From NCBI GenBank assembly GCA_045592105.1, contig JAZNUB010000033.1, positions 162 to 64,161 on the forward strand: DNA of 64,000 bases, read 5' to 3'. The DNA comes from Eubacteriales bacterium. GTDB taxonomy: Bacteria; Bacillota; Clostridia; Oscillospirales; CAG-382. How positions within the stretch are numbered: the first letter of the stretch is position 1; each line of letters begins with the position of its first letter. The position numbers and the translations under genes were made by a program. The notes beneath the pieces were generated by a model, which worked only from the letters and a program-made list of their open reading frames with translations, was not told the origin of the DNA and did no database searches. Of this stretch, positions 1 through 64,000 are shown piece by piece.

Positions 1-143
1 TACCTCGCACTCCTTTCGTTCGTTCTGCGTGCGTTTTATTGCTTATATTTTAGCAACTGCTTCTCATTTTGTCAACTCGTTTTTATTTCTCCCCGATATT
101 ATTATACAATATTTTGTCGGAATAAAACTCCCTTTTAAAGGTG

Positions 144-171
144 TTGACAAACGCGTTTTATGTGCTATAAT
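144..171 (+). promoter_or_regulatory. sigma-A-type promoter driving a short non-coding transcript
   Basis: TTGACA at 144-149, 16-nt spacer, extended -10 TGcTATAAT ending at 171. Confidence 0.5.
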
Positions 172-177
172 ATATAT

Positions 178-270
178 AGAAAGGGTGCTACCGATAGACG
201 GTTTACCCCCACTAAGTTAGGTTAAAAGATCTAACCGCTCAGATTGGATGGCTGGCGGTTATTTCTTTTT
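178..270 (+). ncRNA. candidate ~90-nt cis-antisense sRNA (putative type I antitoxin RNA)
   Basis: Lies between the 144-171 promoter and the hairpin TAACCGC(232-238)/GCGGTTA(255-261) followed by TTTCTTTTT. No RBS-preceded ORF. Its 3' end overlaps the stop codon and 3' end of the convergent 22-aa ORF. Confidence 0.35.
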
Positions 271-327
271 GCCAAGAAGTATAATTAATAAAACTAATAA
301 AATTATCAGAGCTATTAAGTAATCCAT
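259..327 (-). CDS. 22-aa hydrophobic peptide MDYLIALIILLVLLIILLGKKK (type I toxin-like small membrane peptide)
   Basis: Hand-translated (below the 60-aa ORF-track threshold). ATG at 327, TAA at 261-259. GGGGGA SD lies 7 nt upstream and sits in the 3' arm of the hairpin CCCCCGAAAGGGGG (336-349). One TM-like helix plus a KKK tail. Confidence 0.4.
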   Translation of the reverse strand: MDYLIALIILLVLLIILLGKKK

Positions 328-394
328 AAGCAAATCCCCCTTTCGGGGGCAGCATTAAACCGCCTACCGTGTGTATCGTAACACCCTGTCTAAC

Positions 395-422
395 ATTATA
401 TACGCCTTGGCTTTTTTGTCAA
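395..422 (-). promoter_or_regulatory. sigma-A-type promoter for the small-peptide mRNA
   Basis: On the minus strand: TTGACA (422-417), 16-nt spacer, TATAAT (400-395). A 22-nt perfect palindrome AATGTGCTCACGTGAGCACATT (431-452) lies just upstream. Confidence 0.5.
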
Positions 423-430
423 GGCTTTTA

Positions 431-650
431 AATGTGCTCACGTGAGCACATTCAGACCGCTGACTTTTATCTTTGTCAGCGGTCTGAATCGACAGGTTTC
501 GACCTGTCGATTTTTTATCCATTGCGAAAGCAATGGTATATCATCGCCGTAGGGCGTATATCATCACGCGAAGCGTGTATCTCATCAGCCGTAGGCTGTA
601 TTCCGCTTTCGCAATGATGACATACAAGGCTTCGCCGTGATTTGTGCGAG
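431..650. repeat. composite 'terminator + hairpin-ladder' repeat, copy 1
   Basis: 13-bp hairpin 452-487. 10-bp hairpin with TTCG loop 488-511 followed by a T-run. Then 10-mers TATATCATC(A)/GTATCTCATCA (537, 556, 577) and inverted TGATGACATAC (615), separated by short GNRA/triloop hairpins. Positions 545-620 match 17718-17793 at 73/76. Confidence 0.75.
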
Positions 651-748
651 GGTTCAAAGTTATATGAATATTTTGTATGTTATATACAAATTGGCGCAAT
701 GGATATTGTAAGCCGTGCCAAAAAAGAAGGATTTGTGCTGTAAATAAC

Positions 749-777
749 TTGAAAAAATGCGTGTGTAGTAATATAAT
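749..777 (+). promoter_or_regulatory. sigma-A-type promoter upstream of the GH43 gene
   Basis: TTGAAA 749-754, 17-nt spacer, TATAAT 772-777. RBS AAGGGGG before the ATG at 827. Confidence 0.5.
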
Positions 778-826
778 GGGGTATCAGTATTTAAATATTA
801 CGTATTAATCAAAGGGGGCTATCTCT

Positions 827-2473
827 ATGTCGGCAGCAGAACGAACTTCTATTGAAAAAATCATTGCATCTAATCTATCCCGCAACTATCCTAAAGAGGG
901 TGTTGCTGTTACCAAGCAGGGCATAACCGTTGCGCCCGACCCGTGGATTGCAAAAAAGGGAAAATACTATTACTTTTGCTATTCCGGCGGTGATGGGGTG
1001 TACGTATCCGCCGCCGATGGCTTGGATAAGACCGCAACAAACGGCAACAGGGTGTATACTGCGCCTGTGGGCACAATGTATTCTTTGGAATACTGGGCAC
1101 CTGAGCTGCACTATATAAACGGAGAGTGGTATATATACGTTGCCGCAGATGACGGAAACAACGATAACCACAGAATGTACGTGCTAAAGGGCACCAGCCA
1201 AGACCCTACCCAGCCTTTTACAATGGTTGGCAAGATTACGGACAGCACGGACAAATGGGCGATAGATGCAACGATACTGCAAGCAGATGATGGCGGGCTT
1301 TATTTTATATGGTCGGGCTGGCCGGGGGACGTGAACTACGTTCAAAACATATATATAGCGAAGATGAGCAGCCCCACGCAGATTGGTAGCGAAAGGGTGC
1401 TTTTGTCCACGCCTTCGTACCCGTGGGAAGTGATAGGCATGCCCAACGTAAACGAAGGGCCTGCCGTTTTAACGCATAGCGGCAGATGGGGGAAGATTAC
1501 GCATAACGGTGTAACGGGCTGGATAAATCTTGATTATACCGAGGTGGTAAACGGCGTTACGGACAGAAGCAATTACAAAGCAAACGTGCAGTACCGCGTT
1601 ACGGCGGATGCGCTTAGCATAATGGCTTCTCATTCCGCAAACAGCGGCTTGGTGGGTGCTGTGCTTAAGGGCGAGGTGGTTACCGCAACCGCTATCAGCA
1701 AAACGTATCATATAGTGTATTCTGCCAGCGGCAGTTGGACGGATGATTATTGCTTAGGCGTTCTAAGTTGCAGTGATGGTAACTTCCTTAACGCATCCTC
1801 TTGGGTAAAGAATCCTGAGCCGCTTTTGGTTAAAGCAGAGAAGGCGTTTGGCCCCGGACATTGTAGCTTTACAAAAAGCTATGACGACAGCGAGGATTGG
1901 ATTGTTTATCACGCTAAATCGGCTTCCGGCACGGGCTGGGACGATAGATCCGTGCGTTATCAAAAGATTAGCTGGAACGGTGATTATCCCGTGCTTTCAA
2001 CTGCGCCCGCCGTTCATAGCGAGGTTGCAATGAAGTGCGATGGCTTGCGCCGTGTTGACGTAGGCACTAACTTTTATGCCGAAATAGTTCACCAAAGCGG
2101 TATGTACGTTACCGCGGCTGGCTCAAGCCTTAAATTAGAAAGCGCGTCCGGTGATAACGGGCTTTGGAAGTTTACAAGGAATATCGACGGTACTTATCTT
2201 ATAACCTCCGCCGCAAGCGGCGTTGCAATAGACGTAACGGGTGGGGACGGCCACTACAACAACGGAAACGGCGTTGGGCTTTCTGCCGCAACGGGCGACC
2301 AACAGCAAAGATGGGGGCTTATGATTGACGATAAGGGCTATTTCCGTTTGAAATCCTTCGGCGGCAAAACCGTGCTTGACCTTTGCGATAACAACGCAGA
2401 CGCAGGTGCCGGTTTGCATCTGTGGGAAGAGAACGACGGAGATTCTCAAAGGTTTGTGCTTGTTGTTAAGTAA
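827..2473 (+). CDS. glycoside hydrolase family 43-like enzyme with internal SH3b-like insertion and C-terminal ricin-type (beta-trefoil) lectin domain
   Basis: GH43 hallmarks APDPW, WAPELH...YIYVA, IDATIL, NEGPAV...YSASGSW. C-terminal trefoil repeats GLWKF / QQRWGL / SQRFVL. No N-terminal signal peptide visible. Confidence 0.8.
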   Translation: MSAAERTSIEKIIASNLSRNYPKEGVAVTKQGITVAPDPWIAKKGKYYYFCYSGGDGVYVSAADGLDKTATNGNRVYTAPVGTMYSLEYWAPELHYINGEWYIYVAADDGNNDNHRMYVLKGTSQDPTQPFTMVGKITDSTDKWAIDATILQADDGGLYFIWSGWPGDVNYVQNIYIAKMSSPTQIGSERVLLSTPSYPWEVIGMPNVNEGPAVLTHSGRWGKITHNGVTGWINLDYTEVVNGVTDRSNYKANVQYRVTADALSIMASHSANSGLVGAVLKGEVVTATAISKTYHIVYSASGSWTDDYCLGVLSCSDGNFLNASSWVKNPEPLLVKAEKAFGPGHCSFTKSYDDSEDWIVYHAKSASGTGWDDRSVRYQKISWNGDYPVLSTAPAVHSEVAMKCDGLRRVDVGTNFYAEIVHQSGMYVTAAGSSLKLESASGDNGLWKFTRNIDGTYLITSAASGVAIDVTGGDGHYNNGNGVGLSAATGDQQQRWGLMIDDKGYFRLKSFGGKTVLDLCDNNADAGAGLHLWEENDGDSQRFVLVVK

Positions 2474-2544
2474 TAAGTTGTAGTAAATATATTAGGCAAG
2501 GGGCTGTCTCAAATTGAAATTTTGAGATGAAACCATATACAAAA

Positions 2545-2587
2545 GCAAAAAAATCAAGGGCAGTCAAATAACGCCCTTGATTTTTTG
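2545..2587. terminator. bidirectional rho-independent terminator
   Basis: ATCAAGGGC (2553-2561) pairs with GCCCTTGAT (2573-2581). A-run upstream and T-run downstream. Sits between convergent genes. Confidence 0.6.
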
Positions 2588-2648
2588 TTAAGGTTGCACA
2601 TAGCGTTCACAATTTGTTAATGCTATGAGACGACCCCCGTTTTCTAAA

Positions 2649-2912
2649 CTAATTCTTTCTGGAGCAAGCCATTACCAAGGATACTACCCAACCAATAAAG
2701 GACCAACCGAGGAATATGTTTAAAACTATGATAGCGCCTTTATTTGGATGCTTTCTGCAAAGAGCTACTATTGTGGGGATAAAGTAAACCGCCAAGCCGA
2801 TTATTGCCACTACTGCAAACAGTATTATCATAACGATGCTTAAGCCTGCAAAAGCGGTTGCTTCACCCGATGAGTCTGCTACACTAGCCAAATAACTAAG
2901 CATATTTAACAC
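2649..2912 (-). CDS. superinfection-immunity (Imm)-family small membrane protein
   Basis: 87 aa with two TM segments. Motif YFIPTIVALCRKHPNKGAIIVLNIFLGWSFIGWVVSLV is typical of the T4 Imm-like family. Confidence 0.7.
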   Translation of the reverse strand: MLNMLSYLASVADSSGEATAFAGLSIVMIILFAVVAIIGLAVYFIPTIVALCRKHPNKGAIIVLNIFLGWSFIGWVVSLVMACSRKN

Positions 2913-2991
2913 CTCTTTTTATCTTGATGCTTTAATTATACTTGAAAAATGAATTTTGTCAAGTATCAAGCATCCTCTGCCCGTGGTGTTG

Positions 2992-3423
2992 CTATGCGTT
3001 TTTGATGTATTTCTTCAGCTTCTTTTTGGTGTTGGGCTTTTTAAAGCAGAAAGCAAGAAACCCAAGCAATGTGCCTGCCGCCGCCGCACCGAAAAGCGGA
3101 AGCGGGTACGCTCTATCGCCGCCAAAGCAAAGCGAAAACAGCACAAGCACGCCTGCAAACAACGCGCCGCAGTATACGCCTGTAAGCGCTTTGCCGCCTT
3201 GCTTTGCGCCAAGCGCGGTGGAGGTAATTGCCCCTGCAAACACGCATATCGCGGCTACTGCCGTACCAAGCGAAAGCGCGTTGCCCATCTTAATCGCTAC
3301 CACCGCACCCGCAAGGCTAACCGCAAGGCACGCACCAAGCCCTGCCGCAAGGCTTATAAGCAGTTTTTTTATCAGCGTTTTTTCGCCTTTTGTTTTTCTT
3401 TTTGTTGCCGTCATTATAAACAC
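2992..3423 (-). CDS. Gly/Ala-rich integral membrane protein (TIGR04086-like)
   Basis: 143 aa with four predicted TM helices rich in G/A and lysine-rich termini. Family assignment is from memory. Confidence 0.55.
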   Translation of the reverse strand: MFIMTATKRKTKGEKTLIKKLLISLAAGLGACLAVSLAGAVVAIKMGNALSLGTAVAAICVFAGAITSTALGAKQGGKALTGVYCGALFAGVLVLFSLCFGGDRAYPLPLFGAAAAGTLLGFLAFCFKKPNTKKKLKKYIKNA

Positions 3424-3458
3424 CCCTTTGTAAAAAGGGTATGCGGCGTTAGGCGTTA

Positions 3459-4562
3459 TTATGCAAATATTTCTTTAATAAGTGCCGCCGTTCTTTTGTC
3501 CACGCGCGCAAAGCTCATAGCGGGGATGTAGATGCCCTCAAGCTTTTCGTGCAGGCTTCGCGCTTCCGCAAGCGCATCTCTTGCCGCTTCCGTAAGCCCT
3601 TTCCGCGCCTTTTCCAAAAACCGCCGTTGATGGCGCGTTCTTCTTATCTGCTCCTTGTCCACAAAGCGTTCCATATTAACCACGTTGCTTGCCGTTTCAA
3701 CCCCGTCGCCGCAGAACAAAACGCCGCTTTCGTCCATACGCACAGCCTCTATCCTGTGCGGGCTTTGTGCATCGGGCGATATCGTTATGGAAGCCCCCCT
3801 GTCCACGCAAGCGGCAAACAGCGCACGGTAAAAGTGGTGCGCTATATCGTATGGGTCGTTTACCGCGTATATCTCGCTTGCGCCGTAGCCATCGGCACTT
3901 ACCAAGCCCTTGCCGCAAAACGCTTTGCGTGGGCGCAGCCTTATATGCGTTTCGCCCGCCGCCTGCTTTGCCGCTATCCGCTTTGCCGCGCCTTCCATTT
4001 TGCCCCAAAGCACAGCGCTGTCCGTTAGCTGTGAAATCTGCATTCTTATGCCGCCTGCCGCCGCAAGCAGCCCGTAAGCTCGCTTGTAGCACGCCTTCTT
4101 TTTGTCCGTTAGCTCTATTATCTCCGTAGACCGTTCCCTCAGCTTTTTGGTGTTTAGGTACTCGCCAAGGTCAACAATGCTGTCTACAACCCCCGTATAT
4201 CTCGGCGCGCGCTCGTGCGGGGCTGTGCCGTCAAGCACGCCAACTCCGCGCTGTCTTAGTATAACACCGTCCAAGCTGTCGGGGTCGGAGGCGCAGTATA
4301 CCGGCTCCACCGTTTCTCCGCGCCTTTCCGCCTCCGCCGCAACCGCCCTCATAAGCGACGACTTACCACAGCCACAGCCACCCTTTAATATGTATAGCCT
4401 GTCTAAGCCCTTGAAAACGGTATCGAAATAGTTTACAAATCCGCGCTCGCCGTTCGCGCCGCCGAAACAACCACCTGTTATAACCATCGTTTCGCCCGTA
4501 AATACAGGCGTTCTCCCCCTTTCTGCAACAAAAAAGTAGCTTTTCCGTATTGACACGGTCAA
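3459..4562 (-). CDS. uncharacterised P-loop NTPase
   Basis: Walker A GGCGCGKSSLM. The start is uncertain: the ATG at 4562 lacks an RBS and overlaps the divergent promoter. Alternative ATG at 4487. Confidence 0.65.
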   Translation of the reverse strand: MTVSIRKSYFFVAERGRTPVFTGETMVITGGCFGGANGERGFVNYFDTVFKGLDRLYILKGGCGCGKSSLMRAVAAEAERRGETVEPVYCASDPDSLDGVILRQRGVGVLDGTAPHERAPRYTGVVDSIVDLGEYLNTKKLRERSTEIIELTDKKKACYKRAYGLLAAAGGIRMQISQLTDSAVLWGKMEGAAKRIAAKQAAGETHIRLRPRKAFCGKGLVSADGYGASEIYAVNDPYDIAHHFYRALFAACVDRGASITISPDAQSPHRIEAVRMDESGVLFCGDGVETASNVVNMERFVDKEQIRRTRHQRRFLEKARKGLTEAARDALAEARSLHEKLEGIYIPAMSFARVDKRTAALIKEIFA

Positions 4563-4578
4563 AGCTAATGAGTATAAT
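4550..4578 (+). promoter_or_regulatory. sigma-A-type promoter for the nucleotidyltransferase/typA unit
   Basis: TTGACA 4550-4555, 17-nt spacer, TATAAT 4573-4578. Confidence 0.5.
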
Positions 4579-4628
4579 GTAATATTAGATTATGCGTTAT
4601 TACGCTGTTTTGACAGGAGAATTATTAA

Positions 4629-5360
4629 ATGAAATTACTTATACTTGCCGCAGGGCAGGGCAAGCGTTTGGGCTGTGAGCAAACGCTTATACCCAAGGTT
4701 ATGCGTACCGCGCTTGGCAAGCCGCTTATTCAGTACGTTTTAGAGGCGGCGGATTTTGTGCCTGAAAAGGACGTTTGGGTGGTGGTAGGCTTCCAAAAGC
4801 AGGTTGTTATGGAGGCGTTCCCCAATCTTAACTTCGCTTGTCAGGAGCAAAGGCTTGGCACGGGGCACGCGGTTATGTGCGCCGCAGAGGCTATGGGTGA
4901 GTGTGATGACGATATTATGGTTATCAACGGCGATATGCCTCTTTTCCGTAAGGAAACGCTGAGGGCTATAATGGAAGCGCACAAGCAAAACGGGGCAGCT
5001 TGCACTATGGTTACCTTCAACGCCGTTGGGGAGATACCGCCTTTCGGCCATATACTTCGCGATAAGGACGGGTTTGTTGAAGCTATCGTGGAGCATAAGG
5101 ATGCAACGGAGGAGCAAAAGCTTATCCGTGAGCTTAACGCGGGGCTTTACATATTCCGCGGCAAGGCGTTGTTTGGCGCGTTGCCAAAGCTGCAAAAAAG
5201 CGCCGTAAGCGGGGAATACTATTTAACGGACGTGCCCGCCGTGCTTGCTTTGGAGGGTGAAAAAACCGCGGCGTTTATGCTTCCGGACGAAAGTGAAGTG
5301 CTTGGCGTTAATACTGTAGAGGATCTTGAGGCTGTTGAAAAAGCATTAAAGAACAAATAA
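4629..5360 (+). CDS. sugar-1-phosphate nucleotidyltransferase, GlmU N-terminal-domain-like (no acetyltransferase LbH domain)
   Basis: LILAAGQGKRLG and QEQRLGTGHAV motifs. Only 243 aa long. Confidence 0.8.
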   Translation: MKLLILAAGQGKRLGCEQTLIPKVMRTALGKPLIQYVLEAADFVPEKDVWVVVGFQKQVVMEAFPNLNFACQEQRLGTGHAVMCAAEAMGECDDDIMVINGDMPLFRKETLRAIMEAHKQNGAACTMVTFNAVGEIPPFGHILRDKDGFVEAIVEHKDATEEQKLIRELNAGLYIFRGKALFGALPKLQKSAVSGEYYLTDVPAVLALEGEKTAAFMLPDESEVLGVNTVEDLEAVEKALKNK

Positions 5361-5387
5361 TACTAAAAGAAAAGCAGGTAATATATT

Positions 5388-7211
5388 TTGGTTCGTAACG
5401 ATTTAAGAAATGTAGCAATAATAGCACACGTTGACCACGGCAAAACCACGCTTGTGGACGGTATGCTTAAATTCAGCGGCACCTTTAGGGAAAACCAAGA
5501 GGTTGCGGAGCGCGTGATGGACAGTAACGCGCTTGAGCGTGAGCGTGGTATTACCATACTTGCAAAAAACACCGCCGCTTTTTATAACGGCGTTAAGATC
5601 AACATTATAGATACCCCCGGCCACGCCGATTTCGGTGGTGAGGTGGAGCGTATACTTAAAATGGTAAACGGCGTTTTGCTGCTTGTGGACGCGGCAGAGG
5701 GCCCGATGCCCCAAACCCGCTTCGTGCTTCAAAAGGCTATCGAGCTTGGGCATAGAATTATAGTAGTTGTTAATAAGATAGACCGCCCCGATGCGCGCGT
5801 TTACGAGATTGGGGACGAGGTTTTGGAGCTTCTTCTTGACCTTGACGCTAATGACGACCAGCTTGAAAGCCCCGTGCTTTTCTGCTCGGCTCGTAACGCA
5901 ACGGCAAGCCTCTCGCCCGACCATCAGGGTGAGGATTTGTCGCCCCTTTTCGACACGATTCTTGAGCATATCCCCGCACCTGAGGGGGACGAAACGGGTG
6001 AGGCGCAAATGCTTGTTTCCGCTGTTGACTATAACGATTACGTTGGTAAGATAGCCATAGGCAGGATAGAGCGCGGCGGTATCAAAGTTAAGCAGGACGT
6101 GCTTGTGTGCGACTATCACAACGACGTAGCTCCCTACAAGAGCAAGATAAGCGCTATGTATCAGATAGAGGGGCTTGTAAGAAAGCCTGTTGAGGAAGCG
6201 CGCGTTGGTGATATAATCTGCGTTTCGGGTATCGAGGATATCAATATCGGTAACACCATCTGCTCTACCGAAGGGGCGGACCCGCTTCCCTTCGTTAAGA
6301 TTGGTGACCCCACTATTGAAATGACCTTCTCCGTTAATACAGGCCCCTTTGCGGGCAGAGAGGGTAAGTACGTTACCACCCGCCATATAAGAGATTATCT
6401 GTTTAAGGAAGCTATGAAGGATATGTCGCTTCGCGTTAGCGAAACCGACAGTGCCGATAGCTACAACGTTGCGGGCAGAGGTGAGATGCACCTTTCCATA
6501 CTTATGGAGAATATGCGCCGTGATGGCTTTGAGTTTATGGTTAGCACTCCGCGTATTATATATAAGGAGATAGACGGCGTTTTGTGCGAGCCTGTTGACC
6601 GTGCGGTTATGGACGTTCCGCAGGATTACGTTAGCGCGGTTATGGAAAAGATGGGCTACCGCAAGGGCGAGCTTGTGGAGATGAACCCCAAGGGCAGCCG
6701 TATGCATCTGGAGTTTTTGATACCCACCCGCGGGCTTTTCGGCTATAAGACCGAGTTTTTGACAGATACGCGCGGAGAGGGCGTGCTTAACACCATTTTT
6801 GAACGCTACGAGCCTCAAAAGGGCGATATACAAAAACGCTTTACAGGCAGCCTTATCGCTTATGAGGACGGTGAAGCTACCTCCTACGGCTTGTTTAACG
6901 CGCAGGACAGAGGGCAGATGTTTATCGACCCCGCAACAAAGGTTTATGCGGGTATGATAGTTGGGCTTTCCCCTAAGGGCGACGATATAGTTGTAAACGT
7001 GTGCAAGAAGAAGCACCTTACCGCTATAAGAAGCGCGGGTGCGGACGAAGCTTTAAGGCTTGTTACACCTAAGAAGATGAGCCTTGAGGAAGCGATAGAG
7101 TTTATTGCAGACGATGAGCTTATAGAGATAACGCCTAAGTCCATAAGGCTTAGAAAGCGTATACTTGATAACGCAACGCGTATGAAGGAAAAGGCGAAGC
7201 TAAAGGGATAG
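5388..7211 (+). CDS. typA: translational GTPase TypA/BipA
   Basis: [21 protein letters not shown] and NKID motifs. 607 aa. TTG start. Confidence 0.95.
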
Positions 7212-7215
7212 TTTT

Positions 7216-7433
7216 CCCCACCACTCACTTTGTTCGTGGCGGGGACCCTGAAATATTACCCCCACCACTCACTTCGTTCGTGGCGGGGACCCCGAAGATT
7301 ACCCCACAAAAATACATTTTTGTGGGGACCCCAAGAATATATTTTTGGCTTTCGTTCGCTCGCGCCTCGCGCCGCTTTGCGGCACTCGCGAAAGCCCAAG
7401 GAATATTTTTTGCGGCACATGTCCGCAAAAAAT
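7216..7433 (+). repeat. structured 3'-UTR repeat element (family 2), copy A
   Basis: Two CCCCACCAC-loop-GTGGCGGGG hairpins (7216-7244, 7259-7288), CCCCACAAAAA..TTTTTGTGGGG (7302-7327), nested hairpin 7347-7396 and TTGCGGcacatgtCCGCAA (about 7407-7433). Homologous to 56439-56612. Confidence 0.75.
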
Positions 7434-7449
7434 ATGAGGTTTATATTTT

Positions 7450-7484
7450 AGGCTTGGTGTCAACCGCACCAAGCCTTGCTTTTT
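7450..7484 (+). terminator. rho-independent terminator after typA and its repeat
   Basis: AGGCTTGGTG/CACCAAGCCT stem followed by TGCTTTTT. Homologous to the terminator at 56631-56664. Confidence 0.6.
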
Positions 7485-7516
7485 AATGTCACAGCGGAGT
7501 TGTGTATCGTTTCCTA

Positions 7517-7546
7517 TTGACAAACATATAAAACCTATGATACAAT
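7517..7546 (+). promoter_or_regulatory. sigma-A-type promoter for tRNA-Ala
   Basis: TTGACA 7517-7522, 18-nt spacer, TGaTACAAT ending at 7546. The tRNA starts 11 nt downstream. Confidence 0.55.
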
Positions 7547-7556
7547 ATGCGTGCAC

Positions 7557-7632
7557 GGGGCATTAGCGCAGCTGGGAGCGCACAACACTGGCAGTGTTGG
7601 GGTCACGGGTTCGAGTCCCGTATGCTCCACCA
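7557..7632 (+). tRNA. tRNA-Ala (anticodon GGC), CCA encoded
   Basis: Hand-folded cloverleaf. Acceptor GGGGCAT/ATGCTCC with G3:U70, anticodon loop CTGGCAG, T-arm ACGGG-TTCGAGT-CCCGT. Confidence 0.95.
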
Positions 7633-7641
7633 AACAGTGAA

Positions 7642-7685
7642 AATCCGAACCTTTATCCAGTTGGAGAAGGGTTCGGATTTTTAGT
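7642..7685 (+). terminator. rho-independent terminator after tRNA-Ala
   Basis: AATCCGAACC / GGTTCGGATT stem followed by TTTT. Confidence 0.6.
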
Positions 7686-7910
7686 TATGCTTTGATGGCT
7701 CTTTGTAGGTAGTTAGGACAAAAGTTAAAAGGAATATAATGTAAGCAAGCAGTTGCCTTTTGACGACCGCTTGCTTTTTTGCTGGGGGGCGTTCCCTTGA
7801 TTTGTCAGTAAAGTATATTACACCGGTTTTGTAGTACGTGCACACAAATGTGCATATAAAAAACTTTTTGAAAAAACTTTTTCAAAAATTTTCCGGCTAT
7901 CGGAGAGGGC

Positions 7911-7940
7911 AAAGAAAAATCCCCTCTCTGCCGAGAGGGG
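7911..7940 (-). terminator. rho-independent terminator of the LRR-dockerin gene
   Basis: Minus strand: CCCCTCTC-ggca-GAGAGGGG (7940-7921) followed by ATTTTTCTTT. Confidence 0.6.
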
Positions 7941-7976
7941 AAGTCAAGTATGGTTTAGTGTTAAGCGTAAGTTTTT

Positions 7977-10900
7977 TTAAAGGCTGTCGATAATGCCTGC
8001 ATCGTATTTAAGAATCATCGCAGCATCAAGGTTGTCTGCAGAACCGTCGTTGTTAACATCGGACCTATCTACGTTGATAGTCTCGATGATACCGGCATCG
8101 TATTTCAACACCATTGCAGCATCAAGGTTATCGATGTAACTATCTCCGTTAATGTCACCTAACAAAGTATGAATTTTTACATCATCGGGGAATATAGTAG
8201 TATTGTTGTATACTAAAGCATAACTACTCGGTTCAACATCCATCATTTTAACTATTTGTCCATTAAACTCTCTGTTGTTGATAAGTGGTATATTATCCTT
8301 GGTGATGGTTCTTAAACGTTCTGTACCGGCCCCATATTCTGTCACGGTATACTCCATAGTTCCTGAATCTGTCGCAATTATCTTAACAGAATATTTTTGG
8401 TCAGTAGGAAGAGCGATATATTTTTCACCACCCTCTACAAACACGTCAATCCCATCAGCAACATATTCCTTAATATTATCTACTATTCTTACAACTTCTT
8501 TACCGCTTTCGTCACAAACAAATACATTAACAGGACATTTTATGGCAATGACTTTTGTGTTACTTGCCACCGTAGAAGACGAATTGGTGTTGTGGCATTG
8601 CAAATTGTCCATTGTTCTTTTTTGAGCCAAAATATCGGTAATCAAACCATCGTAATCATCTCTACTAAATAGTTTAATGATAAGTGAATCGCTTTTTGTT
8701 TCGAGCGAATTGACCGTATGTTGCATTATATAACCCTGTGTTGCTTTATGCAAAGCAAACGCATACTCGAAAAGAGAAACTGCATTATCATTTCTATCAT
8801 TATATAACTTAGACTCATAATGATTTAAAGTGTTAATTATATACTGCGCGAATTCAGACATTGCAACAACTTTGCTCATTTCTGCCGCTTTTCCACTGTT
8901 ATCACATAGAATATCACTAATGCAGATACCTAAAGTCGCACCAGTAGCAACAGCGCCCAACCCTGTACTAATAGTAGAAAAAGCAGTTGTAGAAGAAAGT
9001 AATGCTCCAGATTTTAATGTTATATTTCCTATAGCGTTACATATTGAAGATACCACTTGCTTTTTAAATAAAGTATTAAATACATCAAGTGTAATGTCAC
9101 CAGCCATATCTCGAACTTCATTTAATATTTCAGAAGAATATCCTAAATAAGAATCAACATTTACATAATGATATACAGCATCTTTCAATTTCTTTTCAGA
9201 ACTTGGAATTTGATTATACAAGTTTTGAATTACTGCTTTAAATTCGTCATCCATATCTTTATATGCATTCAGGACTGAAACACCATCGATGAAATCAGCA
9301 ATGTCGTTTGTGATATCCACACTTAACTCAAAGAATGAAAAATATTGTTGTGTTTTATCGATTGCCGCAAAAGCAGAGTTGACTTTATCAATACTAACTT
9401 TATCTCTAAGTTTTAATACGACAAGATCACGAATTTCATCATGTACATCCATTCCTTCAGTTGTGTATTTGCTCTTTTTTAGCACCTTATCGATTGCGTT
9501 GTCTGTTACATTTAAGTATCCCGTGTAGTCATCTTCAACGATTGTTGACACTTCAGACAAAATTGTTTTATAGTTCCCAACCCATTCTTTTACAACGGGG
9601 AGCAGTGAAACATGTCCCAATTGCGATGTGTTCATTAATTCAATCAAAATGTCGGCAAACACAACTTCATAATAATTTTCAAAATCAAATGTGGAATACT
9701 TTGACCAATTATATTCATCCTCATACCACTTATAGTCACCCGTTTTAAGCGTAACCATTGTTTCGCCGTATATATTTTGTTTTGAAATCTTATAATCCTT
9801 ATTTGACGATATAAAATCAATATGCTCGTTAGCACTCTTTGTTTCAAGATTTTCAATAGTAAACGAGTACTCGTCCGTTAGGGTTTCAAAACTTTCCGAT
9901 TCTAAAGATACTGTAACAGTATAATTATTACCGGAAGATGCAACGGTCAAGTTGTTCGGGAAGAGCATTAGAATGTCATCAACCGCCTGTGTTAGAGAAA
10001 TCGCATCTAAAGTAACAGTATAGGTATTCGTATATGTATCTCTATCAAAAGACAGTCCTGTGCCATTAACCGAAGCAGTAAGAGTTATTGGTTTAATATC
10101 CTTAAAGGTTTCTTTTTCTGTATCTTTGGCAATTATTTCATCAATGCCGGATATATTTGCTACAGCTTCTTTTAATTTATTTTCAAGCAAAATATAGATT
10201 TCAACACAGTCAGAAATAGAGGATACCTCGCTGTAAAAGCCTCCATCAGCATAATATTGCTTTGTATCATAAGTGCTTGTGTAATTTAAAACGTTAGGAT
10301 CTCCAACATATACGTGGCAAAATGTGCTCAAGTTAAGGTCATTTTTACTGTTAATTAAAATATGTTCATACCCTTCAGAAAGACCTGTAATTTGGCCATT
10401 ATCATCAATTTTAATAACTCCTGAATCTTCATAGAGTTCTGCATTCCAATCAATATCAGATGCATTAACAACTTTATCATTAGAATAAACGAGTTCTCCG
10501 TTTACATTAGCAACATCACGGCTATGTACATTTAAAGTTTTCGTTTCGCCAATATCAAAAATAACAATTGGTTCTTCAAAGTACCATTGTTTAAATGAAC
10601 TTCCGGGGTTTATTGGATTTGGTTCAGTGGCGGTTGTTCCCCAATGAACTGTTGCACTACAGTTATCAAGCCAATCTTTATCCCAACCTTTGGGCTGTGA
10701 TTCGGCTTGGCAATAGATATCTGTGAGAAAATCACAGGCATAAAATGCTCCCAAAACGATTATTGTTACAGAATCGGGAATTTCTATGCTTGTTAGCGAG
10801 GTGCAATTTGAGAATGCAGAACGACCGATTGATGTTACAGAATCGGGGATTTCTATGCTTGTTAGGGCAGAACAACCTGCGAATGCATAAAAACCGATCG

Positions 10901-11681
10901 TTGTTACATAATTAGGAATAGTAGAATTTTTACAACCTGCAATAAGTTTATTTGTCGCAGTTTCAATCAAGCAGTTATCTTTGCTATGATATACTTCATT
11001 ATTAACATCAACGGTTATCGATGCTAATGATGAGCAACCGGAGAATGGATTCCAATCGATTGCTGTTACAGAAGCGGGAATTTCTATGCTTGTTAGCGAG
11101 GTGCAATTTGAGAATGCAGACATAACGATCGTTGTTACAGAAGCGGGGATTTCTATGCTTGTTAGTGAGGTGCAATTTGAGAATGCCCCATGACCAATTG
11201 ATGTTACAGAATCGGGGATTTCTATGCTTGTTAGTGAGGTGCACCTTGAGAATACACTAGGACCGATTTCTGTTACAGAATCAGGGAGTTCTATGCTTGT
11301 TAGTGAGGTGCAATTTAAGAATGCAGAAGAAACAATTGTTGTTACAGAATCGGGGATTTCTATGCTTGTTAGTGAGATGCAATTACAGAATGCCCTATCA
11401 CCGATTATTGTTACCGAATTAGGGATTGTTATGCTTGTTAGTGAGGTGCAATTATAGAACGCATCATAATCAATTTTCGTCACAGGCAATCCATTGATTT
11501 CTGCAAGAATTACCACACTTGTTACCGATTCATCGCAATCGTCAACGTAATATGTATTGTCTTCGCTTAGTGTGTATATTAAACCTTGTGAATCGGTTAC
11601 CGCAGAAGCCGACAACGTTGAAAGCGGAGCGAGGGAAAGTATCATTACAGCTGTGAGAATAATGGACAGAATTCTTTTCAT
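7977..11681 (-). CDS. secreted 1234-aa multidomain protein: signal peptide, BspA-type leucine-rich repeats, Ig-like (Big_2-like) domain, ~700-aa unknown region, C-terminal type I dockerin
   Basis: Start moved to the ATG at 11681 (RBS AAAGGAG; MKRILSIILTAVMILSLAPLSTLSASA). About 10 repeats of the type CTSLTSIEIPDSVTxIGxxAFxxC. C-terminal duplicated GDINGDSYIDNLDAAMVLKYDAG / DVNNDGSADNLDAAMILKYDAG. Confidence 0.85.
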   Translation of the reverse strand: MKRILSIILTAVMILSLAPLSTLSASAVTDSQGLIYTLSEDNTYYVDDCDESVTSVVILAEINGLPVTKIDYDAFYNCTSLTSITIPNSVTIIGDRAFCNCISLTSIEIPDSVTTIVSSAFLNCTSLTSIELPDSVTEIGPSVFSRCTSLTSIEIPDSVTSIGHGAFSNCTSLTSIEIPASVTTIVMSAFSNCTSLTSIEIPASVTAIDWNPFSGCSSLASITVDVNNEVYHSKDNCLIETATNKLIAGCKNSTIPNYVTTIGFYAFAGCSALTSIEIPDSVTSIGRSAFSNCTSLTSIEIPDSVTIIVLGAFYACDFLTDIYCQAESQPKGWDKDWLDNCSATVHWGTTATEPNPINPGSSFKQWYFEEPIVIFDIGETKTLNVHSRDVANVNGELVYSNDKVVNASDIDWNAELYEDSGVIKIDDNGQITGLSEGYEHILINSKNDLNLSTFCHVYVGDPNVLNYTSTYDTKQYYADGGFYSEVSSISDCVEIYILLENKLKEAVANISGIDEIIAKDTEKETFKDIKPITLTASVNGTGLSFDRDTYTNTYTVTLDAISLTQAVDDILMLFPNNLTVASSGNNYTVTVSLESESFETLTDEYSFTIENLETKSANEHIDFISSNKDYKISKQNIYGETMVTLKTGDYKWYEDEYNWSKYSTFDFENYYEVVFADILIELMNTSQLGHVSLLPVVKEWVGNYKTILSEVSTIVEDDYTGYLNVTDNAIDKVLKKSKYTTEGMDVHDEIRDLVVLKLRDKVSIDKVNSAFAAIDKTQQYFSFFELSVDITNDIADFIDGVSVLNAYKDMDDEFKAVIQNLYNQIPSSEKKLKDAVYHYVNVDSYLGYSSEILNEVRDMAGDITLDVFNTLFKKQVVSSICNAIGNITLKSGALLSSTTAFSTISTGLGAVATGATLGICISDILCDNSGKAAEMSKVVAMSEFAQYIINTLNHYESKLYNDRNDNAVSLFEYAFALHKATQGYIMQHTVNSLETKSDSLIIKLFSRDDYDGLITDILAQKRTMDNLQCHNTNSSSTVASNTKVIAIKCPVNVFVCDESGKEVVRIVDNIKEYVADGIDVFVEGGEKYIALPTDQKYSVKIIATDSGTMEYTVTEYGAGTERLRTITKDNIPLINNREFNGQIVKMMDVEPSSYALVYNNTTIFPDDVKIHTLLGDINGDSYIDNLDAAMVLKYDAGIIETINVDRSDVNNDGSADNLDAAMILKYDAGIIDSL
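10740..11465. repeat. near-identical 69-bp tandem DNA repeats encoding the LRR units
   Basis: TCTATGCTTGTTAG(C/T)GAGGTGCAAT recurs at 10783, 10852, 11083, 11152, 11221, 11290, 11359 and (11428). The period is exactly 69 nt. Confidence 0.85.
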
Positions 11682-11883
11682 AATATCATATCTCCTTTTG
11701 ATTTTTTGCAACATAATCTTCATTATGTTGTATTTGACTTAATTCCTATCAACTGTTAACACAAGCAAACTGTATAACGTAAAAAACGATGGCGCATATT
11801 TTTAAACGCTTGCAACTTTTTTCGTAATTAAAAAAAGTGCGCAGTCGAAACCACGCACCGAAAAACGCAGTTTCGCTCATTGT

Positions 11884-12009
11884 TGCTACACAATTTCACA
11901 CCTGAACGGATATGACAAGCAAAGCCTACGTTTTTACCAAACGTATAGCCGTTCAAGATTGATAATTGTGTAGCACGAATATTATATCACGAACTGTTTT
12001 GTTGTGCAA
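11884..12009 (-). promoter_or_regulatory. promoter plus long inverted repeat at the start of the LRR-gene leader
   Basis: Minus strand: TTGCAC (12009-12004), 17-nt spacer, TATAAT (11986-11981). 12-bp arms TGCTACACAATT (11884-11895) / AATTGTGTAGCA (11964-11975) with inner TGAACGG/CCGTTCA pairing. Confidence 0.4.
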
Positions 12010-12126
12010 CCGTTTTTAGGTAAAAAATAACAGTTTAAAGCGTTTTTACTATATTTTCAATGATTTAATTCAATTAAGAACAATGCTTTATAGAGAGTTT
12101 AATAGAAAAGTTGGATTAAAAAGATT

Positions 12127-12549
12127 TCAGCCCTTAGGGAGTAAGGTTTTGATGCCTGTCTCCCTTTTCTGTTTTTGGGGCTCGGCGGTGGATTCCTCGG
12201 TGGAATAGAATTCGATGATATCGGGTAGAAAAAGACGGGCGAGGGATTTGATAACGTGGTCGGGGATTTTTTCTTCCGCCACATTGCTTTTCAGGTAGCT
12301 GCTTAGTCTGTCGCAGAGTATTTTTGCTGTCTGAGAGATTACCGAGCTGTCTAAGGGCCTTGGCAAGGTCATAACCGCCAAGACAAATACACAGCCTAAG
12401 ATAGCTATAGCAAGCTGTATTACACTGTAGGTGCCGAGGCTGTCTAAGACACCGATTTGTGTGGACAGTACTTGGCTTTGGGGCAAGGTCATAAGCTTGG
12501 CTTGGGTATCAAGCAAAGTTACGGATAAAATAATAAAAGCTAAAAACAT
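12127..12549 (-). CDS. hypothetical membrane protein (140 aa), last gene of the mob operon
   Basis: RBS AAAGGAG 8 nt upstream. Two hydrophobic segments. No recognisable family. Confidence 0.6.
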   Translation of the reverse strand: MFLAFIILSVTLLDTQAKLMTLPQSQVLSTQIGVLDSLGTYSVIQLAIAILGCVFVLAVMTLPRPLDSSVISQTAKILCDRLSSYLKSNVAEEKIPDHVIKSLARLFLPDIIEFYSTEESTAEPQKQKRETGIKTLLPKG

Positions 12550-12552
12550 TGG

Positions 12553-12744
12553 TTAAATCTCCTTTTCTGTTGGTTGTCGTAATGGCGGAGCGGCTTTGCC
12601 ACTTTTGCGCCGTTTTTTAAGCCTTCGCATCAACGGCGCTATAAAAAGCCTGTCCGTTGATTCTAGGATAAGTAAAACGCTTTCGTGTACGGTTGCAAGG
12701 CTTGCTATGACAAGTGTCATAACGGATAATAAGGTGTTTTTCAT
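12553..12744 (-). CDS. hypothetical small membrane protein (63 aa) with basic C-terminus
   Basis: RBS GAAAGGA upstream. N-terminal TM helix followed by RRLKKRRKSGK. Sits directly downstream of the relaxase gene. Confidence 0.55.
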   Translation of the reverse strand: MKNTLLSVMTLVIASLATVHESVLLILESTDRLFIAPLMRRLKKRRKSGKAAPPLRQPTEKEI

Positions 12745-12817
12745 ACGTGTTTCCTTTCTAAATTAAATCTATCTTACTAAGACAAATGCAGGGCATATAG
12801 CTTTGCATTTGTTTTGC

Positions 12818-14143
12818 TTAATAATCGTAGTCATACTCTTGCTCTGTGGTGCGCCACTCTTCTCGACTTTCCCAGTAGCGTTTCGCTTCCGGTACGTTGT
12901 TGTAAAGCTCGTAAAAATCGTTCTCATAATCCTCTATTTCGGATATTGCGGTCTTGAGTTCTGAGCGAGCTTCATCTCTTTCCTTAATCGCTTCGTCCCG
13001 TTCCTTTTCTGCTATGTGAAGGCGCTTTTTTAGGTTTTCCACAGTGCTGTTATAAAAGCTTTTTAACTTTTCTTCAATGTCCCTTATCGCGTCACGCGCC
13101 CAGTCGTGTAGGGTACGTGCGTTGAGGCATGCTGCGAACTCCTTCAAGGAGAGGATTATCGAATCTTCACCAATCAATCTTTTTTTCGTCTTGGCATCAC
13201 GCTTTAACTGTTCGGGAGATACAGGCGGTGGGAGTTTCTTATACGCCTCAAGCTGTGCCTTAAGAGGCGCAAGCTCGCTTTCCGCTGAGTCTATTTCTTC
13301 GGTCAAGCGAGTGACCTTCCTTTTGCCGTCCTCTATGCTTCTTTCCAAATCCGCTTTGTACTTCTTTGCCACCTTGATGTAGTCATCAACGTTGGCTTTT
13401 TCTTTTAGCGCCTTTTGCAAGTCGGCTTCGGCATCGGTTTTGAAGGTTCGGCTGCTGCGACCTCGTTTTGCAAGCTTTTCGGCGGTTTGCTTTTTGTACT
13501 CGTCCTCGCCTAACTCTTTCCGTTTTTCTGCTTCGGCGGCTTTGTCGTAGATTTCGCAGTCTGCAACGTCCCATCCCTTGCTTTTCATATAAGCAGGGAT
13601 TTCTCGGTTAATCTTGTTGAAGAACTTAAGATTATGCACATCTTTGGCGCATAGGCGACCATCGGCTGTCATTGGCTCCCAAAAAATGTGAGCGTGGGCG
13701 CCAAGCTCGTCAAAGTGATAGGCAACGCTTTTTATGTTGTGCTCTCCGACGATTTCTGAGAATTTGCATAAAGCATCTGCGAGAAAGCGATGCTGGTCTT
13801 GGACGGCCAAGGCGTTCATAAAGGAAGCCGGCGGTTTAATAATAGTCGCAATCATCGCAACGGCATCTTTACGGATTTTTCTGCCGCCTTTTGCGACGGA
13901 TTCGGCGCTAAGGGCTTTGATGTGTTCTTCCGAATACGCTAAAAGCTCTTTTGCCGATTTGTAACCTACTATAAAGTTTTGACCGCTTAGCGCCCTGTCA
14001 ATGTCCGGGTCAAGACCGTACCGTTCCTCAAGGGCTTCTTGAGCAACGGATTGAAAACTGCCACAGCTTTTTGATTTAGTTCCAACGTTGTTAAGCTTCA
14101 GGGAAGGAAGTCCGATTTTGATACCTGTATTAGATGTGCTCAT
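12818..14143 (-). CDS. MobV-family (Mob/Pre plasmid recombination enzyme) relaxase
   Basis: HFDELGAHAHIFWEP matches the HxDE..(P)HxH motif of Mob_Pre relaxases. Long C-terminal coiled coil. Start moved to the ATG at 14143 (RBS AAAGGAG). Confidence 0.75.
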   Translation of the reverse strand: MSTSNTGIKIGLPSLKLNNVGTKSKSCGSFQSVAQEALEERYGLDPDIDRALSGQNFIVGYKSAKELLAYSEEHIKALSAESVAKGGRKIRKDAVAMIATIIKPPASFMNALAVQDQHRFLADALCKFSEIVGEHNIKSVAYHFDELGAHAHIFWEPMTADGRLCAKDVHNLKFFNKINREIPAYMKSKGWDVADCEIYDKAAEAEKRKELGEDEYKKQTAEKLAKRGRSSRTFKTDAEADLQKALKEKANVDDYIKVAKKYKADLERSIEDGKRKVTRLTEEIDSAESELAPLKAQLEAYKKLPPPVSPEQLKRDAKTKKRLIGEDSIILSLKEFAACLNARTLHDWARDAIRDIEEKLKSFYNSTVENLKKRLHIAEKERDEAIKERDEARSELKTAISEIEDYENDFYELYNNVPEAKRYWESREEWRTTEQEYDYDY

Positions 14144-14403
14144 ATAAATGCGCTCCTTTCTTTGACGAGTCCGGGATAAATTTTCTGCATGGCCTCGCCG
14201 TACATATTGGTTATTAAAGAAAGGTGGCACCGATAATAGTTTTAGCTAAAAACAAAAACCGCCGTGTTATCCACGACGGCAAAAGAAAGAGAAAGATGAG
14301 TTTCGCATCATCCCCTCGTAGATTTATACCATAAGTATGTGCCCTCGTACTTATTGACATAAGTACAGGGCGCAGGGGAGACCCCTACAACCCCCAGCGG
14401 GAG

Positions 14404-14457
14404 ACGAAGGAAACGAGGGGAACGAAGGGAACGACGGGAACGAGGAAAACGGGGAAA
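14404..14457. repeat. six tandem 9-bp purine-rich units ACGA(A/G/C)GG(G/A)A
   Basis: ACGAAGGAA ACGAGGGGA ACGAAGGGA ACGACGGGA ACGAGGAAA ACGGGGAAA, read directly from the sequence. Confidence 0.8.
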
Positions 14458-14488
14458 AGCGGTAAGTGAGGCTTACGCTCTCTTACCG

Positions 14489-14533
14489 AATATATATGTG
14501 TTCGTAGGCTTTGCCGCGAAACACATATATATT
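14489..14533. promoter_or_regulatory. 14-bp perfect inverted repeat (candidate oriT or recombinase site 1)
   Basis: AATATATATGTGTT (14489-14502) / AACACATATATATT (14520-14533) with a 17-nt loop. Lies between divergent mob and recombinase genes. Confidence 0.45.
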
Positions 14534-14680
14534 ACATAACTTTAGCGTTTTTACTCACCAAACACAAATATGTTACACGGCTTCGTTGCTCTGCGCCTAC
14601 GCAACATATTTCCGTTACACGCCTTCGCCAGCTGTTGCCGCGAAGCACGTATATATTACACGGCTTTGCTTCCCCCCCCG

Positions 14681-14719
14681 GTAATATGTATGTGTTACAG
14701 CGAAACACATACATATTAC
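14681..14719. promoter_or_regulatory. 16-bp perfect inverted repeat (candidate oriT or recombinase site 2)
   Basis: GTAATATGTATGTGTT (14681-14696) / AACACATACATATTAC (14704-14719) with a 7-nt loop. Paralogous to 14489-14533. Preceded by a C8 tract (14672-14679). Confidence 0.45.
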
Positions 14720-15013
14720 ACAACTCTGCTCAAAACCAAAATGTAAACATTTTATGAACCGAAGCGGCACGGTGGAGGCACCTGGGGATAAAAATGCAGA
14801 AAAAGCCTTTGAGTTGGGTCGCACACCTTCACTCGAGGGCTTTTTTGAAAAGTGCTCTAAGACAGCTCGGCTTGACTGCAGACTCGGTTTGCGGTATAAT
14901 ATAGGGAAAAGAGAGCTTTTGAAGGACGAAAACATTATTTTAGCACTAATATTGTAATACATATACAGACGCACAAAAAATATTGCGTTAATAGATGAAT
15001 GAAAGGTATTTAG

Positions 15014-16642
15014 ATGATGGAAGAAAGAAGAAACGCAGTAATTTATGCAAGGTTTTCCTCCGACAATCAGCGTGAGGAGTCTATTGAAGGTCAGCTTCGT
15101 GAGTGCAAGGCTTTTGCCGAGAAGAACGGCTACCTTATCGTAGGCACTTACATAGACCGTGCCTACTCTGCTCGTACCGCTGACCGCCCCGACTTTCAAA
15201 ACATGATTAAGGACAGCGCAAACAAGTCCTTTGATTATGTTATAGTCTGGAAGCTTGACCGTTTTTCAAGAAATCGCATTGACTCTGCTATGTATAAGAG
15301 CATGTTGAAGAAGAACAAGGTTAAGGTCATATCCGCTACCGAAAACATAACGGATGACCCAACGGGAATACTTATGGAAGCCGTACTTGAGGGAATGTCC
15401 GAATATTATTCGGCAGACCTATCTGAGAAAATTCTGCGCGGACTTACGGAAAACGCTCTTAAATGCAAATCCAACGGCGGAGCTGTTCCAATTGGATATA
15501 AAGTATGCAATCAGTATTATGAGATAGACCCTCTTACTGCTCCTGCGGTGGTGGAGGCTTTTGAAAGCTATGCAAACGGAGCAACGATGCGCCAAGTTGC
15601 AGATGAGCTTAACGCAAAGGGCGTGAAGAACAACGTTGGCGGCAAGGTTACCGTAAACGCTGTTGCCCGAATGCTTCACAACCGAAAATATATAGGCGAG
15701 TACAAGTTCAGGGACATAATAACCCCTAACGGCATACCTGCGATAGTAACCGTTGAGCTTTTTGAACGTGTACAAAGCAGAATGGAGATAAACAAAAAAG
15801 CCCCTGCCAAGCACAAGGCAGAGGACGAGTACATACTGTCGGGTAAGCTGTTTTGTGGCAAGTGCGAAAGAATGATGACTGGCGAAAGCGGCACAAGTCA
15901 TACTTTGGATGTACACAGATATTACAAATGCTACGGTGTCAGAAAGCACTTTTGCGATAAGAAGACGGTCAAGAAGGATTACATCGAGAACCTTGTTATA
16001 AAACATATACAAAGCATCATGTTCGATGATAAGCTGATTGACCTCTTGGCTGATGACGTTTTAGAGGAACTAAACAAAGAAAATACTGTTATTCCTATTT
16101 TGAGAAAACAGTATTCTGAGACAGCTAAAGGCATCGAAAACATCATCAATGCCATACAGCAGGGGATACTTACCCCGTCAACCAAACAAAGGCTTGAGGA
16201 ATTGGAAAGAGCCAAAACAGAGCTATCTATGCAAATAGCTAAGGAGGAAATGAAAAAGCCGGCTCTTACAAAAGCAATGGTTGTGGAATGGTTTACAAAG
16301 CTTAGAAAGTTTGACATCACCAAAACCGAACACCGCAGAAGATTGGTTGACGCTTTTATCAACGCAGTTTTCCTTTACGATGACAGAATAGTAATTGTGT
16401 TCAATTACAAAGACAGCGCAAAAACAACGTCCCTTGAAGACGTAACCGCTTCTCCCATAGGTTCAGATTTAAACACGGACGCTCCACCAACAAAAACAGA
16501 ACATTTGTCTACCGACAAATGTTCTGTTTTTGTTTATCCAAGCCGCAGGCTTGGCATATCATCAGTCCCTGCGGGGCTGGATATCATCACGGCAACGCCG
16601 TGTATCTCATCACGCGCCAGCGTGCATTTCCCTGCGGCTTGA
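15014..16642 (+). CDS. large serine recombinase (resolvase catalytic domain + recombinase domain + zinc ribbon + coiled coil)
   Basis: AVIYARFSSDNQREESIEGQ (catalytic Ser region), VWKLDRFSRN, and CGKCERMM...YYKCYGVRKHFC zinc ribbon. The last ~50 codons run through a terminator hairpin and the repeat module, so the native C-terminus is doubtful. Confidence 0.85.
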   Translation: MMEERRNAVIYARFSSDNQREESIEGQLRECKAFAEKNGYLIVGTYIDRAYSARTADRPDFQNMIKDSANKSFDYVIVWKLDRFSRNRIDSAMYKSMLKKNKVKVISATENITDDPTGILMEAVLEGMSEYYSADLSEKILRGLTENALKCKSNGGAVPIGYKVCNQYYEIDPLTAPAVVEAFESYANGATMRQVADELNAKGVKNNVGGKVTVNAVARMLHNRKYIGEYKFRDIITPNGIPAIVTVELFERVQSRMEINKKAPAKHKAEDEYILSGKLFCGKCERMMTGESGTSHTLDVHRYYKCYGVRKHFCDKKTVKKDYIENLVIKHIQSIMFDDKLIDLLADDVLEELNKENTVIPILRKQYSETAKGIENIINAIQQGILTPSTKQRLEELERAKTELSMQIAKEEMKKPALTKAMVVEWFTKLRKFDITKTEHRRRLVDAFINAVFLYDDRIVIVFNYKDSAKTTSLEDVTASPIGSDLNTDAPPTKTEHLSTDKCSVFVYPSRRLGISSVPAGLDIITATPCISSRASVHFPAA

Positions 16643-16722
16643 TGAGATACAATGCTCCGCATTGATGATATACCGCAACAAGTTGCGGATGATATACACG
16701 CCTTCGGCGTGATTGAGACGTG
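16486..16722. repeat. composite 'terminator + hairpin-ladder' repeat, copy 2
   Basis: 18-bp perfect hairpin 16492-16531 (loop TACC). Left 10-mers at 16555, 16581 and 16602 (xTATxTCATCA). Right inverted 10-mers at 16640, 16663 and 16688 (TGATGAxATAC). Every spacer forms its own 4-7-bp hairpin. Confidence 0.8.
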
Positions 16723-16737
16723 AGTTGGCGAAAGTTC

Positions 16738-16766
16738 TTGAAGTAGCCTATAAAATATGATATAAT
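16738..16766 (+). promoter_or_regulatory. sigma-A-type promoter of cassette 1
   Basis: TTGAAG 16738-16743, 17-nt spacer, TATAAT 16761-16766. Confidence 0.5.
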
Positions 16767-16787
16767 CCCCTCGAAGGGAGTGATTAT

Positions 16788-17135
16788 ATGGCCAAAAACT
16801 ATTTATTGATATATTCAGAACAGCTTGCGACCGATATGGAATTACTTTGTCAAAATATAAAAGCTCCTTCCAACACTCTTTTCCAGATCCGAAAAAGTTC
16901 AAGTAGTGTGTACGCAAATATACGTGAGGCAAATTACGGACAGAGCAAAGCAGATATGCTTTCAAAATTTGAGATCGCGCTAAAAGAATGTAGCGAAACT
17001 GAGGGGTGGTTACAGCTACTATTCAACACAAACAGCATTGATGAAGAAACGTATAAAAACCACAGAAATCTTTGCGGACGTATCAGACGAATGTTGATTG
17101 CGAGTTGTAAAACCTTGAAGGAGAAAACGAAATGA
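16788..17135 (+). CDS. four-helix-bundle protein (23S rRNA intervening-sequence protein / Avd-like family)
   Basis: 115 aa. The pattern ...RKSSSSVYANIREANYGQSKADMLSKFEIALKECSETEGWLQLL... is typical of this family. Confidence 0.7.
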   Translation: MAKNYLLIYSEQLATDMELLCQNIKAPSNTLFQIRKSSSSVYANIREANYGQSKADMLSKFEIALKECSETEGWLQLLFNTNSIDEETYKNHRNLCGRIRRMLIASCKTLKEKTK

Positions 17136-17449
17136 ACAATACGAAATGGACAGAGATATTCAAAGAATTTTATTATGGCATTGAATGTGCAGAGGATGAA
17201 AATTTAAGAAACATACTGATTCCATGGACAACCAAAACGATAAATGGCTATATATACTCTGATACGACATGGACGCATTTTGGCGTTGATATGGAATATT
17301 CAAAAGAGATAGAATGGTTAAAAATTGATTTAACTCCTATAAACAAAGAAATTGTGATTGATATTTTGAAAAAAATTCATGTTCCCGGCGAGGTATTTGA
17401 CGATTGTGTTTATGTATACGGCTATCGAACAGATGTTGACTACATATAA
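17132..17449 (+). CDS. hypothetical protein (105 aa), translationally coupled to the four-helix-bundle gene
   Basis: ATGA start/stop overlap at 17132-17135. AT-rich. No family recognised. Confidence 0.55.
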   Translation: MNNTKWTEIFKEFYYGIECAEDENLRNILIPWTTKTINGYIYSDTTWTHFGVDMEYSKEIEWLKIDLTPINKEIVIDILKKIHVPGEVFDDCVYVYGYRTDVDYI

Positions 17450-17518
17450 TAATATACAATTCATTTGGACACCTTATGTTCGAATCCCCCCGTTTAGACA
17501 TCTTTTATCACGTTTAAG

Positions 17519-17845
17519 GCAACAAAAACGCAATTTTGTCTACCGACAAAGGTGCGTTTTTTGGATGATATTTGCCTGCGGCAAATGATATTGGCTACGC
17601 CAATGATGACGGCTTCGCCTAATGATGTGTGGCTTCGCCGCAGTTTGAGGCAAACATCGCATCATTGCGGAACGAAGTGGAGCAACATCATTTTTAGCAA
17701 AGAGAAAAACATCATATCGCCGTAAGGCGTATATCGTCACGCGAAGCGTGTATCTCATCAGCCGTAGGCTGTATTCCGCTTTCGCGATGATGATATACAA
17801 TTCCTGCGGAATTGATGATATACACGGCTTTAGCCTTGATTTATT
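17519..17845. repeat. composite 'terminator + hairpin-ladder' repeat, copy 3
   Basis: Imperfect 17-bp hairpin 17524-17561 with the same TACC loop. Four GATGAT(AT)+hairpin units, then an inverted block. Core 17718-17793 matches copy 1 at 73/76. Ends in CTTGATTT, which supplies the -35 of the next cassette. Confidence 0.8.
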
Positions 17846-17864
17846 GGCAAAAGCGCGATATAAT
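17836..17864 (+). promoter_or_regulatory. sigma-A-type promoter of cassette 2
   Basis: TTGATT 17836-17841 (inside the repeat end), 17-nt spacer, TATAAT 17859-17864. Confidence 0.5.
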
Positions 17865-17888
17865 GAAGCCAAGGGAGGCGGTGAAATA

Positions 17889-18335
17889 ATGAATACACAG
17901 ATGTATTCCAAGGAAAACTTTTTAGAAATGGATCCTATGCATGATTCATACGCTTCAAAAATACATGTTTTAAATAACACTTTGATCATTACATATGATG
18001 AGCTTGATAAGTGTGTGCAAAATGCTGATGGATCACCTTGTTATAAATATAAACGCTTAGTTATAAAGTACGAATTTGACTCTTTCTGTGATGCAAAATT
18101 ATACTATGGTAAAAACAAATATAAAATCATTGACTTGCAAGAACAAATAGGGATATTTAACAAACTGATGGACGGCTGTGTATTTATGTCGTATAAGTAT
18201 GCAGTGGATTGCTGTAAAGAAATAACCTTGGATTTTAACATAAGAAAAAGGCGAAAAGATAGGTTTTTACACAATAAATATTGGGGTGTAGAAATAAGTC
18301 TGGATGCTACAATGGTTACATATGATTGGATGTAA
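17889..18335 (+). CDS. hypothetical protein (148 aa), possible immunity-type protein
   Basis: Start moved to the ATG at 17889 (RBS AAGGGAGG). The upstream part of track ORF 17748.. lies in the repeat. No family recognised. Confidence 0.55.
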   Translation: MNTQMYSKENFLEMDPMHDSYASKIHVLNNTLIITYDELDKCVQNADGSPCYKYKRLVIKYEFDSFCDAKLYYGKNKYKIIDLQEQIGIFNKLMDGCVFMSYKYAVDCCKEITLDFNIRKRRKDRFLHNKYWGVEISLDATMVTYDWM

Positions 18336-18418
18336 TCGTTAAATTGGTATACACCGTTTTTGTTTTTACCCCTGTTTAGATCTCTTTTTGCCCATTTATC
18401 GCGCTTCGGGCGATTTTA

Positions 18419-18447
18419 TTGAAATATGCAGTAATTCGTGGTATAAT
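18419..18447 (+). promoter_or_regulatory. sigma-A-type promoter of cassette 3
   Basis: TTGAAA 18419-18424, 17-nt spacer, TATAAT 18442-18447. Confidence 0.5.
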
Positions 18448-18480
18448 CAGTTCGATAAATAAGAATTTGTGGGTATAATT

Positions 18481-19122
18481 ATGAAACTGACAAAGAGAAA
18501 CATCGTTGTTTTATGTTGCTCACTTGTATTGATATGTGCAGTCACATTCAGCGCAAGATTCATAAAATACATAGACATAACTGCACTTAAAATAATAACT
18601 AAAGTTTTCCTCAATCTGTTAAATGGGCTTATCGCATTTATTGCAATGAAACTAACGGATATGAAAATCGAGATTGACCTCAAAAACAAACGTCAATATT
18701 TGATTGGTATTGCGATTGCACTTGTTCTAAGTGTTGTAATTGCCGTTATTCCTGCTCTTTGCGGTTTTTCGTTGGTAGGAAATCATGCGGATTTTTCGTG
18801 GTTTGTACTCATCTATGATTTGTTGTTCCTTTTGTTAATTATAGGTCCGGTAGAAGAATTTATATTTCGTGTATATTTGCAAGATGCCTTTGTAAGTTTC
18901 TTTGAAAAGAATAAGTGGCTTGGGATTGTAATCGCATCATTCCTGTTCGGATTGTTTCATATCATCAACGGAAGTATCATTCAGGTACTGTTCACATTTT
19001 TTATAGGACTTGTATTTGGTTTTGCAAAACACAAAATTAAGGATTGCGGTTATGTAGGTGTTGCTTTCGGGCACGGATTATATGACTTTTTGAATACCCT
19101 TGTGAGAATGTTTATCGTTTGA
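18481..19122 (+). CDS. CPBP-family intramembrane glutamic endopeptidase (CAAX protease / Abi-type self-immunity family)
   Basis: Motifs EEFIFRVYLQ, FGLFH and HGLYDF in a polytopic membrane protein. ATG at 18481 preferred over GTG at 18469. Confidence 0.8.
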   Translation: MKLTKRNIVVLCCSLVLICAVTFSARFIKYIDITALKIITKVFLNLLNGLIAFIAMKLTDMKIEIDLKNKRQYLIGIAIALVLSVVIAVIPALCGFSLVGNHADFSWFVLIYDLLFLLLIIGPVEEFIFRVYLQDAFVSFFEKNKWLGIVIASFLFGLFHIINGSIIQVLFTFFIGLVFGFAKHKIKDCGYVGVAFGHGLYDFLNTLVRMFIV

Positions 19123-19177
19123 CAAATTCGGGGTTATAGAACAATTTGCTTTTTTCATATATATCGTGTTGTTATTA

Positions 19178-19206
19178 TTGCATTTTTGCGGAATATATTG
19201 TATAAT
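19178..19206 (+). promoter_or_regulatory. sigma-A-type promoter for the SPFH-mscS unit
   Basis: TTGCAT 19178-19183, 17-nt spacer, TATAAT 19201-19206. Confidence 0.5.
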
Positions 19207-19259
19207 ACGTTTATTGATTAGTAGTTGATAATAAAAACATTCAGAAAGGAACTGATATT

Positions 19260-20711
19260 ATGGGACTTATTAAAGCAGGTATAGGTGCTCTCGGCGGCAC
19301 ATTGGCAGATCAATGGAAGGAGTTTTTCTATTGCGACTCACTTCCTAACGACGTGCTTGTAAGAAAAGGACAAAAGAGAACCAGCAGCAGATCCTCCAAC
19401 ACCAAGGGCGAGGACAATATAATTTCCAACGGTTCAGGCATTGCCGTTGCAGACGGTCAGTGCATGATAATAGTTGAGCAGGGCAAGATAGTGGAAGTAT
19501 GTGCAGAGCCCGGTGAGTTCACATACGATACTTCAACAGAGCCTTCCATATTCTCCGGCAGCCTTGGCAAGAGCATAATTGACACGTTTAAGACCATCGG
19601 CAAGCGTTTTGCATACGGCGGCGACACGGGCAAAGACCAAAGAGTGTATTACTTCAACACAAAAGAAATACTTGGCAACAAGTTTGGTACTAAAACGCCT
19701 ATAATGTTTGAGGTTGCAAGCAAGGCGCTTGCCTTTAGCAAAACCGTTGGCATCCGTTGCAACGGCATCTACTCCTATGAGATAAGCAACCCCTTGCTTT
19801 TCTATACCAACGTATGCGGCAACGTAGAAAACGAATACACGAGAGATCAGATAGACGAAACCTTGAAGACAGAGTTTATCTCCGCCCTTCAGCCCGCATT
19901 CTCTGCATTGACGGCGTTGGAGCTAAGACCTGCACAGATACCCGGCAAGGTAAACGAGCTTAAGGCGGCAATGAATGAGGCTCTTAAAGCAGAGTGGGAG
20001 GACAGCCGCGGTATAACCATAGGTAAGATAGCGCTTAACCCCATAAGCCTTGCAGACGAGGATATGAAGGCGCTTAAGGAAATGGAAGATGCGGCTCTTA
20101 TGGGCAGCAGCGGCTTTATGATGGCAGGCAGAATGACCAATGCTACTGCTGATGCGATGAACGCAGCGGCTAACAACTCTGCCGGTGCTATGACGGGCTT
20201 TTTAGGCATGGGCATGGCAAGTAACGCAATGGGCGGCGGCTTTAACGCGGCACAAAACTTTTACAATATGGGTATGCAACAGCAAGCTCAGCAGCAACAG
20301 CAGGGGGTAGTAAACCCTGCGATTCAAAGAGATATGGAAGCAGGCAAAGGCGCCATGGGCTGGAAATGCGCTTGCGGCGCAACCGTAACGGGCAATTTCT
20401 GCCCCGAATGCGGCGCAAAGAAGCCTGAGCCTAAGGTTGAAGGCGGTTGGAAATGCGCTTGCGGCGCTACACCTACGGGTAAGTTCTGCCCCGAATGCGG
20501 CGCACCAAGGCCCGCAGAGGTTGAGGGTTGGACCTGCTCCTGCGGTGCAGTAAACAAGGGCAAGTTCTGCCCTAACTGCGGAGCGAAGAAGCCCGCGGGC
20601 GTTCCTCAGTACAAGTGCGATAAGTGCGGCTGGGAGCCCGAAAAGGGAACAACTCCCCCTAAGTTCTGCCCCGAATGCGGAGACCCCTTTGACGGTGGCG
20701 ATATAGCTTAA
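19260..20711 (+). CDS. SPFH (stomatin/prohibitin-like, YdjI-type) protein with four tandem C-terminal zinc ribbons
   Basis: N-terminus MGLIKAGIGALGGTLADQWKEFF. C-terminus has 4 copies of (W)xCxCG-x7-FCPxCGA. Confidence 0.8.
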   Translation: MGLIKAGIGALGGTLADQWKEFFYCDSLPNDVLVRKGQKRTSSRSSNTKGEDNIISNGSGIAVADGQCMIIVEQGKIVEVCAEPGEFTYDTSTEPSIFSGSLGKSIIDTFKTIGKRFAYGGDTGKDQRVYYFNTKEILGNKFGTKTPIMFEVASKALAFSKTVGIRCNGIYSYEISNPLLFYTNVCGNVENEYTRDQIDETLKTEFISALQPAFSALTALELRPAQIPGKVNELKAAMNEALKAEWEDSRGITIGKIALNPISLADEDMKALKEMEDAALMGSSGFMMAGRMTNATADAMNAAANNSAGAMTGFLGMGMASNAMGGGFNAAQNFYNMGMQQQAQQQQQGVVNPAIQRDMEAGKGAMGWKCACGATVTGNFCPECGAKKPEPKVEGGWKCACGATPTGKFCPECGAPRPAEVEGWTCSCGAVNKGKFCPNCGAKKPAGVPQYKCDKCGWEPEKGTTPPKFCPECGDPFDGGDIA

Positions 20712-20740
20712 TATACGTTTAGGGCAGAGGTATTAGGTTT

Positions 20741-21553
20741 ATGGATTGGAAACAGGCGTGGCATTTCTTGTTTGAGCTTGGTGCCTCTTGGGGTATTAAG
20801 CTGTTAGGCTCCATTGTTGTGCTGCTTGTCGGCTTAAAGCTTATAAAGTGGGTAAAAAAGTGGATAAAATCCACCCATAAGCTTATTAAGATAGATGATA
20901 GCGTGCGCTCGTTTCTTGTAAGCTTCACGGGGTTTGCACTTTACACGGTGCTGTTTATTACCGTTGCGATGATGCTGGGGATACCCGCAACCTCGTTTCT
21001 TGCGGCGATAGCCTCTTGCGGGGTTGCAATAGGGCTTGCTTTGCAGGGTGCTTTAAGCAACTTTGCGGGCGGGCTGATGATATTGATATTTAAGCCGTTT
21101 AAGGTTGGCGATTATATCACCACGGCAGAAACAGCAGGAACCGTGATTGCCATAACGGTTGTTTATACCGTGCTTAAAACGCCTGATAACAAGGTTATAA
21201 CCGTGCCCAACGGCACGCTAACAAACACCGTGGTGGAAAACTATTCCGCGGTGGAAAAACGCAGGGTGGATCTTAACTTTAACACCTCGTACTCTTGCGA
21301 TGTGGACAAGGTGAAGGAGCTGATTTTGCGCGTTATAAGCAGCCATCCGCAGGTGCTTAACGACCCTGCGCCGTTTGCTCGGCTATCAGAGCACGGGCAA
21401 AGCGCGCTTGTGTTTACCGTGCGCGTTTGGTGCAAAACGGAGGACTATTGGAACGTTAGGTTTGACCTTGTGGAGGACGTGAAGAAGGCGTTCGACGCAA
21501 GCGGAATAGTAATACCGTATCCGCAGATGGACGTGCATATTAACAAGTATTAA
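20741..21553 (+). CDS. small-conductance mechanosensitive channel (MscS family)
   Basis: Three N-terminal TM helices, then GDYITTAETAGTVIAITVVYTVLKTPDNKVITVPNGTLTNTVVENYS. Confidence 0.85.
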   Translation: MDWKQAWHFLFELGASWGIKLLGSIVVLLVGLKLIKWVKKWIKSTHKLIKIDDSVRSFLVSFTGFALYTVLFITVAMMLGIPATSFLAAIASCGVAIGLALQGALSNFAGGLMILIFKPFKVGDYITTAETAGTVIAITVVYTVLKTPDNKVITVPNGTLTNTVVENYSAVEKRRVDLNFNTSYSCDVDKVKELILRVISSHPQVLNDPAPFARLSEHGQSALVFTVRVWCKTEDYWNVRFDLVEDVKKAFDASGIVIPYPQMDVHINKY

Positions 21554-21574
21554 TAATGGGGATGTAAAAATGCC

Positions 21575-21686
21575 GGAACCCTACGCACCGCAACAAGGTT
21601 TAACTTTAAAATAAAGCCTTGTACTTAAATTGTAGGGCAACGCATCTTGTATTTTAGTGAAGTTTTGTCACTCGGCAAACTTAGTT
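21575..21686. repeat. REP/BIME-like intergenic repeat (family 3), short copy
   Basis: CCCTACGCACCGCAACAAGGTTTAAC...AAATTGTAGGGC...TTGTATTTTAGTGAAGTTT aligns with 36608-36705. Confidence 0.65.
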
Positions 21687-21727
21687 GGGGCTGTATCAAA
21701 TCGTTCGATTTGATACAGCCCCTTTTG
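21687..21727 (+). terminator. rho-independent terminator (GGGGCTGTATCAAATCG...CGATTTGATACAGCCCC)
   Basis: 17-bp stem followed by TTTTGTG. Confidence 0.65.
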
Positions 21728-21749
21728 TGTTTTATAAAACTAACAACCT

Positions 21750-22274
21750 TTAATAAGAAGAAGTGGAAGCTACTACTATTAGAATAAAATAAAAGAACAA
21801 AACAAGCAGCGAAACAGCCGACAATATAACACCAACTAACGCCTTGCCCTTGCTTTTGCCCGCTTTAGAGGACTGAAGGGTGCCGATTATACCGAGAATA
21901 AGGCCGGGTATTGCAAGGAAAAGGGAAAAAATATTGTAAATAGGTATCCAGCAGAAAACAACGGCGATTATGGAAAGTATCATAGATGCAATGCCTTTGC
22001 CATTGCCGGGGTTAGGTTCGTTTACAGGCTGAACGTATTGATATACAGGCTGTTGATACGTGGGTTGTTGATACGCAGGCTGCTGGTACGCGGGCTGCTG
22101 GTACGCGGGCTGCTGATACGCAGGCTGTTGGTACGCAGGTTGCTGCTGGGTGGGCTGCTGGTACGCGGGTTGAGACTCTTCTTTCTTGGGCTGGTTTGTT
22201 TGGATCGGGTTACCGCAATTGCCGCAAAAAGCAGCGTTTTCGTCACACGGGTTACCGCATATTGGACAATACAT
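21750..22274 (-). CDS. zinc-ribbon / Gln-Pro-repeat / DUF4190-like membrane protein
   Basis: MYCPICGNPCDENAAFCGNCGNP, then (QPAYQQ)x5, then two TM helices. Confidence 0.7.
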   Translation of the reverse strand: MYCPICGNPCDENAAFCGNCGNPIQTNQPKKEESQPAYQQPTQQQPAYQQPAYQQPAYQQPAYQQPAYQQPTYQQPVYQYVQPVNEPNPGNGKGIASMILSIIAVVFCWIPIYNIFSLFLAIPGLILGIIGTLQSSKAGKSKGKALVGVILSAVSLLVLFFYFILIVVASTSSY

Positions 22275-22405
22275 ATTATAATCCTCCTATAAGCTTTTAA
22301 TTATGCACATTATAACATAAAGCTTTTGAAATATCAAGTATTAATCGCCACAATAAAAATATGGAGCTGTGAAACTACAGCTCCAATTTATTGTTGGGGT
22401 GATTT

Positions 22406-23617
22406 TTACAGTACGAAGTGCGAAGCCAAAACCTCAACGCCGCTTTCCTCTATAAGCTTATCAAGCTCGGCATACGGCTTTTCCTCGGTTATAACGGCGT
22501 ACTCACCGCCGTCAAGCTCCGTAACGGTGCCAAGTGCCTTTGCCTTGCAAGCACAGCCCTTAACGCGAACGTATAGCTTAACGGGTGCTTCGTCCAGCGG
22601 AAGGGTAAAGCCCTCCTCCGCCTTTTCTCTGGGCGTTTCTGCAACGGGGCAACGGATAGCACAGATAATGTCCGCAACAACGGCGCTTGCCGTGGGCAGG
22701 CTGCCCGCACCGCGGCCGTAGAACACAAGCTCATCCACCATATTGCCCGTAACGGCTACCGCGTTGAACACGCCAACTGTGTCCGCAATAAGGGTGCCCT
22801 TTGCAACCAAGTGAGGCGCAACCATAAGGCTTGCCTTGTCCCCACACTTCTTGGCAACGCCAAGCAGCTTTATAGCGTAGCCCGCTTTGTCTGCGGCAGA
22901 AATATCCTCCGCCTTGATATCGGTTATGCCCTTGCAAAGTGCCGCCGCCTCGGTAGGGATATGCTTGCCGAAGGCGATACCGCCAAGTATGCATATTTTA
23001 CGCAACGCGTCCAAGCCCTCAACGTCCGCAGAAGGGTCACGCTCTGCATAGCCTCTATCCTGCGCGTCCTTTAGTGCGCTTTCGAAGGATGCGCCTTTTG
23101 TAAGCATTTCGGTAAGAATATAGTTGGTTGTGCCGTTTAGTATACCCGCAATGCGTGTAACCTTATTTGCCGTTAAGCAGTTTATAAGCGGGTTGATAAC
23201 AGGGATACCGCCGCCAACGCTTGCCTCGTACAGATAGCACACGCCGTTGTCCTTTGCGGCTTTAAGCAACACGTCCCCATATTTGGAAACAACCTCTTTA
23301 TTAGAGGTAACAACGCTTTTGCCTGCCTGCAAAGCCTTTAAAGAGAAGGTAAAAGCAGGCTCCGCCCCGCCCATAGTTTCAACAACAACGGAAACGCTTT
23401 TATCGTTAAGTATTTTATCGTAATCAGCAGTAACCTTATCGGCAAGGTCGTGCCCTTCAAAGCTGCGTTTATCCAAAACGTGAGCAACGTTTATAAGCGT
23501 GCTACCGTCCCCACCCAGCTTTTTAGAGATGGCGCAAGCGTTATTTTTAAGCACCTCGTATACGCCGCCGCCAACAACGCCCATACCGAGTATAGCAATA
23601 TTAAACATTTTATACAT
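22406..23617 (-). CDS. hom: homoserine dehydrogenase with C-terminal ACT domain
   Basis: NIAILGMGVVGGGV NAD-binding site. Conserved core EASVGGGIPVI. 403 aa. Confidence 0.9.
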   Translation of the reverse strand: MYKMFNIAILGMGVVGGGVYEVLKNNACAISKKLGGDGSTLINVAHVLDKRSFEGHDLADKVTADYDKILNDKSVSVVVETMGGAEPAFTFSLKALQAGKSVVTSNKEVVSKYGDVLLKAAKDNGVCYLYEASVGGGIPVINPLINCLTANKVTRIAGILNGTTNYILTEMLTKGASFESALKDAQDRGYAERDPSADVEGLDALRKICILGGIAFGKHIPTEAAALCKGITDIKAEDISAADKAGYAIKLLGVAKKCGDKASLMVAPHLVAKGTLIADTVGVFNAVAVTGNMVDELVFYGRGAGSLPTASAVVADIICAIRCPVAETPREKAEEGFTLPLDEAPVKLYVRVKGCACKAKALGTVTELDGGEYAVITEEKPYAELDKLIEESGVEVLASHFVL

Positions 23618-23752
23618 CCTCCATGCTTATTTATAACTATAATAACATAGTAAAAGCATCTTTGCAATAGTAAGTTTTTGATAAAAAGGGCGCGCGGGTA
23701 TTGATTTTTTACAGTAATTGGTATACAATATCAATTTAGAGAGGTATGTGCT

Positions 23753-26035
23753 ATGACAGAACTGCAAAAAACACCACAGGCTGTAATTGAATACTTAAAA
23801 GCCAAAGCGAAAGACGGTAGCGATTGGCTTGTTATTGCGCGTGCAGATCTTGGGCGTGACCTTTTCCCGAAGGACGTGTGGGTTCTGTTGACGAAAAGCC
23901 GTCTTTATATAGCGGAGGGCGTTGTTGCCGTAAGCCGCGCGGGCGGCTTTAGCAAGCAAAGCAGTACCTGCTTTAAGGAAAGCTTTTTTAAGGAATACGA
24001 TGTTAAAACGCTTAAGCGCTTCCGTATGGAGGAGCAGGTTTCCGGCGGTATGTTTACCTGCCTTTGCGATGATAAGCCGGAGCTGCTTTTTAACTACACG
24101 GGAAGCTGTAAGCATGACGTGCGCTTGCTGCGTGACGTGCTTAAGGAGCTTTGCGAGAACGACAAGTTTAACGAGGAGAAGCTTAAGGCGGATATAGGCG
24201 AGTTGCCGTATTGCCCCAAATGCGGGCGCAGGTATCCCGACCCGAAGCGCAAGGTTTGCCGCTTCTGTATGGATAGGAAGGGGCTAACCAAAAAGCTTGC
24301 GTACTTCTTCGTGCGGTACAAGGGCTACATAGCAATGATTATGCTTACCATAGCCATGATAACGGGCATTGGCTTGCTTGTGCCGCAGATATCCGCAAGG
24401 ATGTTTTATAACGACGTGCTTACCGTAGGCGGCAAGCATTACGGCAGGATATGGTACGTTGTGGGGCTTATCGTGGGCGTGCGCTTTATATCGCTTTTGG
24501 TGAACCTTATAAACTCCGTTATCTCCGCACGCGTTTCCACGCGGGTTATTTACGACCTTAAAAACACGATATACAAAGCTATATCAAGGCTTTCGTTAAG
24601 CTTTTTCTCCTCCCGCCAAACGGGCGGGCTTATGACCCAGATTAATAACGATGCCAACACCATATATTGGTTCTTTTGTGACGGGTTTCCGTACCTTGTA
24701 ACCAACCTTATACAGCTTGTGGGCGTTATGGTAATAATGCTGTTTACAAACCCCTTGCTAACGCTGTATACCTTTATAACGGTGCCAGTGTTCTTTTTGC
24801 TGTATAGGTCTGTGTTCGTGCTGTTTAAAAAGCTGCACGCAAAATCCTATTCCAAAAAGCGTTCTATGAACTCGCTTATATCGGATGTGCTTAACGGTAT
24901 GCGCGTGGTTAAATCCTTTGCAAGGGAGGATTTGGAGGTAAAGCGTTTTGATGCGCGCAGCCAAGCCACGGCGGATGCGGATACCGAGGTTAGCGTTACC
25001 GCAAGCCGCACCTTCCCGCTTTTGGGCTTCCTTTTGCAGGCAGGCTCGTTTGTGGTGTGGGCTGTTGGCGGCAGGCAGGTTATTGAAAGCCAAGGGGGTA
25101 TGAACTACGGTGACCTTATGGCGTTTGTTGCCTACGTTTCTATGGTGTACGCGCCGATAGATTTCTTTGCAGACGTTGCCAATTGGTGGACGGAGTGCCT
25201 TAACGCGCTTCAACGCTTATTTGAGATAAACGACGCCGTGCCCGACGTTGCAGAAAAGGAAGGCGCGCTGGTGCCGGACGTTATCAAGGGCGACGTGGAG
25301 TTTGACGGTGTTTATTTTGCCTACGAAGAGGGGCGCGACGTTATTAAGGACGTTAGCTTTAAGGTGCCGCACGGTACAACGCTTGGCATAGTTGGGCACA
25401 CAGGCGCAGGCAAAAGCACGCTTGCCAACCTTTTAACAAGGCTTTACGACCCTCAAAAGGGTACGGTGCGGATAGACGGGGTGGATTTAAAGGAGCTTTC
25501 CTTTAAGGCACTACGCGGAAATATTGCGATAGTATCGCAGGAAACCTACTTGTTCCGCGGCACTATAATGGAAAACATCAGATACGCGCGCCCCTCCGCT
25601 ACGGAGGAGGAGGTTATTGCCGCATCCAAGGCGGCATCCGCGCACGATTTTATTATTAAGTATCCGGATGGGTATCAAACTATGGTAGGGCTTGGCAACA
25701 AGGATTTGTCCGGCGGTGAGAAACAGCGTGTTTCCATAGCGCGCGCCTTGCTTACCAACCCGAAGATACTAATACTTGACGAGGCTACAGCCGCTATGGA
25801 TACCCAAACGGAGCGGCAGATACAAGCCGCGCTTAACAACGTAACCCGCGGTAGAACCACTATAATCATAGCGCACCGCCTATCCACGCTTAGGGATGCG
25901 GATAAGCTTATAGTTATAGAAAAGGGCGCGGTGGTTGAAAGCGGCACGGCAGAGGAGCTTTTGAAGGCGAAGGGCGTATACTTTAAGCTATACAAGCTTC
26001 AAGCAGAGGCTTTGAAAACCGTTGGTGTGGAATAG
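23753..26035 (+). CDS. ABC exporter half-transporter (TMD-NBD) with ~190-aa N-terminal extra domain ending in a zinc ribbon
   Basis: Walker A GHTGAGKST, signature LSGGEKQR, Walker B ILILDEAT. N-terminal CPKCGRRYPDPKRKVCRFCMDRKG. Confidence 0.9.
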   Translation: MTELQKTPQAVIEYLKAKAKDGSDWLVIARADLGRDLFPKDVWVLLTKSRLYIAEGVVAVSRAGGFSKQSSTCFKESFFKEYDVKTLKRFRMEEQVSGGMFTCLCDDKPELLFNYTGSCKHDVRLLRDVLKELCENDKFNEEKLKADIGELPYCPKCGRRYPDPKRKVCRFCMDRKGLTKKLAYFFVRYKGYIAMIMLTIAMITGIGLLVPQISARMFYNDVLTVGGKHYGRIWYVVGLIVGVRFISLLVNLINSVISARVSTRVIYDLKNTIYKAISRLSLSFFSSRQTGGLMTQINNDANTIYWFFCDGFPYLVTNLIQLVGVMVIMLFTNPLLTLYTFITVPVFFLLYRSVFVLFKKLHAKSYSKKRSMNSLISDVLNGMRVVKSFAREDLEVKRFDARSQATADADTEVSVTASRTFPLLGFLLQAGSFVVWAVGGRQVIESQGGMNYGDLMAFVAYVSMVYAPIDFFADVANWWTECLNALQRLFEINDAVPDVAEKEGALVPDVIKGDVEFDGVYFAYEEGRDVIKDVSFKVPHGTTLGIVGHTGAGKSTLANLLTRLYDPQKGTVRIDGVDLKELSFKALRGNIAIVSQETYLFRGTIMENIRYARPSATEEEVIAASKAASAHDFIIKYPDGYQTMVGLGNKDLSGGEKQRVSIARALLTNPKILILDEATAAMDTQTERQIQAALNNVTRGRTTIIIAHRLSTLRDADKLIVIEKGAVVESGTAEELLKAKGVYFKLYKLQAEALKTVGVE

Positions 26036-26047
26036 GAGGAAAAAACA

Positions 26048-26629
26048 ATGGCACAATCGTTTACAGAGCTTGTTGATATTATATATTTCACGCCCGAAAA
26101 CGCAAAGCTTTACGAAACGGAAAACGGCTTTGCGGCACTTAACGCGTTTATCCCACCCGTTAATAAGGACGATCTTGCAATAGAGGCAAAGGACGCGGAG
26201 CAGGGCAACAAACAGCCTGTTTGGCAGGACCTTGGCAGGGTTTTGTTCCATCGCGCGTTCCCGTTTGAGAAGCCTAACGAATTTATCTCCGTTCAGGACG
26301 AGGACGGTAAGGAGTACGGCATTATCCGCAACCTTGCGGATTTTGACGGTAAGGGTAGGGAGATAGTTGAAAAGGCGCTTAACCGCAAGTATTTCTGCCC
26401 TGAGATAAAGCGCATACGCAAGCTGCAGGAGCAGTTTGGCTATTCCCTGTGGGAGGTGGACACAAGCGTTGGCGCTATGGAGCTTGTGCTTAAGGACACC
26501 TTCGGCAGTATAATAAGGATAAGCGATACGTATTTGATAATAAACGATATAAGCGGTAACCGCTACGTTATACCGGACGTTTCGGCTTTGGACAGAAAAA
26601 GCTACAGGAAGATAGAGCTGTATTTGTAA
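26048..26629 (+). CDS. DUF1854-family protein (ABC-transporter-associated)
   Basis: 193 aa. FHRAFPF...ISVQDEDGKEYGII...FCPEIKRI...WEVDT...GNRYVIPD...LDRKS. Family assigned from memory. Confidence 0.7.
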   Translation: MAQSFTELVDIIYFTPENAKLYETENGFAALNAFIPPVNKDDLAIEAKDAEQGNKQPVWQDLGRVLFHRAFPFEKPNEFISVQDEDGKEYGIIRNLADFDGKGREIVEKALNRKYFCPEIKRIRKLQEQFGYSLWEVDTSVGAMELVLKDTFGSIIRISDTYLIINDISGNRYVIPDVSALDRKSYRKIELYL

Positions 26630-26653
26630 GTTAAATTAAAAGGAAAAAACAGT

Positions 26654-28888
26654 ATGGGCAACCCTTTTTCCAAACGCAAAAGAAAAAACGTGATATCGCC
26701 ACAGCGCCAAGCCGTGCGGCAAAGCCTTAAGGCTTTAGCGCCGCAGGGTGAAAGACCTGTGTCCATATCGGAATATAACCTAAGCTTTGACAACAAGCCC
26801 ATAAACGGCGCGCTTGCGTTAACTATGGACACGGTTTATCTTTTTGATGACTTGCAGGGCGCAAGAAAGCTTGCGGTAAGCGAGCTTAAGGATATTAAAA
26901 CCGTGCAGTACGTTGGCTGTATAGCCGTGGAGTACGGAGAGGGCGCGGGCAAGGCAGAGCTTTGCCGCAGTGATATGCACAACGCGGAAAATCTGCGCCG
27001 TTTCGTTAAACGCGCCTTGGCTATACAAGAGGGCAGGGTGTTTGATAAATCCGTGCCCGAAAAGCAAACGCGTTGCCCCAAGTGCGGCAAGCCCTTTAGA
27101 CCGGGCAGCAGCAAGTGCGATATGTGTACGGACAAAAAGGGGCTGTACCGCAGGCTTTTAAAATACGTTAAGCCCTATGCGCTTCCGTTGGGGATAGCGG
27201 TGTTCCTTTATTTTGCAAACAGCCTTATCAGGCTTGTAGAGCCTGAGCTTCAAAAGCGATTGGTGGATGAATGTATAAACGCGGGGCTTCCCTTTTCCGA
27301 GGTTAGCACAAAGTTTTATTCTCTTATCGCGGCTATGATTCTTTGCGGGCTAACGGTTGTGGGCGTAAGGGTTGTACGCAGTATTATAATGGTAACGGTT
27401 GGTAACAAGGTTGCCGTTAAGCTTAGAGAGCTTGTGTTCAGCAGTATACCCAAGATGTCGCTTGGTGATGTGCATCGCCGTACCGCGGGTGAGCTTATTA
27501 CGAGGATAACCTCCGATACGCAGGTTTTAAAGGAGTTTTTAACAAACCTTGTGCCGGAGCTGTTTCAGTTTGGGTCGCTGATAATTGCGGTGCTTGGCAT
27601 ACTGTTCTTTATGAACTGGCGGCTTGCCGTGTTTATTGTTATACCGATACCGCTTTTGCTTGTTGTTTTCAGGATGAGCAGGCGATATATGCACAAGATA
27701 TACCACCAGCAATGGCACGCTAACAGCGATGTAAACACCGTACTGCACGATGTATTTTCCGGAATCCGCGTAGTTAAGGTTTTCGGTATGGAGCAGGTAG
27801 AAGTGGAGCGTTTTGACAAAGCCGTTAAGAAGGAGGCGGATATAGCCTTTCGTAACGAGGTGCTTTGGCAACTTCTTATGCCCACGGTAAACTTCTTTAT
27901 GCGTATTGGTGAGTACGCCGTGCTTATCATTGCGGGCAACCTTGTAATAGAGGGCGGCTTAACCGTTGGCGCGGTACAACAGCTAATAACCTACACGGGT
28001 ATGGTGTACGAGCCGTTGCGCTGGCTGGCAATGGTGCCGCGTAGGCTAACGCGCACGGCAACCTCTATGGCGAAGGTGTTTGAGATAGTGGACGAGGAGG
28101 TTGGCGTTAAAGAGGCAGAGCAGCCCGTTGAAAAGGAAATCAACGGCAACATAAACCTAAAAAACGCGTTCTTCGGCTACAACAATTTGGAATACGTACT
28201 TAAAGATGTAAACCTTGATATTAAAAAGGGCGAGATGATAGGCATTGTAGGGCGAAGCGGCGTTGGCAAAAGCACGCTGATAAACCTTGTAATGCGTTTA
28301 TATGATTTGGACGAGGGCATGCTGGAGATAGACGGCGTGCCGATAGGCGATTACAGCCAGCATTGCTTGCGCTCGCAGATAGGCGTGGTATTGCAGGAAA
28401 GCTTTTTGTTTAAGGGTACGGTGGCGGCAAATATCTCCTACGGTATGCCCAACGCCGATTATGACGAGATAATCCGTGCGGCAAAGGCAGGCGGCGCGCA
28501 CGAGTTTATTATGCGTACACCCGATGGGTATAACACTATGGTTAGCGAACGCGGGCAAAGCCTGTCCGGTGGGGAACGCCAGCGCGTACAGATAGCGCGC
28601 GCGGTGCTGCGCAACCCAAGGATATTGATATTGGACGAGGCCACGGCTTCGCTTGACACGGAAACCGAAAAGCAGATACAGGATAGCATAGCCGCACTAA
28701 CCAAGGAGCGCACCACGCTTGCAATAGCGCACAGGCTATCAACGCTTCGCAACGCAACGCGTATAGTGGTGCTTGAGAAGGGGCGCATAGAGGAGATAGG
28801 CACGCACGAGGAGCTTATGAAAGCGCGCGGCAGGTATTTTAAGCTTGTTATGGCACAGCGCGGTATCTCTAAGATGAGGCACCAATAG
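26654..28888 (+). CDS. ABC exporter half-transporter (TMD-NBD) with a paralogous N-terminal extra domain plus zinc ribbon
   Basis: GRSGVGKST, LSGGERQR, ILILDEAT. N-terminal CPKCGKPFRPGSSKCDMCTDKKG. Confidence 0.9.
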   Translation: MGNPFSKRKRKNVISPQRQAVRQSLKALAPQGERPVSISEYNLSFDNKPINGALALTMDTVYLFDDLQGARKLAVSELKDIKTVQYVGCIAVEYGEGAGKAELCRSDMHNAENLRRFVKRALAIQEGRVFDKSVPEKQTRCPKCGKPFRPGSSKCDMCTDKKGLYRRLLKYVKPYALPLGIAVFLYFANSLIRLVEPELQKRLVDECINAGLPFSEVSTKFYSLIAAMILCGLTVVGVRVVRSIIMVTVGNKVAVKLRELVFSSIPKMSLGDVHRRTAGELITRITSDTQVLKEFLTNLVPELFQFGSLIIAVLGILFFMNWRLAVFIVIPIPLLLVVFRMSRRYMHKIYHQQWHANSDVNTVLHDVFSGIRVVKVFGMEQVEVERFDKAVKKEADIAFRNEVLWQLLMPTVNFFMRIGEYAVLIIAGNLVIEGGLTVGAVQQLITYTGMVYEPLRWLAMVPRRLTRTATSMAKVFEIVDEEVGVKEAEQPVEKEINGNINLKNAFFGYNNLEYVLKDVNLDIKKGEMIGIVGRSGVGKSTLINLVMRLYDLDEGMLEIDGVPIGDYSQHCLRSQIGVVLQESFLFKGTVAANISYGMPNADYDEIIRAAKAGGAHEFIMRTPDGYNTMVSERGQSLSGGERQRVQIARAVLRNPRILILDEATASLDTETEKQIQDSIAALTKERTTLAIAHRLSTLRNATRIVVLEKGRIEEIGTHEELMKARGRYFKLVMAQRGISKMRHQ

Positions 28889-28910
28889 CTGAAAGGAAGG
28901 TATTGGCAAT

Positions 28911-29870
28911 ATGAAGATAACAGTAATAGGCTGTGGAAGATGGGGTTCTTTTATCGCCTACTATCTTAATTTGATAGGCAACGACGTAACCATAGGCGCA
29001 CAGCCGAACGATGAAGCGGCTAAAGAGTTTGCAAAAAGCCGTTTTAACGGCACGCTTACAATGCCTGAAACGGTGCCGTTTGTGTTTAACGTGGGGGAAT
29101 CCGTTAAAGAGGCGGAGGCGGTTGTGTTCTCCGTGCCTTCACAGAGTCTGCGCGGCTTGCTAACGGAGCTTGGCGAGAGCGCTATGGCAGGCAAGGACAT
29201 CATACTGTGTATGAAGGGCTTGGAGATAGAAACGGGCAAGCGATTAACGCAGGTGGTGGAGGACGTGCTTCCCAACAACCGCGTGGCTGTTTGGGTAGGC
29301 CCCGGCCACCCGCAGGAGTTTGCGGACGGTAAGCCCAACTGTATGGTTATAGACAGCGCGCATCCCGAGCTTACAAAAAGCTTGGTTGATAGCTTTACAA
29401 GCGAGCTTATCAGGTTTTACTACGGTAACGACCTTATCGGTAACGAGATAGGCGCGGCAACCAAAAACGTTATAGGCATAGCCGCAGGGCTTTTGGACGG
29501 TGTGGGCATCCCCTCGCTAAAGGGCGCGCTTATGACGCGAGGCACAAGAGAGATAGCGCGGCTTATAGAGGCGTTGGGCGGCAACGGGCTTTCTGCCTAC
29601 GGGCTTTGCCATCTTGGGGATTATGAGGCAACGGTTTTCTCCAAGTTTAGCCACAACCGCCATTTTGGCGAAAGCTTTGCCAAGGGCGAAAGCTACACCT
29701 TGCTTGCAGAGGGTGCGTATACCGTTAAGGCGGTAATGCGTATGAAGCAGCAGGCGGGCGTGGAGCTTCCTATATGCACCGCGGTTTACGATATAATCCA
29801 CGGCGGCGCAGACCCTAAGGAAACTCTAAACAGCCTGTTTTCCCGCACCATAAAGAAGGAATTTGAATAA
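28911..29870 (+). CDS. NAD(P)H-dependent glycerol-3-phosphate dehydrogenase family protein (divergent GpsA-like)
   Basis: MKITVIGCGRWGS Rossmann start. KGLE, GPGHPQEF and NRHFG correspond to the GpsA motifs KGIE, GPSHAEEV and NRRLG. Confidence 0.7.
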   Translation: MKITVIGCGRWGSFIAYYLNLIGNDVTIGAQPNDEAAKEFAKSRFNGTLTMPETVPFVFNVGESVKEAEAVVFSVPSQSLRGLLTELGESAMAGKDIILCMKGLEIETGKRLTQVVEDVLPNNRVAVWVGPGHPQEFADGKPNCMVIDSAHPELTKSLVDSFTSELIRFYYGNDLIGNEIGAATKNVIGIAAGLLDGVGIPSLKGALMTRGTREIARLIEALGGNGLSAYGLCHLGDYEATVFSKFSHNRHFGESFAKGESYTLLAEGAYTVKAVMRMKQQAGVELPICTAVYDIIHGGADPKETLNSLFSRTIKKEFE

Positions 29871-29895
29871 AATAACATAAAAAAGAGGTAGTTTT

Positions 29896-31299
29896 ATGAT
29901 GAAGAACACCGAAAAGACAATGGAAAAAATCGTAGCGCATTGCAAAAACCGCGGCTTCGTATACAGCGGTAGCGAAATCTACGGCGGCCTTGCAAACGCG
30001 TGGGACTACGGCCCTCTTGGCGTTGAGATGAAGAACAACCTTAAAAGGGCGTGGTGGAAGAAGTTTGTGCAGGAACGCTCTGAAAACGTTGGGCTTGACA
30101 GTGCTATTCTTATGAACCCCAAGGTATGGGTAGCATCCGGCCACGTTGGCGGCTTTTCTGACCCGCTTATGGATTGCCGTGGCTGTAAAATGCGCCACAG
30201 AGCAGACAAGCTTATCGAGGATTACGCCGCACAAACGGGCGAAAGCGTAAACCCCGGCGCTATGAGCTTTGATGAAATGGCTCAGTTTATCAAGGATAAG
30301 GGCATCACCTGCCCGCATTGCGGCAAGGCTGATTTTACCGATATAAAGAAGTTTAACCTTATGTTTAAAACCTTCCAGGGCGTAACTGAGGACAGCGCGG
30401 CAGAGCTTTATCTCCGCCCCGAAACAGCGCAGGGTATATTTGTAAACTTCAAAAACATCCAGCGCACCACAAGAAAAAAGCTGCCCTTTGGTGTTTGTCA
30501 GGTTGGTAAGTCCTTCCGTAACGAGATAACCCCCGGTAACTTTATCTTCCGTATCCGCGAGTTTGAGCAGATGGAGATGGAATTCTTCTGCAAGCCCGGT
30601 ACCGACCTTGAGTGGTTCGCTTTTTGGAAGGATTATTGCGCGCAGTTCCTTTACAGCCTCGGTATGCAGGCTGAAAACCTTAAGCTTCGTGACCACGACC
30701 CCGAGGAGCTTTGCTTCTACTCCAAGGCAACAACAGACTTTGAGTATCTGTTCCCCTTCGGCTGGGGCGAGCTTTGGGGCATAGCAGACCGTACCGATTA
30801 CGACCTTAAACAGCACACCGAGCATAGCGGCGAAAGCCTTGAGTATTTCGACCCCGAAACCAACGAAAAGTATATCCCCTACGTTATAGAGCCTTCTCTT
30901 GGTGCGGACAGAGTTATGCTTGCCTTCCTTGTAGAGTCCTATGACGAAGAGGATATCGGCACGGCTGAAAAGCCCGACGTTAGAACGGTTATGCATTTGC
31001 ATCCCGCAATTGCACCCTTCAAGGCGGCAATTCTTCCGCTTTCCAAAAAGCTTTCTGATAAGGCTATGGAAGTTTACAACCGGCTTTCCAAGGACTTTCT
31101 TGTTGATTTTGATGATACAGGCTCTATCGGCAAGCGTTACAGACGTGAGGACGAGATTGGTACACCCTTCTGCATCACTTACGACTTTGACAGCGAAGAG
31201 GACGGTTGCGTAACCGTGCGTGACCGTGACACTATGCAGCAGGTTCGTATGCCTATAAGCGAGCTTAATGCGTATATCGCAAAGTCACTTCAATTTTAA
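29896..31299 (+). CDS. glyQS: glycine--tRNA ligase (alpha2 type)
   Basis: [26 protein letters not shown] and [25 protein letters not shown]. 467 aa. Confidence 0.95.
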
Positions 31300-31311
31300 T
31301 ATAAACAAAAT

Positions 31312-31352
31312 GTGCTGTATCAAATCGAATGGTTTGATACAGCACCTTTTTT
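31312..31352. terminator. rho-independent terminator between convergent genes
   Basis: GTGCTGTATCAAA / TTTGATACAGCAC stem followed by CTTTTTT. Confidence 0.65.
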
Positions 31353-32430
31353 AGGCTTCTGCTTTCTTTCCTGCAATAATATTGCGTGCGATAAGCACTG
31401 CAAAGGGGAACAACAGCATCCCCACGATGCCGAAAAGCTTAAGCCCTGCAAACATTGTAACCATCGTTGCCAATGGGTGTAGCCCGATATAGCCGCCAAC
31501 TATTTTAGGCTCTATAATCTGGCGCAGGATGGTTATAACGATATAGGCTATAATAAGCCCCGCGCCAAGATAAAAATTGCGCGTTATAAACAGGCATACA
31601 AGCCCCCACGGTATCAAGATAGTGCCCGTTCCCAGCACGGGCAAAATGTCCACAACCGCGATAACCACGGCAAGAAGCAAAGCATACTCCAAGCGCAACA
31701 CGGTAAACGCCGCAAACAGCTCTGTAAAGGTTATCAGGATGATAATGCCGTACGCTTTAAGGTACTTGCCCAAAGCGCCAAACACCTCCACACGCGCACT
31801 GCGTAAATATTTGGCGGCACTTTGCGGGCAAAGCTTGTAAAAAAAGGCGGAAACACGCGCACGGTCTACCGTCATATAGTAGCAGGAAACAACGGTTATA
31901 ACGAAGGTAAGCAAAAAATCAAGTATGCCCGTAAACAGCCCAGTTGCCATGGAAAGCGTGCCTTTAACGCTTGGTAGGCTATCGGTTATAAGCGTTTGCA
32001 ATCGCTCGCCCGCGCTTTGCCAAAGCTTTTCGCCGTTCACAAAGGGTATGCGCTTGAAAAACGCAAGAAGCTGTTGTTTAAACGGCTGTAGCTCCTCTGC
32101 GGAAAGCGAGGAGAGATAAGTGCTAAGCCGCCCTATCTCCAGCGCGGCTCTGTGTATAACGATATAGGCAAGCCCAAACACCACCGCCACAGCCGCCGTT
32201 ACCAGCAAAAATGCGCCCACCCCCTTGGGCAGCCCAAGCTTGCGCTTTAGATAGTGCATTATAGGGTTAAGCACAAACGATAGCGCATAGGCTATGGCAA
32301 AGGGATAAAGCGCGGGCAACAGATAGCGCAGCACAAGCCTTAGCCCCAAAAACGCCACGGCGATTATAAGGCTGTAATACAGCACGTTGATAATTGTGCT
32401 TTTCTTTTCCTCCAAGCTGGGCGTTTGCAT
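31351..32430 (-). CDS. AI-2E family transporter (YtvI-like integral membrane protein)
   Basis: 359 aa, about 8 TM helices. Conserved C-terminal ILPVLGTGTILIPW...EPKIVG. Confidence 0.75.
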   Translation of the reverse strand: MQTPSLEEKKSTIINVLYYSLIIAVAFLGLRLVLRYLLPALYPFAIAYALSFVLNPIMHYLKRKLGLPKGVGAFLLVTAAVAVVFGLAYIVIHRAALEIGRLSTYLSSLSAEELQPFKQQLLAFFKRIPFVNGEKLWQSAGERLQTLITDSLPSVKGTLSMATGLFTGILDFLLTFVITVVSCYYMTVDRARVSAFFYKLCPQSAAKYLRSARVEVFGALGKYLKAYGIIILITFTELFAAFTVLRLEYALLLAVVIAVVDILPVLGTGTILIPWGLVCLFITRNFYLGAGLIIAYIVITILRQIIEPKIVGGYIGLHPLATMVTMFAGLKLFGIVGMLLFPFAVLIARNIIAGKKAEA

Positions 32431-32472
32431 AACAAAAAACCTCCTAAAACCGCTTTTTTGTAAATTTGGGTA

Positions 32473-32501
32473 TTGACAAAACGGTGCTTTTGTGCTATTA
32501 T
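32473..32501 (+). promoter_or_regulatory. sigma-A-type promoter for tRNA-Glu
   Basis: TTGACA 32473-32478, 17-nt spacer, TATTAT 32496-32501. Confidence 0.5.
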
Positions 32502-32510
32502 CTAATGCAC

Positions 32511-32585
32511 GGCCTGTTAGTCAAGTGGTCAAGACGTCGCCCTCTCACGGCGAAGGCAGGGGTTCGACTCCCCTACGGGTCACCA
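32511..32585 (+). tRNA. tRNA-Glu (anticodon CUC), CCA encoded
   Basis: Hand-folded. Acceptor GGCCTGT/ACGGGTC, anticodon arm TCGCC-CTCTCAC-GGCGA, T-arm AGGGG-TTCGACT-CCCCT. Confidence 0.9.
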
Positions 32586-32784
32586 TCAAAGCCTTGAAAC
32601 CTTTTGGTTTTAAGGCTTTTTTCATTTTATGTTTATATACCCGTTTTTATTATAGCCAAAAAGCAAGCCAAATACAGGGGTATTGACTTGTAAAGAACAA
32701 TGTGCTAAAGTTTTTTATGAAAATGTGAAACCTTTTTATCTTTTTTGCGAGATATATAACAGAAGCATCAAAAAGGAGGGCGTA

Positions 32785-33339
32785 ATGGAGGATTATCGCA
32801 TAGTGGACCTGTACTGGGCACGTTCCGAAAGCGCGATAGAGCAAACTAAATACAAGTACGGCAGGATGCTTATGGGCGTTTCCTTTGCACTTTTGCAAAA
32901 CGAGGGGGATGCGGAGGAGTGCGTGAACGACACGTATCTTGCGGCGTGGAACAGTATGCCCACGGAACGGCCAAGCTATCTGGGTGCGTTTTTATCCAAG
33001 ATAATACGCAGGCTGTCCATAAACAGGTATCGTGCCGCACACGCCGAAAAACGCGGCGGGATAAGCGTGCTTACCGAGGAGCTTACGGAGTGTATACCGT
33101 CTACCGTTTCCGTGGAAACGGATTACGAAAACCGCGCGCTTGCCGATGCCATAAACCGATTTTTGCTTTCCTTGGATGAGGAAAAACGCTATATTTTCGT
33201 AAGGCGGTACTTTTATTCCGATTCGCTTGCGGAGATAGCGCAAAAATGCCGTATGCGTGAGGGCAAGGTTAAAACCGCGCTGTTTCGCACCCGCGGCGCG
33301 TTGAAGGCGTTTCTTGAGAGGGAGGGGGTTGTGATATGA
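32785..33339 (+). CDS. ECF-type sigma-70 family RNA polymerase sigma factor
   Basis: Start moved to the ATG at 32785 (RBS AAAGGAGG). Region 2 DAEECVNDTYLAAW. Region 4 SLAEIAQKCRMREGKVKTALFRTR. Confidence 0.85.
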   Translation: MEDYRIVDLYWARSESAIEQTKYKYGRMLMGVSFALLQNEGDAEECVNDTYLAAWNSMPTERPSYLGAFLSKIIRRLSINRYRAAHAEKRGGISVLTEELTECIPSTVSVETDYENRALADAINRFLLSLDEEKRYIFVRRYFYSDSLAEIAQKCRMREGKVKTALFRTRGALKAFLEREGVVI

Positions 33340-33953
33340 ACGATGTGAAAAAGCAAAAGGCAACGGCTATTTTTTGCGCCATCGGGATGATAGACGATAG
33401 CATCGTGAATCAATGCCAAGCCCCGCTTTACTTTAAAAGAAAAACGGCAAAGCGCAAGCTTGCCATAGCCGCCGCCGTTGCCGCCTGCGTTGCGCTTACG
33501 ATAACGCTTAGCGCGCTAAGCGCGGCGATAAGCGCGAAGCTGTTCTTCCCCACGAAGGACGAGGTTGCGCAGCCAACGTTAGAGCAAGCGCTGATAAACG
33601 CAGAGGCTAACGCAAAACGCCAAAAAGCCGAGGAGCTACAGCTTTTCGGCGGCAAAGCAAGCATTATATGGCAACAAAACAGCGAGGGTGACTACTTTGT
33701 GCTGGACGTGGGCTCTGATACCGTGGTTAAAAGCATAAGGCGGGAGCTTAAGCGTGAGGGCGCGTTGCTGCCCCCCGATGCCGAAAGCCCCGATATAAAG
33801 GTGTGGATAAGCTATGGCGACGGAAGCGTTGTATCCCCCTACCTTAAAAACACGGCGGGCAATATCGGCTACGGAAGGCTTTTTGATTACTCGGCAGAGG
33901 TTTTGCCAAGCGAGGGCTTGGCAGAGCTGGTGGACGGCTTGCTGTCCGCTTAA
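33336..33953 (+). CDS. putative anti-sigma factor (single-pass membrane protein)
   Basis: ATGA overlap with the sigma gene. Short cytoplasmic N-terminus, one TM (LAIAAAVAACVALTITLSAL), then an extracytoplasmic domain. Confidence 0.6.
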   Translation: MNDVKKQKATAIFCAIGMIDDSIVNQCQAPLYFKRKTAKRKLAIAAAVAACVALTITLSALSAAISAKLFFPTKDEVAQPTLEQALINAEANAKRQKAEELQLFGGKASIIWQQNSEGDYFVLDVGSDTVVKSIRRELKREGALLPPDAESPDIKVWISYGDGSVVSPYLKNTAGNIGYGRLFDYSAEVLPSEGLAELVDGLLSA

Positions 33954-33982
33954 CTATCGTTTTTAGAAAGGATGAAAAGGTT

Positions 33983-35521
33983 ATGAAAAAGGTTATATCT
34001 GTTATTTTAATGATTTGTATGCTGTTTTCTTTGGCTGCTTGCGGTGCGGATGGAGGGGTAAATTGGGCACCTGATGAGTATTTTCCCGCACCGGGTTTGA
34101 AGGAAGAGCTTGATGCCGAGGTGCCGGAGGCAGATGATGGCATCATAAACGGCGATGAATACGGTAAATTTATAGAAAACAAGTTTGTTTATACTACTGA
34201 CGAAAACGTTTCCACCTTCGCGGCAGACGTTGATACGGCTTCCTTTGCGTATTTCAGAAAGCTTATAAACAACGGCTACACCTTTGAGGAGCTTAAAGCC
34301 ACCGCAGGCAATGCTATCCGCACGGAGGAGATGATAAACTACTTCGATTACGGCTACCAAAGCCCTGCCGAGGGGGAGCTGTTTTCCACCCAAATGCAAA
34401 TAGCGCCCTGCCCTTGGAACGAGAATGCAAAGCTTTTGGTGCTTGGCTTGCAGGCAAAGAAGCTTGAAACGGCAAGCAAAAACAACCTTGTTTTCCTTGT
34501 GGACGTTTCCGGCTCTATGTCATCACCCGATAAGCTGGAGCTTTTAAAAACGGCGTTCACCTATCTAATAGATAAGCTTGGCGAGGATGATACCGTTTCC
34601 ATAGTAACCTATTCGGGCAATGAAAAGGTTGTTTTAAAGGGCTGTAACGGTGCTAAAAAGGAAATGATTATTAACGCCGTAAACAACTTAGAGGCAGGCG
34701 GCTCCACCAACGGGGAGGCTGGCTTGCAAAAGGCGTATCAGATAGCGGAGGAGTATTTTATAGAGGATGGCAACAACAGGATAATTATGGCTTCCGACGG
34801 TGACCTTAACGTTGGCATCTCCTCGGCAGAGCAGCTTAAAAGCTACATTTCCGAAAAAAGGGAAAGCGGCGTGTTCCTATCTGTTTTAGGCTTCGGAACG
34901 GGCAACTATAAGGACCCTAATATGGAAGCGTTGGCAGATTGCGGCAACGGCGTTTATTACTATATAGACAGCGAAACAGAGGCAGAAAAGGTGTTTGCAA
35001 CGGATTTGTTCTCCACGCTTTACACGGTTGCAAAGGACGTTAAGCTTCAGCTAACTTTCAACAAGGATGCGGTAAGTGCATACCGTCTTGTTGGCTACGA
35101 AAACAGGCTTTTAAACAACGAGGATTTTCTTGACGACACAAAGGATGCGGGCGAGCTTGGCGCAGGCCACAGCCTAACCGTGTGCTACGAGCTTGTTTTG
35201 ACTGACAGCGCAATGGAAGCAGACGAGTGGATGAAGCTGGGCGTGCGCTACAAAGCCCCCAACGGCGATAAAAGCGAGGGGCAGGAGTACAGCTTTGGCA
35301 AAGCGGCTTATACCGAAACGCCAAGCAACAGCTTTAAGTTTATCTGCTGTGTGGTTGAAACCTCTATGCTTCTGCACGATAGTGAGTATATAGGCAACGT
35401 AACGCTTGAGGATATTACAGAAACGCTTAGCGCACTTCAGCTTGATAACGACGAGGAGAAGGCGCAGTTTAAAACGCTTTTGCAAAAGCTTGCCGAAAAC
35501 AAGGGCGAGTATAAATATTAA
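33983..35521 (+). CDS. von Willebrand factor type A (vWA) domain lipoprotein (YfbK-like)
   Basis: Lipobox LFSLAAC. MIDAS motif LVDVSGSMSS...GSTNG...SDGD. Confidence 0.85.
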   Translation: MKKVISVILMICMLFSLAACGADGGVNWAPDEYFPAPGLKEELDAEVPEADDGIINGDEYGKFIENKFVYTTDENVSTFAADVDTASFAYFRKLINNGYTFEELKATAGNAIRTEEMINYFDYGYQSPAEGELFSTQMQIAPCPWNENAKLLVLGLQAKKLETASKNNLVFLVDVSGSMSSPDKLELLKTAFTYLIDKLGEDDTVSIVTYSGNEKVVLKGCNGAKKEMIINAVNNLEAGGSTNGEAGLQKAYQIAEEYFIEDGNNRIIMASDGDLNVGISSAEQLKSYISEKRESGVFLSVLGFGTGNYKDPNMEALADCGNGVYYYIDSETEAEKVFATDLFSTLYTVAKDVKLQLTFNKDAVSAYRLVGYENRLLNNEDFLDDTKDAGELGAGHSLTVCYELVLTDSAMEADEWMKLGVRYKAPNGDKSEGQEYSFGKAAYTETPSNSFKFICCVVETSMLLHDSEYIGNVTLEDITETLSALQLDNDEEKAQFKTLLQKLAENKGEYKY

Positions 35522-35567
35522 GCGTTACAAATAAGGCTCGATAATTAATGGAAGGATAAGGTATGTT

Positions 35568-36446
35568 ATGAAAAAACGTATTGGTTTAATTCTTTTGGCG
35601 TTGCTTGCGGTGCTTACGCTTTCCTCTTGCAGCGGCGGCAATAAATCCTACATTGGCACCGAGGATATGTACGAGGGCGAATACAAGGGCGAAGACGTTT
35701 TGGAAAACGGTACCTCTGTGGGAACGGACGGTGCCATTAAGGACGAAACGGTTAAGATTATACGCACTGTTAATATTAACGGCGAAAGCAAGAGCTTTGA
35801 AAAAAGCATTCAGGATATACAAGCGCAGGTAAAAAGCAGCGGCGGTTATATAGAAAACTCCGAAATAAGGGGCGGCAAAAGCTATATCAACGATTCTGTA
35901 AACGAACGTATCGCAACTTACGTTATACGTATTCCTGCGGATAAGCTTGATTCGTTTCTTGGGATTACAAAAGGGCACATTAACGTAACTTATTCCTCTG
36001 AATACACCGAGGACGTTACGTTGGACTACTACGATATACAGTCAAGGCTTAACACCTTAAAAAGCAAAAAGCTTGCCCTTGAAAATATGCTTGAAAAGGC
36101 AGAAACTCTTGATGATATTTTGAAAATACAGGAAAGCCTTTACAACGTTATCGAGGAGATAGAGGCGCATCAGTCCAAGCTTAACCTTTACGACAACAGG
36201 GTTGATTATTCCACCGTGAACCTTACCGTTCGCGAGGTGGTGGAGTATACGGAAGGCGAGGTAAGCTTTGGGAAGCGTATTGGCAAGGCCTTCCGCGGTG
36301 GCTGGAGTGCTTTTGCGGCAACGTGTGAAGGGCTTACTGTCGGTTTGGTGTATGCGGCACCGTTCCTTGCTATCCCGTTTTTGGTGGGTGCGGCGTTCCT
36401 TGTGTTTTATTTTGTAAGAAGGCGAAGAAAAAATAAAAAGAAATAA
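35568..36446 (+). CDS. DUF4349-like lipoprotein with C-terminal TM anchor
   Basis: Lipobox LTLSSCSG, coiled-coil middle, C-terminal TM followed by RRRRKNKKK. Confidence 0.65.
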   Translation: MKKRIGLILLALLAVLTLSSCSGGNKSYIGTEDMYEGEYKGEDVLENGTSVGTDGAIKDETVKIIRTVNINGESKSFEKSIQDIQAQVKSSGGYIENSEIRGGKSYINDSVNERIATYVIRIPADKLDSFLGITKGHINVTYSSEYTEDVTLDYYDIQSRLNTLKSKKLALENMLEKAETLDDILKIQESLYNVIEEIEAHQSKLNLYDNRVDYSTVNLTVREVVEYTEGEVSFGKRIGKAFRGGWSAFAATCEGLTVGLVYAAPFLAIPFLVGAAFLVFYFVRRRRKNKKK

Positions 36447-36454
36447 GCCTTGCG

Positions 36455-36720
36455 TATAAATTGTTGCGTAGCATACCGCAACAAGGTTTAGCTTTAAAAT
36501 GAAACGTAACGCCAAAAATGTAGGGGTCATTCACGAATGACCCGTTATGCGGCGGTTAAATTAAGCGCAGAATTTAAGTGCTTCGTAGCGGTCGATTCGT
36601 GAATCGACCCTACGTACCGCAACGGGCTTTTATTTTTTAAAACCAAGCCTTGCATTTAAATTGTTGGGGCATATTTTGTATTTTAGTGAAGTTTAGTCCT
36701 TCGAACCAAGTATAGTAAAA
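36455..36720. repeat. REP/BIME-like intergenic repeat cluster (family 3)
   Basis: GTAGGGGTCATTCACGAATGACCC (36520-36543) and inverted GGTCGATTCGTGAATCGACCCTAC (about 36588-36613). Collinear with 56690-56784. Confidence 0.75.
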
Positions 36721-36817
36721 TTTGCCACTTTGCTTTCGGCAAAGTGGCAAATTTAGTAAGGGGCTGTAAAAAACTTTGTTTTTTACAGCCCCTTCGCTTG
36801 TTTTGTTATTTTAGGTA

Positions 36818-38191
36818 TTAGCCGATTTCGGGAAGAGAAGCTGCTGCAACGGACTGACCAACGCGGCGGCTCTTTTCGTCGGGGATGTGAAGCTGAATCT
36901 TCTTTGCAAGCTCCGGAAACTCTGCCTCAAGTGCTTCCTTTGCCTTTGCTATAAGGATGGTGCCGCCCTCTCCGGAGGTTACACGGCCCATTATCAGCAA
37001 ATGCCTTATATCGTAGAACCTTGCGTAATAAGCGATAGCGTAGCCAAAGCAGGTGCCGATGGTGCTGTAAACCTTTGCGGCGCGCTCGTCCCCTTCTGCC
37101 ATAAGCTTCTGTACCACTTTAAGCTTTTCGGCAGGGGAAAGGCTTTCATCAAGCTCTATACCTGCCAAGGGAGCGTATTTAATAACGCCGTCCTGAGAGA
37201 AATACTTAACGCCACAGCCATAGTCACCGGACCATTCATCCACCATAGCATCGGTATTATAGTCACAGGGAACGAAAGCAAGCTCGTTAAGCCAGCCTGT
37301 TATGTTGCCCGCACCGTCAACGTAGCCTGCCGCCTCGGAGGTACCCATAGCAACGCCAACAACGTTGTTATCCTCAAGGGACATTGCACCTGCAAGCGCA
37401 GTAACGTCACCATCGTTTGCAACAACAAGCGGAACGTTACCAATTTCCTTAGCAACGTCTATATACATATTCTTAACGTGCTTATCAAAGTCCTCATCAT
37501 TAACCTTGAGGAAAAGGGAAGCCACCATAATACGGTTGTCAACGTAGATACCTGCGCTGGAAACGCCGATAGCATCAACACGGGGCATTTTGGAAGCCGC
37601 CGTTTTCATAGCGTTAAGAATACCCTCGTAATGATACTTGGGGTCGGAATTGGTTTTGGGGAACCAAACAACCTCTTCGCTGTAAACAGGCTCGCCGTTG
37701 ATAACCGCGCTAACCTTCCTGTCACTTCCGCCGGCATCAAAGCCGATACGGCAACCGTCCAAATGCCTGCCTATGGGGCTTGCGGTTTCGTACGTTTCGG
37801 GCGCATTAGCAAGGTCGGTAACTATAACCTCAAAAGGCTTTTCATAAACGCGCTCCATAAACTTATAGTCAAACTCGCGCTCGCCGCCTGCCTTGTAAGC
37901 ATCCGCAATGCGCGCGCCAAGCACGGGTGCGCCTGCAACTATTATCTTGTAGCCGCCGTATACCCAAAGCATGGATTTAACAAGCCTTTCGATATAACGG
38001 TAGTTCTCTTCATCCTTGCCGCTGCCTTCGGGATAAATGCGCGTTTTGTAAACGGATGTGTAATCGTTATTTCTAACAACGCCAAGAACTATATCCAAGC
38101 CATTGTCCTTAACAGCCTCTTCAAAATCTCTGCACAAAACAGACATAGGTGCAAAATTAGGGTCCAGAACGGGTGTAACCTTAAGCTTCAT
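36818..38191 (-). CDS. ASKHA-superfamily sugar kinase (ROK/BadF-like) with N-terminal extension; putative GlcNAc kinase
   Basis: IGFDAGGSDRKV phosphate-1 motif. NDGDVTALAGA. Overlaps nagA by 11 nt. Confidence 0.6.
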   Translation of the reverse strand: MKLKVTPVLDPNFAPMSVLCRDFEEAVKDNGLDIVLGVVRNNDYTSVYKTRIYPEGSGKDEENYRYIERLVKSMLWVYGGYKIIVAGAPVLGARIADAYKAGGEREFDYKFMERVYEKPFEVIVTDLANAPETYETASPIGRHLDGCRIGFDAGGSDRKVSAVINGEPVYSEEVVWFPKTNSDPKYHYEGILNAMKTAASKMPRVDAIGVSSAGIYVDNRIMVASLFLKVNDEDFDKHVKNMYIDVAKEIGNVPLVVANDGDVTALAGAMSLEDNNVVGVAMGTSEAAGYVDGAGNITGWLNELAFVPCDYNTDAMVDEWSGDYGCGVKYFSQDGVIKYAPLAGIELDESLSPAEKLKVVQKLMAEGDERAAKVYSTIGTCFGYAIAYYARFYDIRHLLIMGRVTSGEGGTILIAKAKEALEAEFPELAKKIQLHIPDEKSRRVGQSVAAASLPEIG

Positions 38192-39320
38192 AACGTACGG
38201 TACCTCCTATAATTGTTTTGCATATTCTGATATTCTCGTCAAAGATAACAAGGTCAGCATCCTTACCAACCTCTATAGAGCCCTTCTTGTCGTTTACGCC
38301 TATTGCGGTTGCGGGGTTAAGAGAAGCGGCGTTTACAACCTCGTGCATAGCAAGGCTTGTGTTGTTCTTGAAGTTAAGAACGGCATCGTTCATGCGAAGC
38401 ACGCTGCCTGCAATAGTACCGTCCGCCAGCAAGCACTTTATGCCGTTAAGGAAGAACGTTTGACCGCCAAGATCGTACTCACCGTCAGGCATACCGCCTG
38501 CACGCGTACAGTCCGTAATAAGGCAAAGCTTATCGCCCTTAACCTTTGCAACAAGCGAGAAAAGCGCGGGGTGGATATGGAAGGTATCACATATCAGCTC
38601 TACGCTAACGTTGTTGTTAAGCGCCGCGCCAACAACGCCGGGGTTGCGGTGTTGAAGTGCCGTTTGTGCGTTGAAAAGGTGGGTTATATGCCCTATGCCG
38701 TTGTCTATGGCTTCCTGCGCTTGCTCGTAATTAGCATCGGTGTGGCCCATGGAAACAAGAACGTTCGTTTCCTTCTTAAAAGCACGAAGCGCTTCGTACC
38801 CCTCGTCCATTTCAGGGGCAAGCGTTGTAATCTTTATAAGGTCTGCATACTTTTTGAAAAACTCTGAAGTGGGCTTAAGAATATATTCCTCCGCCTGTGC
38901 GCCCTTCTTTTTGGGGTTTATGTACGGGCCCTCTGCGTTTACGCCAAGGATAGCGGCACCGTTCCAGCTTTTGCTTTGCTCCTTTAAGCCTGCTATCGTT
39001 TCAAAAGCGGCTGCAAGCTGCTCTACAGAAACGGTCATCGTAGTGGGAAGCCAGCCGGTTACGCCGTTTTTAGCTATACCCTCTGCCATTTTGCGTATAC
39101 CTTCCGCTTTACCGTCGGAAACGTCCTCACCCAGATAGCCGTGGATGTGCAAATCAATAAAACCGGGCGCAACGTAGTTACCGCCCGCATCTATAACCTC
39201 TGCACCCTCGGGAATGCAACAGGGGCATACTATGCCGCTTATCTTTTCGTCGTAAGCTAACGCTTTGCCTTCCACAACTCTGTCTTTTAAAACAATTTTA
39301 CAATTTGTTATATACTTCAA
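38181..39320 (-). CDS. nagA: N-acetylglucosamine-6-phosphate deacetylase
   Basis: GFIDLHIHGY, HLFNA and SLNPA motifs. 379 aa. Confidence 0.9.
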   Translation of the reverse strand: MKYITNCKIVLKDRVVEGKALAYDEKISGIVCPCCIPEGAEVIDAGGNYVAPGFIDLHIHGYLGEDVSDGKAEGIRKMAEGIAKNGVTGWLPTTMTVSVEQLAAAFETIAGLKEQSKSWNGAAILGVNAEGPYINPKKKGAQAEEYILKPTSEFFKKYADLIKITTLAPEMDEGYEALRAFKKETNVLVSMGHTDANYEQAQEAIDNGIGHITHLFNAQTALQHRNPGVVGAALNNNVSVELICDTFHIHPALFSLVAKVKGDKLCLITDCTRAGGMPDGEYDLGGQTFFLNGIKCLLADGTIAGSVLRMNDAVLNFKNNTSLAMHEVVNAASLNPATAIGVNDKKGSIEVGKDADLVIFDENIRICKTIIGGTVRYEA

Positions 39321-39389
39321 AAGCCATTTCCTCCTTAAAATCGGTATTATTTACCTTATTATACTTTATACTATAAATAAAATCAAGCC

Positions 39390-40022
39390 CTACGGCAGTA
39401 TAAATTTAAGCAACTCGCTTGTTTTTTGGGCAGTATATATGCCGCCGGAACAGTCCCCATACCCCCAGCTTACGCCAAGAAAATCAAACCCGCACGCTTT
39501 CGCCGTTAGACAGTCCGTTTGGGAATCGCCAATGAATAAAACCTTGCGCGGATTGGGGATGGAAGCAAGCGCGGCAAGCGGTATATCGCCCGCGGGCTTT
39601 CTGCTTCGCCCCTCGCACATACCGCAAACGGCAAAGAAGCTATCGCCAAAGAAATGGCGTATAAGCATTTTTGCCAAAAATTCGTCCTTGTTGGTGGCAA
39701 CCGCCATTTTAACGCCTGCCGCTTTAAGCGTTGCTACGGCGTTTACCATATCGGGGTATGGCGTGGTACTGTCAAGCAGATGCTCGGCATAGTATGCGCG
39801 GAACTGCTCCATAGAAGAACGTATCGTTTCCAAGCCCGTACCTTCGGGGAAACAACGCTCCATCAGCTTAAAAAGCCCGTCCCCTATCCTGCACCGCACC
39901 CCCTCGCGCTCCAGCGGGGGAAAAGAAAACCTTGAAAGCGCGTTGTTTACCGCTGAGGTTAGATCCCCCAGCGTGTCAAGCAACGTGCCGTCAAGGTCAA
40001 AAATTACCGTATCGTAAGTCAT
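39390..40022 (-). CDS. HAD-superfamily phosphatase (phosphoglycolate-phosphatase-like)
   Basis: VIFDLDGTLLDT, ATNK and GDSQTD motifs. Confidence 0.8.
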   Translation of the reverse strand: MTYDTVIFDLDGTLLDTLGDLTSAVNNALSRFSFPPLEREGVRCRIGDGLFKLMERCFPEGTGLETIRSSMEQFRAYYAEHLLDSTTPYPDMVNAVATLKAAGVKMAVATNKDEFLAKMLIRHFFGDSFFAVCGMCEGRSRKPAGDIPLAALASIPNPRKVLFIGDSQTDCLTAKACGFDFLGVSWGYGDCSGGIYTAQKTSELLKFILP

Positions 40023-40252
40023 CTCTCGGAAGTAACGCGCTCAAGGTACTCAGCAACGTCACCAACGGTTTTAAGGGTAAGCGCATCCTCGTCGGATATA
40101 ACGATGCCCATTTCGCTTTCAAGCGTCATAAGTATCTCAACAAGGTCAAGAGAATCTGCACCCAAATCCTCCATTATGCTGCTATCCTCAGTAATCTCGG
40201 AAGCGTCTATTCTAAGCTGCTTGGACAAAACCTCAATAATTCTTTCTTTCAT
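40019..40252 (-). CDS. acpP: acyl carrier protein
   Basis: DLGADSLDLVEILM phosphopantetheine site. Start set to the ATG at 40252 (77 aa). ATGA overlap with the HAD gene. Confidence 0.8.
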   Translation of the reverse strand: MKERIIEVLSKQLRIDASEITEDSSIMEDLGADSLDLVEILMTLESEMGIVISDEDALTLKTVGDVAEYLERVTSER

Positions 40253-40395
40253 AGTTATCAAAACCTCCATAAAATATTAAAAGTTATCCCTTGTATAATA
40301 ATATAAAAACTTTGGTTTGGCAATACCTTTTTTTATTTTTTTAAATTATTGACTAAACAGCCCCTTTGTGTTAAAATGATACAGTATGGGAAATT

Positions 40396-40908
40396 ATGCG
40401 GAGGATTGGGGGTGTTTGCGTGATAATACTGGGTATAGACCCCGGCATTGCCACCGTTGGCTATGGCGTTGTTGCGGCGGAGGGCGGAAGCTTTCGCGCT
40501 TTGGAGTACGGCGCGATTATCACAAAAGCGCACACCCTTTTGGAAAACCGCATTTGCAAGATATACGATGAGGTTACTGATATTATCAAGCGGCACAAGC
40601 CCGATGCGATGGCTGTGGAGGAGCTGTTTTTTAACAAGAACGTTAAAACGGCGATAGACGTTGCTCAAGGGCGCGGGGCGATATTGCTTGCGGCTTGTAA
40701 GTGCGGCGTTGATATATACGAGTACACTCCGCTTCAGATAAAGCAAAACCTTGTTGGCTACGGCAGGGCGGAAAAGGGGCAGATAATGTATATGACGAAG
40801 CTGCTTTTAGGGCTTAAGGAAACCCCAAAGCCTGACGATACGGCGGATGCCTTGGCGATAGCCATTTGCCACGCGAATTTTATTATACACAATAGCTGGA
40901 GGGCGTAG
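40396..40908 (+). CDS. ruvC: crossover junction endodeoxyribonuclease RuvC
   Basis: ILGIDPGIATVGYGVV and VEELFFNKN motifs. The true start may be the in-frame GTG at 40420. Confidence 0.9.
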   Translation: MRRIGGVCVIILGIDPGIATVGYGVVAAEGGSFRALEYGAIITKAHTLLENRICKIYDEVTDIIKRHKPDAMAVEELFFNKNVKTAIDVAQGRGAILLAACKCGVDIYEYTPLQIKQNLVGYGRAEKGQIMYMTKLLLGLKETPKPDDTADALAIAICHANFIIHNSWRA

Positions 40909-40910
40909 AG

Positions 40911-41498
40911 ATGTACTATTACATAAAGGGCGAGCTTGTTCATTTAAGCGAGGATTTTGCCGCTATTGACTGTAACGGCGTGTGCTATAAGCTGTGGATA
41001 AGCGGAACAAGCTATTCCGCGCTTGCGCCGTTGTTCGGCAAGAAGGCACAGCTTTACACCTATCTTAACGTGAGAGAGGACGTGTTGGAGCTTTACGGCT
41101 TTGCCACCGAGGAGGAGGGGGAGCTTTTCAGGCTTCTTATCTCGGTATCGGGCGTGGGGCCGAAGGCGGCGTGCAGTATACTTACGGGGCTTAACGTTAA
41201 CCAGCTTGCCGCGGCCATAAACGCGGGGGATGCAAAGGCGATAAGCCGCGCACAGGGCATAGGCTTAAAGACCGCGCAGAAGATAATACTGGAGCTTGGC
41301 GGGAAGATAGCAAAAAGCGGCATAAGCGGCACGGTAGAGGGCGCAGTACCCACCGTGGCAGACAGCGGCGCTATGGACGCGCTTTTGGTGCTTGGCTACA
41401 GTAGGGCAGAGGCGGCGGCGGCGCTAAAGGGTGTGGACAGCACTTTGAGCTTGGAAGAGAAGATAGCAGAAGCGTTGAAACGCTTATCCATAATATAA
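40911..41498 (+). CDS. ruvA: Holliday junction DNA helicase subunit RuvA
   Basis: MYYYIKGEL..., LISVSGVGPKAA and GIGLKTAQKIILEL HhH motifs. Confidence 0.95.
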   Translation: MYYYIKGELVHLSEDFAAIDCNGVCYKLWISGTSYSALAPLFGKKAQLYTYLNVREDVLELYGFATEEEGELFRLLISVSGVGPKAACSILTGLNVNQLAAAINAGDAKAISRAQGIGLKTAQKIILELGGKIAKSGISGTVEGAVPTVADSGAMDALLVLGYSRAEAAAALKGVDSTLSLEEKIAEALKRLSII

Positions 41499-41519
41499 CG
41501 GCTAAAGGGGGCGGAGCAG

Positions 41520-42587
41520 ATGCCGCTTAACACCGGTAGTGAATACGAATTTGATTATGAAAGCCGCCTGATGGCTATGGAAGAGAACGCGGAGGACGCG
41601 GAGAACGAAAGCTCCTTGCGCCCTAAGACTATGGAGGATTACGTTGGGCAGGAGAAGGTTAAGGAGAACCTATCCGTGTTTATTGCCGCCGCAAAGGAGC
41701 GCGGCGATAACCTTGACCACGTTTTGCTTCACGGCCCACCCGGTTTGGGTAAAACCACGCTTTCTATGATAATAGCGGAGGAGCTTGGCGTTAGCTTGAA
41801 GGTGACAAGCGGCCCCGCGATAGAGAAGGGGCGCGATCTTGCGGCACTTCTTACAACGCTTGGAAGAAACGATATTCTTTTTATAGACGAGATACACCGT
41901 TTGCCCCGTCAGGTGGAGGAGGTGCTGTACTCCGCAATGGAGGACTACGCCTTGGATTTGATGATGGGCAAGGGCCCTGCGGCACGCAGTATACGCATAC
42001 CCCTAAAGCCGTTTACGCTTATCGGCGCAACAACGCGTGCTGGGCAGCTATCCGCACCGCTTAGGGATAGGTTTGGTATGCTTTTCCGCTTGGAGATGTA
42101 TACCCCGAAGGAGCTTGCAAGCATCGTAACCCGCAGCGCGGGTATACTTGGGATAGACATACTGCCCGACGGTGCTTTGGAGATAGCAAAACGCTCGCGT
42201 GGGACACCGCGTATAGCCAACCGCTTGCTAAAGCGCGTGCGCGATTTTGCGCAGATTATGGGTGACGGGGTTATTGACCGTGCGATAGCGGATAAGGCGT
42301 TGGCAAGCCTTGATATAGACGCTTTGGGGCTTGATGCAACGGATAGGCGTATGCTAACGGCTATAATAAAGCATTTCGGCGGCGGCCCCGTTGGCTTGGA
42401 AACGCTTGCGGCGGTAACGGGTGAGGAAGCCGTTACGCTTGAGGACGTGTACGAGCCGTATCTTCTTCAGCTTGGGTTTATTAACCGCACGCCGCGCGGC
42501 AGATGTGCCACGGCGGGTGCGTACAGGCACATGGGCTTTGTTCCGCCAAAGGATGCGGCAGAGCAAACGAAAATATTTAACGATTAA
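41520..42587 (+). CDS. ruvB: Holliday junction DNA helicase RuvB
   Basis: [29 protein letters not shown] and FIDEIHRL. Confidence 0.95.
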
Positions 42588-42601
42588 AAGGGGTGCTTGC
42601 T

Positions 42602-43459
42602 ATGTTTGTGGCATCTGAATGGAAAGACTATACTTTGCTTGACGCGGGCGGCGGCAAGCGCCTTGAAAGATGGGGCAAATATATTCTTCAACGCCCCGAC
42701 CCACAGGTTATCTGGGGCGGTGGCGACCGCGCGGAATGGAAAAAGGCGCACGGGATATACAGCCGTTCATCGGGCGGTGGCGGCAGCTGGATAAAAAAGG
42801 ATATGCCTGAGGAATGGGAGATAAGCTACGGCGATATACGCTTTTGCGTTTCCCCGATGGGCTTTAAGCACACGGGCGTTTTCCCCGAGCAGGCGGCTAA
42901 CTGGGATTGGTTTTCAGAGCTTATAAGGAACGCGGGCAGGCCGATAAAGCTTTTAAATTTGTTTGCATACACGGGCGGCGCATCTATCGCGGCGGCAAAG
43001 GCGGGCGCGTTTGTGTGCCACGTTGATGCATCCAAGGGTATGGTTGCGCGCGCAAAGCTTAACGCACAGCTAAGCGGCGTAAGGCAGGAGGGCATCCGCT
43101 ATATTGTGGACGATTGCTTTAAGTTCGTTCGCAGGGAGCAAAGGCGCGGCAACAAATACGATGCCATTATTTTAGATCCTCCCTCCTATGGGCGCGGGCC
43201 TAACGGCGAAAAATGGTCGCTTGAGGCGGATTTGGATGGGCTTGTGGCAGACCTTTTGCCGCTTCTTTCGGACGAGCCTTTGTTTGTGCTTCTTAACTCC
43301 TATACGGCGGGGCTTTCCCCCTCCACCTGCGGCTATATCTTGGGCTTGGCGCTTAGAAAACGCTTTGGCGGCAGGGTGGATAGTGACGAGCTGGGGCTTC
43401 CCGTTAAGGCAAGCGGCTTGTGCTTGCCCTGCGGTGCTTCCGCAAGGTTCACGGTTTAG
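42602..43459 (+). CDS. class I SAM-dependent (rRNA-type) methyltransferase
   Basis: LNLFAYTGGAS and IILDPPSYGRG motifs. Start set to the ATG at 42602 (RBS AAAAGGGG). Confidence 0.75.
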   Translation: MFVASEWKDYTLLDAGGGKRLERWGKYILQRPDPQVIWGGGDRAEWKKAHGIYSRSSGGGGSWIKKDMPEEWEISYGDIRFCVSPMGFKHTGVFPEQAANWDWFSELIRNAGRPIKLLNLFAYTGGASIAAAKAGAFVCHVDASKGMVARAKLNAQLSGVRQEGIRYIVDDCFKFVRREQRRGNKYDAIILDPPSYGRGPNGEKWSLEADLDGLVADLLPLLSDEPLFVLLNSYTAGLSPSTCGYILGLALRKRFGGRVDSDELGLPVKASGLCLPCGASARFTV

Positions 43460-43467
43460 AGGTGTTT

Positions 43468-44304
43468 ATGTCTTATATAGAAATAAAAGACCTTGCCTTC
43501 TCCTACAGCGAAGAGGGCGAAAGGATATTCAACGGGCTTAATCTGTGCTTTGAAAAGGGCACTTATACCGCGATACTTGGCAGGAACGGAAGCGGTAAAA
43601 GCACGCTTGCAAAGCTGCTTTGCGGTATATTACAGCCTATCGGCGGCAGTGTTACGGTTGGCGGGCTTTCCACCTCTGACGAGGAGCAGCTTTATAAGCT
43701 TCGCCGTAGCTGCGGTATGATTTTTCAAAACCCCGACAACCAGATTGTAGCAAGCGTTGTGGAGGAGGACGTTGCCTTCGCGCCGGAGAATTTGGGCGTG
43801 CCCTCCAAGGAGATACGCCGGATAGTGGACGAATCGCTTGCGCTGGTGGGGATGAGTGAGTACGCAAAGCACTCCACCTATAAGCTTTCGGGCGGGCAGA
43901 AGCAACGCGTTGCGATAGCGGGCGTGCTTGCTATGCGGCCTAACTGTATTATATTTGACGAAGCAACGGCAATGCTGGACCCTATAGGCAGGCGCGATAT
44001 AACGGCTACTATGCGCCGCCTTAACAAAGAGAACGGCATAACGGTAATAAATATAACGCATTATATGAACGAGGCGGCAGAGGCTGACCGCGTTGTTGTG
44101 CTGGACGGTGGCGCCGTATTGCTGGACGGAACGCCCACGCAGGTGTTTTCCGAGGGTGAAAAGCTGCGCGCGGCAAAGCTTGCCACACCGCAGATAACCG
44201 AGCTTTGCGATATGCTGAAGGAGCGCGGCGTTAAGCTGCCCGATGGCATACTGCATACAATGCAGGCGGCTGATGCGATAGAGAACTACGTTAAAGGACT
44301 GTAA
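43468..44304 (+). CDS. ecfA1: ECF transporter ATPase EcfA1
   Basis: GRNGSGKST, LSGGQKQRVAIAGVLA, IIFDEAT. Start set to the ATG at 43468. Confidence 0.9.
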   Translation: MSYIEIKDLAFSYSEEGERIFNGLNLCFEKGTYTAILGRNGSGKSTLAKLLCGILQPIGGSVTVGGLSTSDEEQLYKLRRSCGMIFQNPDNQIVASVVEEDVAFAPENLGVPSKEIRRIVDESLALVGMSEYAKHSTYKLSGGQKQRVAIAGVLAMRPNCIIFDEATAMLDPIGRRDITATMRRLNKENGITVINITHYMNEAAEADRVVVLDGGAVLLDGTPTQVFSEGEKLRAAKLATPQITELCDMLKERGVKLPDGILHTMQAADAIENYVKGL

Positions 44305-44309
44305 AACAG

Positions 44310-45188
44310 ATGTCTTGTATAGAGGTAAAAAATATAAGCGTTGTGTACGGTGCGGGTACTCCGTTTGAGAAGCGCGCGCTGGACAACGTTAGTATAGATT
44401 TCGGCAGTGACCGTGTTGTTGGGCTTATAGGGCACACGGGTAGCGGCAAAAGCACGCTTGCGATGCTGCTTAACGGGCTTAACAAGCCTACCGAGGGTAC
44501 GGTGTTGCTTGACGGAAAGGATATATGGGCAAAGCCCAAGGAGATAAGCAAGGTGCGCTTTCGCGTGGGGCTTGCTTTTCAGTATCCCGAATATCAGCTT
44601 TTTGAGGAAACGGTTTATAAGGATATAGCCTTCGGCCCTAAAAATATGGGGATGAAGGACGAACAGCTTGATAGTGCCGTTAGGGCGGCGGCGCGTTTTT
44701 GCGGTATACCCGAAAGCACGTTTGAAAAATCTCCGTTTGAGCTGTCGGGCGGGCAGAAAAGGCGCGTTGCGATAGCGGGCGTTGCCGCAATGGACCCCGA
44801 TGTGCTTGTGCTGGACGAGCCTGCCGCAGGGCTTGACCCCGCCGGGCGCGAGGAGATAATAGGCGGGCTTTTGCAGTACCGTAGAGAGCGCAAAAATACT
44901 ATGATAATAATCTCGCACAGTATGGAGGATATTGCAAAATACTCCGATTATATAGTTGTGCTTGACCACGGAAGGGTGCACATGCAAGGCACTCCTGCCG
45001 AGGTATTTATGGATGCCGAAAAGCTTTTTGAGGCATCGCTTGACCTGCCGCAGGTAACAAAGCTTTTCGTAGAGCTTAAAAAGCGTTTTCTTGCGGAGGA
45101 AACGGATGTTTACACGGTTAAAGAGGGCGTGCGCCGTATAAGCGCGCTTATAGAAAAAAGGCAAAAAACAGGAGAAGCCAATGCTTAA
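44310..45188 (+). CDS. ecfA2: ECF transporter ATPase EcfA2
   Basis: GHTGSGKST, LSGGQKRRVAIAGV, LVLDEPAAGLDP. Confidence 0.9.
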   Translation: MSCIEVKNISVVYGAGTPFEKRALDNVSIDFGSDRVVGLIGHTGSGKSTLAMLLNGLNKPTEGTVLLDGKDIWAKPKEISKVRFRVGLAFQYPEYQLFEETVYKDIAFGPKNMGMKDEQLDSAVRAAARFCGIPESTFEKSPFELSGGQKRRVAIAGVAAMDPDVLVLDEPAAGLDPAGREEIIGGLLQYRRERKNTMIIISHSMEDIAKYSDYIVVLDHGRVHMQGTPAEVFMDAEKLFEASLDLPQVTKLFVELKKRFLAEETDVYTVKEGVRRISALIEKRQKTGEANA

Positions 45189-45996
45189 AGATATAACCTT
45201 GGGGCAGTTTTTTCCGGGGAAATCACTACTGCATAAAACTGACCCGCGATTTAAAATTTTAATACTTTTGGCGTTCCTTGTAAGTGTTATTGCCGCAAAA
45301 AGCGTTTATTCCTTTGCGCTTACGGTTTTTGTAACGGTTATGCTTGTGGTGCTATCACGCATACCCTTTAAAACAGTTATCAAAAACTTAAAGCCGCTTA
45401 TATTTATTCTTGTCTTTACGGGCATACTTAACGTGTTCCTTTACAAGGGCGAAACAATGCTTGTGCATTGGCGTTTTATAAGCATTTACAAAGAGGGTAT
45501 TATTTACGCGGCGTTTATGATGATAAGGCTTGTGTGCCTTGTAACGGGTAGCTTTGTTGTGCTAACCTACACAACCTCGCCGCTTGATATGACGGATGCT
45601 TTGGAAAGCCTTTTGTATCCGTTTAAGCTTATCAAGCTGCCCGTGCACGAGTTTGCTATGATGATGACTATTGCGCTTAGGTTTATCCCCACGCTTATCG
45701 AGGAAACGGACAAAATTATGAGCGCGCAGAAGGCAAGGGGCGCGGATATGGAATCCGGCGGGCTTTTAAAGCGTGCCAAGGCGCTTATACCCATACTTGT
45801 GCCGTTGTTCGTGTCGTCATTCCGCAGGGCGGATGAGCTTGCAGAGGCTATGGAGTGCCGTTGCTACCACGGCGGTGAGGGCAGAACCAAGATGAAGCAG
45901 ATGAAATGCACCTTTGGCGATTGGCTGTTCTTTATCGTTATGCTTGGCGAATGCGTTGCCATTTTCTTCATAAACGGCTTTGGGGTGAGAATATAA
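45181..45996 (+). CDS. ecfT: ECF transporter transmembrane component EcfT
   Basis: Polytopic membrane protein. ...ALRFIPTLIEETDKIMSAQKARGAD... Overlaps ecfA2 by 8 nt. Confidence 0.9.
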   Translation: MLKDITLGQFFPGKSLLHKTDPRFKILILLAFLVSVIAAKSVYSFALTVFVTVMLVVLSRIPFKTVIKNLKPLIFILVFTGILNVFLYKGETMLVHWRFISIYKEGIIYAAFMMIRLVCLVTGSFVVLTYTTSPLDMTDALESLLYPFKLIKLPVHEFAMMMTIALRFIPTLIEETDKIMSAQKARGADMESGGLLKRAKALIPILVPLFVSSFRRADELAEAMECRCYHGGEGRTKMKQMKCTFGDWLFFIVMLGECVAIFFINGFGVRI

Positions 45997-46763
45997 TGGC
46001 GGTGTACGCTATAACGCTTGCTTACCGCGGCAGTAATTTCAGCGGCTGGCAGGTGCAAAAAAACGCTCCGTCTATACAAGCCGCAGTTCAAAACGCGGTG
46101 GAAAAGGTGTTTGGCACGCGGCTGGACGTAACGGGCTGCAGCCGCACGGACAGCGGCGTTCACGCGCTGGGCTATGTGTGCCATATCGAAAGCGAAAAGC
46201 TTATTGATACGGAAAAGCTGCCGCTGGCGTTGAATATGCACCTTCCGCAGGATATAAGCGCGATTTCCGCAAGGCTTGAAAAGGCGGATTTCCACGCTCG
46301 ATACAGTGCTTTGGGCAAGGAATACGTTTATTATATACGCAACAGCCGCATAAGAAGCCCGTTTGATGCGGGGCTTAGCTATCAATACCCATTTGAGCTG
46401 GACGTTGAAAGGCTTGGAGAGCTTGGCAGGGCGTACGTGGGCAAGCACGATTTCCGCGCGTTTATGTCGGCAGGAAGCAAGATAACCGATACCGTTCGCA
46501 CCGTGTACTATTTCAACGTGTGCGAGGAGAATGGCGTGGTGCAAATAACCGTTGGCGCAAACGGGTTTCTATACAATATGGTGCGTATAATGGTTGGCAC
46601 CTTGCTTAAGGCGCACGGTGGTAGCTGTGATATCAAAGCCGCGCTTGAAACGAAATGCAGGCAAAGCGCAGGGCCTACCGCACCTGCCTGTGGGCTGTAC
46701 TTAAACAGGGTTTTCTATAACGAGGAAGAGCTTAAAAGCAGGATAGCGGAATTTAATTTTTAG
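45996..46763 (+). CDS. truA: tRNA pseudouridine(38-40) synthase TruA
   Basis: YRGSNFSGWQVQ, CSRTDSGVHA. TAATG overlap with ecfT. Confidence 0.9.
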   Translation: MAVYAITLAYRGSNFSGWQVQKNAPSIQAAVQNAVEKVFGTRLDVTGCSRTDSGVHALGYVCHIESEKLIDTEKLPLALNMHLPQDISAISARLEKADFHARYSALGKEYVYYIRNSRIRSPFDAGLSYQYPFELDVERLGELGRAYVGKHDFRAFMSAGSKITDTVRTVYYFNVCEENGVVQITVGANGFLYNMVRIMVGTLLKAHGGSCDIKAALETKCRQSAGPTAPACGLYLNRVFYNEEELKSRIAEFNF

Positions 46764-46798
46764 TTAAGCGTTAAAGAGTATAAAAGGAGGTGGCGCAA

Positions 46799-48046
46799 AT
46801 GAGCGTGTTTTCGGTGTTTGGCAACAAAAACAAGCAAAAGGCAAACGATAACGAAAGCCATTATCGCCGTCTTTGCACGGTTTCTGCCGTTGCAAAGTAC
46901 GCGTGCCTTATTTTGTGCCTCGCCTTGGTGCTTTACGGGTTCTCCTTTAGAACGGACGAGATTAATGCGGACAATTTTAATTATCTGCTTAACTACCTTG
47001 GAGAGGGCGAAACCGACGTAAAAGCATACAAAACCATATATTTTGACAACAACGATACCAATAGGTTTTCTATCGTTAGAGGTGACCTTGCGGTGGTGAA
47101 CGATAGCGGAAGCGCAGTATATACGCTTGCAGGCTTGAGGCGTTCGGTAGACTCGGCGCTTAAGCTGGACAGCCCGCAGGTTCTGTCCAGCGCAAAGTAT
47201 ATGTATATCTACGATTTGGGCGGTACCGACCTTGTTATTAAAAGCACGCTTGAAACCGTGCATACCGTAAGCTACAACTACCCGTTAAGGGGTGCGGCGG
47301 TTACGGATAGCGGCTACTTTGCGCTGATAGGCGAGGAGAAAACAAGCCGCAGCTCCGTTTACGTTTATGATGACAGCTTTCGCGTTATATACGATTGTGC
47401 ATACGGTAGCTTGTATACGCTTTCCGTTGACCTTAACGATGATGCAAGCAGGCTGCTTACCGCTTCCGTTGAAGCGGAGGGGGGCGAGTTTTTAACAACC
47501 CTTTATATGTATTCGCTAAACGAGAAGGAGCCGCTTGCAAAGCAGCTTATAGCAGGTGAGTATCCGTATAAGGTTGCGTTTACCAAAAACGGCGGCTTTA
47601 TGCTTTTAACCAACCTTTGCCTAAGAGTGTACGACGGCAAGGCTAACCTTGTTTCCACGCTGGAGTTTGGGGAAGCGGGCATAAGCAACTATCATATTGG
47701 CGACAAGTATTTTATAAGGCAGTATTCTATATCCACGCTTTCTGCCGCCGTTAAGGTGGAGGTTTACAGCGCGGCGGACGGTAGCCTTGTATGGGAAAGC
47801 TCCTATAACGAGGGTACGCGCCTTGCGAAAAGCTGTGGGGACAACGTGTATATAGCCAGCGGCAACGAAATGACCGTGGTGAGCCTTGAAAGCGGCAAGG
47901 AATGCACCGTGCAGATAGAGGGCGAAACGGTGGACGTTTTGGAGATAGAGGAGGGGAAGGCTCTTGTTATCTCCAAGGGTATGGCAAGCGTTTTGGATTA
48001 CGCCGCGTTGCTTATTAAAGAAGGGGAAGAATCATGGGCGCAATAA
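46799..48046 (+). CDS. membrane-anchored hypothetical protein, beta-rich (DUF5711-like)
   Basis: N-terminal TM (YACLILCLALVLYGF) followed by a repetitive beta-strand-like region. Start set to the ATG at 46799 (RBS AAAGGAGG). Confidence 0.6.
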   Translation: MSVFSVFGNKNKQKANDNESHYRRLCTVSAVAKYACLILCLALVLYGFSFRTDEINADNFNYLLNYLGEGETDVKAYKTIYFDNNDTNRFSIVRGDLAVVNDSGSAVYTLAGLRRSVDSALKLDSPQVLSSAKYMYIYDLGGTDLVIKSTLETVHTVSYNYPLRGAAVTDSGYFALIGEEKTSRSSVYVYDDSFRVIYDCAYGSLYTLSVDLNDDASRLLTASVEAEGGEFLTTLYMYSLNEKEPLAKQLIAGEYPYKVAFTKNGGFMLLTNLCLRVYDGKANLVSTLEFGEAGISNYHIGDKYFIRQYSISTLSAAVKVEVYSAADGSLVWESSYNEGTRLAKSCGDNVYIASGNEMTVVSLESGKECTVQIEGETVDVLEIEEGKALVISKGMASVLDYAALLIKEGEESWAQ

Positions 48047-48765
48047 TAGATTTAATAATTGTGTTTATTGTAGGCGTAACGCTGTTTTTTGCCGTAAAGA
48101 ACGGCTTTGTTAAAACGGCGCTTGGCGCTTTGGGCTTTTTTATCGCGGCGGCGGTTGCGCTTGCGTTTTGCGGCCCTTTGGGCGGCGCGCTTGCCGAGGG
48201 CGGCTTTGGCGATAGGGTAGAGGCTGTTGTTGACAGTACGGTGGATAACGTTGTGAACGCCGATAACTACAAGGGCGTTTTTGAGAACGATGGTGAGGAC
48301 GAAAACGAAAAGCCAAGCGCTTTGTCCGTGCTGTTTACAAGCTTTGGCGCAAGCGATGCGTACACCTCTCTAAGTGACGGCTACAACGCACAGGTGGAAA
48401 AAGGCTTGGAGAACGCGCGCGAATACATTAAAAACGGTATAAACGAAAAGGCTGTGCCGTTTTGCTGTGATATACTTGCGTTTTTGCTTATATATTTCGG
48501 TATGCGGCTGTTGATAAAGATAGCCGAGGTGGTTATGGGCAAGCTAACGGAGTTGCCCGTGCTTAAGCAAGCGGATAAGCTGTTGGGCGCACTTATGGGC
48601 GTTTTGCTTGCGGTGCTTCGTGTTAGCCTGTTTTGCGTTGCGCTAAAGCTTTTGATACCTATATCGGGCGCGTTGGGTATGGATTGGCTTGCACAGATTG
48701 ATCTAAACGATTCTATGCTTTACAGCATTTTCGAGGGCGGAAACTTGCTTTCCGCATTGATATAA
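48034..48765 (+). CDS. cvpA: CvpA-family membrane protein
   Basis: MGAIIDLIIVFIVGVTLFFAVKNGFVKT N-terminus is typical of CvpA. Confidence 0.75.
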   Translation: MGAIIDLIIVFIVGVTLFFAVKNGFVKTALGALGFFIAAAVALAFCGPLGGALAEGGFGDRVEAVVDSTVDNVVNADNYKGVFENDGEDENEKPSALSVLFTSFGASDAYTSLSDGYNAQVEKGLENAREYIKNGINEKAVPFCCDILAFLLIYFGMRLLIKIAEVVMGKLTELPVLKQADKLLGALMGVLLAVLRVSLFCVALKLLIPISGALGMDWLAQIDLNDSMLYSIFEGGNLLSALI

Positions 48766-48813
48766 ATTTTGATAAACGGAGGAAAACGCCGATAATAGGC
48801 GTTGGTTTAAAAG

Positions 48814-51075
48814 ATGGCAAAAATGTGTTCCCGTTGTAAAACGCGTGTTGCGGTAGTGTTTGTAACCCGCGTTGAGGGTGATAAAACATATAACGAGGGG
48901 CTTTGCATAAAGTGTGCAAAGGAGCTGGGCGTTAAGCCTATAGACGATATAATCTCCAAAATGGGCATCAGCGAGGAAGAGCTTGACGCTATGATGGAGG
49001 AGGTAAGCGGCCTTATCCCGATGGATGACGAAGGCGGCGATGGGGACGAAGGGCGCGCACCTGCCATAAACTTTGGCTCGCTGTTCCCTAATATGAAGGG
49101 CCCACAGGGCGAAAAAAGCGAGGAAAAAGGCGAAAAGAAGGACGGAAAGAAGGATTCCGCCCGTAAGTTCCTAACGCAGTTCTGCCAAAACCTTACGCAA
49201 AAGGCAAGCGAGGGCAAGGTGGACAGGATAGTTGGCAGGGATAAGGAGCTTACGCGTGTTATGCAAATCCTTTGCCGCCGTCAAAAGAACAACCCCTGCT
49301 TGATAGGTGAGCCGGGCGTTGGTAAAACCGCGGTTGCGGAAGCGCTTGCTATGCGTATAGTGGAGGGCAAGGTGCCCTACAAGCTTAAGGATAAAGAGGT
49401 GCATCTTGTTGATATGACTTCTATGGTTGCGGGTACGCAGTTTAGAGGTCAGTTTGAAAACAGGATGAAGGGGCTTATAGAAGAGGTTAAAAAGCTTGGC
49501 AATATCATTCTTGTTATAGACGAGGTGCATTCCATAGTTTCCGCAGGTGATGCCGAGGGCGGTATGAACGCCGCAAACATCCTAAAGCCTGCGCTGTCCC
49601 GCGGGGAGATACAGGTTATCGGCGCAACCACACTTACGGAGTATCGCAAGTATATAGAAAAGGACAGCGCGCTTGAAAGGCGCTTCCAGCCCGTTATGAT
49701 AGACGAGCCGAGCGTTGAGGACACGGTGGATATCCTAAAGGGTATTAAGAAGTATTACGAGCAGTTCCACGGCGTGCATATAAGCGATGATTTGATAAGG
49801 CGCATGGTTATGCTTTCCGAAAGGTATATAACCGACCGTTATCTGCCCGATAAGGCGATAGACCTTATGGACGAGGCGGCATCTCGCCTTGCGATGGAAT
49901 CCCCCGTGGTAGGCCAGCTTGCCGAGCTTGACAAGGAGCTGGCGGAGATGGCGCAAAGGCGTGAGGAGCTTGAAACCTCTGAGCAGGACGAGAACGGATA
50001 CCGCGAGCTTGCGTATCTAAAAATAGAGGAAGCGCAAAAGCAGGAGGAGTTTAAAAAGCTAAGCAAAAAGCGCGATAAGCTGCGCTTAACCGACGATGAC
50101 GTTGCCAAGGTTATAGAGGTTTGGACGGGGATCCCCGCAAGCAGTATAACCGAAAACGAGTTTGCTAAGATAGACCGCCTTGAAGCCGAGCTTAAAAAGC
50201 GCATAATCGGGCAGGACGAGGCTGTTGGCAAGGTTGCAAAGGCGATAAAGCGCAGTAGGGCAGGCGTTTCCTACAAAAAGAAGCCCGTTTCGTTTATATT
50301 TGCGGGCAGTACAGGCGTTGGTAAAACGGAGCTTGTTAAGGTTTTGGCAAGCTATCTGTTCCAAAGCCCTGAATCGCTTATCCGCCTTGATATGTCCGAG
50401 TTTATGGAGAAGTATTCCGTTAGCCGTATAATAGGCTCTCCTCCCGGCTACGTTGGGTATGACGATGCGGGCCAGCTTACGGAGAAGATACGCCGCAAGC
50501 CGTACAGCGTTATTCTGTTTGACGAGATAGAAAAGGCACATCCCGACGTTATGAACATCCTGCTTCAGATACTTGACGATGGCAGGATAACCGATTCCCA
50601 CGGGAAAGAGGTTAATTTTGAAAGCACGGTTATTATAATGACTACTAACGCGGGCAGCACCAACGCAACGCCCACGGCAGGCTTTAATGCGGATGCTAAG
50701 AGCAACGATACCGCACGCACCATGCGCGCGCTGGAGCGTTTCCTGCGCCCTGAGTTTATCAACCGTGTGGACGAGATAGTGGTGTTTAACCGCTTGAGCA
50801 AGGAAAACATCAAGCACATTTGCGCTATAATGCTTGGCGATTTACAGAAGGTGCTTGAGGAGAAGGATATAAGCCTTGTTTGGGACGATGCGGCAGTAGA
50901 GGCGCTTTGCGCTAAGGGCTATTCCGACAAATACGGTGCGCGCAACCTACGCCGTATGATACAAACGGAGGTAGAGGATGCGATAGCCGCAAAGATTATA
51001 GAAAACTATAAAACACCCGTTAGCGCGGTAAGCATAAGCGCTGAGGGGGAAACGATAATTGTAAGCTGTATATAA
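48814..51075 (+). CDS. Clp/Hsp100 double-AAA+ ATPase (ClpC-like core) with N-terminal C4 zinc ribbon instead of Clp_N repeats
   Basis: CSRCK-x22-[37 protein letters not shown]. Confidence 0.85.
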
Positions 51076-51096
51076 AACAGCAAAGGATACTGCGGG

Positions 51097-53805
51097 ATGA
51101 AAAACAAGGAGCTAAATTTAGAAGGCAGACAATTAAATGCCGGCACAGGCTATTCCGCAGAGGACGGTAGCTTTGAGCCGTCAAGGATGGAGGCGTATGA
51201 GGTAGCCGCGCATTTTGGCACGGATATGGAAAACGGCCTCACCAAGCAGAAGGTGCGCCGTAAGCGTATGGAGGTTGGGGTAAACGCATTCCAGCCCGAG
51301 CACGATGCTTCTATGGCGAACGGCATAAAACGCCAGCTATGCGGGGTGTATATGCCGCTTATGGTGGTAAGCCTTTTGCTGTGTGCCGCGTTCACAAGCG
51401 GGGCGGAGGTATATACTCCGCTTGCGGCGTTGCTTGTGGCGATAATGTTTATAAACGCCGCGCTGGAAAGCCACGCGGCATCCACCCTTAACAAAACCAC
51501 GCGTGCCAACGCTATGCGTACAACGGTGCTTCGCGGCGGCAAGCTTATTTCCGTAAGCAGCGTTGCGTTGGTTCCGGGCGATATGATACAGCTTGAAAAC
51601 GGTAGCGTTGTTCCCGCAGATGCACGCCTTTGCGAAGCAAACCGTTTAACGGTGCTTGAAACCCCTATCACGGGGATAAAGGAAAGCACAGAGAAGGATG
51701 CCGAATATATAGCAAGGGGCGAGGAAAACGGCAGCTACAATATGGTTTACGCCGGTACGATAGTAACATCGGGCAGGGCAAGCGCGATTGTATGCCGCAC
51801 GGGTAAAAGCTGCCGCCTTTACAAATCCCAAGGCGATATGGGCAAGCTGCCTTCTGTGTTTACAAGTATTATAAGAAAATTTTCTATGTTTTCTATCGTT
51901 TTGTCCGCTTTGTGCTTTTTGCTTGTGGTTGTTGGGCTTATAATAGGCAGGCCCTTGGTGGATGCTTATATGATGGCGCTGTCCTGCGCTGTGTGCTGTA
52001 TGCCGCAAAGCGCATACGCTTTGGGTTTTGGCGGCTTTGCCGCAGGTGTTAGGCGTATGTATAAGAAGGGAGCGGTGCTTCGCCGTTTCGCGGTGGTGGA
52101 TACCCTTTGCGTTACGGATAGCCTTATGTGCGATAAGGACGTTGCCTTCCCAATGAGCGAGCTTAGGCCAAAAAGGGTGTTTATTAATAAGGACTACTAC
52201 ACGGTATCGCCCGAAAGCAAGGCAAACATAAAAAAGGTGCTAACCTACGCCTTGCTTTGCTCTGATTTGCGCCGTAGCGCAACGGCAGAAAAGCTGGGGG
52301 ATGGGTTCTTTGGTATGCCTGCGGACGTTTCACTTGCAAGGGAATGTGACCGTATCGGGATAGATATAGACTCGTTTAAGGAAGAGTATTTCCGTATCGA
52401 GGCGGATTACGGCAAGAACGGAGAAATAAAAAGGGCACTTTATTTGCACAACGATGCTAACCTTTTGATAATGCGCGGCACGCCGGAGGAGATACTGCCG
52501 CTTTGCGCGGGGTACGATGCGGGCAACCTAAACAACAGGTTTGACGAGTATTCGCGCCGCCGTATGGAGCAGGCGGCAAAGGCCATGGGTGATGCATCAC
52601 AGCACGTTATAGCAATAGCCTCGGCTGTGTGCGATTGTGACAGCCTTAAAAACACCGTAACCGCACAGCGCAGGCTTGTGCTTAACGGCTTTATCGGGCT
52701 TTACACGTCGTTGGAGCTTGATTCCGCAGGTGCGGTATATAAATGCGCGGCAGGCGGGATAGAAACCGTTTTGCTATCGGGCGATGCTTACGTTACCGCG
52801 GTTAATATGGCTAAAAACGCGGGCATCATTAAGGATGAGAAGCAGGTAATAGCGGCAGAGCAGTTAAGGTATGCCGACCGTGGGCTTTACATAGCGGACA
52901 GCGAGAAGTATAAGCTTTATCTGCATTTAGACGAGGAGCAATGGCTGGACGCTATGCGCATCCGTCGTGACAAGGGGCATACCGTGGCGGTAACAGCCGA
53001 AAGCACGGATAGGCTTGCGATGATGAGGGAGGCAGACGTTTCCTTTGTTCCTGCCGCCACCTCTGCGGAAACGGTTAAATACGCGGCGGACGTGTTGCTA
53101 TACAAAAACGGGCTAAAAACGGTGGAGAGCGTTTTAAGCACCTCCAAGGTTATATACAGAAGGATAGCAGGCGCGGCACGCCAGCTTTGCATAGGCGGCA
53201 CGGCGTTGTTCGTGTGCTTTGCAATAGCCTTGTTTGCGGGTGGGGCGTACCCTATGCGTATACAGGAGGCGCTTATCGGCGGCAGCCTTTTAAACCTTTT
53301 GCTTGCGTTTGCTTGCGCATACGCGCCTGACCACCGCAAGCTTTTGCAGGATAGGGTGGACTATAAGGGTTCGCTTTATTCGGGGCTGTTTTCCGTTATT
53401 TACGGCGCATTGGCAGGCGCTTGCCTTTACGGCACAAGCATTTTGCTTGCAAGGCTTGGCGTATCGGAGCAGGAGTGTGCGTTTTGTATGCTTTTAAGCT
53501 TTGCGGTGTGCTTGTTCGGCGGGATGCTTTTCGGTGCGGAGCAACAGCATTTTTATCGCTCCTCCGCTTTTAAAAACGCACTTGTTCCGATAATGGGGCT
53601 TGTATGTGCGGCGTGTATTGCGCTGTTTGGTGCGGTGCCGCGTTTGTCCGTGCTTTTGGGCTACGCGCTTCCTCAGTACAGGGCGGTGCTTATATCGTTC
53701 CTTGTGCCGATGGCACTTTTTGCGCTTTCCCAAACCGCGCTTATTATTAAAGAGCTTATAGCTAAACCAAATAAATCCAAATTAAGAAAGGAAACAGAGA
53801 TATGA
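51097..53805 (+). CDS. P-type (type II, Ca-ATPase-like) ATPase homologue with degenerate catalytic motifs
   Basis: Cation_ATPase_N-like start, LVPGDMIQLENGSVVPADARL and RGTPEEIL are conserved. But TGES reads TGIKES, DKTGT reads DKDVA, PEGLP reads PQSAY and GDGxND reads AESTD. Confidence 0.8.
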   Translation: MKNKELNLEGRQLNAGTGYSAEDGSFEPSRMEAYEVAAHFGTDMENGLTKQKVRRKRMEVGVNAFQPEHDASMANGIKRQLCGVYMPLMVVSLLLCAAFTSGAEVYTPLAALLVAIMFINAALESHAASTLNKTTRANAMRTTVLRGGKLISVSSVALVPGDMIQLENGSVVPADARLCEANRLTVLETPITGIKESTEKDAEYIARGEENGSYNMVYAGTIVTSGRASAIVCRTGKSCRLYKSQGDMGKLPSVFTSIIRKFSMFSIVLSALCFLLVVVGLIIGRPLVDAYMMALSCAVCCMPQSAYALGFGGFAAGVRRMYKKGAVLRRFAVVDTLCVTDSLMCDKDVAFPMSELRPKRVFINKDYYTVSPESKANIKKVLTYALLCSDLRRSATAEKLGDGFFGMPADVSLARECDRIGIDIDSFKEEYFRIEADYGKNGEIKRALYLHNDANLLIMRGTPEEILPLCAGYDAGNLNNRFDEYSRRRMEQAAKAMGDASQHVIAIASAVCDCDSLKNTVTAQRRLVLNGFIGLYTSLELDSAGAVYKCAAGGIETVLLSGDAYVTAVNMAKNAGIIKDEKQVIAAEQLRYADRGLYIADSEKYKLYLHLDEEQWLDAMRIRRDKGHTVAVTAESTDRLAMMREADVSFVPAATSAETVKYAADVLLYKNGLKTVESVLSTSKVIYRRIAGAARQLCIGGTALFVCFAIALFAGGAYPMRIQEALIGGSLLNLLLAFACAYAPDHRKLLQDRVDYKGSLYSGLFSVIYGALAGACLYGTSILLARLGVSEQECAFCMLLSFAVCLFGGMLFGAEQQHFYRSSAFKNALVPIMGLVCAACIALFGAVPRLSVLLGYALPQYRAVLISFLVPMALFALSQTALIIKELIAKPNKSKLRKETEI

Positions 53806-53987
53806 CCTTTACTAAAGACACAATTGTAGGCGATGTTCTTGATGCACGCCCCGATTTGGCGCAATGCTTTTTTGAAATAGGTATGCATTGCTTAGGCTGC
53901 CCTTGCTCTCGCAGTGAAACCATTGGCGAGGCTTGCGCGGCACACGGCGCAGATGCCGATGCGCTTCTTGCAAAGCTTAACGCATAA
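53802..53987 (+). CDS. DUF1858-like small redox-disulfide domain protein
   Basis: 61 aa. ...FFEIGMHCLGCPCSRSETIGEACAAHG... ATGA overlap with the upstream gene. Confidence 0.7.
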   Translation: MTFTKDTIVGDVLDARPDLAQCFFEIGMHCLGCPCSRSETIGEACAAHGADADALLAKLNA

Positions 53988-54026
53988 GCTGAAAACGCAA
54001 AATAACGATAAGGAGGGAAAGCTGTA

Positions 54027-55169
54027 ATGATAATGGATAGAGACCATGTTCCGCAAAAGGTAAGAGAGCGCGTTGGAACGTTTTCGGGCGTTTTGGGGAT
54101 AGTTTTAAATCTGTTGCTGTTTGGTATGAAGCTTGCCGTTGGCATATTAACGGGCTACGTTTCCGTTACTGCGGATGCTTTTAACAATCTTACGGATAGC
54201 TTTTCCTCCATCGTTTCGCTTATTAGCTTTAAGCTATCGGGCAAGCCCGCGGATGAGGACCATCCCTTCGGCCACGAAAGGGTGGAATACGTTTCGTCCA
54301 TGATAGTGGCGTTTATCGTGCTTTTTTTGGCTTGGGAGCTTGCCATAACGTCCATAGGCAATATAATAAACCCGCCCGAAATAAGCAGGCTAAAGCTTGT
54401 AAGCGGCGTGGTGCTTGGCGTATCGGTGGTAATAAAGCTTTTTATGTTCTTTATAAACCGCTATCTTGCAAGCGCGATAAACAGCAGCCTTCTGCGTGCC
54501 ACCGCGGTGGACAGTATTTCCGATGCGATAGCAACAGCCGCCGTTATAGCTTGCGCGCTGATAAGCCCGCTTATAGGCTTTAATTTAGACGGCTATGCAG
54601 GGCTTGTTATTGCTTTGTTCATCGCCAAGGCAGGTATTGGCATAATCAGAGAAAGCGCAAACAGCATAATAGGCGTAAAGCCTGATGAAACGCTTTCCCG
54701 CGGGATATTGGAGTACACCAAAAGCTTTGAGGGCGTTTTGGATACGCACGATATGATAATACATCAGTACGGGCCAAACCGCGCTTTCCTTTCTCTGCAC
54801 GTTGAGGTGGACGGTAAGGAGGATATCTTTACAAGCCACGATATGATAGACAATATAGAGATAGGGATATACGAAAAATTCGGTGTGATAGCCACAATAC
54901 ATATGGACCCCATCTATCCTGAGGATGAGTTTGTGCTTTCGCTAAAGGAGTATACCGCCGCTTTTGTAACCGCGTTGGATGCAAGGCTTTCTATCCACGA
55001 TTTCCGCGTGGTACACGGCGATACGCACACTAATATTTTGTTTGACCTAACAAAGCCCTACGACGTAAAGCTGCCCGACAGCGATATCAAGCAAAGCGTT
55101 TGCGATAAGCTTAAGGAGCTTAACCCAAGCTATAGGGCGATTATCGTGATAGATAGGGAATTTACTTAA
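54027..55169 (+). CDS. cation diffusion facilitator (CDF) family transporter
   Basis: SVTADAFNNLTDSFSS...DHPFGHERVEY. 380 aa. Confidence 0.9.
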   Translation: MIMDRDHVPQKVRERVGTFSGVLGIVLNLLLFGMKLAVGILTGYVSVTADAFNNLTDSFSSIVSLISFKLSGKPADEDHPFGHERVEYVSSMIVAFIVLFLAWELAITSIGNIINPPEISRLKLVSGVVLGVSVVIKLFMFFINRYLASAINSSLLRATAVDSISDAIATAAVIACALISPLIGFNLDGYAGLVIALFIAKAGIGIIRESANSIIGVKPDETLSRGILEYTKSFEGVLDTHDMIIHQYGPNRAFLSLHVEVDGKEDIFTSHDMIDNIEIGIYEKFGVIATIHMDPIYPEDEFVLSLKEYTAAFVTALDARLSIHDFRVVHGDTHTNILFDLTKPYDVKLPDSDIKQSVCDKLKELNPSYRAIIVIDREFT

Positions 55170-55187
55170 AACAGGAGGAGAGCTATA

Positions 55188-55934
55188 ATGCTGTATACAG
55201 CCGTATGGGCACACAGAGGCGCCTCTGCCTACGCGCCCGAAAACACAATGGCGGCGTTTTTATTGGCACAAAAGCTTGGTGCAGACGGTGTGGAGCTGGA
55301 CGTGCATCTCACAGCAGACGGCAAGGTGGTTGTATGCCACGATGCGGATATCAAGCGCACCTCAAACGGAAAAGGCGTTATCGAGGATATGACCTATGAG
55401 GAGCTTGCTTCTTTTGATTTCGGCTACGCAAACGTGTTTGGAAACCGCTTTGAGGGTGAAAGGATACCGCTTTTAGAGGAGGTTTACCGCGCCCTGCTGC
55501 CTTGTAACACGATCATCAACGTAGAGCTTAAAAAATCAAGGCCGGAGCTTGTGCGTGCCGTGCTTAAGCTGGAGGAGGAATGCGGCGCGGCAGGTGCCGT
55601 TATATATTCCTCGTTCGTACACGAATATCTTGAAGAGATTAAAAAAATAAACCCCGCCGCACACGTAGCTCCGCTTTACGGCTGCTGCAAGGAGTTTGTT
55701 GCGCTTGGCAAGGGCTTGAAGGCAACCGCGCTTCACCCCTCTTATGGCGACGTTTTTTCCGATGCGGATTACGTTCGCAAGGCGCACGCGGCAAATCTTC
55801 GCGTACACCCCTATACGCCAAACGATTTCGATACCCTGTTTGCGCTTACGGAGCTGGGCGTGGACGCTGTTATCACCAATTATCCCGATAGGGCAATTGA
55901 AATAAGAAACAATAAACTAAGGAGGTTTATTTAA
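55188..55934 (+). CDS. glycerophosphodiester phosphodiesterase
   Basis: WAHRGASAYAPENTMAAF...GVELDVHLTADGKVVVCHD. Confidence 0.9.
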   Translation: MLYTAVWAHRGASAYAPENTMAAFLLAQKLGADGVELDVHLTADGKVVVCHDADIKRTSNGKGVIEDMTYEELASFDFGYANVFGNRFEGERIPLLEEVYRALLPCNTIINVELKKSRPELVRAVLKLEEECGAAGAVIYSSFVHEYLEEIKKINPAAHVAPLYGCCKEFVALGKGLKATALHPSYGDVFSDADYVRKAHAANLRVHPYTPNDFDTLFALTELGVDAVITNYPDRAIEIRNNKLRRFI

Positions 55935-55936
55935 GG

Positions 55937-56434
55937 ATGTCTAAGAAAAACGGGAAAAAGGGCTTTTTTACTGAGTTTAAGGAGTTTATAACCAAGGGTA
56001 ACGTGCTTGATATGGCGGTTGGTGTTATCATCGGTAACTCCTTTAAGGCGATAGTTACCGCGCTTACGGATAAGATTATTATGCCGCTTGTAACTAAGGC
56101 TGTTGGTAACAGCTCTGTAACGGATATTAAAACCGTGCTTACCCCTGCCGTGCTTGACGAGGCGGGCGAGGTTGTTACGCCTGAGCTTGCTATTGAGTGG
56201 GGCTTGCTTCTCCAAGCCGTTATAGATTTCTTCATAGTTGCGCTTGTTCTTTTTGTAATAATTAAGGCGGCAATGGCATTCCAGCAAAAGCGTATAGCAC
56301 TTATGGAAAAACTAAAGAAGAAGGAAGAAGAGGAAAAGGCACAAGAGCCTGCCGCACCTGCGGAGCCCAGCATTGAGGAGCAGAACAAGCAGCTTCTTAC
56401 CGAAATACGCGATTTGCTTAAAGAAAAGAAATAA
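55937..56434 (+). CDS. mscL: large-conductance mechanosensitive channel MscL with extended charged C-terminus
   Basis: FKEFITKGNVLDMAVGVIIGNSFKAIVTALTDKIIMPL. Confidence 0.9.
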   Translation: MSKKNGKKGFFTEFKEFITKGNVLDMAVGVIIGNSFKAIVTALTDKIIMPLVTKAVGNSSVTDIKTVLTPAVLDEAGEVVTPELAIEWGLLLQAVIDFFIVALVLFVIIKAAMAFQQKRIALMEKLKKKEEEEKAQEPAAPAEPSIEEQNKQLLTEIRDLLKEKK

Positions 56435-56438
56435 TATA

Positions 56439-56612
56439 CCCCATTGCTCACTGCGTTCGCAACGGGGACCCCGATTTAGCCCCATTGCTCATTACATTCG
56501 CAACGGGGACCCCGAATTTGATATTTAGGCTTTCGTTCGCTCGCGCCTCGCGCCGCGTTGCGGCACTCGCGAAAGTCCAAGGAATATTTTTCGCGGCACA
56601 TGTCCGCGAAAA
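56439..56612 (+). repeat. structured 3'-UTR repeat element (family 2), copy B
   Basis: CCCCATTGC-loop-GCAACGGGG twice (56439-56467, 56480-56508), nested hairpin starting at 56528, TCGCGGcacatgtCCGCGA (about 56587-56612). Collinear with 7216-7433. Confidence 0.75.
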
Positions 56613-56630
56613 ATATGGGTGGTTAAAAAT

Positions 56631-56664
56631 AAGGCTTGGTCTAAAAAGCACCAAGCCTTATTTT
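56631..56664 (+). terminator. rho-independent terminator after mscL and its repeat
   Basis: AAGGCTTGGT / ACCAAGCCTT stem followed by ATTTT. Confidence 0.6.
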
Positions 56665-56689
56665 GTGGCTAAAGCGCAACGCTTTAATT

Positions 56690-56938
56690 GTAGGGGGCAT
56701 TCACGAATGACCCGCTACGCCACATCTAAAGCCGAACGCCGCATTTAACCGCTACGCGGCGGTCGATTCGTGAATCGACCCTACACCCGCAACGAGGTTT
56801 AATTTCAAGATGAAGCGTAACGCTTTAAGCGTAGGGCGCACGTCTTGCTCCCGCCGCCTCGTTCATTAACGCACAATCTTTCCAACCAAGGTGTATTTAA
56901 CTCCATTCGTCTCGGCGGCAGCAAGACGTGCGCCCTAC
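56690..56938. repeat. REP/BIME-like intergenic repeat cluster (family 3)
   Basis: GTAGGGGGCATTCACGAATGACCC (56690-56713), GGTCGATTCGTGAATCGACCCTAC (to 56784), and the long hairpin GTAGGGCGCACGTCTTGCT...AGCAAGACGTGCGCCCTAC (56831-56938). Confidence 0.75.
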
Positions 56939-57058
56939 GATGAAGAATGGCATTTCTTTACACCGCCACGCGGCGCTTTATCTGCGCTGAGTACCGTATA
57001 TACAACAAAAGGAGCTAAGTGTTAAAACTCAGCTCCTTGTTTGTTTGTAGTTTACTTT

Positions 57059-58201
57059 TTATTTTTTAAACTTATCGAAAAAGCTTTTTCTTTTTGCGTA
57101 GTTCTTACCGTCGGTTGCTTCACCAAACTGACGAAGCAGCTCTTTTTGCTTGGAGTTAAGCCCTTTGGGTATCTCTACCGTTACGGTAACGCGCATATCG
57201 CCCCTTGTTTGCGGGTTGTTTATAAAGGGTATGCCCTTGCCGCGCAAAGAAAAGACTGTGCCGCTTTGCGTTCCTTCGGGGATGGAGAACTCCGCCGTGC
57301 CGCCTTCTATCGTTGGTACGGAGATTTTTGCCCCCAGCGTTGCATCCACAAAGGTAACGGGAAGTTCCATATAAACAAGCGTGCCGTTACGCTCGAATAT
57401 CTTGTGCGGTCTTACGCTTATGTTCACGTACAGGTTGCCTGCGCCACCGCCGCCTGTGCCCGCGTTGCCCTGACCTTTAAGCTGTATCTGCTGGCCGTTA
57501 TCAATGCCTGCGGGTATGTTTACCTCAAGCTTTTTCTGCTTTTTAACCGCGCCCTTGCCCTTACAAGCAGAGCAGGGGTTTTTAATTATGCGCCCCTTGC
57601 CGTTACAGCGCGGACAGGTTTGCGTGCTTTGCATAGAGCCGAAGCCGATATTACGCATAACGGTTACGGTACCTCTGCCGCCGCATTGCGAGCAGGTTTC
57701 GGCATCCGATGCGTTTTCTGAGCCTACGCCGTGGCACTTTTCGCACTTTTCCGTGTGCGAAAACTCTATTGTCTTTTTACAGCCGAAAGCCGCTTCCTCA
57801 AAATCTATGCTTAAACGATAGCTTAGATCCTCGCCACGCGCTGGACCGCCACGGCTTCTGGTGCTGCCGCCACCGAAAAAGCTTCCAAACAGATCCCCCA
57901 AGTCAAAATCAGCAAATCCGCCGCCAAAGCCGCCAAATCCGCCGTATCCGCCACCGCCCGCAAAGGAGGAAGGGTCAAACGCGGCATGACCAAACTGGTC
58001 ATACTTTGCTTTTTTATCCGCATCGGAAAGCACGGCGTAAGCCTCGTTTATCTCCTTAAACTTTTCTTCTGCCGCCTTGTCGCCGGGGTTCATATCAGGG
58101 TGGTATTTCTTTGCAAGCTTTTTATATGCCTTTTTTATTTCATCGGGCGTGGCGTTTTTGTTTGTTCCCAACACCTCGTAATAATCTCGCTTGTCAGCCA
58201 C
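57059..58201 (-). CDS. dnaJ: molecular chaperone DnaJ
   Basis: J-domain DYYEVLG...[16 protein letters not shown] region, four CxxCxGxG repeats. Confidence 0.95.
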
Positions 58202-58268
58202 CGTACCCCTCCTTTCATTAAGCTTGGAAACGGCGCAAAAGCACCGTTTCCATCTTAAGGTTTATATA

Positions 58269-60107
<1,839 letters not shown>

Positions 60108-60141
60108 TTACCTCCATATTATGTGATTTTTATTTCAAGCT

Positions 60142-60690
60142 TTAGTTTACTACCTTTACAAGGGCGTGCCTAATAACCTTATCGCCCAAGCGGTAGCCCT
60201 TTTGCAGGGTTTCTGTAACTGTGTTTTCGGGCTGGCTTTCGTCCTCCTCGTGGAAGATAGCGTTGTGCAGATTGGGGTCAAACTGCTCGCCCGTGGATTT
60301 TATTTCCTCTACCTTCATCTTCTCAAGTGTGCCTTTAAGCTGTTTTTCAAGCATCAGCACGCCTTTTGCCAGCTCGCTGTCGTCCGTTGCGTACCCTACG
60401 GCACGCTCTATATTGTCTATAAGCGGCAGGAACGCACTTACCGCATCGGAAAACGCATCCGCATAAAGCGCCTCGCGCTCCTTCTGGCTACGCTTGCGAT
60501 AGTTGTCATACTCTGCGGCAACGCGCAAATACTTGTCTGCTTGCGTGGCAAGCTCGGCTTCTGCCTTGGCTGCTCTCTCTTCTGCCTCCAAAAGCTGTGC
60601 CTTTAGCTTTTCCGCCTTCTCAGCCTTCTTGGTCTGCTTGCTTTCTTCTGCCTTTTCGGCTTCTATGTTCGGTTCGTTTTCCTTGCTCAT
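60142..60690 (-). CDS. grpE: nucleotide exchange factor GrpE
   Basis: YLRVAAEYDNYRKR, FDPNLHNAI. Confidence 0.9.
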   Translation of the reverse strand: MSKENEPNIEAEKAEESKQTKKAEKAEKLKAQLLEAEERAAKAEAELATQADKYLRVAAEYDNYRKRSQKEREALYADAFSDAVSAFLPLIDNIERAVGYATDDSELAKGVLMLEKQLKGTLEKMKVEEIKSTGEQFDPNLHNAIFHEEDESQPENTVTETLQKGYRLGDKVIRHALVKVVN

Positions 60691-61721
60691 TTTCTGTTTC
60701 CTCCTTCGTCCTTGCCGTTAAGCTCGTCTGTAAGCCCCGATGCAAAGTATTCAAGATTAGCTATAACCTTTTTATAGTTCATTCGCTTTGGCCCTATAAC
60801 GCCTATCGCGCCTACCGTTTGCCCCGATACCGTTATCGGATAGAACACAACGCTTGCGTCCTCAGGCGTTAAGCCCTCGCCTGACATTACGATGTTCGGC
60901 CTGCCGGGCATACCCTCCGTAAAACGTTCCACTATCGTGTGCTTCTGCTCCAGCACCTCAAGCACGCTTTTCGCCTTGCTTACATCGTAAAACTCCGGAT
61001 AGCTTAAAAGCTTTGTCAAGCCGCGAACCTGCACATCCTCCTCCGTGCCAACGCCCAACAGCTCGTTCACCGCACGAAGCGCGGGATTAACCAGCTCGCT
61101 TGCGGAACCTGCCGCCTCGCTAACGTTAAGCACAGCGGTAAGCGTTATCTCCGCCGACGTAAGCCCTGTAAGCCCCGCCTCCAACGCTTTGGACAGCGTT
61201 TTAAGCTTCTCCTCGGTACAGCCGTTTACTGCCACCGTTTTCGTTTTAACCTGCCCGCCGTTACAGCGAAGTATCAGCAAAAAGCTTTCTTCATCTATAT
61301 ATACGGCTTTTATCTTTTCGATACGCTCCGCAGGCGGCTTAAGCACCGATATCGCGGTATAGTTTGTTATGTGTGACATAACGCGCGCCGCTTCGGATAG
61401 CAGCTTGCCAAACTCACCAACCTTGTAGTCCAAAAGCTCGTTTAGCACCGATAGCTCCTCAAGCGAAAGCTTGTAGTTTTCCATCAAGCCCTCAACATAG
61501 GTTCGCATCCCCTTGGTTGTAGGCACGCGCCCTGCCGAGGAATGCGGCTGGTCGAGATATCCCATAGTCTCAAGCTCACTCATCTCGTTACGCACCGTTG
61601 CGCTGGACAAAGCATCGGGTATCTGCGCTGTAATGTATTTAGAGCCAACAGGCTCGCCACTACGAATATATTCATCAACTATGGATTTAAGTATGCGCTT
61701 TTTTCTTTCCGTAAGCTCCAT
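60687..61721 (-). CDS. hrcA: heat-inducible transcription repressor HrcA
   Basis: ERKKRILKSIVDEYIRSGEPVGSK. First gene of the hrcA-grpE-dnaK-dnaJ operon. Confidence 0.93.
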   Translation of the reverse strand: MELTERKKRILKSIVDEYIRSGEPVGSKYITAQIPDALSSATVRNEMSELETMGYLDQPHSSAGRVPTTKGMRTYVEGLMENYKLSLEELSVLNELLDYKVGEFGKLLSEAARVMSHITNYTAISVLKPPAERIEKIKAVYIDEESFLLILRCNGGQVKTKTVAVNGCTEEKLKTLSKALEAGLTGLTSAEITLTAVLNVSEAAGSASELVNPALRAVNELLGVGTEEDVQVRGLTKLLSYPEFYDVSKAKSVLEVLEQKHTIVERFTEGMPGRPNIVMSGEGLTPEDASVVFYPITVSGQTVGAIGVIGPKRMNYKKVIANLEYFASGLTDELNGKDEGGNRK

Positions 61722-61753
61722 ATCGGGTTATCCCTCCCTCCTGCTAAAGATTT

Positions 61754-61780
61754 TTAGCACTCGCAAGTGCTGTCTGCTAA
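61754..61780. promoter_or_regulatory. CIRCE-like HrcA operator (imperfect)
   Basis: TTAGCACTC-GCAAGTGCT-GTCTGCTAA against the consensus TTAGCACTC-N9-GAGTGCTAA (2 mismatches in the right arm). Lies 33 nt upstream of hrcA. Confidence 0.6.
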
Positions 61781-61930
61781 CGATTATGATTATACACCTA
61801 TTTTTCCGCTTGTCAATACCTTTTATACAACTATATTTGTAAACAATCTGTGAACGAAGCCCCGCTTTTGCTAAGCCGCTCAAGCAAACGCGCACGCGGT
61901 TTGCTAAAATCGAATGAGGATAATTTTGTA

Positions 61931-61959
61931 TTGACAGCGCGTGTGCAAAGTGCTACAAT
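61931..61959 (+). promoter_or_regulatory. sigma-A promoter for the folT-folC leader
   Basis: TTGACA 61931-61936, 17-nt spacer, TACAAT 61954-61959. Confidence 0.6.
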
Positions 61960-61963
61960 GGTT

Positions 61964-62074
61964 GCGGCAGAGTATAACCCTTGCGCGTAAAGTGCCGCAT
62001 TACCGAACGGGGAGTTGTCGGGCGGACGAAAAGCGTTTTTCGCTTGCGGTGCAGGGTTAGCATCCCGCTGTCGC
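61964..62074 (+). promoter_or_regulatory. THF (tetrahydrofolate) riboswitch, class I
   Basis: Conserved blocks AGAGTA, GCGCGTAAAGTG, GGGGAGTTGTCG, ACGAAAAGCG, GCGGTG and GCATCCCGC appear in the order of the Eubacterium siraeum THF aptamer (recalled from memory). Located upstream of a folate ECF S-component. Confidence 0.75.
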
Positions 62075-62143
62075 ATATTTTTGCACCCCTCTTTTCGATC
62101 CGTGCTTTGATATGGCGACTGGTATGAAAAGGAGGGTATTTTT

Positions 62144-62677
62144 ATGCAAAAAAAGAAACGTATCACAATCAAGGTTATCACTACTGCGGCTATGCTTGCG
62201 GCGTTAAGCGTGCTTATAGGCATCTTCTGCAAAACCTTTTTACAGCACCCCGCGCTTGTTTACTACCGTATAACCTTTGAAAACCTGCCCGTTATACTTT
62301 CGGGCTTGCTGTTTGGCCCCATTGTGGGCGCTATGGTTGGCGTGTGCGCCGATATAGTAAGCTGCTTGTGCTCGCCAAACCCTGCGGTAAACCCGCTTAT
62401 AAGCCTTGGTGCCGCTATGGTTGGCGTTATGGCGGGCGTAACGCCGTATATAATAAGAAAGAAAGGTGCTTTGCAAACCGCTGTTGCTGTTGCCACGGCG
62501 CATTTGGTGGGGCAAGTTTTTGTAAAATCTATCGCTAAAATGATTTTCTTCTCTATGCCGTGGCACGGTATTTTTGTTGGCATCGGCGTGTCGCTGGCGG
62601 TTGGCGTTTTAGAGTTTGCGGCTATAAGCTTGCTTCGCTCGTCCCGCGGGATAAGCCGCTTTTTGGAGGGGGAATAG
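62144..62677 (+). CDS. folT: ECF transporter S component, folate family (FolT-like)
   Basis: 177 aa, 5-6 TM helices. YRITFENLPVILSGLLFGPIVGAMVG. Preceded by a THF riboswitch and followed by folC. Confidence 0.8.
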   Translation: MQKKKRITIKVITTAAMLAALSVLIGIFCKTFLQHPALVYYRITFENLPVILSGLLFGPIVGAMVGVCADIVSCLCSPNPAVNPLISLGAAMVGVMAGVTPYIIRKKGALQTAVAVATAHLVGQVFVKSIAKMIFFSMPWHGIFVGIGVSLAVGVLEFAAISLLRSSRGISRFLEGE

Positions 62678-62681
62678 GCGT

Positions 62682-63968
62682 ATGAACTACGAACAGGCGC
62701 TTGAATATATACACAGCGTTTCGTGGCTCGGCAGTAAGCCGGGGCTTTCACGCACACGCACCTTGCTTTCGCTGATGGGCAACCCACAGGATAAGCTGCG
62801 CTTCGTTCACGTTGCGGGCACCAACGGCAAAGGCTCTACCTGCGCTATGCTGGCATCCGTGTTGCAGGCGGCAGGCTATAAAACTGGGCTTTATACCTCG
62901 CCATATATATTAAGGTTTAACGACCGTATTCGTGTAAACGGTGAGGATATCCCGGATAATGAGCTAGCGGAGATAACCGAGTACGTAAAGCAATACGCTG
63001 AGACTATGGAGGACCACCCAACAGAGTTCGAGCTGGTTACCGCCATAGGCTTTGAATATTTCTACCGTAGGCAGTGCGATGTGGTGGTGCTTGAGGTGGG
63101 CATGGGCGGCGAGCTTGACTCTACCAACGTTATAGGCTCTCCCCTTGTTTCCGTAATAACACCCCTCGCTTTGGATCATACCGCCATCCTCGGCGCAACA
63201 ATTGCCGAAATAGCAAAGGCAAAAGCCGGCATAATAAAGGAAGGCTGTACCGTTGTATCGGCAGATAACACGGTTGAAGGTGCCGCTGTTATCAAGGCAA
63301 CCTGCAAGGCTCTCGGCTGCGAGTATCACAGCTTTGTCGGATGCTGGCATGCGGACGATTGGTGTTTCTTCAACCAACAATCCTATAACCCTCCGTTTGG
63401 CATCGGCTTCACCTATGATGGGGAGGAGTATACCGTTCCGTTAGGCGGTGTGTATCAGTTTTGTAACGCCGCGTTGGTGCTGCAAACGGTAGAGGTGCTT
63501 AGAGGCCGTGGGTTTAGTATTAGCACCGAAGCGCTCAAGAAGGGCTTAGCAAACGTGTATTGGCCTGCCCGCTTTGAAGTGATGAGAGAAGAGCCGCTGT
63601 TCATATATGACGGCGGGCACAACCCACAGGGCGTAAAGGCGGCGGTGGATACCTATAAATTCTGCACGAAAAAAGCAGTGGTGCTTATAGGGGTTATGGC
63701 AGATAAGGACTATGCCGTAGAGCTTGAGATGCTAAACGAGATAGCAAAAAGCTTTATAGCAGTAACACCCAACAACCCCAGAAGCTTGCCTGCGGAAAAA
63801 TTGGCGAAGGTGATAAGAGCAACGGGCAAGGAATGCGTTGCGGCGGACACGGTATATCAAGGCGTGGAGATGGCGCTGGCGAAGGATGATATCGTCTTTG
63901 CCACTGGTTCTCTTTATATGTATGAAGAGGTAAAAAAAGCTCTCGACGTTTTATCCCCGAAAGAATGA
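62682..63968 (+). CDS. folC: bifunctional folylpolyglutamate synthase / dihydrofolate synthase
   Basis: HVAGTNGKGST P-loop, LEVGMGGELDSTN. 428 aa. Confidence 0.92.
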   Translation: MNYEQALEYIHSVSWLGSKPGLSRTRTLLSLMGNPQDKLRFVHVAGTNGKGSTCAMLASVLQAAGYKTGLYTSPYILRFNDRIRVNGEDIPDNELAEITEYVKQYAETMEDHPTEFELVTAIGFEYFYRRQCDVVVLEVGMGGELDSTNVIGSPLVSVITPLALDHTAILGATIAEIAKAKAGIIKEGCTVVSADNTVEGAAVIKATCKALGCEYHSFVGCWHADDWCFFNQQSYNPPFGIGFTYDGEEYTVPLGGVYQFCNAALVLQTVEVLRGRGFSISTEALKKGLANVYWPARFEVMREEPLFIYDGGHNPQGVKAAVDTYKFCTKKAVVLIGVMADKDYAVELEMLNEIAKSFIAVTPNNPRSLPAEKLAKVIRATGKECVAADTVYQGVEMALAKDDIVFATGSLYMYEEVKKALDVLSPKE

Positions 63969-64000
63969 TTTTTTCTCCCAATTTTTACTTTTTTCTAAAA

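Follow-up and report, generated by a model that had tools for sequence, protein, structure and literature searches.

A modular hairpin-linker repeat behind tRNA genes of gut Clostridia and its possible kinship with the Gut-1 RNA motif

The DNA at 16486–16722 of the window (the whole stretch analysed, 64,000 nucleotides) represents one member of a modular repeat family that occurs in many intergenic copies in gut Clostridia. Our best explanation as a whole, which we hold with about even confidence, is that this copy is a tRNA-associated, single-strand-acting modular repeat related to the Gut-1 RNA motif (Rfam RF01706) and that the serine recombinase gene running into it is unrelated. Within this explanation, the element would be a divergent relative of Gut-1, its closest known system, and would travel as the tRNA-proximal end of small cassettes piling up in tandem at tRNA 3' ends.

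Three copies of the hairpin-linker element lie in the window (motif clusters at ~536–625, 16554–16697, and 17729–17823). The motif TGATGAKATAC, with at most one mismatch, matches 16 times versus 0.70 expected, 14 of the 16 falling within the three clusters, and the genome scan added at least 120 further loci, which makes this a genuine repeat, as the earlier note had it. The MAGs bearing these loci were mostly labelled Oscillospiraceae, Acutalibacteraceae, Ruminococcaceae, or simply Clostridia/Eubacteriales; the loci were gathered by a pattern demanding two specific left-type units, which is a sampling bias. The phage and plasmid collections searched gave no arrays, and all nine viral matches (9/9) were two-unit chance matches.

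Layout of the element and its recombinase neighbour

The copy at 16486–16722 consists of a 21-bp terminator hairpin followed by seven short hairpins, joined by linkers that read GTATATCATC in the left arm and GATGATATAC in the right arm:

16489–16534 (+): terminator-type hairpin, perfect 21-bp stem (arms 16489–16509 and 16514–16534), loop TACC, A-tract and T-tract flanks
16533–16554 (+): invariant TTTATCC, then the first hairpin H1 (CCAAGCC-GCA-GGCTTGG), from invariant alignment columns
Within 16533–16554 (+): 5' strand of the long-range helix P1, TTATC-C-AAGCCGCAGG, from P1 pair counts and the RNAalifold consensus
16554–16624 (+): left arm, three units G[C/G/T]AT[A/C]TCATC plus hairpin
16554–16563, 16579–16588, and 16602–16611: left-arm linker units GCATATCATC, GGATATCATC, and GTATCTCATC
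16563–16579, 16588–16602, and 16611–16624 (+): left-arm hairpins hpA, hpB, and hpC
16631–16645 (+): 3' strand of P1, with CCTGCGGCTT the complement of the H1 5' arm plus loop, and GATGA (start of R1) pairing with TTATC
16641–16714 (+): right arm, three units GATGA[G/T]ATAC plus hairpin, GTGATT at the end
16641–16650: right-arm linker unit GATGAGATAC
16664–16673 and 16688–16697: right-arm linker units GATGATATAC
16650–16664, 16673–16688, and 16697–16711 (+): right-arm hairpins hp5, hp6, and hp7
16709–16714: GTGATT, end of the element
488–642 (+): second copy, with terminator hairpin, TTTATCC, H1 = CCATTGCGAAAGCAATGG, three left units and one right unit, GTGATT
17522–17841 (+): third copy, composite, with a related terminator hairpin
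~17564–17650: compact Gut-1-like arm of the third copy with ATGATAT linkers, then degenerate left units
17728–17823: canonical units of the third copy, two left and two right, then TTGATT, the -35 of an outward promoter

The hairpins and the two inverted sets of 10-mers that had been described are present at 16486–16722 on direct reading, and the first hairpin is perfect with a TACC loop, but its stem measures 21 bp rather than 18. Each spacer of this copy is a hairpin of 5 to 7 bp whose stem also absorbs the C(A) that ends one 10-mer and the (T)G that begins the following one, leaving an unpaired linker core of only ~8 nt (TATATCAT). The spacers had been called mutually unrelated, which does not hold for the centre at 16631–16641 (CCTGCGGCTTG), an exact complement of the H1 5' arm plus loop (16539–16549). 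Folding, a check that had been proposed, found both strands of the region strongly structured (z = -9.85 for the + strand and -8.76 for the - strand).

Across the family, tRNA-CCA comes first, then a terminator hairpin with A-tract and T-tract on its two sides, TTATCC, and H1. Next come a proximal arm, whose two to four units combine a short hairpin with the linker (G)TATATCAT(C), and a half-copy of H1 in inverted orientation; the distal arm, in which the linker has the reversed polarity, leads to GATT, and an outward promoter often follows. Three left plus three right units (3+3) is the commonest layout (50/100 elements), the other half having mostly unequal arms, and arrays of left units only occur. 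Left spacers span 9–17 nt (extremes, 7–28) and right spacers 13–16 nt. Spacers recur between loci. Tandem copies, truncated copies, and contig breaks are frequent among the loci, and in five of them a 38-nt insert splits a linker at one fixed position.

The recombinase open reading frame (ORF) of the window, that of a large serine recombinase (LSR), overlaps the array by way of the following features:

7557–7632 (+): tRNA-Ala gene, which adjoined the terminator and array on the left until the LSR element inserted (Rfam tRNA, 62.4 bits; ARAGORN)
7624–7633 (+): left copy of the 10-bp direct repeat GCTCCACCAA, at the tRNA-Ala 3' end and LSR-element junction (sequence read)
7634–16480: integrated mobilisable element of 8.85 kb, outside the hairpin-linker repeat (Pfam domains, flanking direct repeat)
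15014–16642 (+): LSR ORF, of which the last ~50 codons (from ~16489) are terminator/array DNA
16481–16490 (+): right copy of GCTCCACCAA, the displaced tRNA-Ala 3' end (sequence read)

As read from the sequence, the LSR element is inserted between tRNA-Ala and its terminator, and the ORF runs into the repeat because this 8.85-kb element integrated at the tRNA-Ala 3' end. Its cargo according to Pfam comprises an LRR_5/Dockerin protein, a Mob_Pre relaxase, and the LSR itself (Resolvase, Recombinase, and Zn_ribbon_recom); these three recombinase domains, together with the direct repeat at a tRNA 3' end, are marks of an LSR integrative element. With tblastn, LSR residues 492–542 matched only terminator/array DNA at other loci, and locus L008 carries a near-identical terminator and array directly behind a tRNA (Trp) that is intact and takes the place occupied in the window by the recombinase gene. 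At locus L104, a second LSR, 35% identical, adjoins CCA, terminator, and array. The recombinase next to the array is a coincidence and belongs to an unrelated mobilisable element, which disposes of the functional link that had been drawn between the two. Gene callers are misled here, the recombinase ORF being called ~50 codons too long.

Paired hairpins, the P1 helix, and strand bias

The small hairpins carry the clearest signal. Among 100 related elements, perfect stems of at least 5 bp were found in 139/159 right-arm spacers (3/159 when shuffled) and stems of at least 4 bp in 140/202 left-arm spacers (7/202 when shuffled). The hairpins are 92% paired with compensatory changes at 29/43 pairs, and their covariation score of 0.379, versus 0.107 for shuffled alignments, was reached by none of 500 shuffles, slid controls scoring ~0.04. 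The claim that the spacers keep structure rather than sequence is thereby borne out. Moreover, the H1 5' half and the centre form P1, a helix of 15–16 bp that closes the proximal arm, with 97% of its positions paired and compensatory changes at 7/11 pairs. H1 and centre change in matched pairs (AAGCCGCAGG/CCTGCGGCTT, ATTGCGAAAG/CTTTCGCAAT, AAACC.../...GGTTT, and AAGTC.../...GACTT), down to a matched indel variant (GACA/TGTC). The P1 covariation could alternatively stem from a DNA inverted repeat homogenised by recombination.

The long helix that the earlier note expected, in which the left 10-mers pair with the right ones on a single strand (L1:R3, L2:R2, and L3:R1), would be an interrupted helix of ~30 bp with a hairpin at each junction, for example bringing together duplex recombinase boxes like the R/L boxes of attC. 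The arms are indeed complementary (92.5% of cells paired), single-sequence minimum-free-energy folds of both strands adopt this ladder, and 3+3 is the commonest layout. However, shuffling the partners gave the same pairing (92.8%) and, over three rungs, the same covariation (0.045 observed versus 0.046 shuffled); the two variable positions are independent, with a mismatch in 20–28 of 45 sequences; and half of the elements are not 3+3, mostly with unequal arms, down to left-only arrays. P1, which does covary, takes the first five bases of R1 (GATGA) and so crosses and competes with the innermost rung L3:R1, and the RNAalifold consensus picks P1, extended by TTATC:GATGA, over the ladder, which we regard as highly unlikely. 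The proposed covariation check on collected copies thus came out in favour of the spacer hairpins and against arm complementarity. Likewise, the present copy does have the 11-nt exact match, C/G variant included, in its innermost pair, but this is not a trait of the family, the left C and right G variants being independent there (C/G 6, C/T 15, A/G 8, and A/T 21 among 50 canonical elements).

At the level of the aligned copies, these results show an element that acts single-stranded, its hairpins and P1 being kept through compensatory change and its linkers being kept as sequence, not as pairing partners. The likeliest role of the linkers would be that of repeated recognition sites exposed between stable hairpins, making the array a multivalent scaffold for a trans-acting factor. 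Its physical form would most likely be RNA of the tRNA-sense strand, arising as terminator read-through or trailer RNA, and a candidate partner would be the conserved four-helix-bundle protein encoded next to ~10% of the copies.

Strand bias bears on this model in two ways. On the + strand, left-arm hairpins have G.T in 21 cases versus A.C in 5, and P1 has G.U pairs, including one near-invariant U.G; this bias points to a single-stranded form. The unique right-arm hairpins are without strand bias (G.T 2 versus A.C 6). The triloops are dyad symmetric: on the + strand, the left arm has 18 GNA and 5 TNC loops and the right arm has 0 and 33, so that c-GNA-g prevails on the + strand of the left arm and on the - strand of the right arm. 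Loops of the c-GNA-g type are very stable in DNA. The single-strand RNA reading leaves this loop bias unexplained, and arms read on different strands, through convergent transcription or in the form of single-stranded DNA, would fit it better. Nor does a plain protein-sponge model account for the upkeep of both linker polarities in one molecule.

tRNA genes, terminators, and a four-helix-bundle gene

Among the 89 testable copies, 54 have a co-oriented tRNA or tmRNA directly upstream, in the order tRNA-CCA, terminator, TTATCC, array; these tRNA/tmRNA genes are of 13 kinds and end 34–50 nt ahead of ATCC. Nearly every terminator is preceded by CCA or by a tRNA 3' remnant. The same or analogous terminator hairpins occur directly behind the CCA end of the 13 kinds of tRNA/tmRNA, an identical terminator sequence being found behind different tRNAs. 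The hairpin at 16489–16534 has the features of an intrinsic terminator (21-bp stem, A-tract and T-tract flanks, and post-tRNA position in related loci); the consensus terminator scanner did not list it because its T-run falls inside the extended stem. The array sits downstream of this seemingly efficient terminator, and a promoter search on both strands gave none for the array itself. A strong outward promoter lies at the right end of 22/74 elements versus 5/67 control windows.

This setting would also suit a bidirectional transcription insulator, made of a strong two-way terminator and three weak hairpin-plus-UAUAU units per direction, that shields the highly transcribed tRNA gene from the cassette promoter and vice versa. 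On the inward-reading strand of each arm, a U/A-rich tract (G-UAUAUCAU) comes after every hairpin, the unit polarity is dyad symmetric, and a terminator always adjoins and a promoter often follows. Yet terminators have no need of the conserved CATC/GATG, the units are poor in U, the arm order is reversed in Gut-1-type relatives, whose units read outward, and P1 finds no explanation; an insulator is barely probable.

To the right of the window copy lie a promoter and a small gene:

16738–16766 (+): outward promoter TTGAAG-17 nt-TATAAT, with TG extension, for the four-helix-bundle gene
16788–17135 (+): four-helix-bundle protein gene (PF05635/TIGR02436, 'KNYLL' subfamily), recurring directly right of arrays

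The same promoter is kept in loci L087, L110, and L215, and the gene lies 35–100 nt right of arrays in 10 species besides the window. PF05635 is the sole protein family enriched near 120 arrays. For two more homologues, a full 3+3 array is directly upstream in 10/12 places; of the other two places, one is on a contig cut within the array and one has no upstream sequence. Homologue clusters number 3418, mostly on contigs of <1.5 kb. Adjacency at ~10% of copies weakly suggests the four-helix-bundle protein as the array partner.

The promoters also raise the possibility of binding sites on double-stranded DNA, either arm-type integrase sites of a miniature tRNA-integrating element with its attL and attR arms abutting, or iterons/operators controlling the outward promoter at the right end. 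The 10-bp repeats in two inverted sets, bordered to the left by a tRNA 3' end and in many cases to the right by a T-loop-like remnant, would suit such an array, as would the promoter excess at right ends and the resemblance of the -10 region of the four-helix-bundle promoter (TATGATATAAT) to a right-arm unit. But double-stranded sites would leave the compensatory upkeep of the spacer hairpins unexplained, the spacing in either arm lacks helical phasing, the G.T versus A.C bias indicates a single-stranded form, and no integrase is associated within ~8 kb of 120 arrays; we consider them very unlikely.

A selfish or recombinational element at the DNA level, of REPIN/BIME, MITE, or attC kind, is a rather unlikely alternative. 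A transposase or recombinase encoded in trans would recognise the unit of hairpin plus GTATATCATC on folded single-stranded DNA, e.g., the lagging-strand template, the inverted arms offering one arm whichever strand is exposed; small cassettes would integrate in tandem at tRNA 3' ends, with the arrays marking their tRNA-proximal ends. tRNA genes are usually co-directional with replication, and hence the tRNA-sense strand would be the lagging-strand template. The dyad-symmetric triloops speak for such an element, as do identical terminator-plus-array modules behind different tRNAs across species, terminator types recombining freely with H1 types, the common tandem and truncated copies and contig breaks, differing arrays at orthologous tRNA-His and tRNA-Ser loci, cassettes flanked by tRNA 3'-end duplications (L215, L026, and L021), four-helix-bundle and 'MNTQMYSKE' genes recurring as cargo with their own promoters, and the nested 38-nt insert. 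Nevertheless, enrichment within ~8 kb of 120 arrays is confined to the four-helix-bundle family and extends to no transposase or integrase family; among the loci, neither left and right arms with cargo between them nor a clean empty site or target-site duplication was found; and the phage and plasmid collections are without arrays. The fixed orientation to the tRNA suits a transcript, but also site-specific integration. A bolder form of this idea, which we judge improbable, takes the arrays of the present type and of Gut-1 together as the sites at which a gene-cassette system of gut Clostridia, so far unrecognised, would carry out recognition or recombination: small promoter-bearing cassettes would be stacked at tRNA 3' ends, either DNA strand would be read at these sites as a folded single strand, and an Avd/S23p-like four-helix-bundle protein would be the array-binding partner, the whole being a counterpart of REPIN-RAYT and attC-IntI without a cis-encoded HUH or tyrosine recombinase.

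Altogether, these findings give the Gut-1 class, together with a sister type of much greater size, a taxonomic home (mainly MAGs labelled Oscillospiraceae, Acutalibacteraceae, and Ruminococcaceae), a fixed location directly behind a tRNA/tmRNA gene and terminator for most copies, a full grammar of two opposite-polarity arms with a covarying helix closing the proximal one, and a candidate partner in the four-helix-bundle gene recurring by arrays, which together make the function testable. If the arrays are protein-binding RNAs from tRNA trailers, they would constitute a new mechanism in abundant gut bacteria, and likewise if they are single-stranded DNA sites organising cassettes at tRNA ends. 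Metagenome assemblies, too, break at the repeats, as the many copies at contig ends show, and gene callers are misled beyond the recombinase, four-helix-bundle ORFs being called at 153–161 amino acids instead of 115.

Comparison with known systems

The earlier note was right that the repeat is not CRISPR, REP, or attC. CRISPR arrays were taken to have direct repeats of ~23–55 nt, unique spacers of ~26–72 nt, and a leader or cas genes; here the repeats are of 10 nt in two inverted sets, the spacers are palindromes of 9–17 nt recurring between loci, and the ORFs annotated at 1–30 kb of the window include no cas gene. REP/BIME and REPIN elements are likewise multi-copy intergenic mosaics of small palindromes in alternating orientation at 3' ends of transcription units, with nested insertions and a single-copy protein gene flanked by repeats. 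In REPs, however, the hairpins are the conserved part and carry a GTAG motif, whereas the present element conserves its linkers and varies in its hairpins. REPIN-RAYT was also rejected on its gene: no HUH/RAYT gene was found here, the associated gene encodes a four-helix-bundle protein, and near 120 arrays only PF05635 is enriched. Strict placement at tRNA 3' ends in fixed orientation is a property of the present element and not of REPs.

Integron attC sites, defined by R''/L''/L'/R' boxes (RYYYAAC...GTTRRRY), a single bulged hairpin, and an adjacent intI/attI, share with this element structure kept over sequence, imperfectly inverted arms, folded single strands, and the parting of small genes, annotated without function, in tandem. 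They were rejected because the sequence has no R/L boxes, forms several independent hairpins, and has no tyrosine recombinase nearby; unlike integrons, the element has many small hairpins instead of one bulged hairpin, no IntI, attI, or GTTRRRY boxes, cassettes with their own promoters, and a place at tRNA 3' ends. In comparison with MITEs, its ends are loosely symmetric (TTATCC plus hairpin versus hairpin plus GTGATT); no target-site duplication or empty site was found, a scan of the bipA locus giving no synteny.

CsrB/RsmZ sponge RNAs offer a functional analogy only, with no sequence relation: they too expose many short conserved single-stranded motifs among stable hairpins, by which they bind protein multivalently, but their GGA motif sits in loops, while the present motif lies between hairpins in both polarities. 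The intervening sequences of 23S rRNA are another case of the PF05635 (S23p) family tied to an inverted-repeat element located within or beside a stable-RNA gene. In that case, inverted repeats within the rRNA gene enclose the ORF, and RNase III cuts it out; the present four-helix-bundle ORF is outside the arrays, follows a tRNA terminator, and has its own promoter.

Gut-1 comes closest. It was originally described as three hairpins, without context, organism, or function (Weinberg et al. 2010, PMC2864571), and Rfam, which has listed it since 2010, describes it in a single line that names only the human gut. The statement that the repeat matches no named family holds insofar as no match passes the threshold, but Gut-1 is the best Rfam match and has the same grammar and tRNA/terminator context. 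It is the best match on the arms of two window copies (22.2 bits at 16551–16634 on the - strand; 24.7 and 24.4 bits in the third copy), and at L210 4938–5006, in an array beside a four-helix-bundle cassette, it scores 41.4 bits (E = 7e-7); in the window and 15 loci, no match reaches the gathering score of 50 bits. The present element differs from Gut-1 in these scores (22–25 versus 50 bits in the window copies), in a longer linker of other sequence, and in the polarity of the terminator-side arm, which is reversed in the GATGATATAC type. The linker GAUGAUAUAC, compared with RUGAAAU/RUGAnAU of Gut-1, shares only UGAUAU with some seed members, those whose linker is GUGAUAU having the core TGATAT in common with it. 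An intermediate form with ATGATAT linkers and the Gut-1 terminal hairpin TTGCCTGCGGCAA lies at 17564–17600. Both are of gut origin, with short hairpins of variable sequence and a conserved 7–10-nt linker between them. Moreover, as read from the Rfam seed alignment (the literature defines no genomic context for Gut-1), at least one seed member, BAAZ01025322, has a tRNA 3' end, a terminator, an array of GUGAUAU-linked hairpins, an inverted arm of AUAUCAC units, and an H1/centre complement, and this context of tRNA, terminator, array, and inverted arm is matched in the same 54 of 89 present elements.

Anatomy of the element and the pairings that covary

Reading of the sequence bore out the description of the element at 16486-16722 in an earlier note, a two-armed array of inverted 10-mers and hairpins, and amended it at three points. 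The leading hairpin, put there at 18 bp, pairs perfectly over 21 bp; the stems of the small hairpins reach into the 10-mers, each stem using the C(A) that closes one 10-mer and the (T)G that opens the following one, which leaves an unpaired linker core of ~8 nt in place of separate 10-mers and spacers; and the centre, described there as short, is not arbitrary but holds at 16631-16641 the exact complement of the 5' arm and loop of the first small hairpin, H1. The parts are, in order:

16489-16509 with 16514-16534: perfect 21-bp hairpin, loop TACC
after this hairpin: TTTATCC, then H1, CCAAGCC-GCA-GGCTTGG
left arm: three units, each a linker G[C/G/T]AT[A/C]TCATC plus a hairpin
centre between the arms: 27 nt
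right arm: three units, each GATGA[G/T]ATAC with a hairpin; GTGATT forms the end of the element

The motif TGATGAKATAC (at most one mismatch) has 16 matches in the window versus 0.7 expected, 14 of which fall in three clusters (~536-625, 16554-16697, and 17729-17823). Checked on both strands, the element region folded far better than shuffled sequence (z = -9.9 and -8.8).

Three alternative pairings were tested on A1, in which 45 canonical elements, all of the 3+3 layout, were aligned with MAFFT. The local hairpins, whose structure had been said to be kept in the spacers, were 92% paired, with 29 of 43 pairs changed on both sides and a covariation score of 0.379, versus 0.107 in shuffles (0 of 500 reaching the observed value) and ~0.04 in slid controls. 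P1, the long-range helix between the 5' half of H1 and the centre, was 97% paired, 7 of its 11 pairs were compensatory, and its score was 0.458 versus 0.153; the complement is kept in at least five H1/centre variants, including an indel variant in which GACA goes with TGTC. Structure is conserved both in the small hairpins and in P1. The third alternative, the long helix of left 10-mers paired with right 10-mers proposed in the earlier note (the ladder, L1:R3, L2:R2, and L3:R1 between left and right linker units), is without support from covariation: it was 92.5% paired versus 92.8% in shuffles and scored 0.045 versus 0.046, and its only variable positions were mismatched in 20 to 28 of the 45 sequences. 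The C/G variant of the innermost pair is real in this copy but spread independently in the two arms across elements, and we rejected the ladder on this ground together with its shuffle-level covariation. RNAalifold on A1 picked the small hairpins and P1, the latter lengthened by TTATC:GATGA of R1, and the ladder was not among its choices. P1 and the innermost rung are mutually exclusive, and half of the elements are not 3+3, mostly having unequal arms, while some arrays consist of left-type units only. Altogether, the lack of ladder covariation, the exclusion of the innermost rung by P1, and the unequal arms mean that the arms are complementary only as a side effect of a single motif occurring in both orientations. 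By eye, the left GNA and right TNC loops in this copy are not complementary, and kissing between them was rejected.

tRNA 3' ends and the serine recombinase

Family loci were gathered with one fixed two-unit pattern, which matched at least 120 loci, many of them at contig ends, in a one-genome-per-species collection. The listed loci belong to MAGs from ruminant and human guts, mostly labelled Oscillospiraceae, Acutalibacteraceae, Ruminococcaceae, or just Clostridia/Eubacteriales. In IMG/VR the same pattern gave nine matches, all two-unit chance ones, and blastn of the element against phage and plasmid collections gave no match. Among 100 orientable elements, 50 have the 3+3 layout, and with few exceptions, all truncated or composite, the left-type arm is terminator-proximal. 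Of the 89 elements with enough flank, 54 have a tRNA or tmRNA (13 kinds in all) in the same orientation whose end lies 34 to 50 nt before ATCC, which sets the order as tRNA-CCA, terminator hairpin, TTTATCC, array; the remaining elements are mostly second in a tandem or lie behind a CCA-ended tRNA remnant. These data establish the repeat family and its link to tRNA 3' ends.

Across species, one terminator sequence was found behind many kinds of tRNA, H1 types are freely recombined with terminator types, and different arrays occupy orthologous tRNA-His and tRNA-Ser loci. Thus, the terminator-plus-array unit is a module that is shuffled and turns over, not a static flank. In the search for empty sites, exact-protein look-ups of the window's genes matched no record, and a metagenome scan with BipA returned loci 58 to 83% identical, without synteny and without canonical arrays. 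Loci of up to ~8 kb contained no autonomous version in which cargo separates the arms.

The large serine recombinase (LSR) ORF at 15014-16642, with Resolvase, Recombinase, and zinc-ribbon domains, had been seen as fused to the repeat, suggesting a functional link that did not survive. The 3' end of tRNA-Ala, GCTCCACCAA, is present at 7624-7633 and again at 16481-16490, and at the family locus L008 a near-identical terminator and array stand straight behind an intact tRNA (Trp); hence, 7634-16480 is an integrated mobilisable element, and the final ~50 codons of the LSR ORF are read from terminator and array by accident. The recombinase was rejected as the array's partner because its element is bounded by the direct repeat at the tRNA end, and it is incidental to the array. 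The ORF adjoins a Mob_Pre relaxase and an LRR/dockerin protein (1,248 aa), which it accompanies within the GCTCCACCAA-flanked 8.85 kb; this element provides its own terminator for tRNA-Ala (~7645-7682). Locus L104 has another LSR, 35% identical, directly against CCA, terminator, and array, an arrangement that fits LSR elements targeting tRNA 3' ends.

Two other features of the window were recorded. Directly upstream of the tRNA-Ala promoter, 7216-7440 is a third kind of hairpin-plus-linker array, with hairpins including CCCCGCCAC...GTGGCGGGG and CCCCACAAAAAT/ATTTTTGTGGGG and linkers of the ACCC-GAA(A/G)AT(A)TTA type and AAGGAATATTTTT. A THF riboswitch (61966-62072; 70.1 bits, Rfam) bears no relation to the arrays.

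Cassette genes and right ends of the arrays

The sole enriched real family among ORFs within ~8 kb of 120 arrays was a four-helix-bundle protein (PF05635/TIGR02436), and no enriched transposase or integrase was found in the same set. In 10 species and in the window, a gene of its 'KNYLL' subfamily lies 35 to 100 nt right of the array and is co-oriented with it. The protein has 3,418 homologue clusters, the best 120 of the 3,418 being 83 to 96% identical, and contigs under 1.5 kb carry most homologues. Two homologues have a full 3+3 array directly upstream in 10 of 12 places; of the other two places, one contig is cut within the array and one is without upstream sequence. These searches concern the four-helix-bundle protein. 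In the PDB it matches the five-chain entry 2rld, whose function is unknown, and PADLOC defence-system models gave no match for it or the other cassette proteins. Many of the four-helix-bundle database entries P0001-P0120 are called at 153 to 161 aa instead of 115, since gene callers run the ORF upstream into the array, the same artefact as in the window's recombinase ORF.

Right ends fall into three classes: a strong outward promoter, TTGATT-17-TGnTATAAT (22 of 74 elements versus 5 of 67 controls); a dedicated promoter of the four-helix-bundle gene; and a T-loop-like module. Outward promoters and the four-helix-bundle gene are both associated features of the element. The T-loop-like module follows GATT as GAGTTCGAAnnC...AAAAC...AAAATATCTTTTTT in the right flanks of ~18 of 76 arrays (e.g., L005, L027, L110, and L080; window 643-665), and may be either what is left of a decayed tRNA 3' end or a weak promoter, TTCGAA-18-TAAAAT. 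A tRNA 3' end is repeated right of the cassette at L215, L026, and L021; as a duplication of the upstream tRNA's own 3' end right of the arrays, the idea held only for L021 and L026, and elsewhere what is shared is the T-loop-like module.

In the window, tRNA-Ala, the LSR element, the second array with the four-helix-bundle and DUF6678 genes, and the third array with another recurrent cassette gene follow one another, which looks like successive integrations at the tRNA end. A gene starting MNTQMYSKE (window 17889-18335; L033 ~3760-3810) stands behind an array and a TTGATT-17-TATAAT promoter; it has no Pfam or NCBIfam match and may be a second recurrent cassette gene. A cassette-end motif, GGACACCTTnTGTTCG...CGTTTAGACAnCTTTTATCACGTTTAnGGCA and then a terminator, comes after the gene next to the four-helix-bundle gene and is conserved in two species (window 17468-17563; L215 ~4975-5060). 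Within some arrays, in five species (L013, L030, L047, L088, and L115; e.g., L030, minus strand, ~256), the linker is interrupted at one fixed point, ..ATA^...^CATC, by a ~38-nt insert, GACGCTCGCAGGCTCGCTATTCCGTCGCTTCGCTCCTTA. The unit affected is usually the first on the left and in one case a right one; the insert marks a subfamily or is a nested mini-insertion.

Proposed role and relation to Gut-1

We propose that the element acts single-stranded, as a scaffold that would show repeated linker motifs and for which the four-helix-bundle protein may be a partner, and that it may spread as the tRNA-proximal end of small cassettes. RNA of the tRNA-sense strand is our leading reading. On that strand the left arm has 21 G.T versus 5 A.C, and G.U pairs in P1 also lie there; in the right arm the counts are 2 versus 6, a bias that is not significant. 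The array itself yielded no promoter. A serious alternative is that the units are instead read on single-stranded DNA, on either strand, for which the signs of turnover and the loop bias speak: + strand triloops, nearly all C-G closed, are GNA 18 and TNC 5 in the left arm and GNA 0 and TNC 33 in the right arm. This strongly dyad-symmetric distribution implies that every unit is intrinsically polar and that the arms show that polarity on opposite strands, which a single transcript does not predict and which keeps a single-stranded DNA or two-strand reading open beside the tRNA-sense RNA.

In line with the earlier note, which had not recognised any of these in it, the element is not a CRISPR array, REP/RAYT, or attC, the defining features of each being absent; among other candidates considered, the features of k-turn or C/D box, DnaA box, Spo0A box, omega-protein heptads, P1 pac, strong gyrase site, and type III antitoxin repeats did not match either. 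Its further statement that no named repeat applies was too broad. At gathering thresholds, Rfam gave no match over the arrays in the window or at 15 loci, and the only recurring signal was Gut-1 (RF01706), sub-threshold, at 22 to 25 bits on arms of two window copies against a gathering score of 50; on the array behind the four-helix-bundle cassette at L210 the model reached 41.4 bits (E = 7e-7). Gut-1 was described from human gut sequences and found in no sequenced organism (PMC2864571); beyond that 2010 paper, no literature was found on the 10-mer, tRNA-linked repeats, or Gut-1 follow-up.

Some members of the Gut-1 seed (PMC2864571, supplementary file 95) carry a tRNA 3' end, a terminator, GUGAUAU-linked hairpins, a complement of the first hairpin, and inverted AUAUCAC units. 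The same two-arm grammar occurs at L043 with GTGAAAT linkers. L043 (530 to 663 nt downstream of the four-helix-bundle gene) and L210 (4938-5006) hold, downstream of four-helix-bundle cassettes, bona fide Gut-1-type two-arm arrays with GTGAAAT/ATGAAAT linkers and then ATTTCAT, so that the two array types co-occur at one locus. In the window, a compact Gut-1-like arm at 17555-17650 (24.4 bits with the Gut-1 model) lies directly behind a terminator related to that of the second copy, with ATGATAT linkers and 11- to 13-nt hairpins, one of them the Gut-1 terminal hairpin TTGCCTGCGGCAA; degenerate left-type units then run into the third copy. These linkers and that terminal hairpin make 17564-17650 an intermediate form. 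Gut-1 and the present family are related, and the most fitting place for the element is within the Gut-1 class, as a new and much larger variant, though below the threshold for Gut-1 membership.
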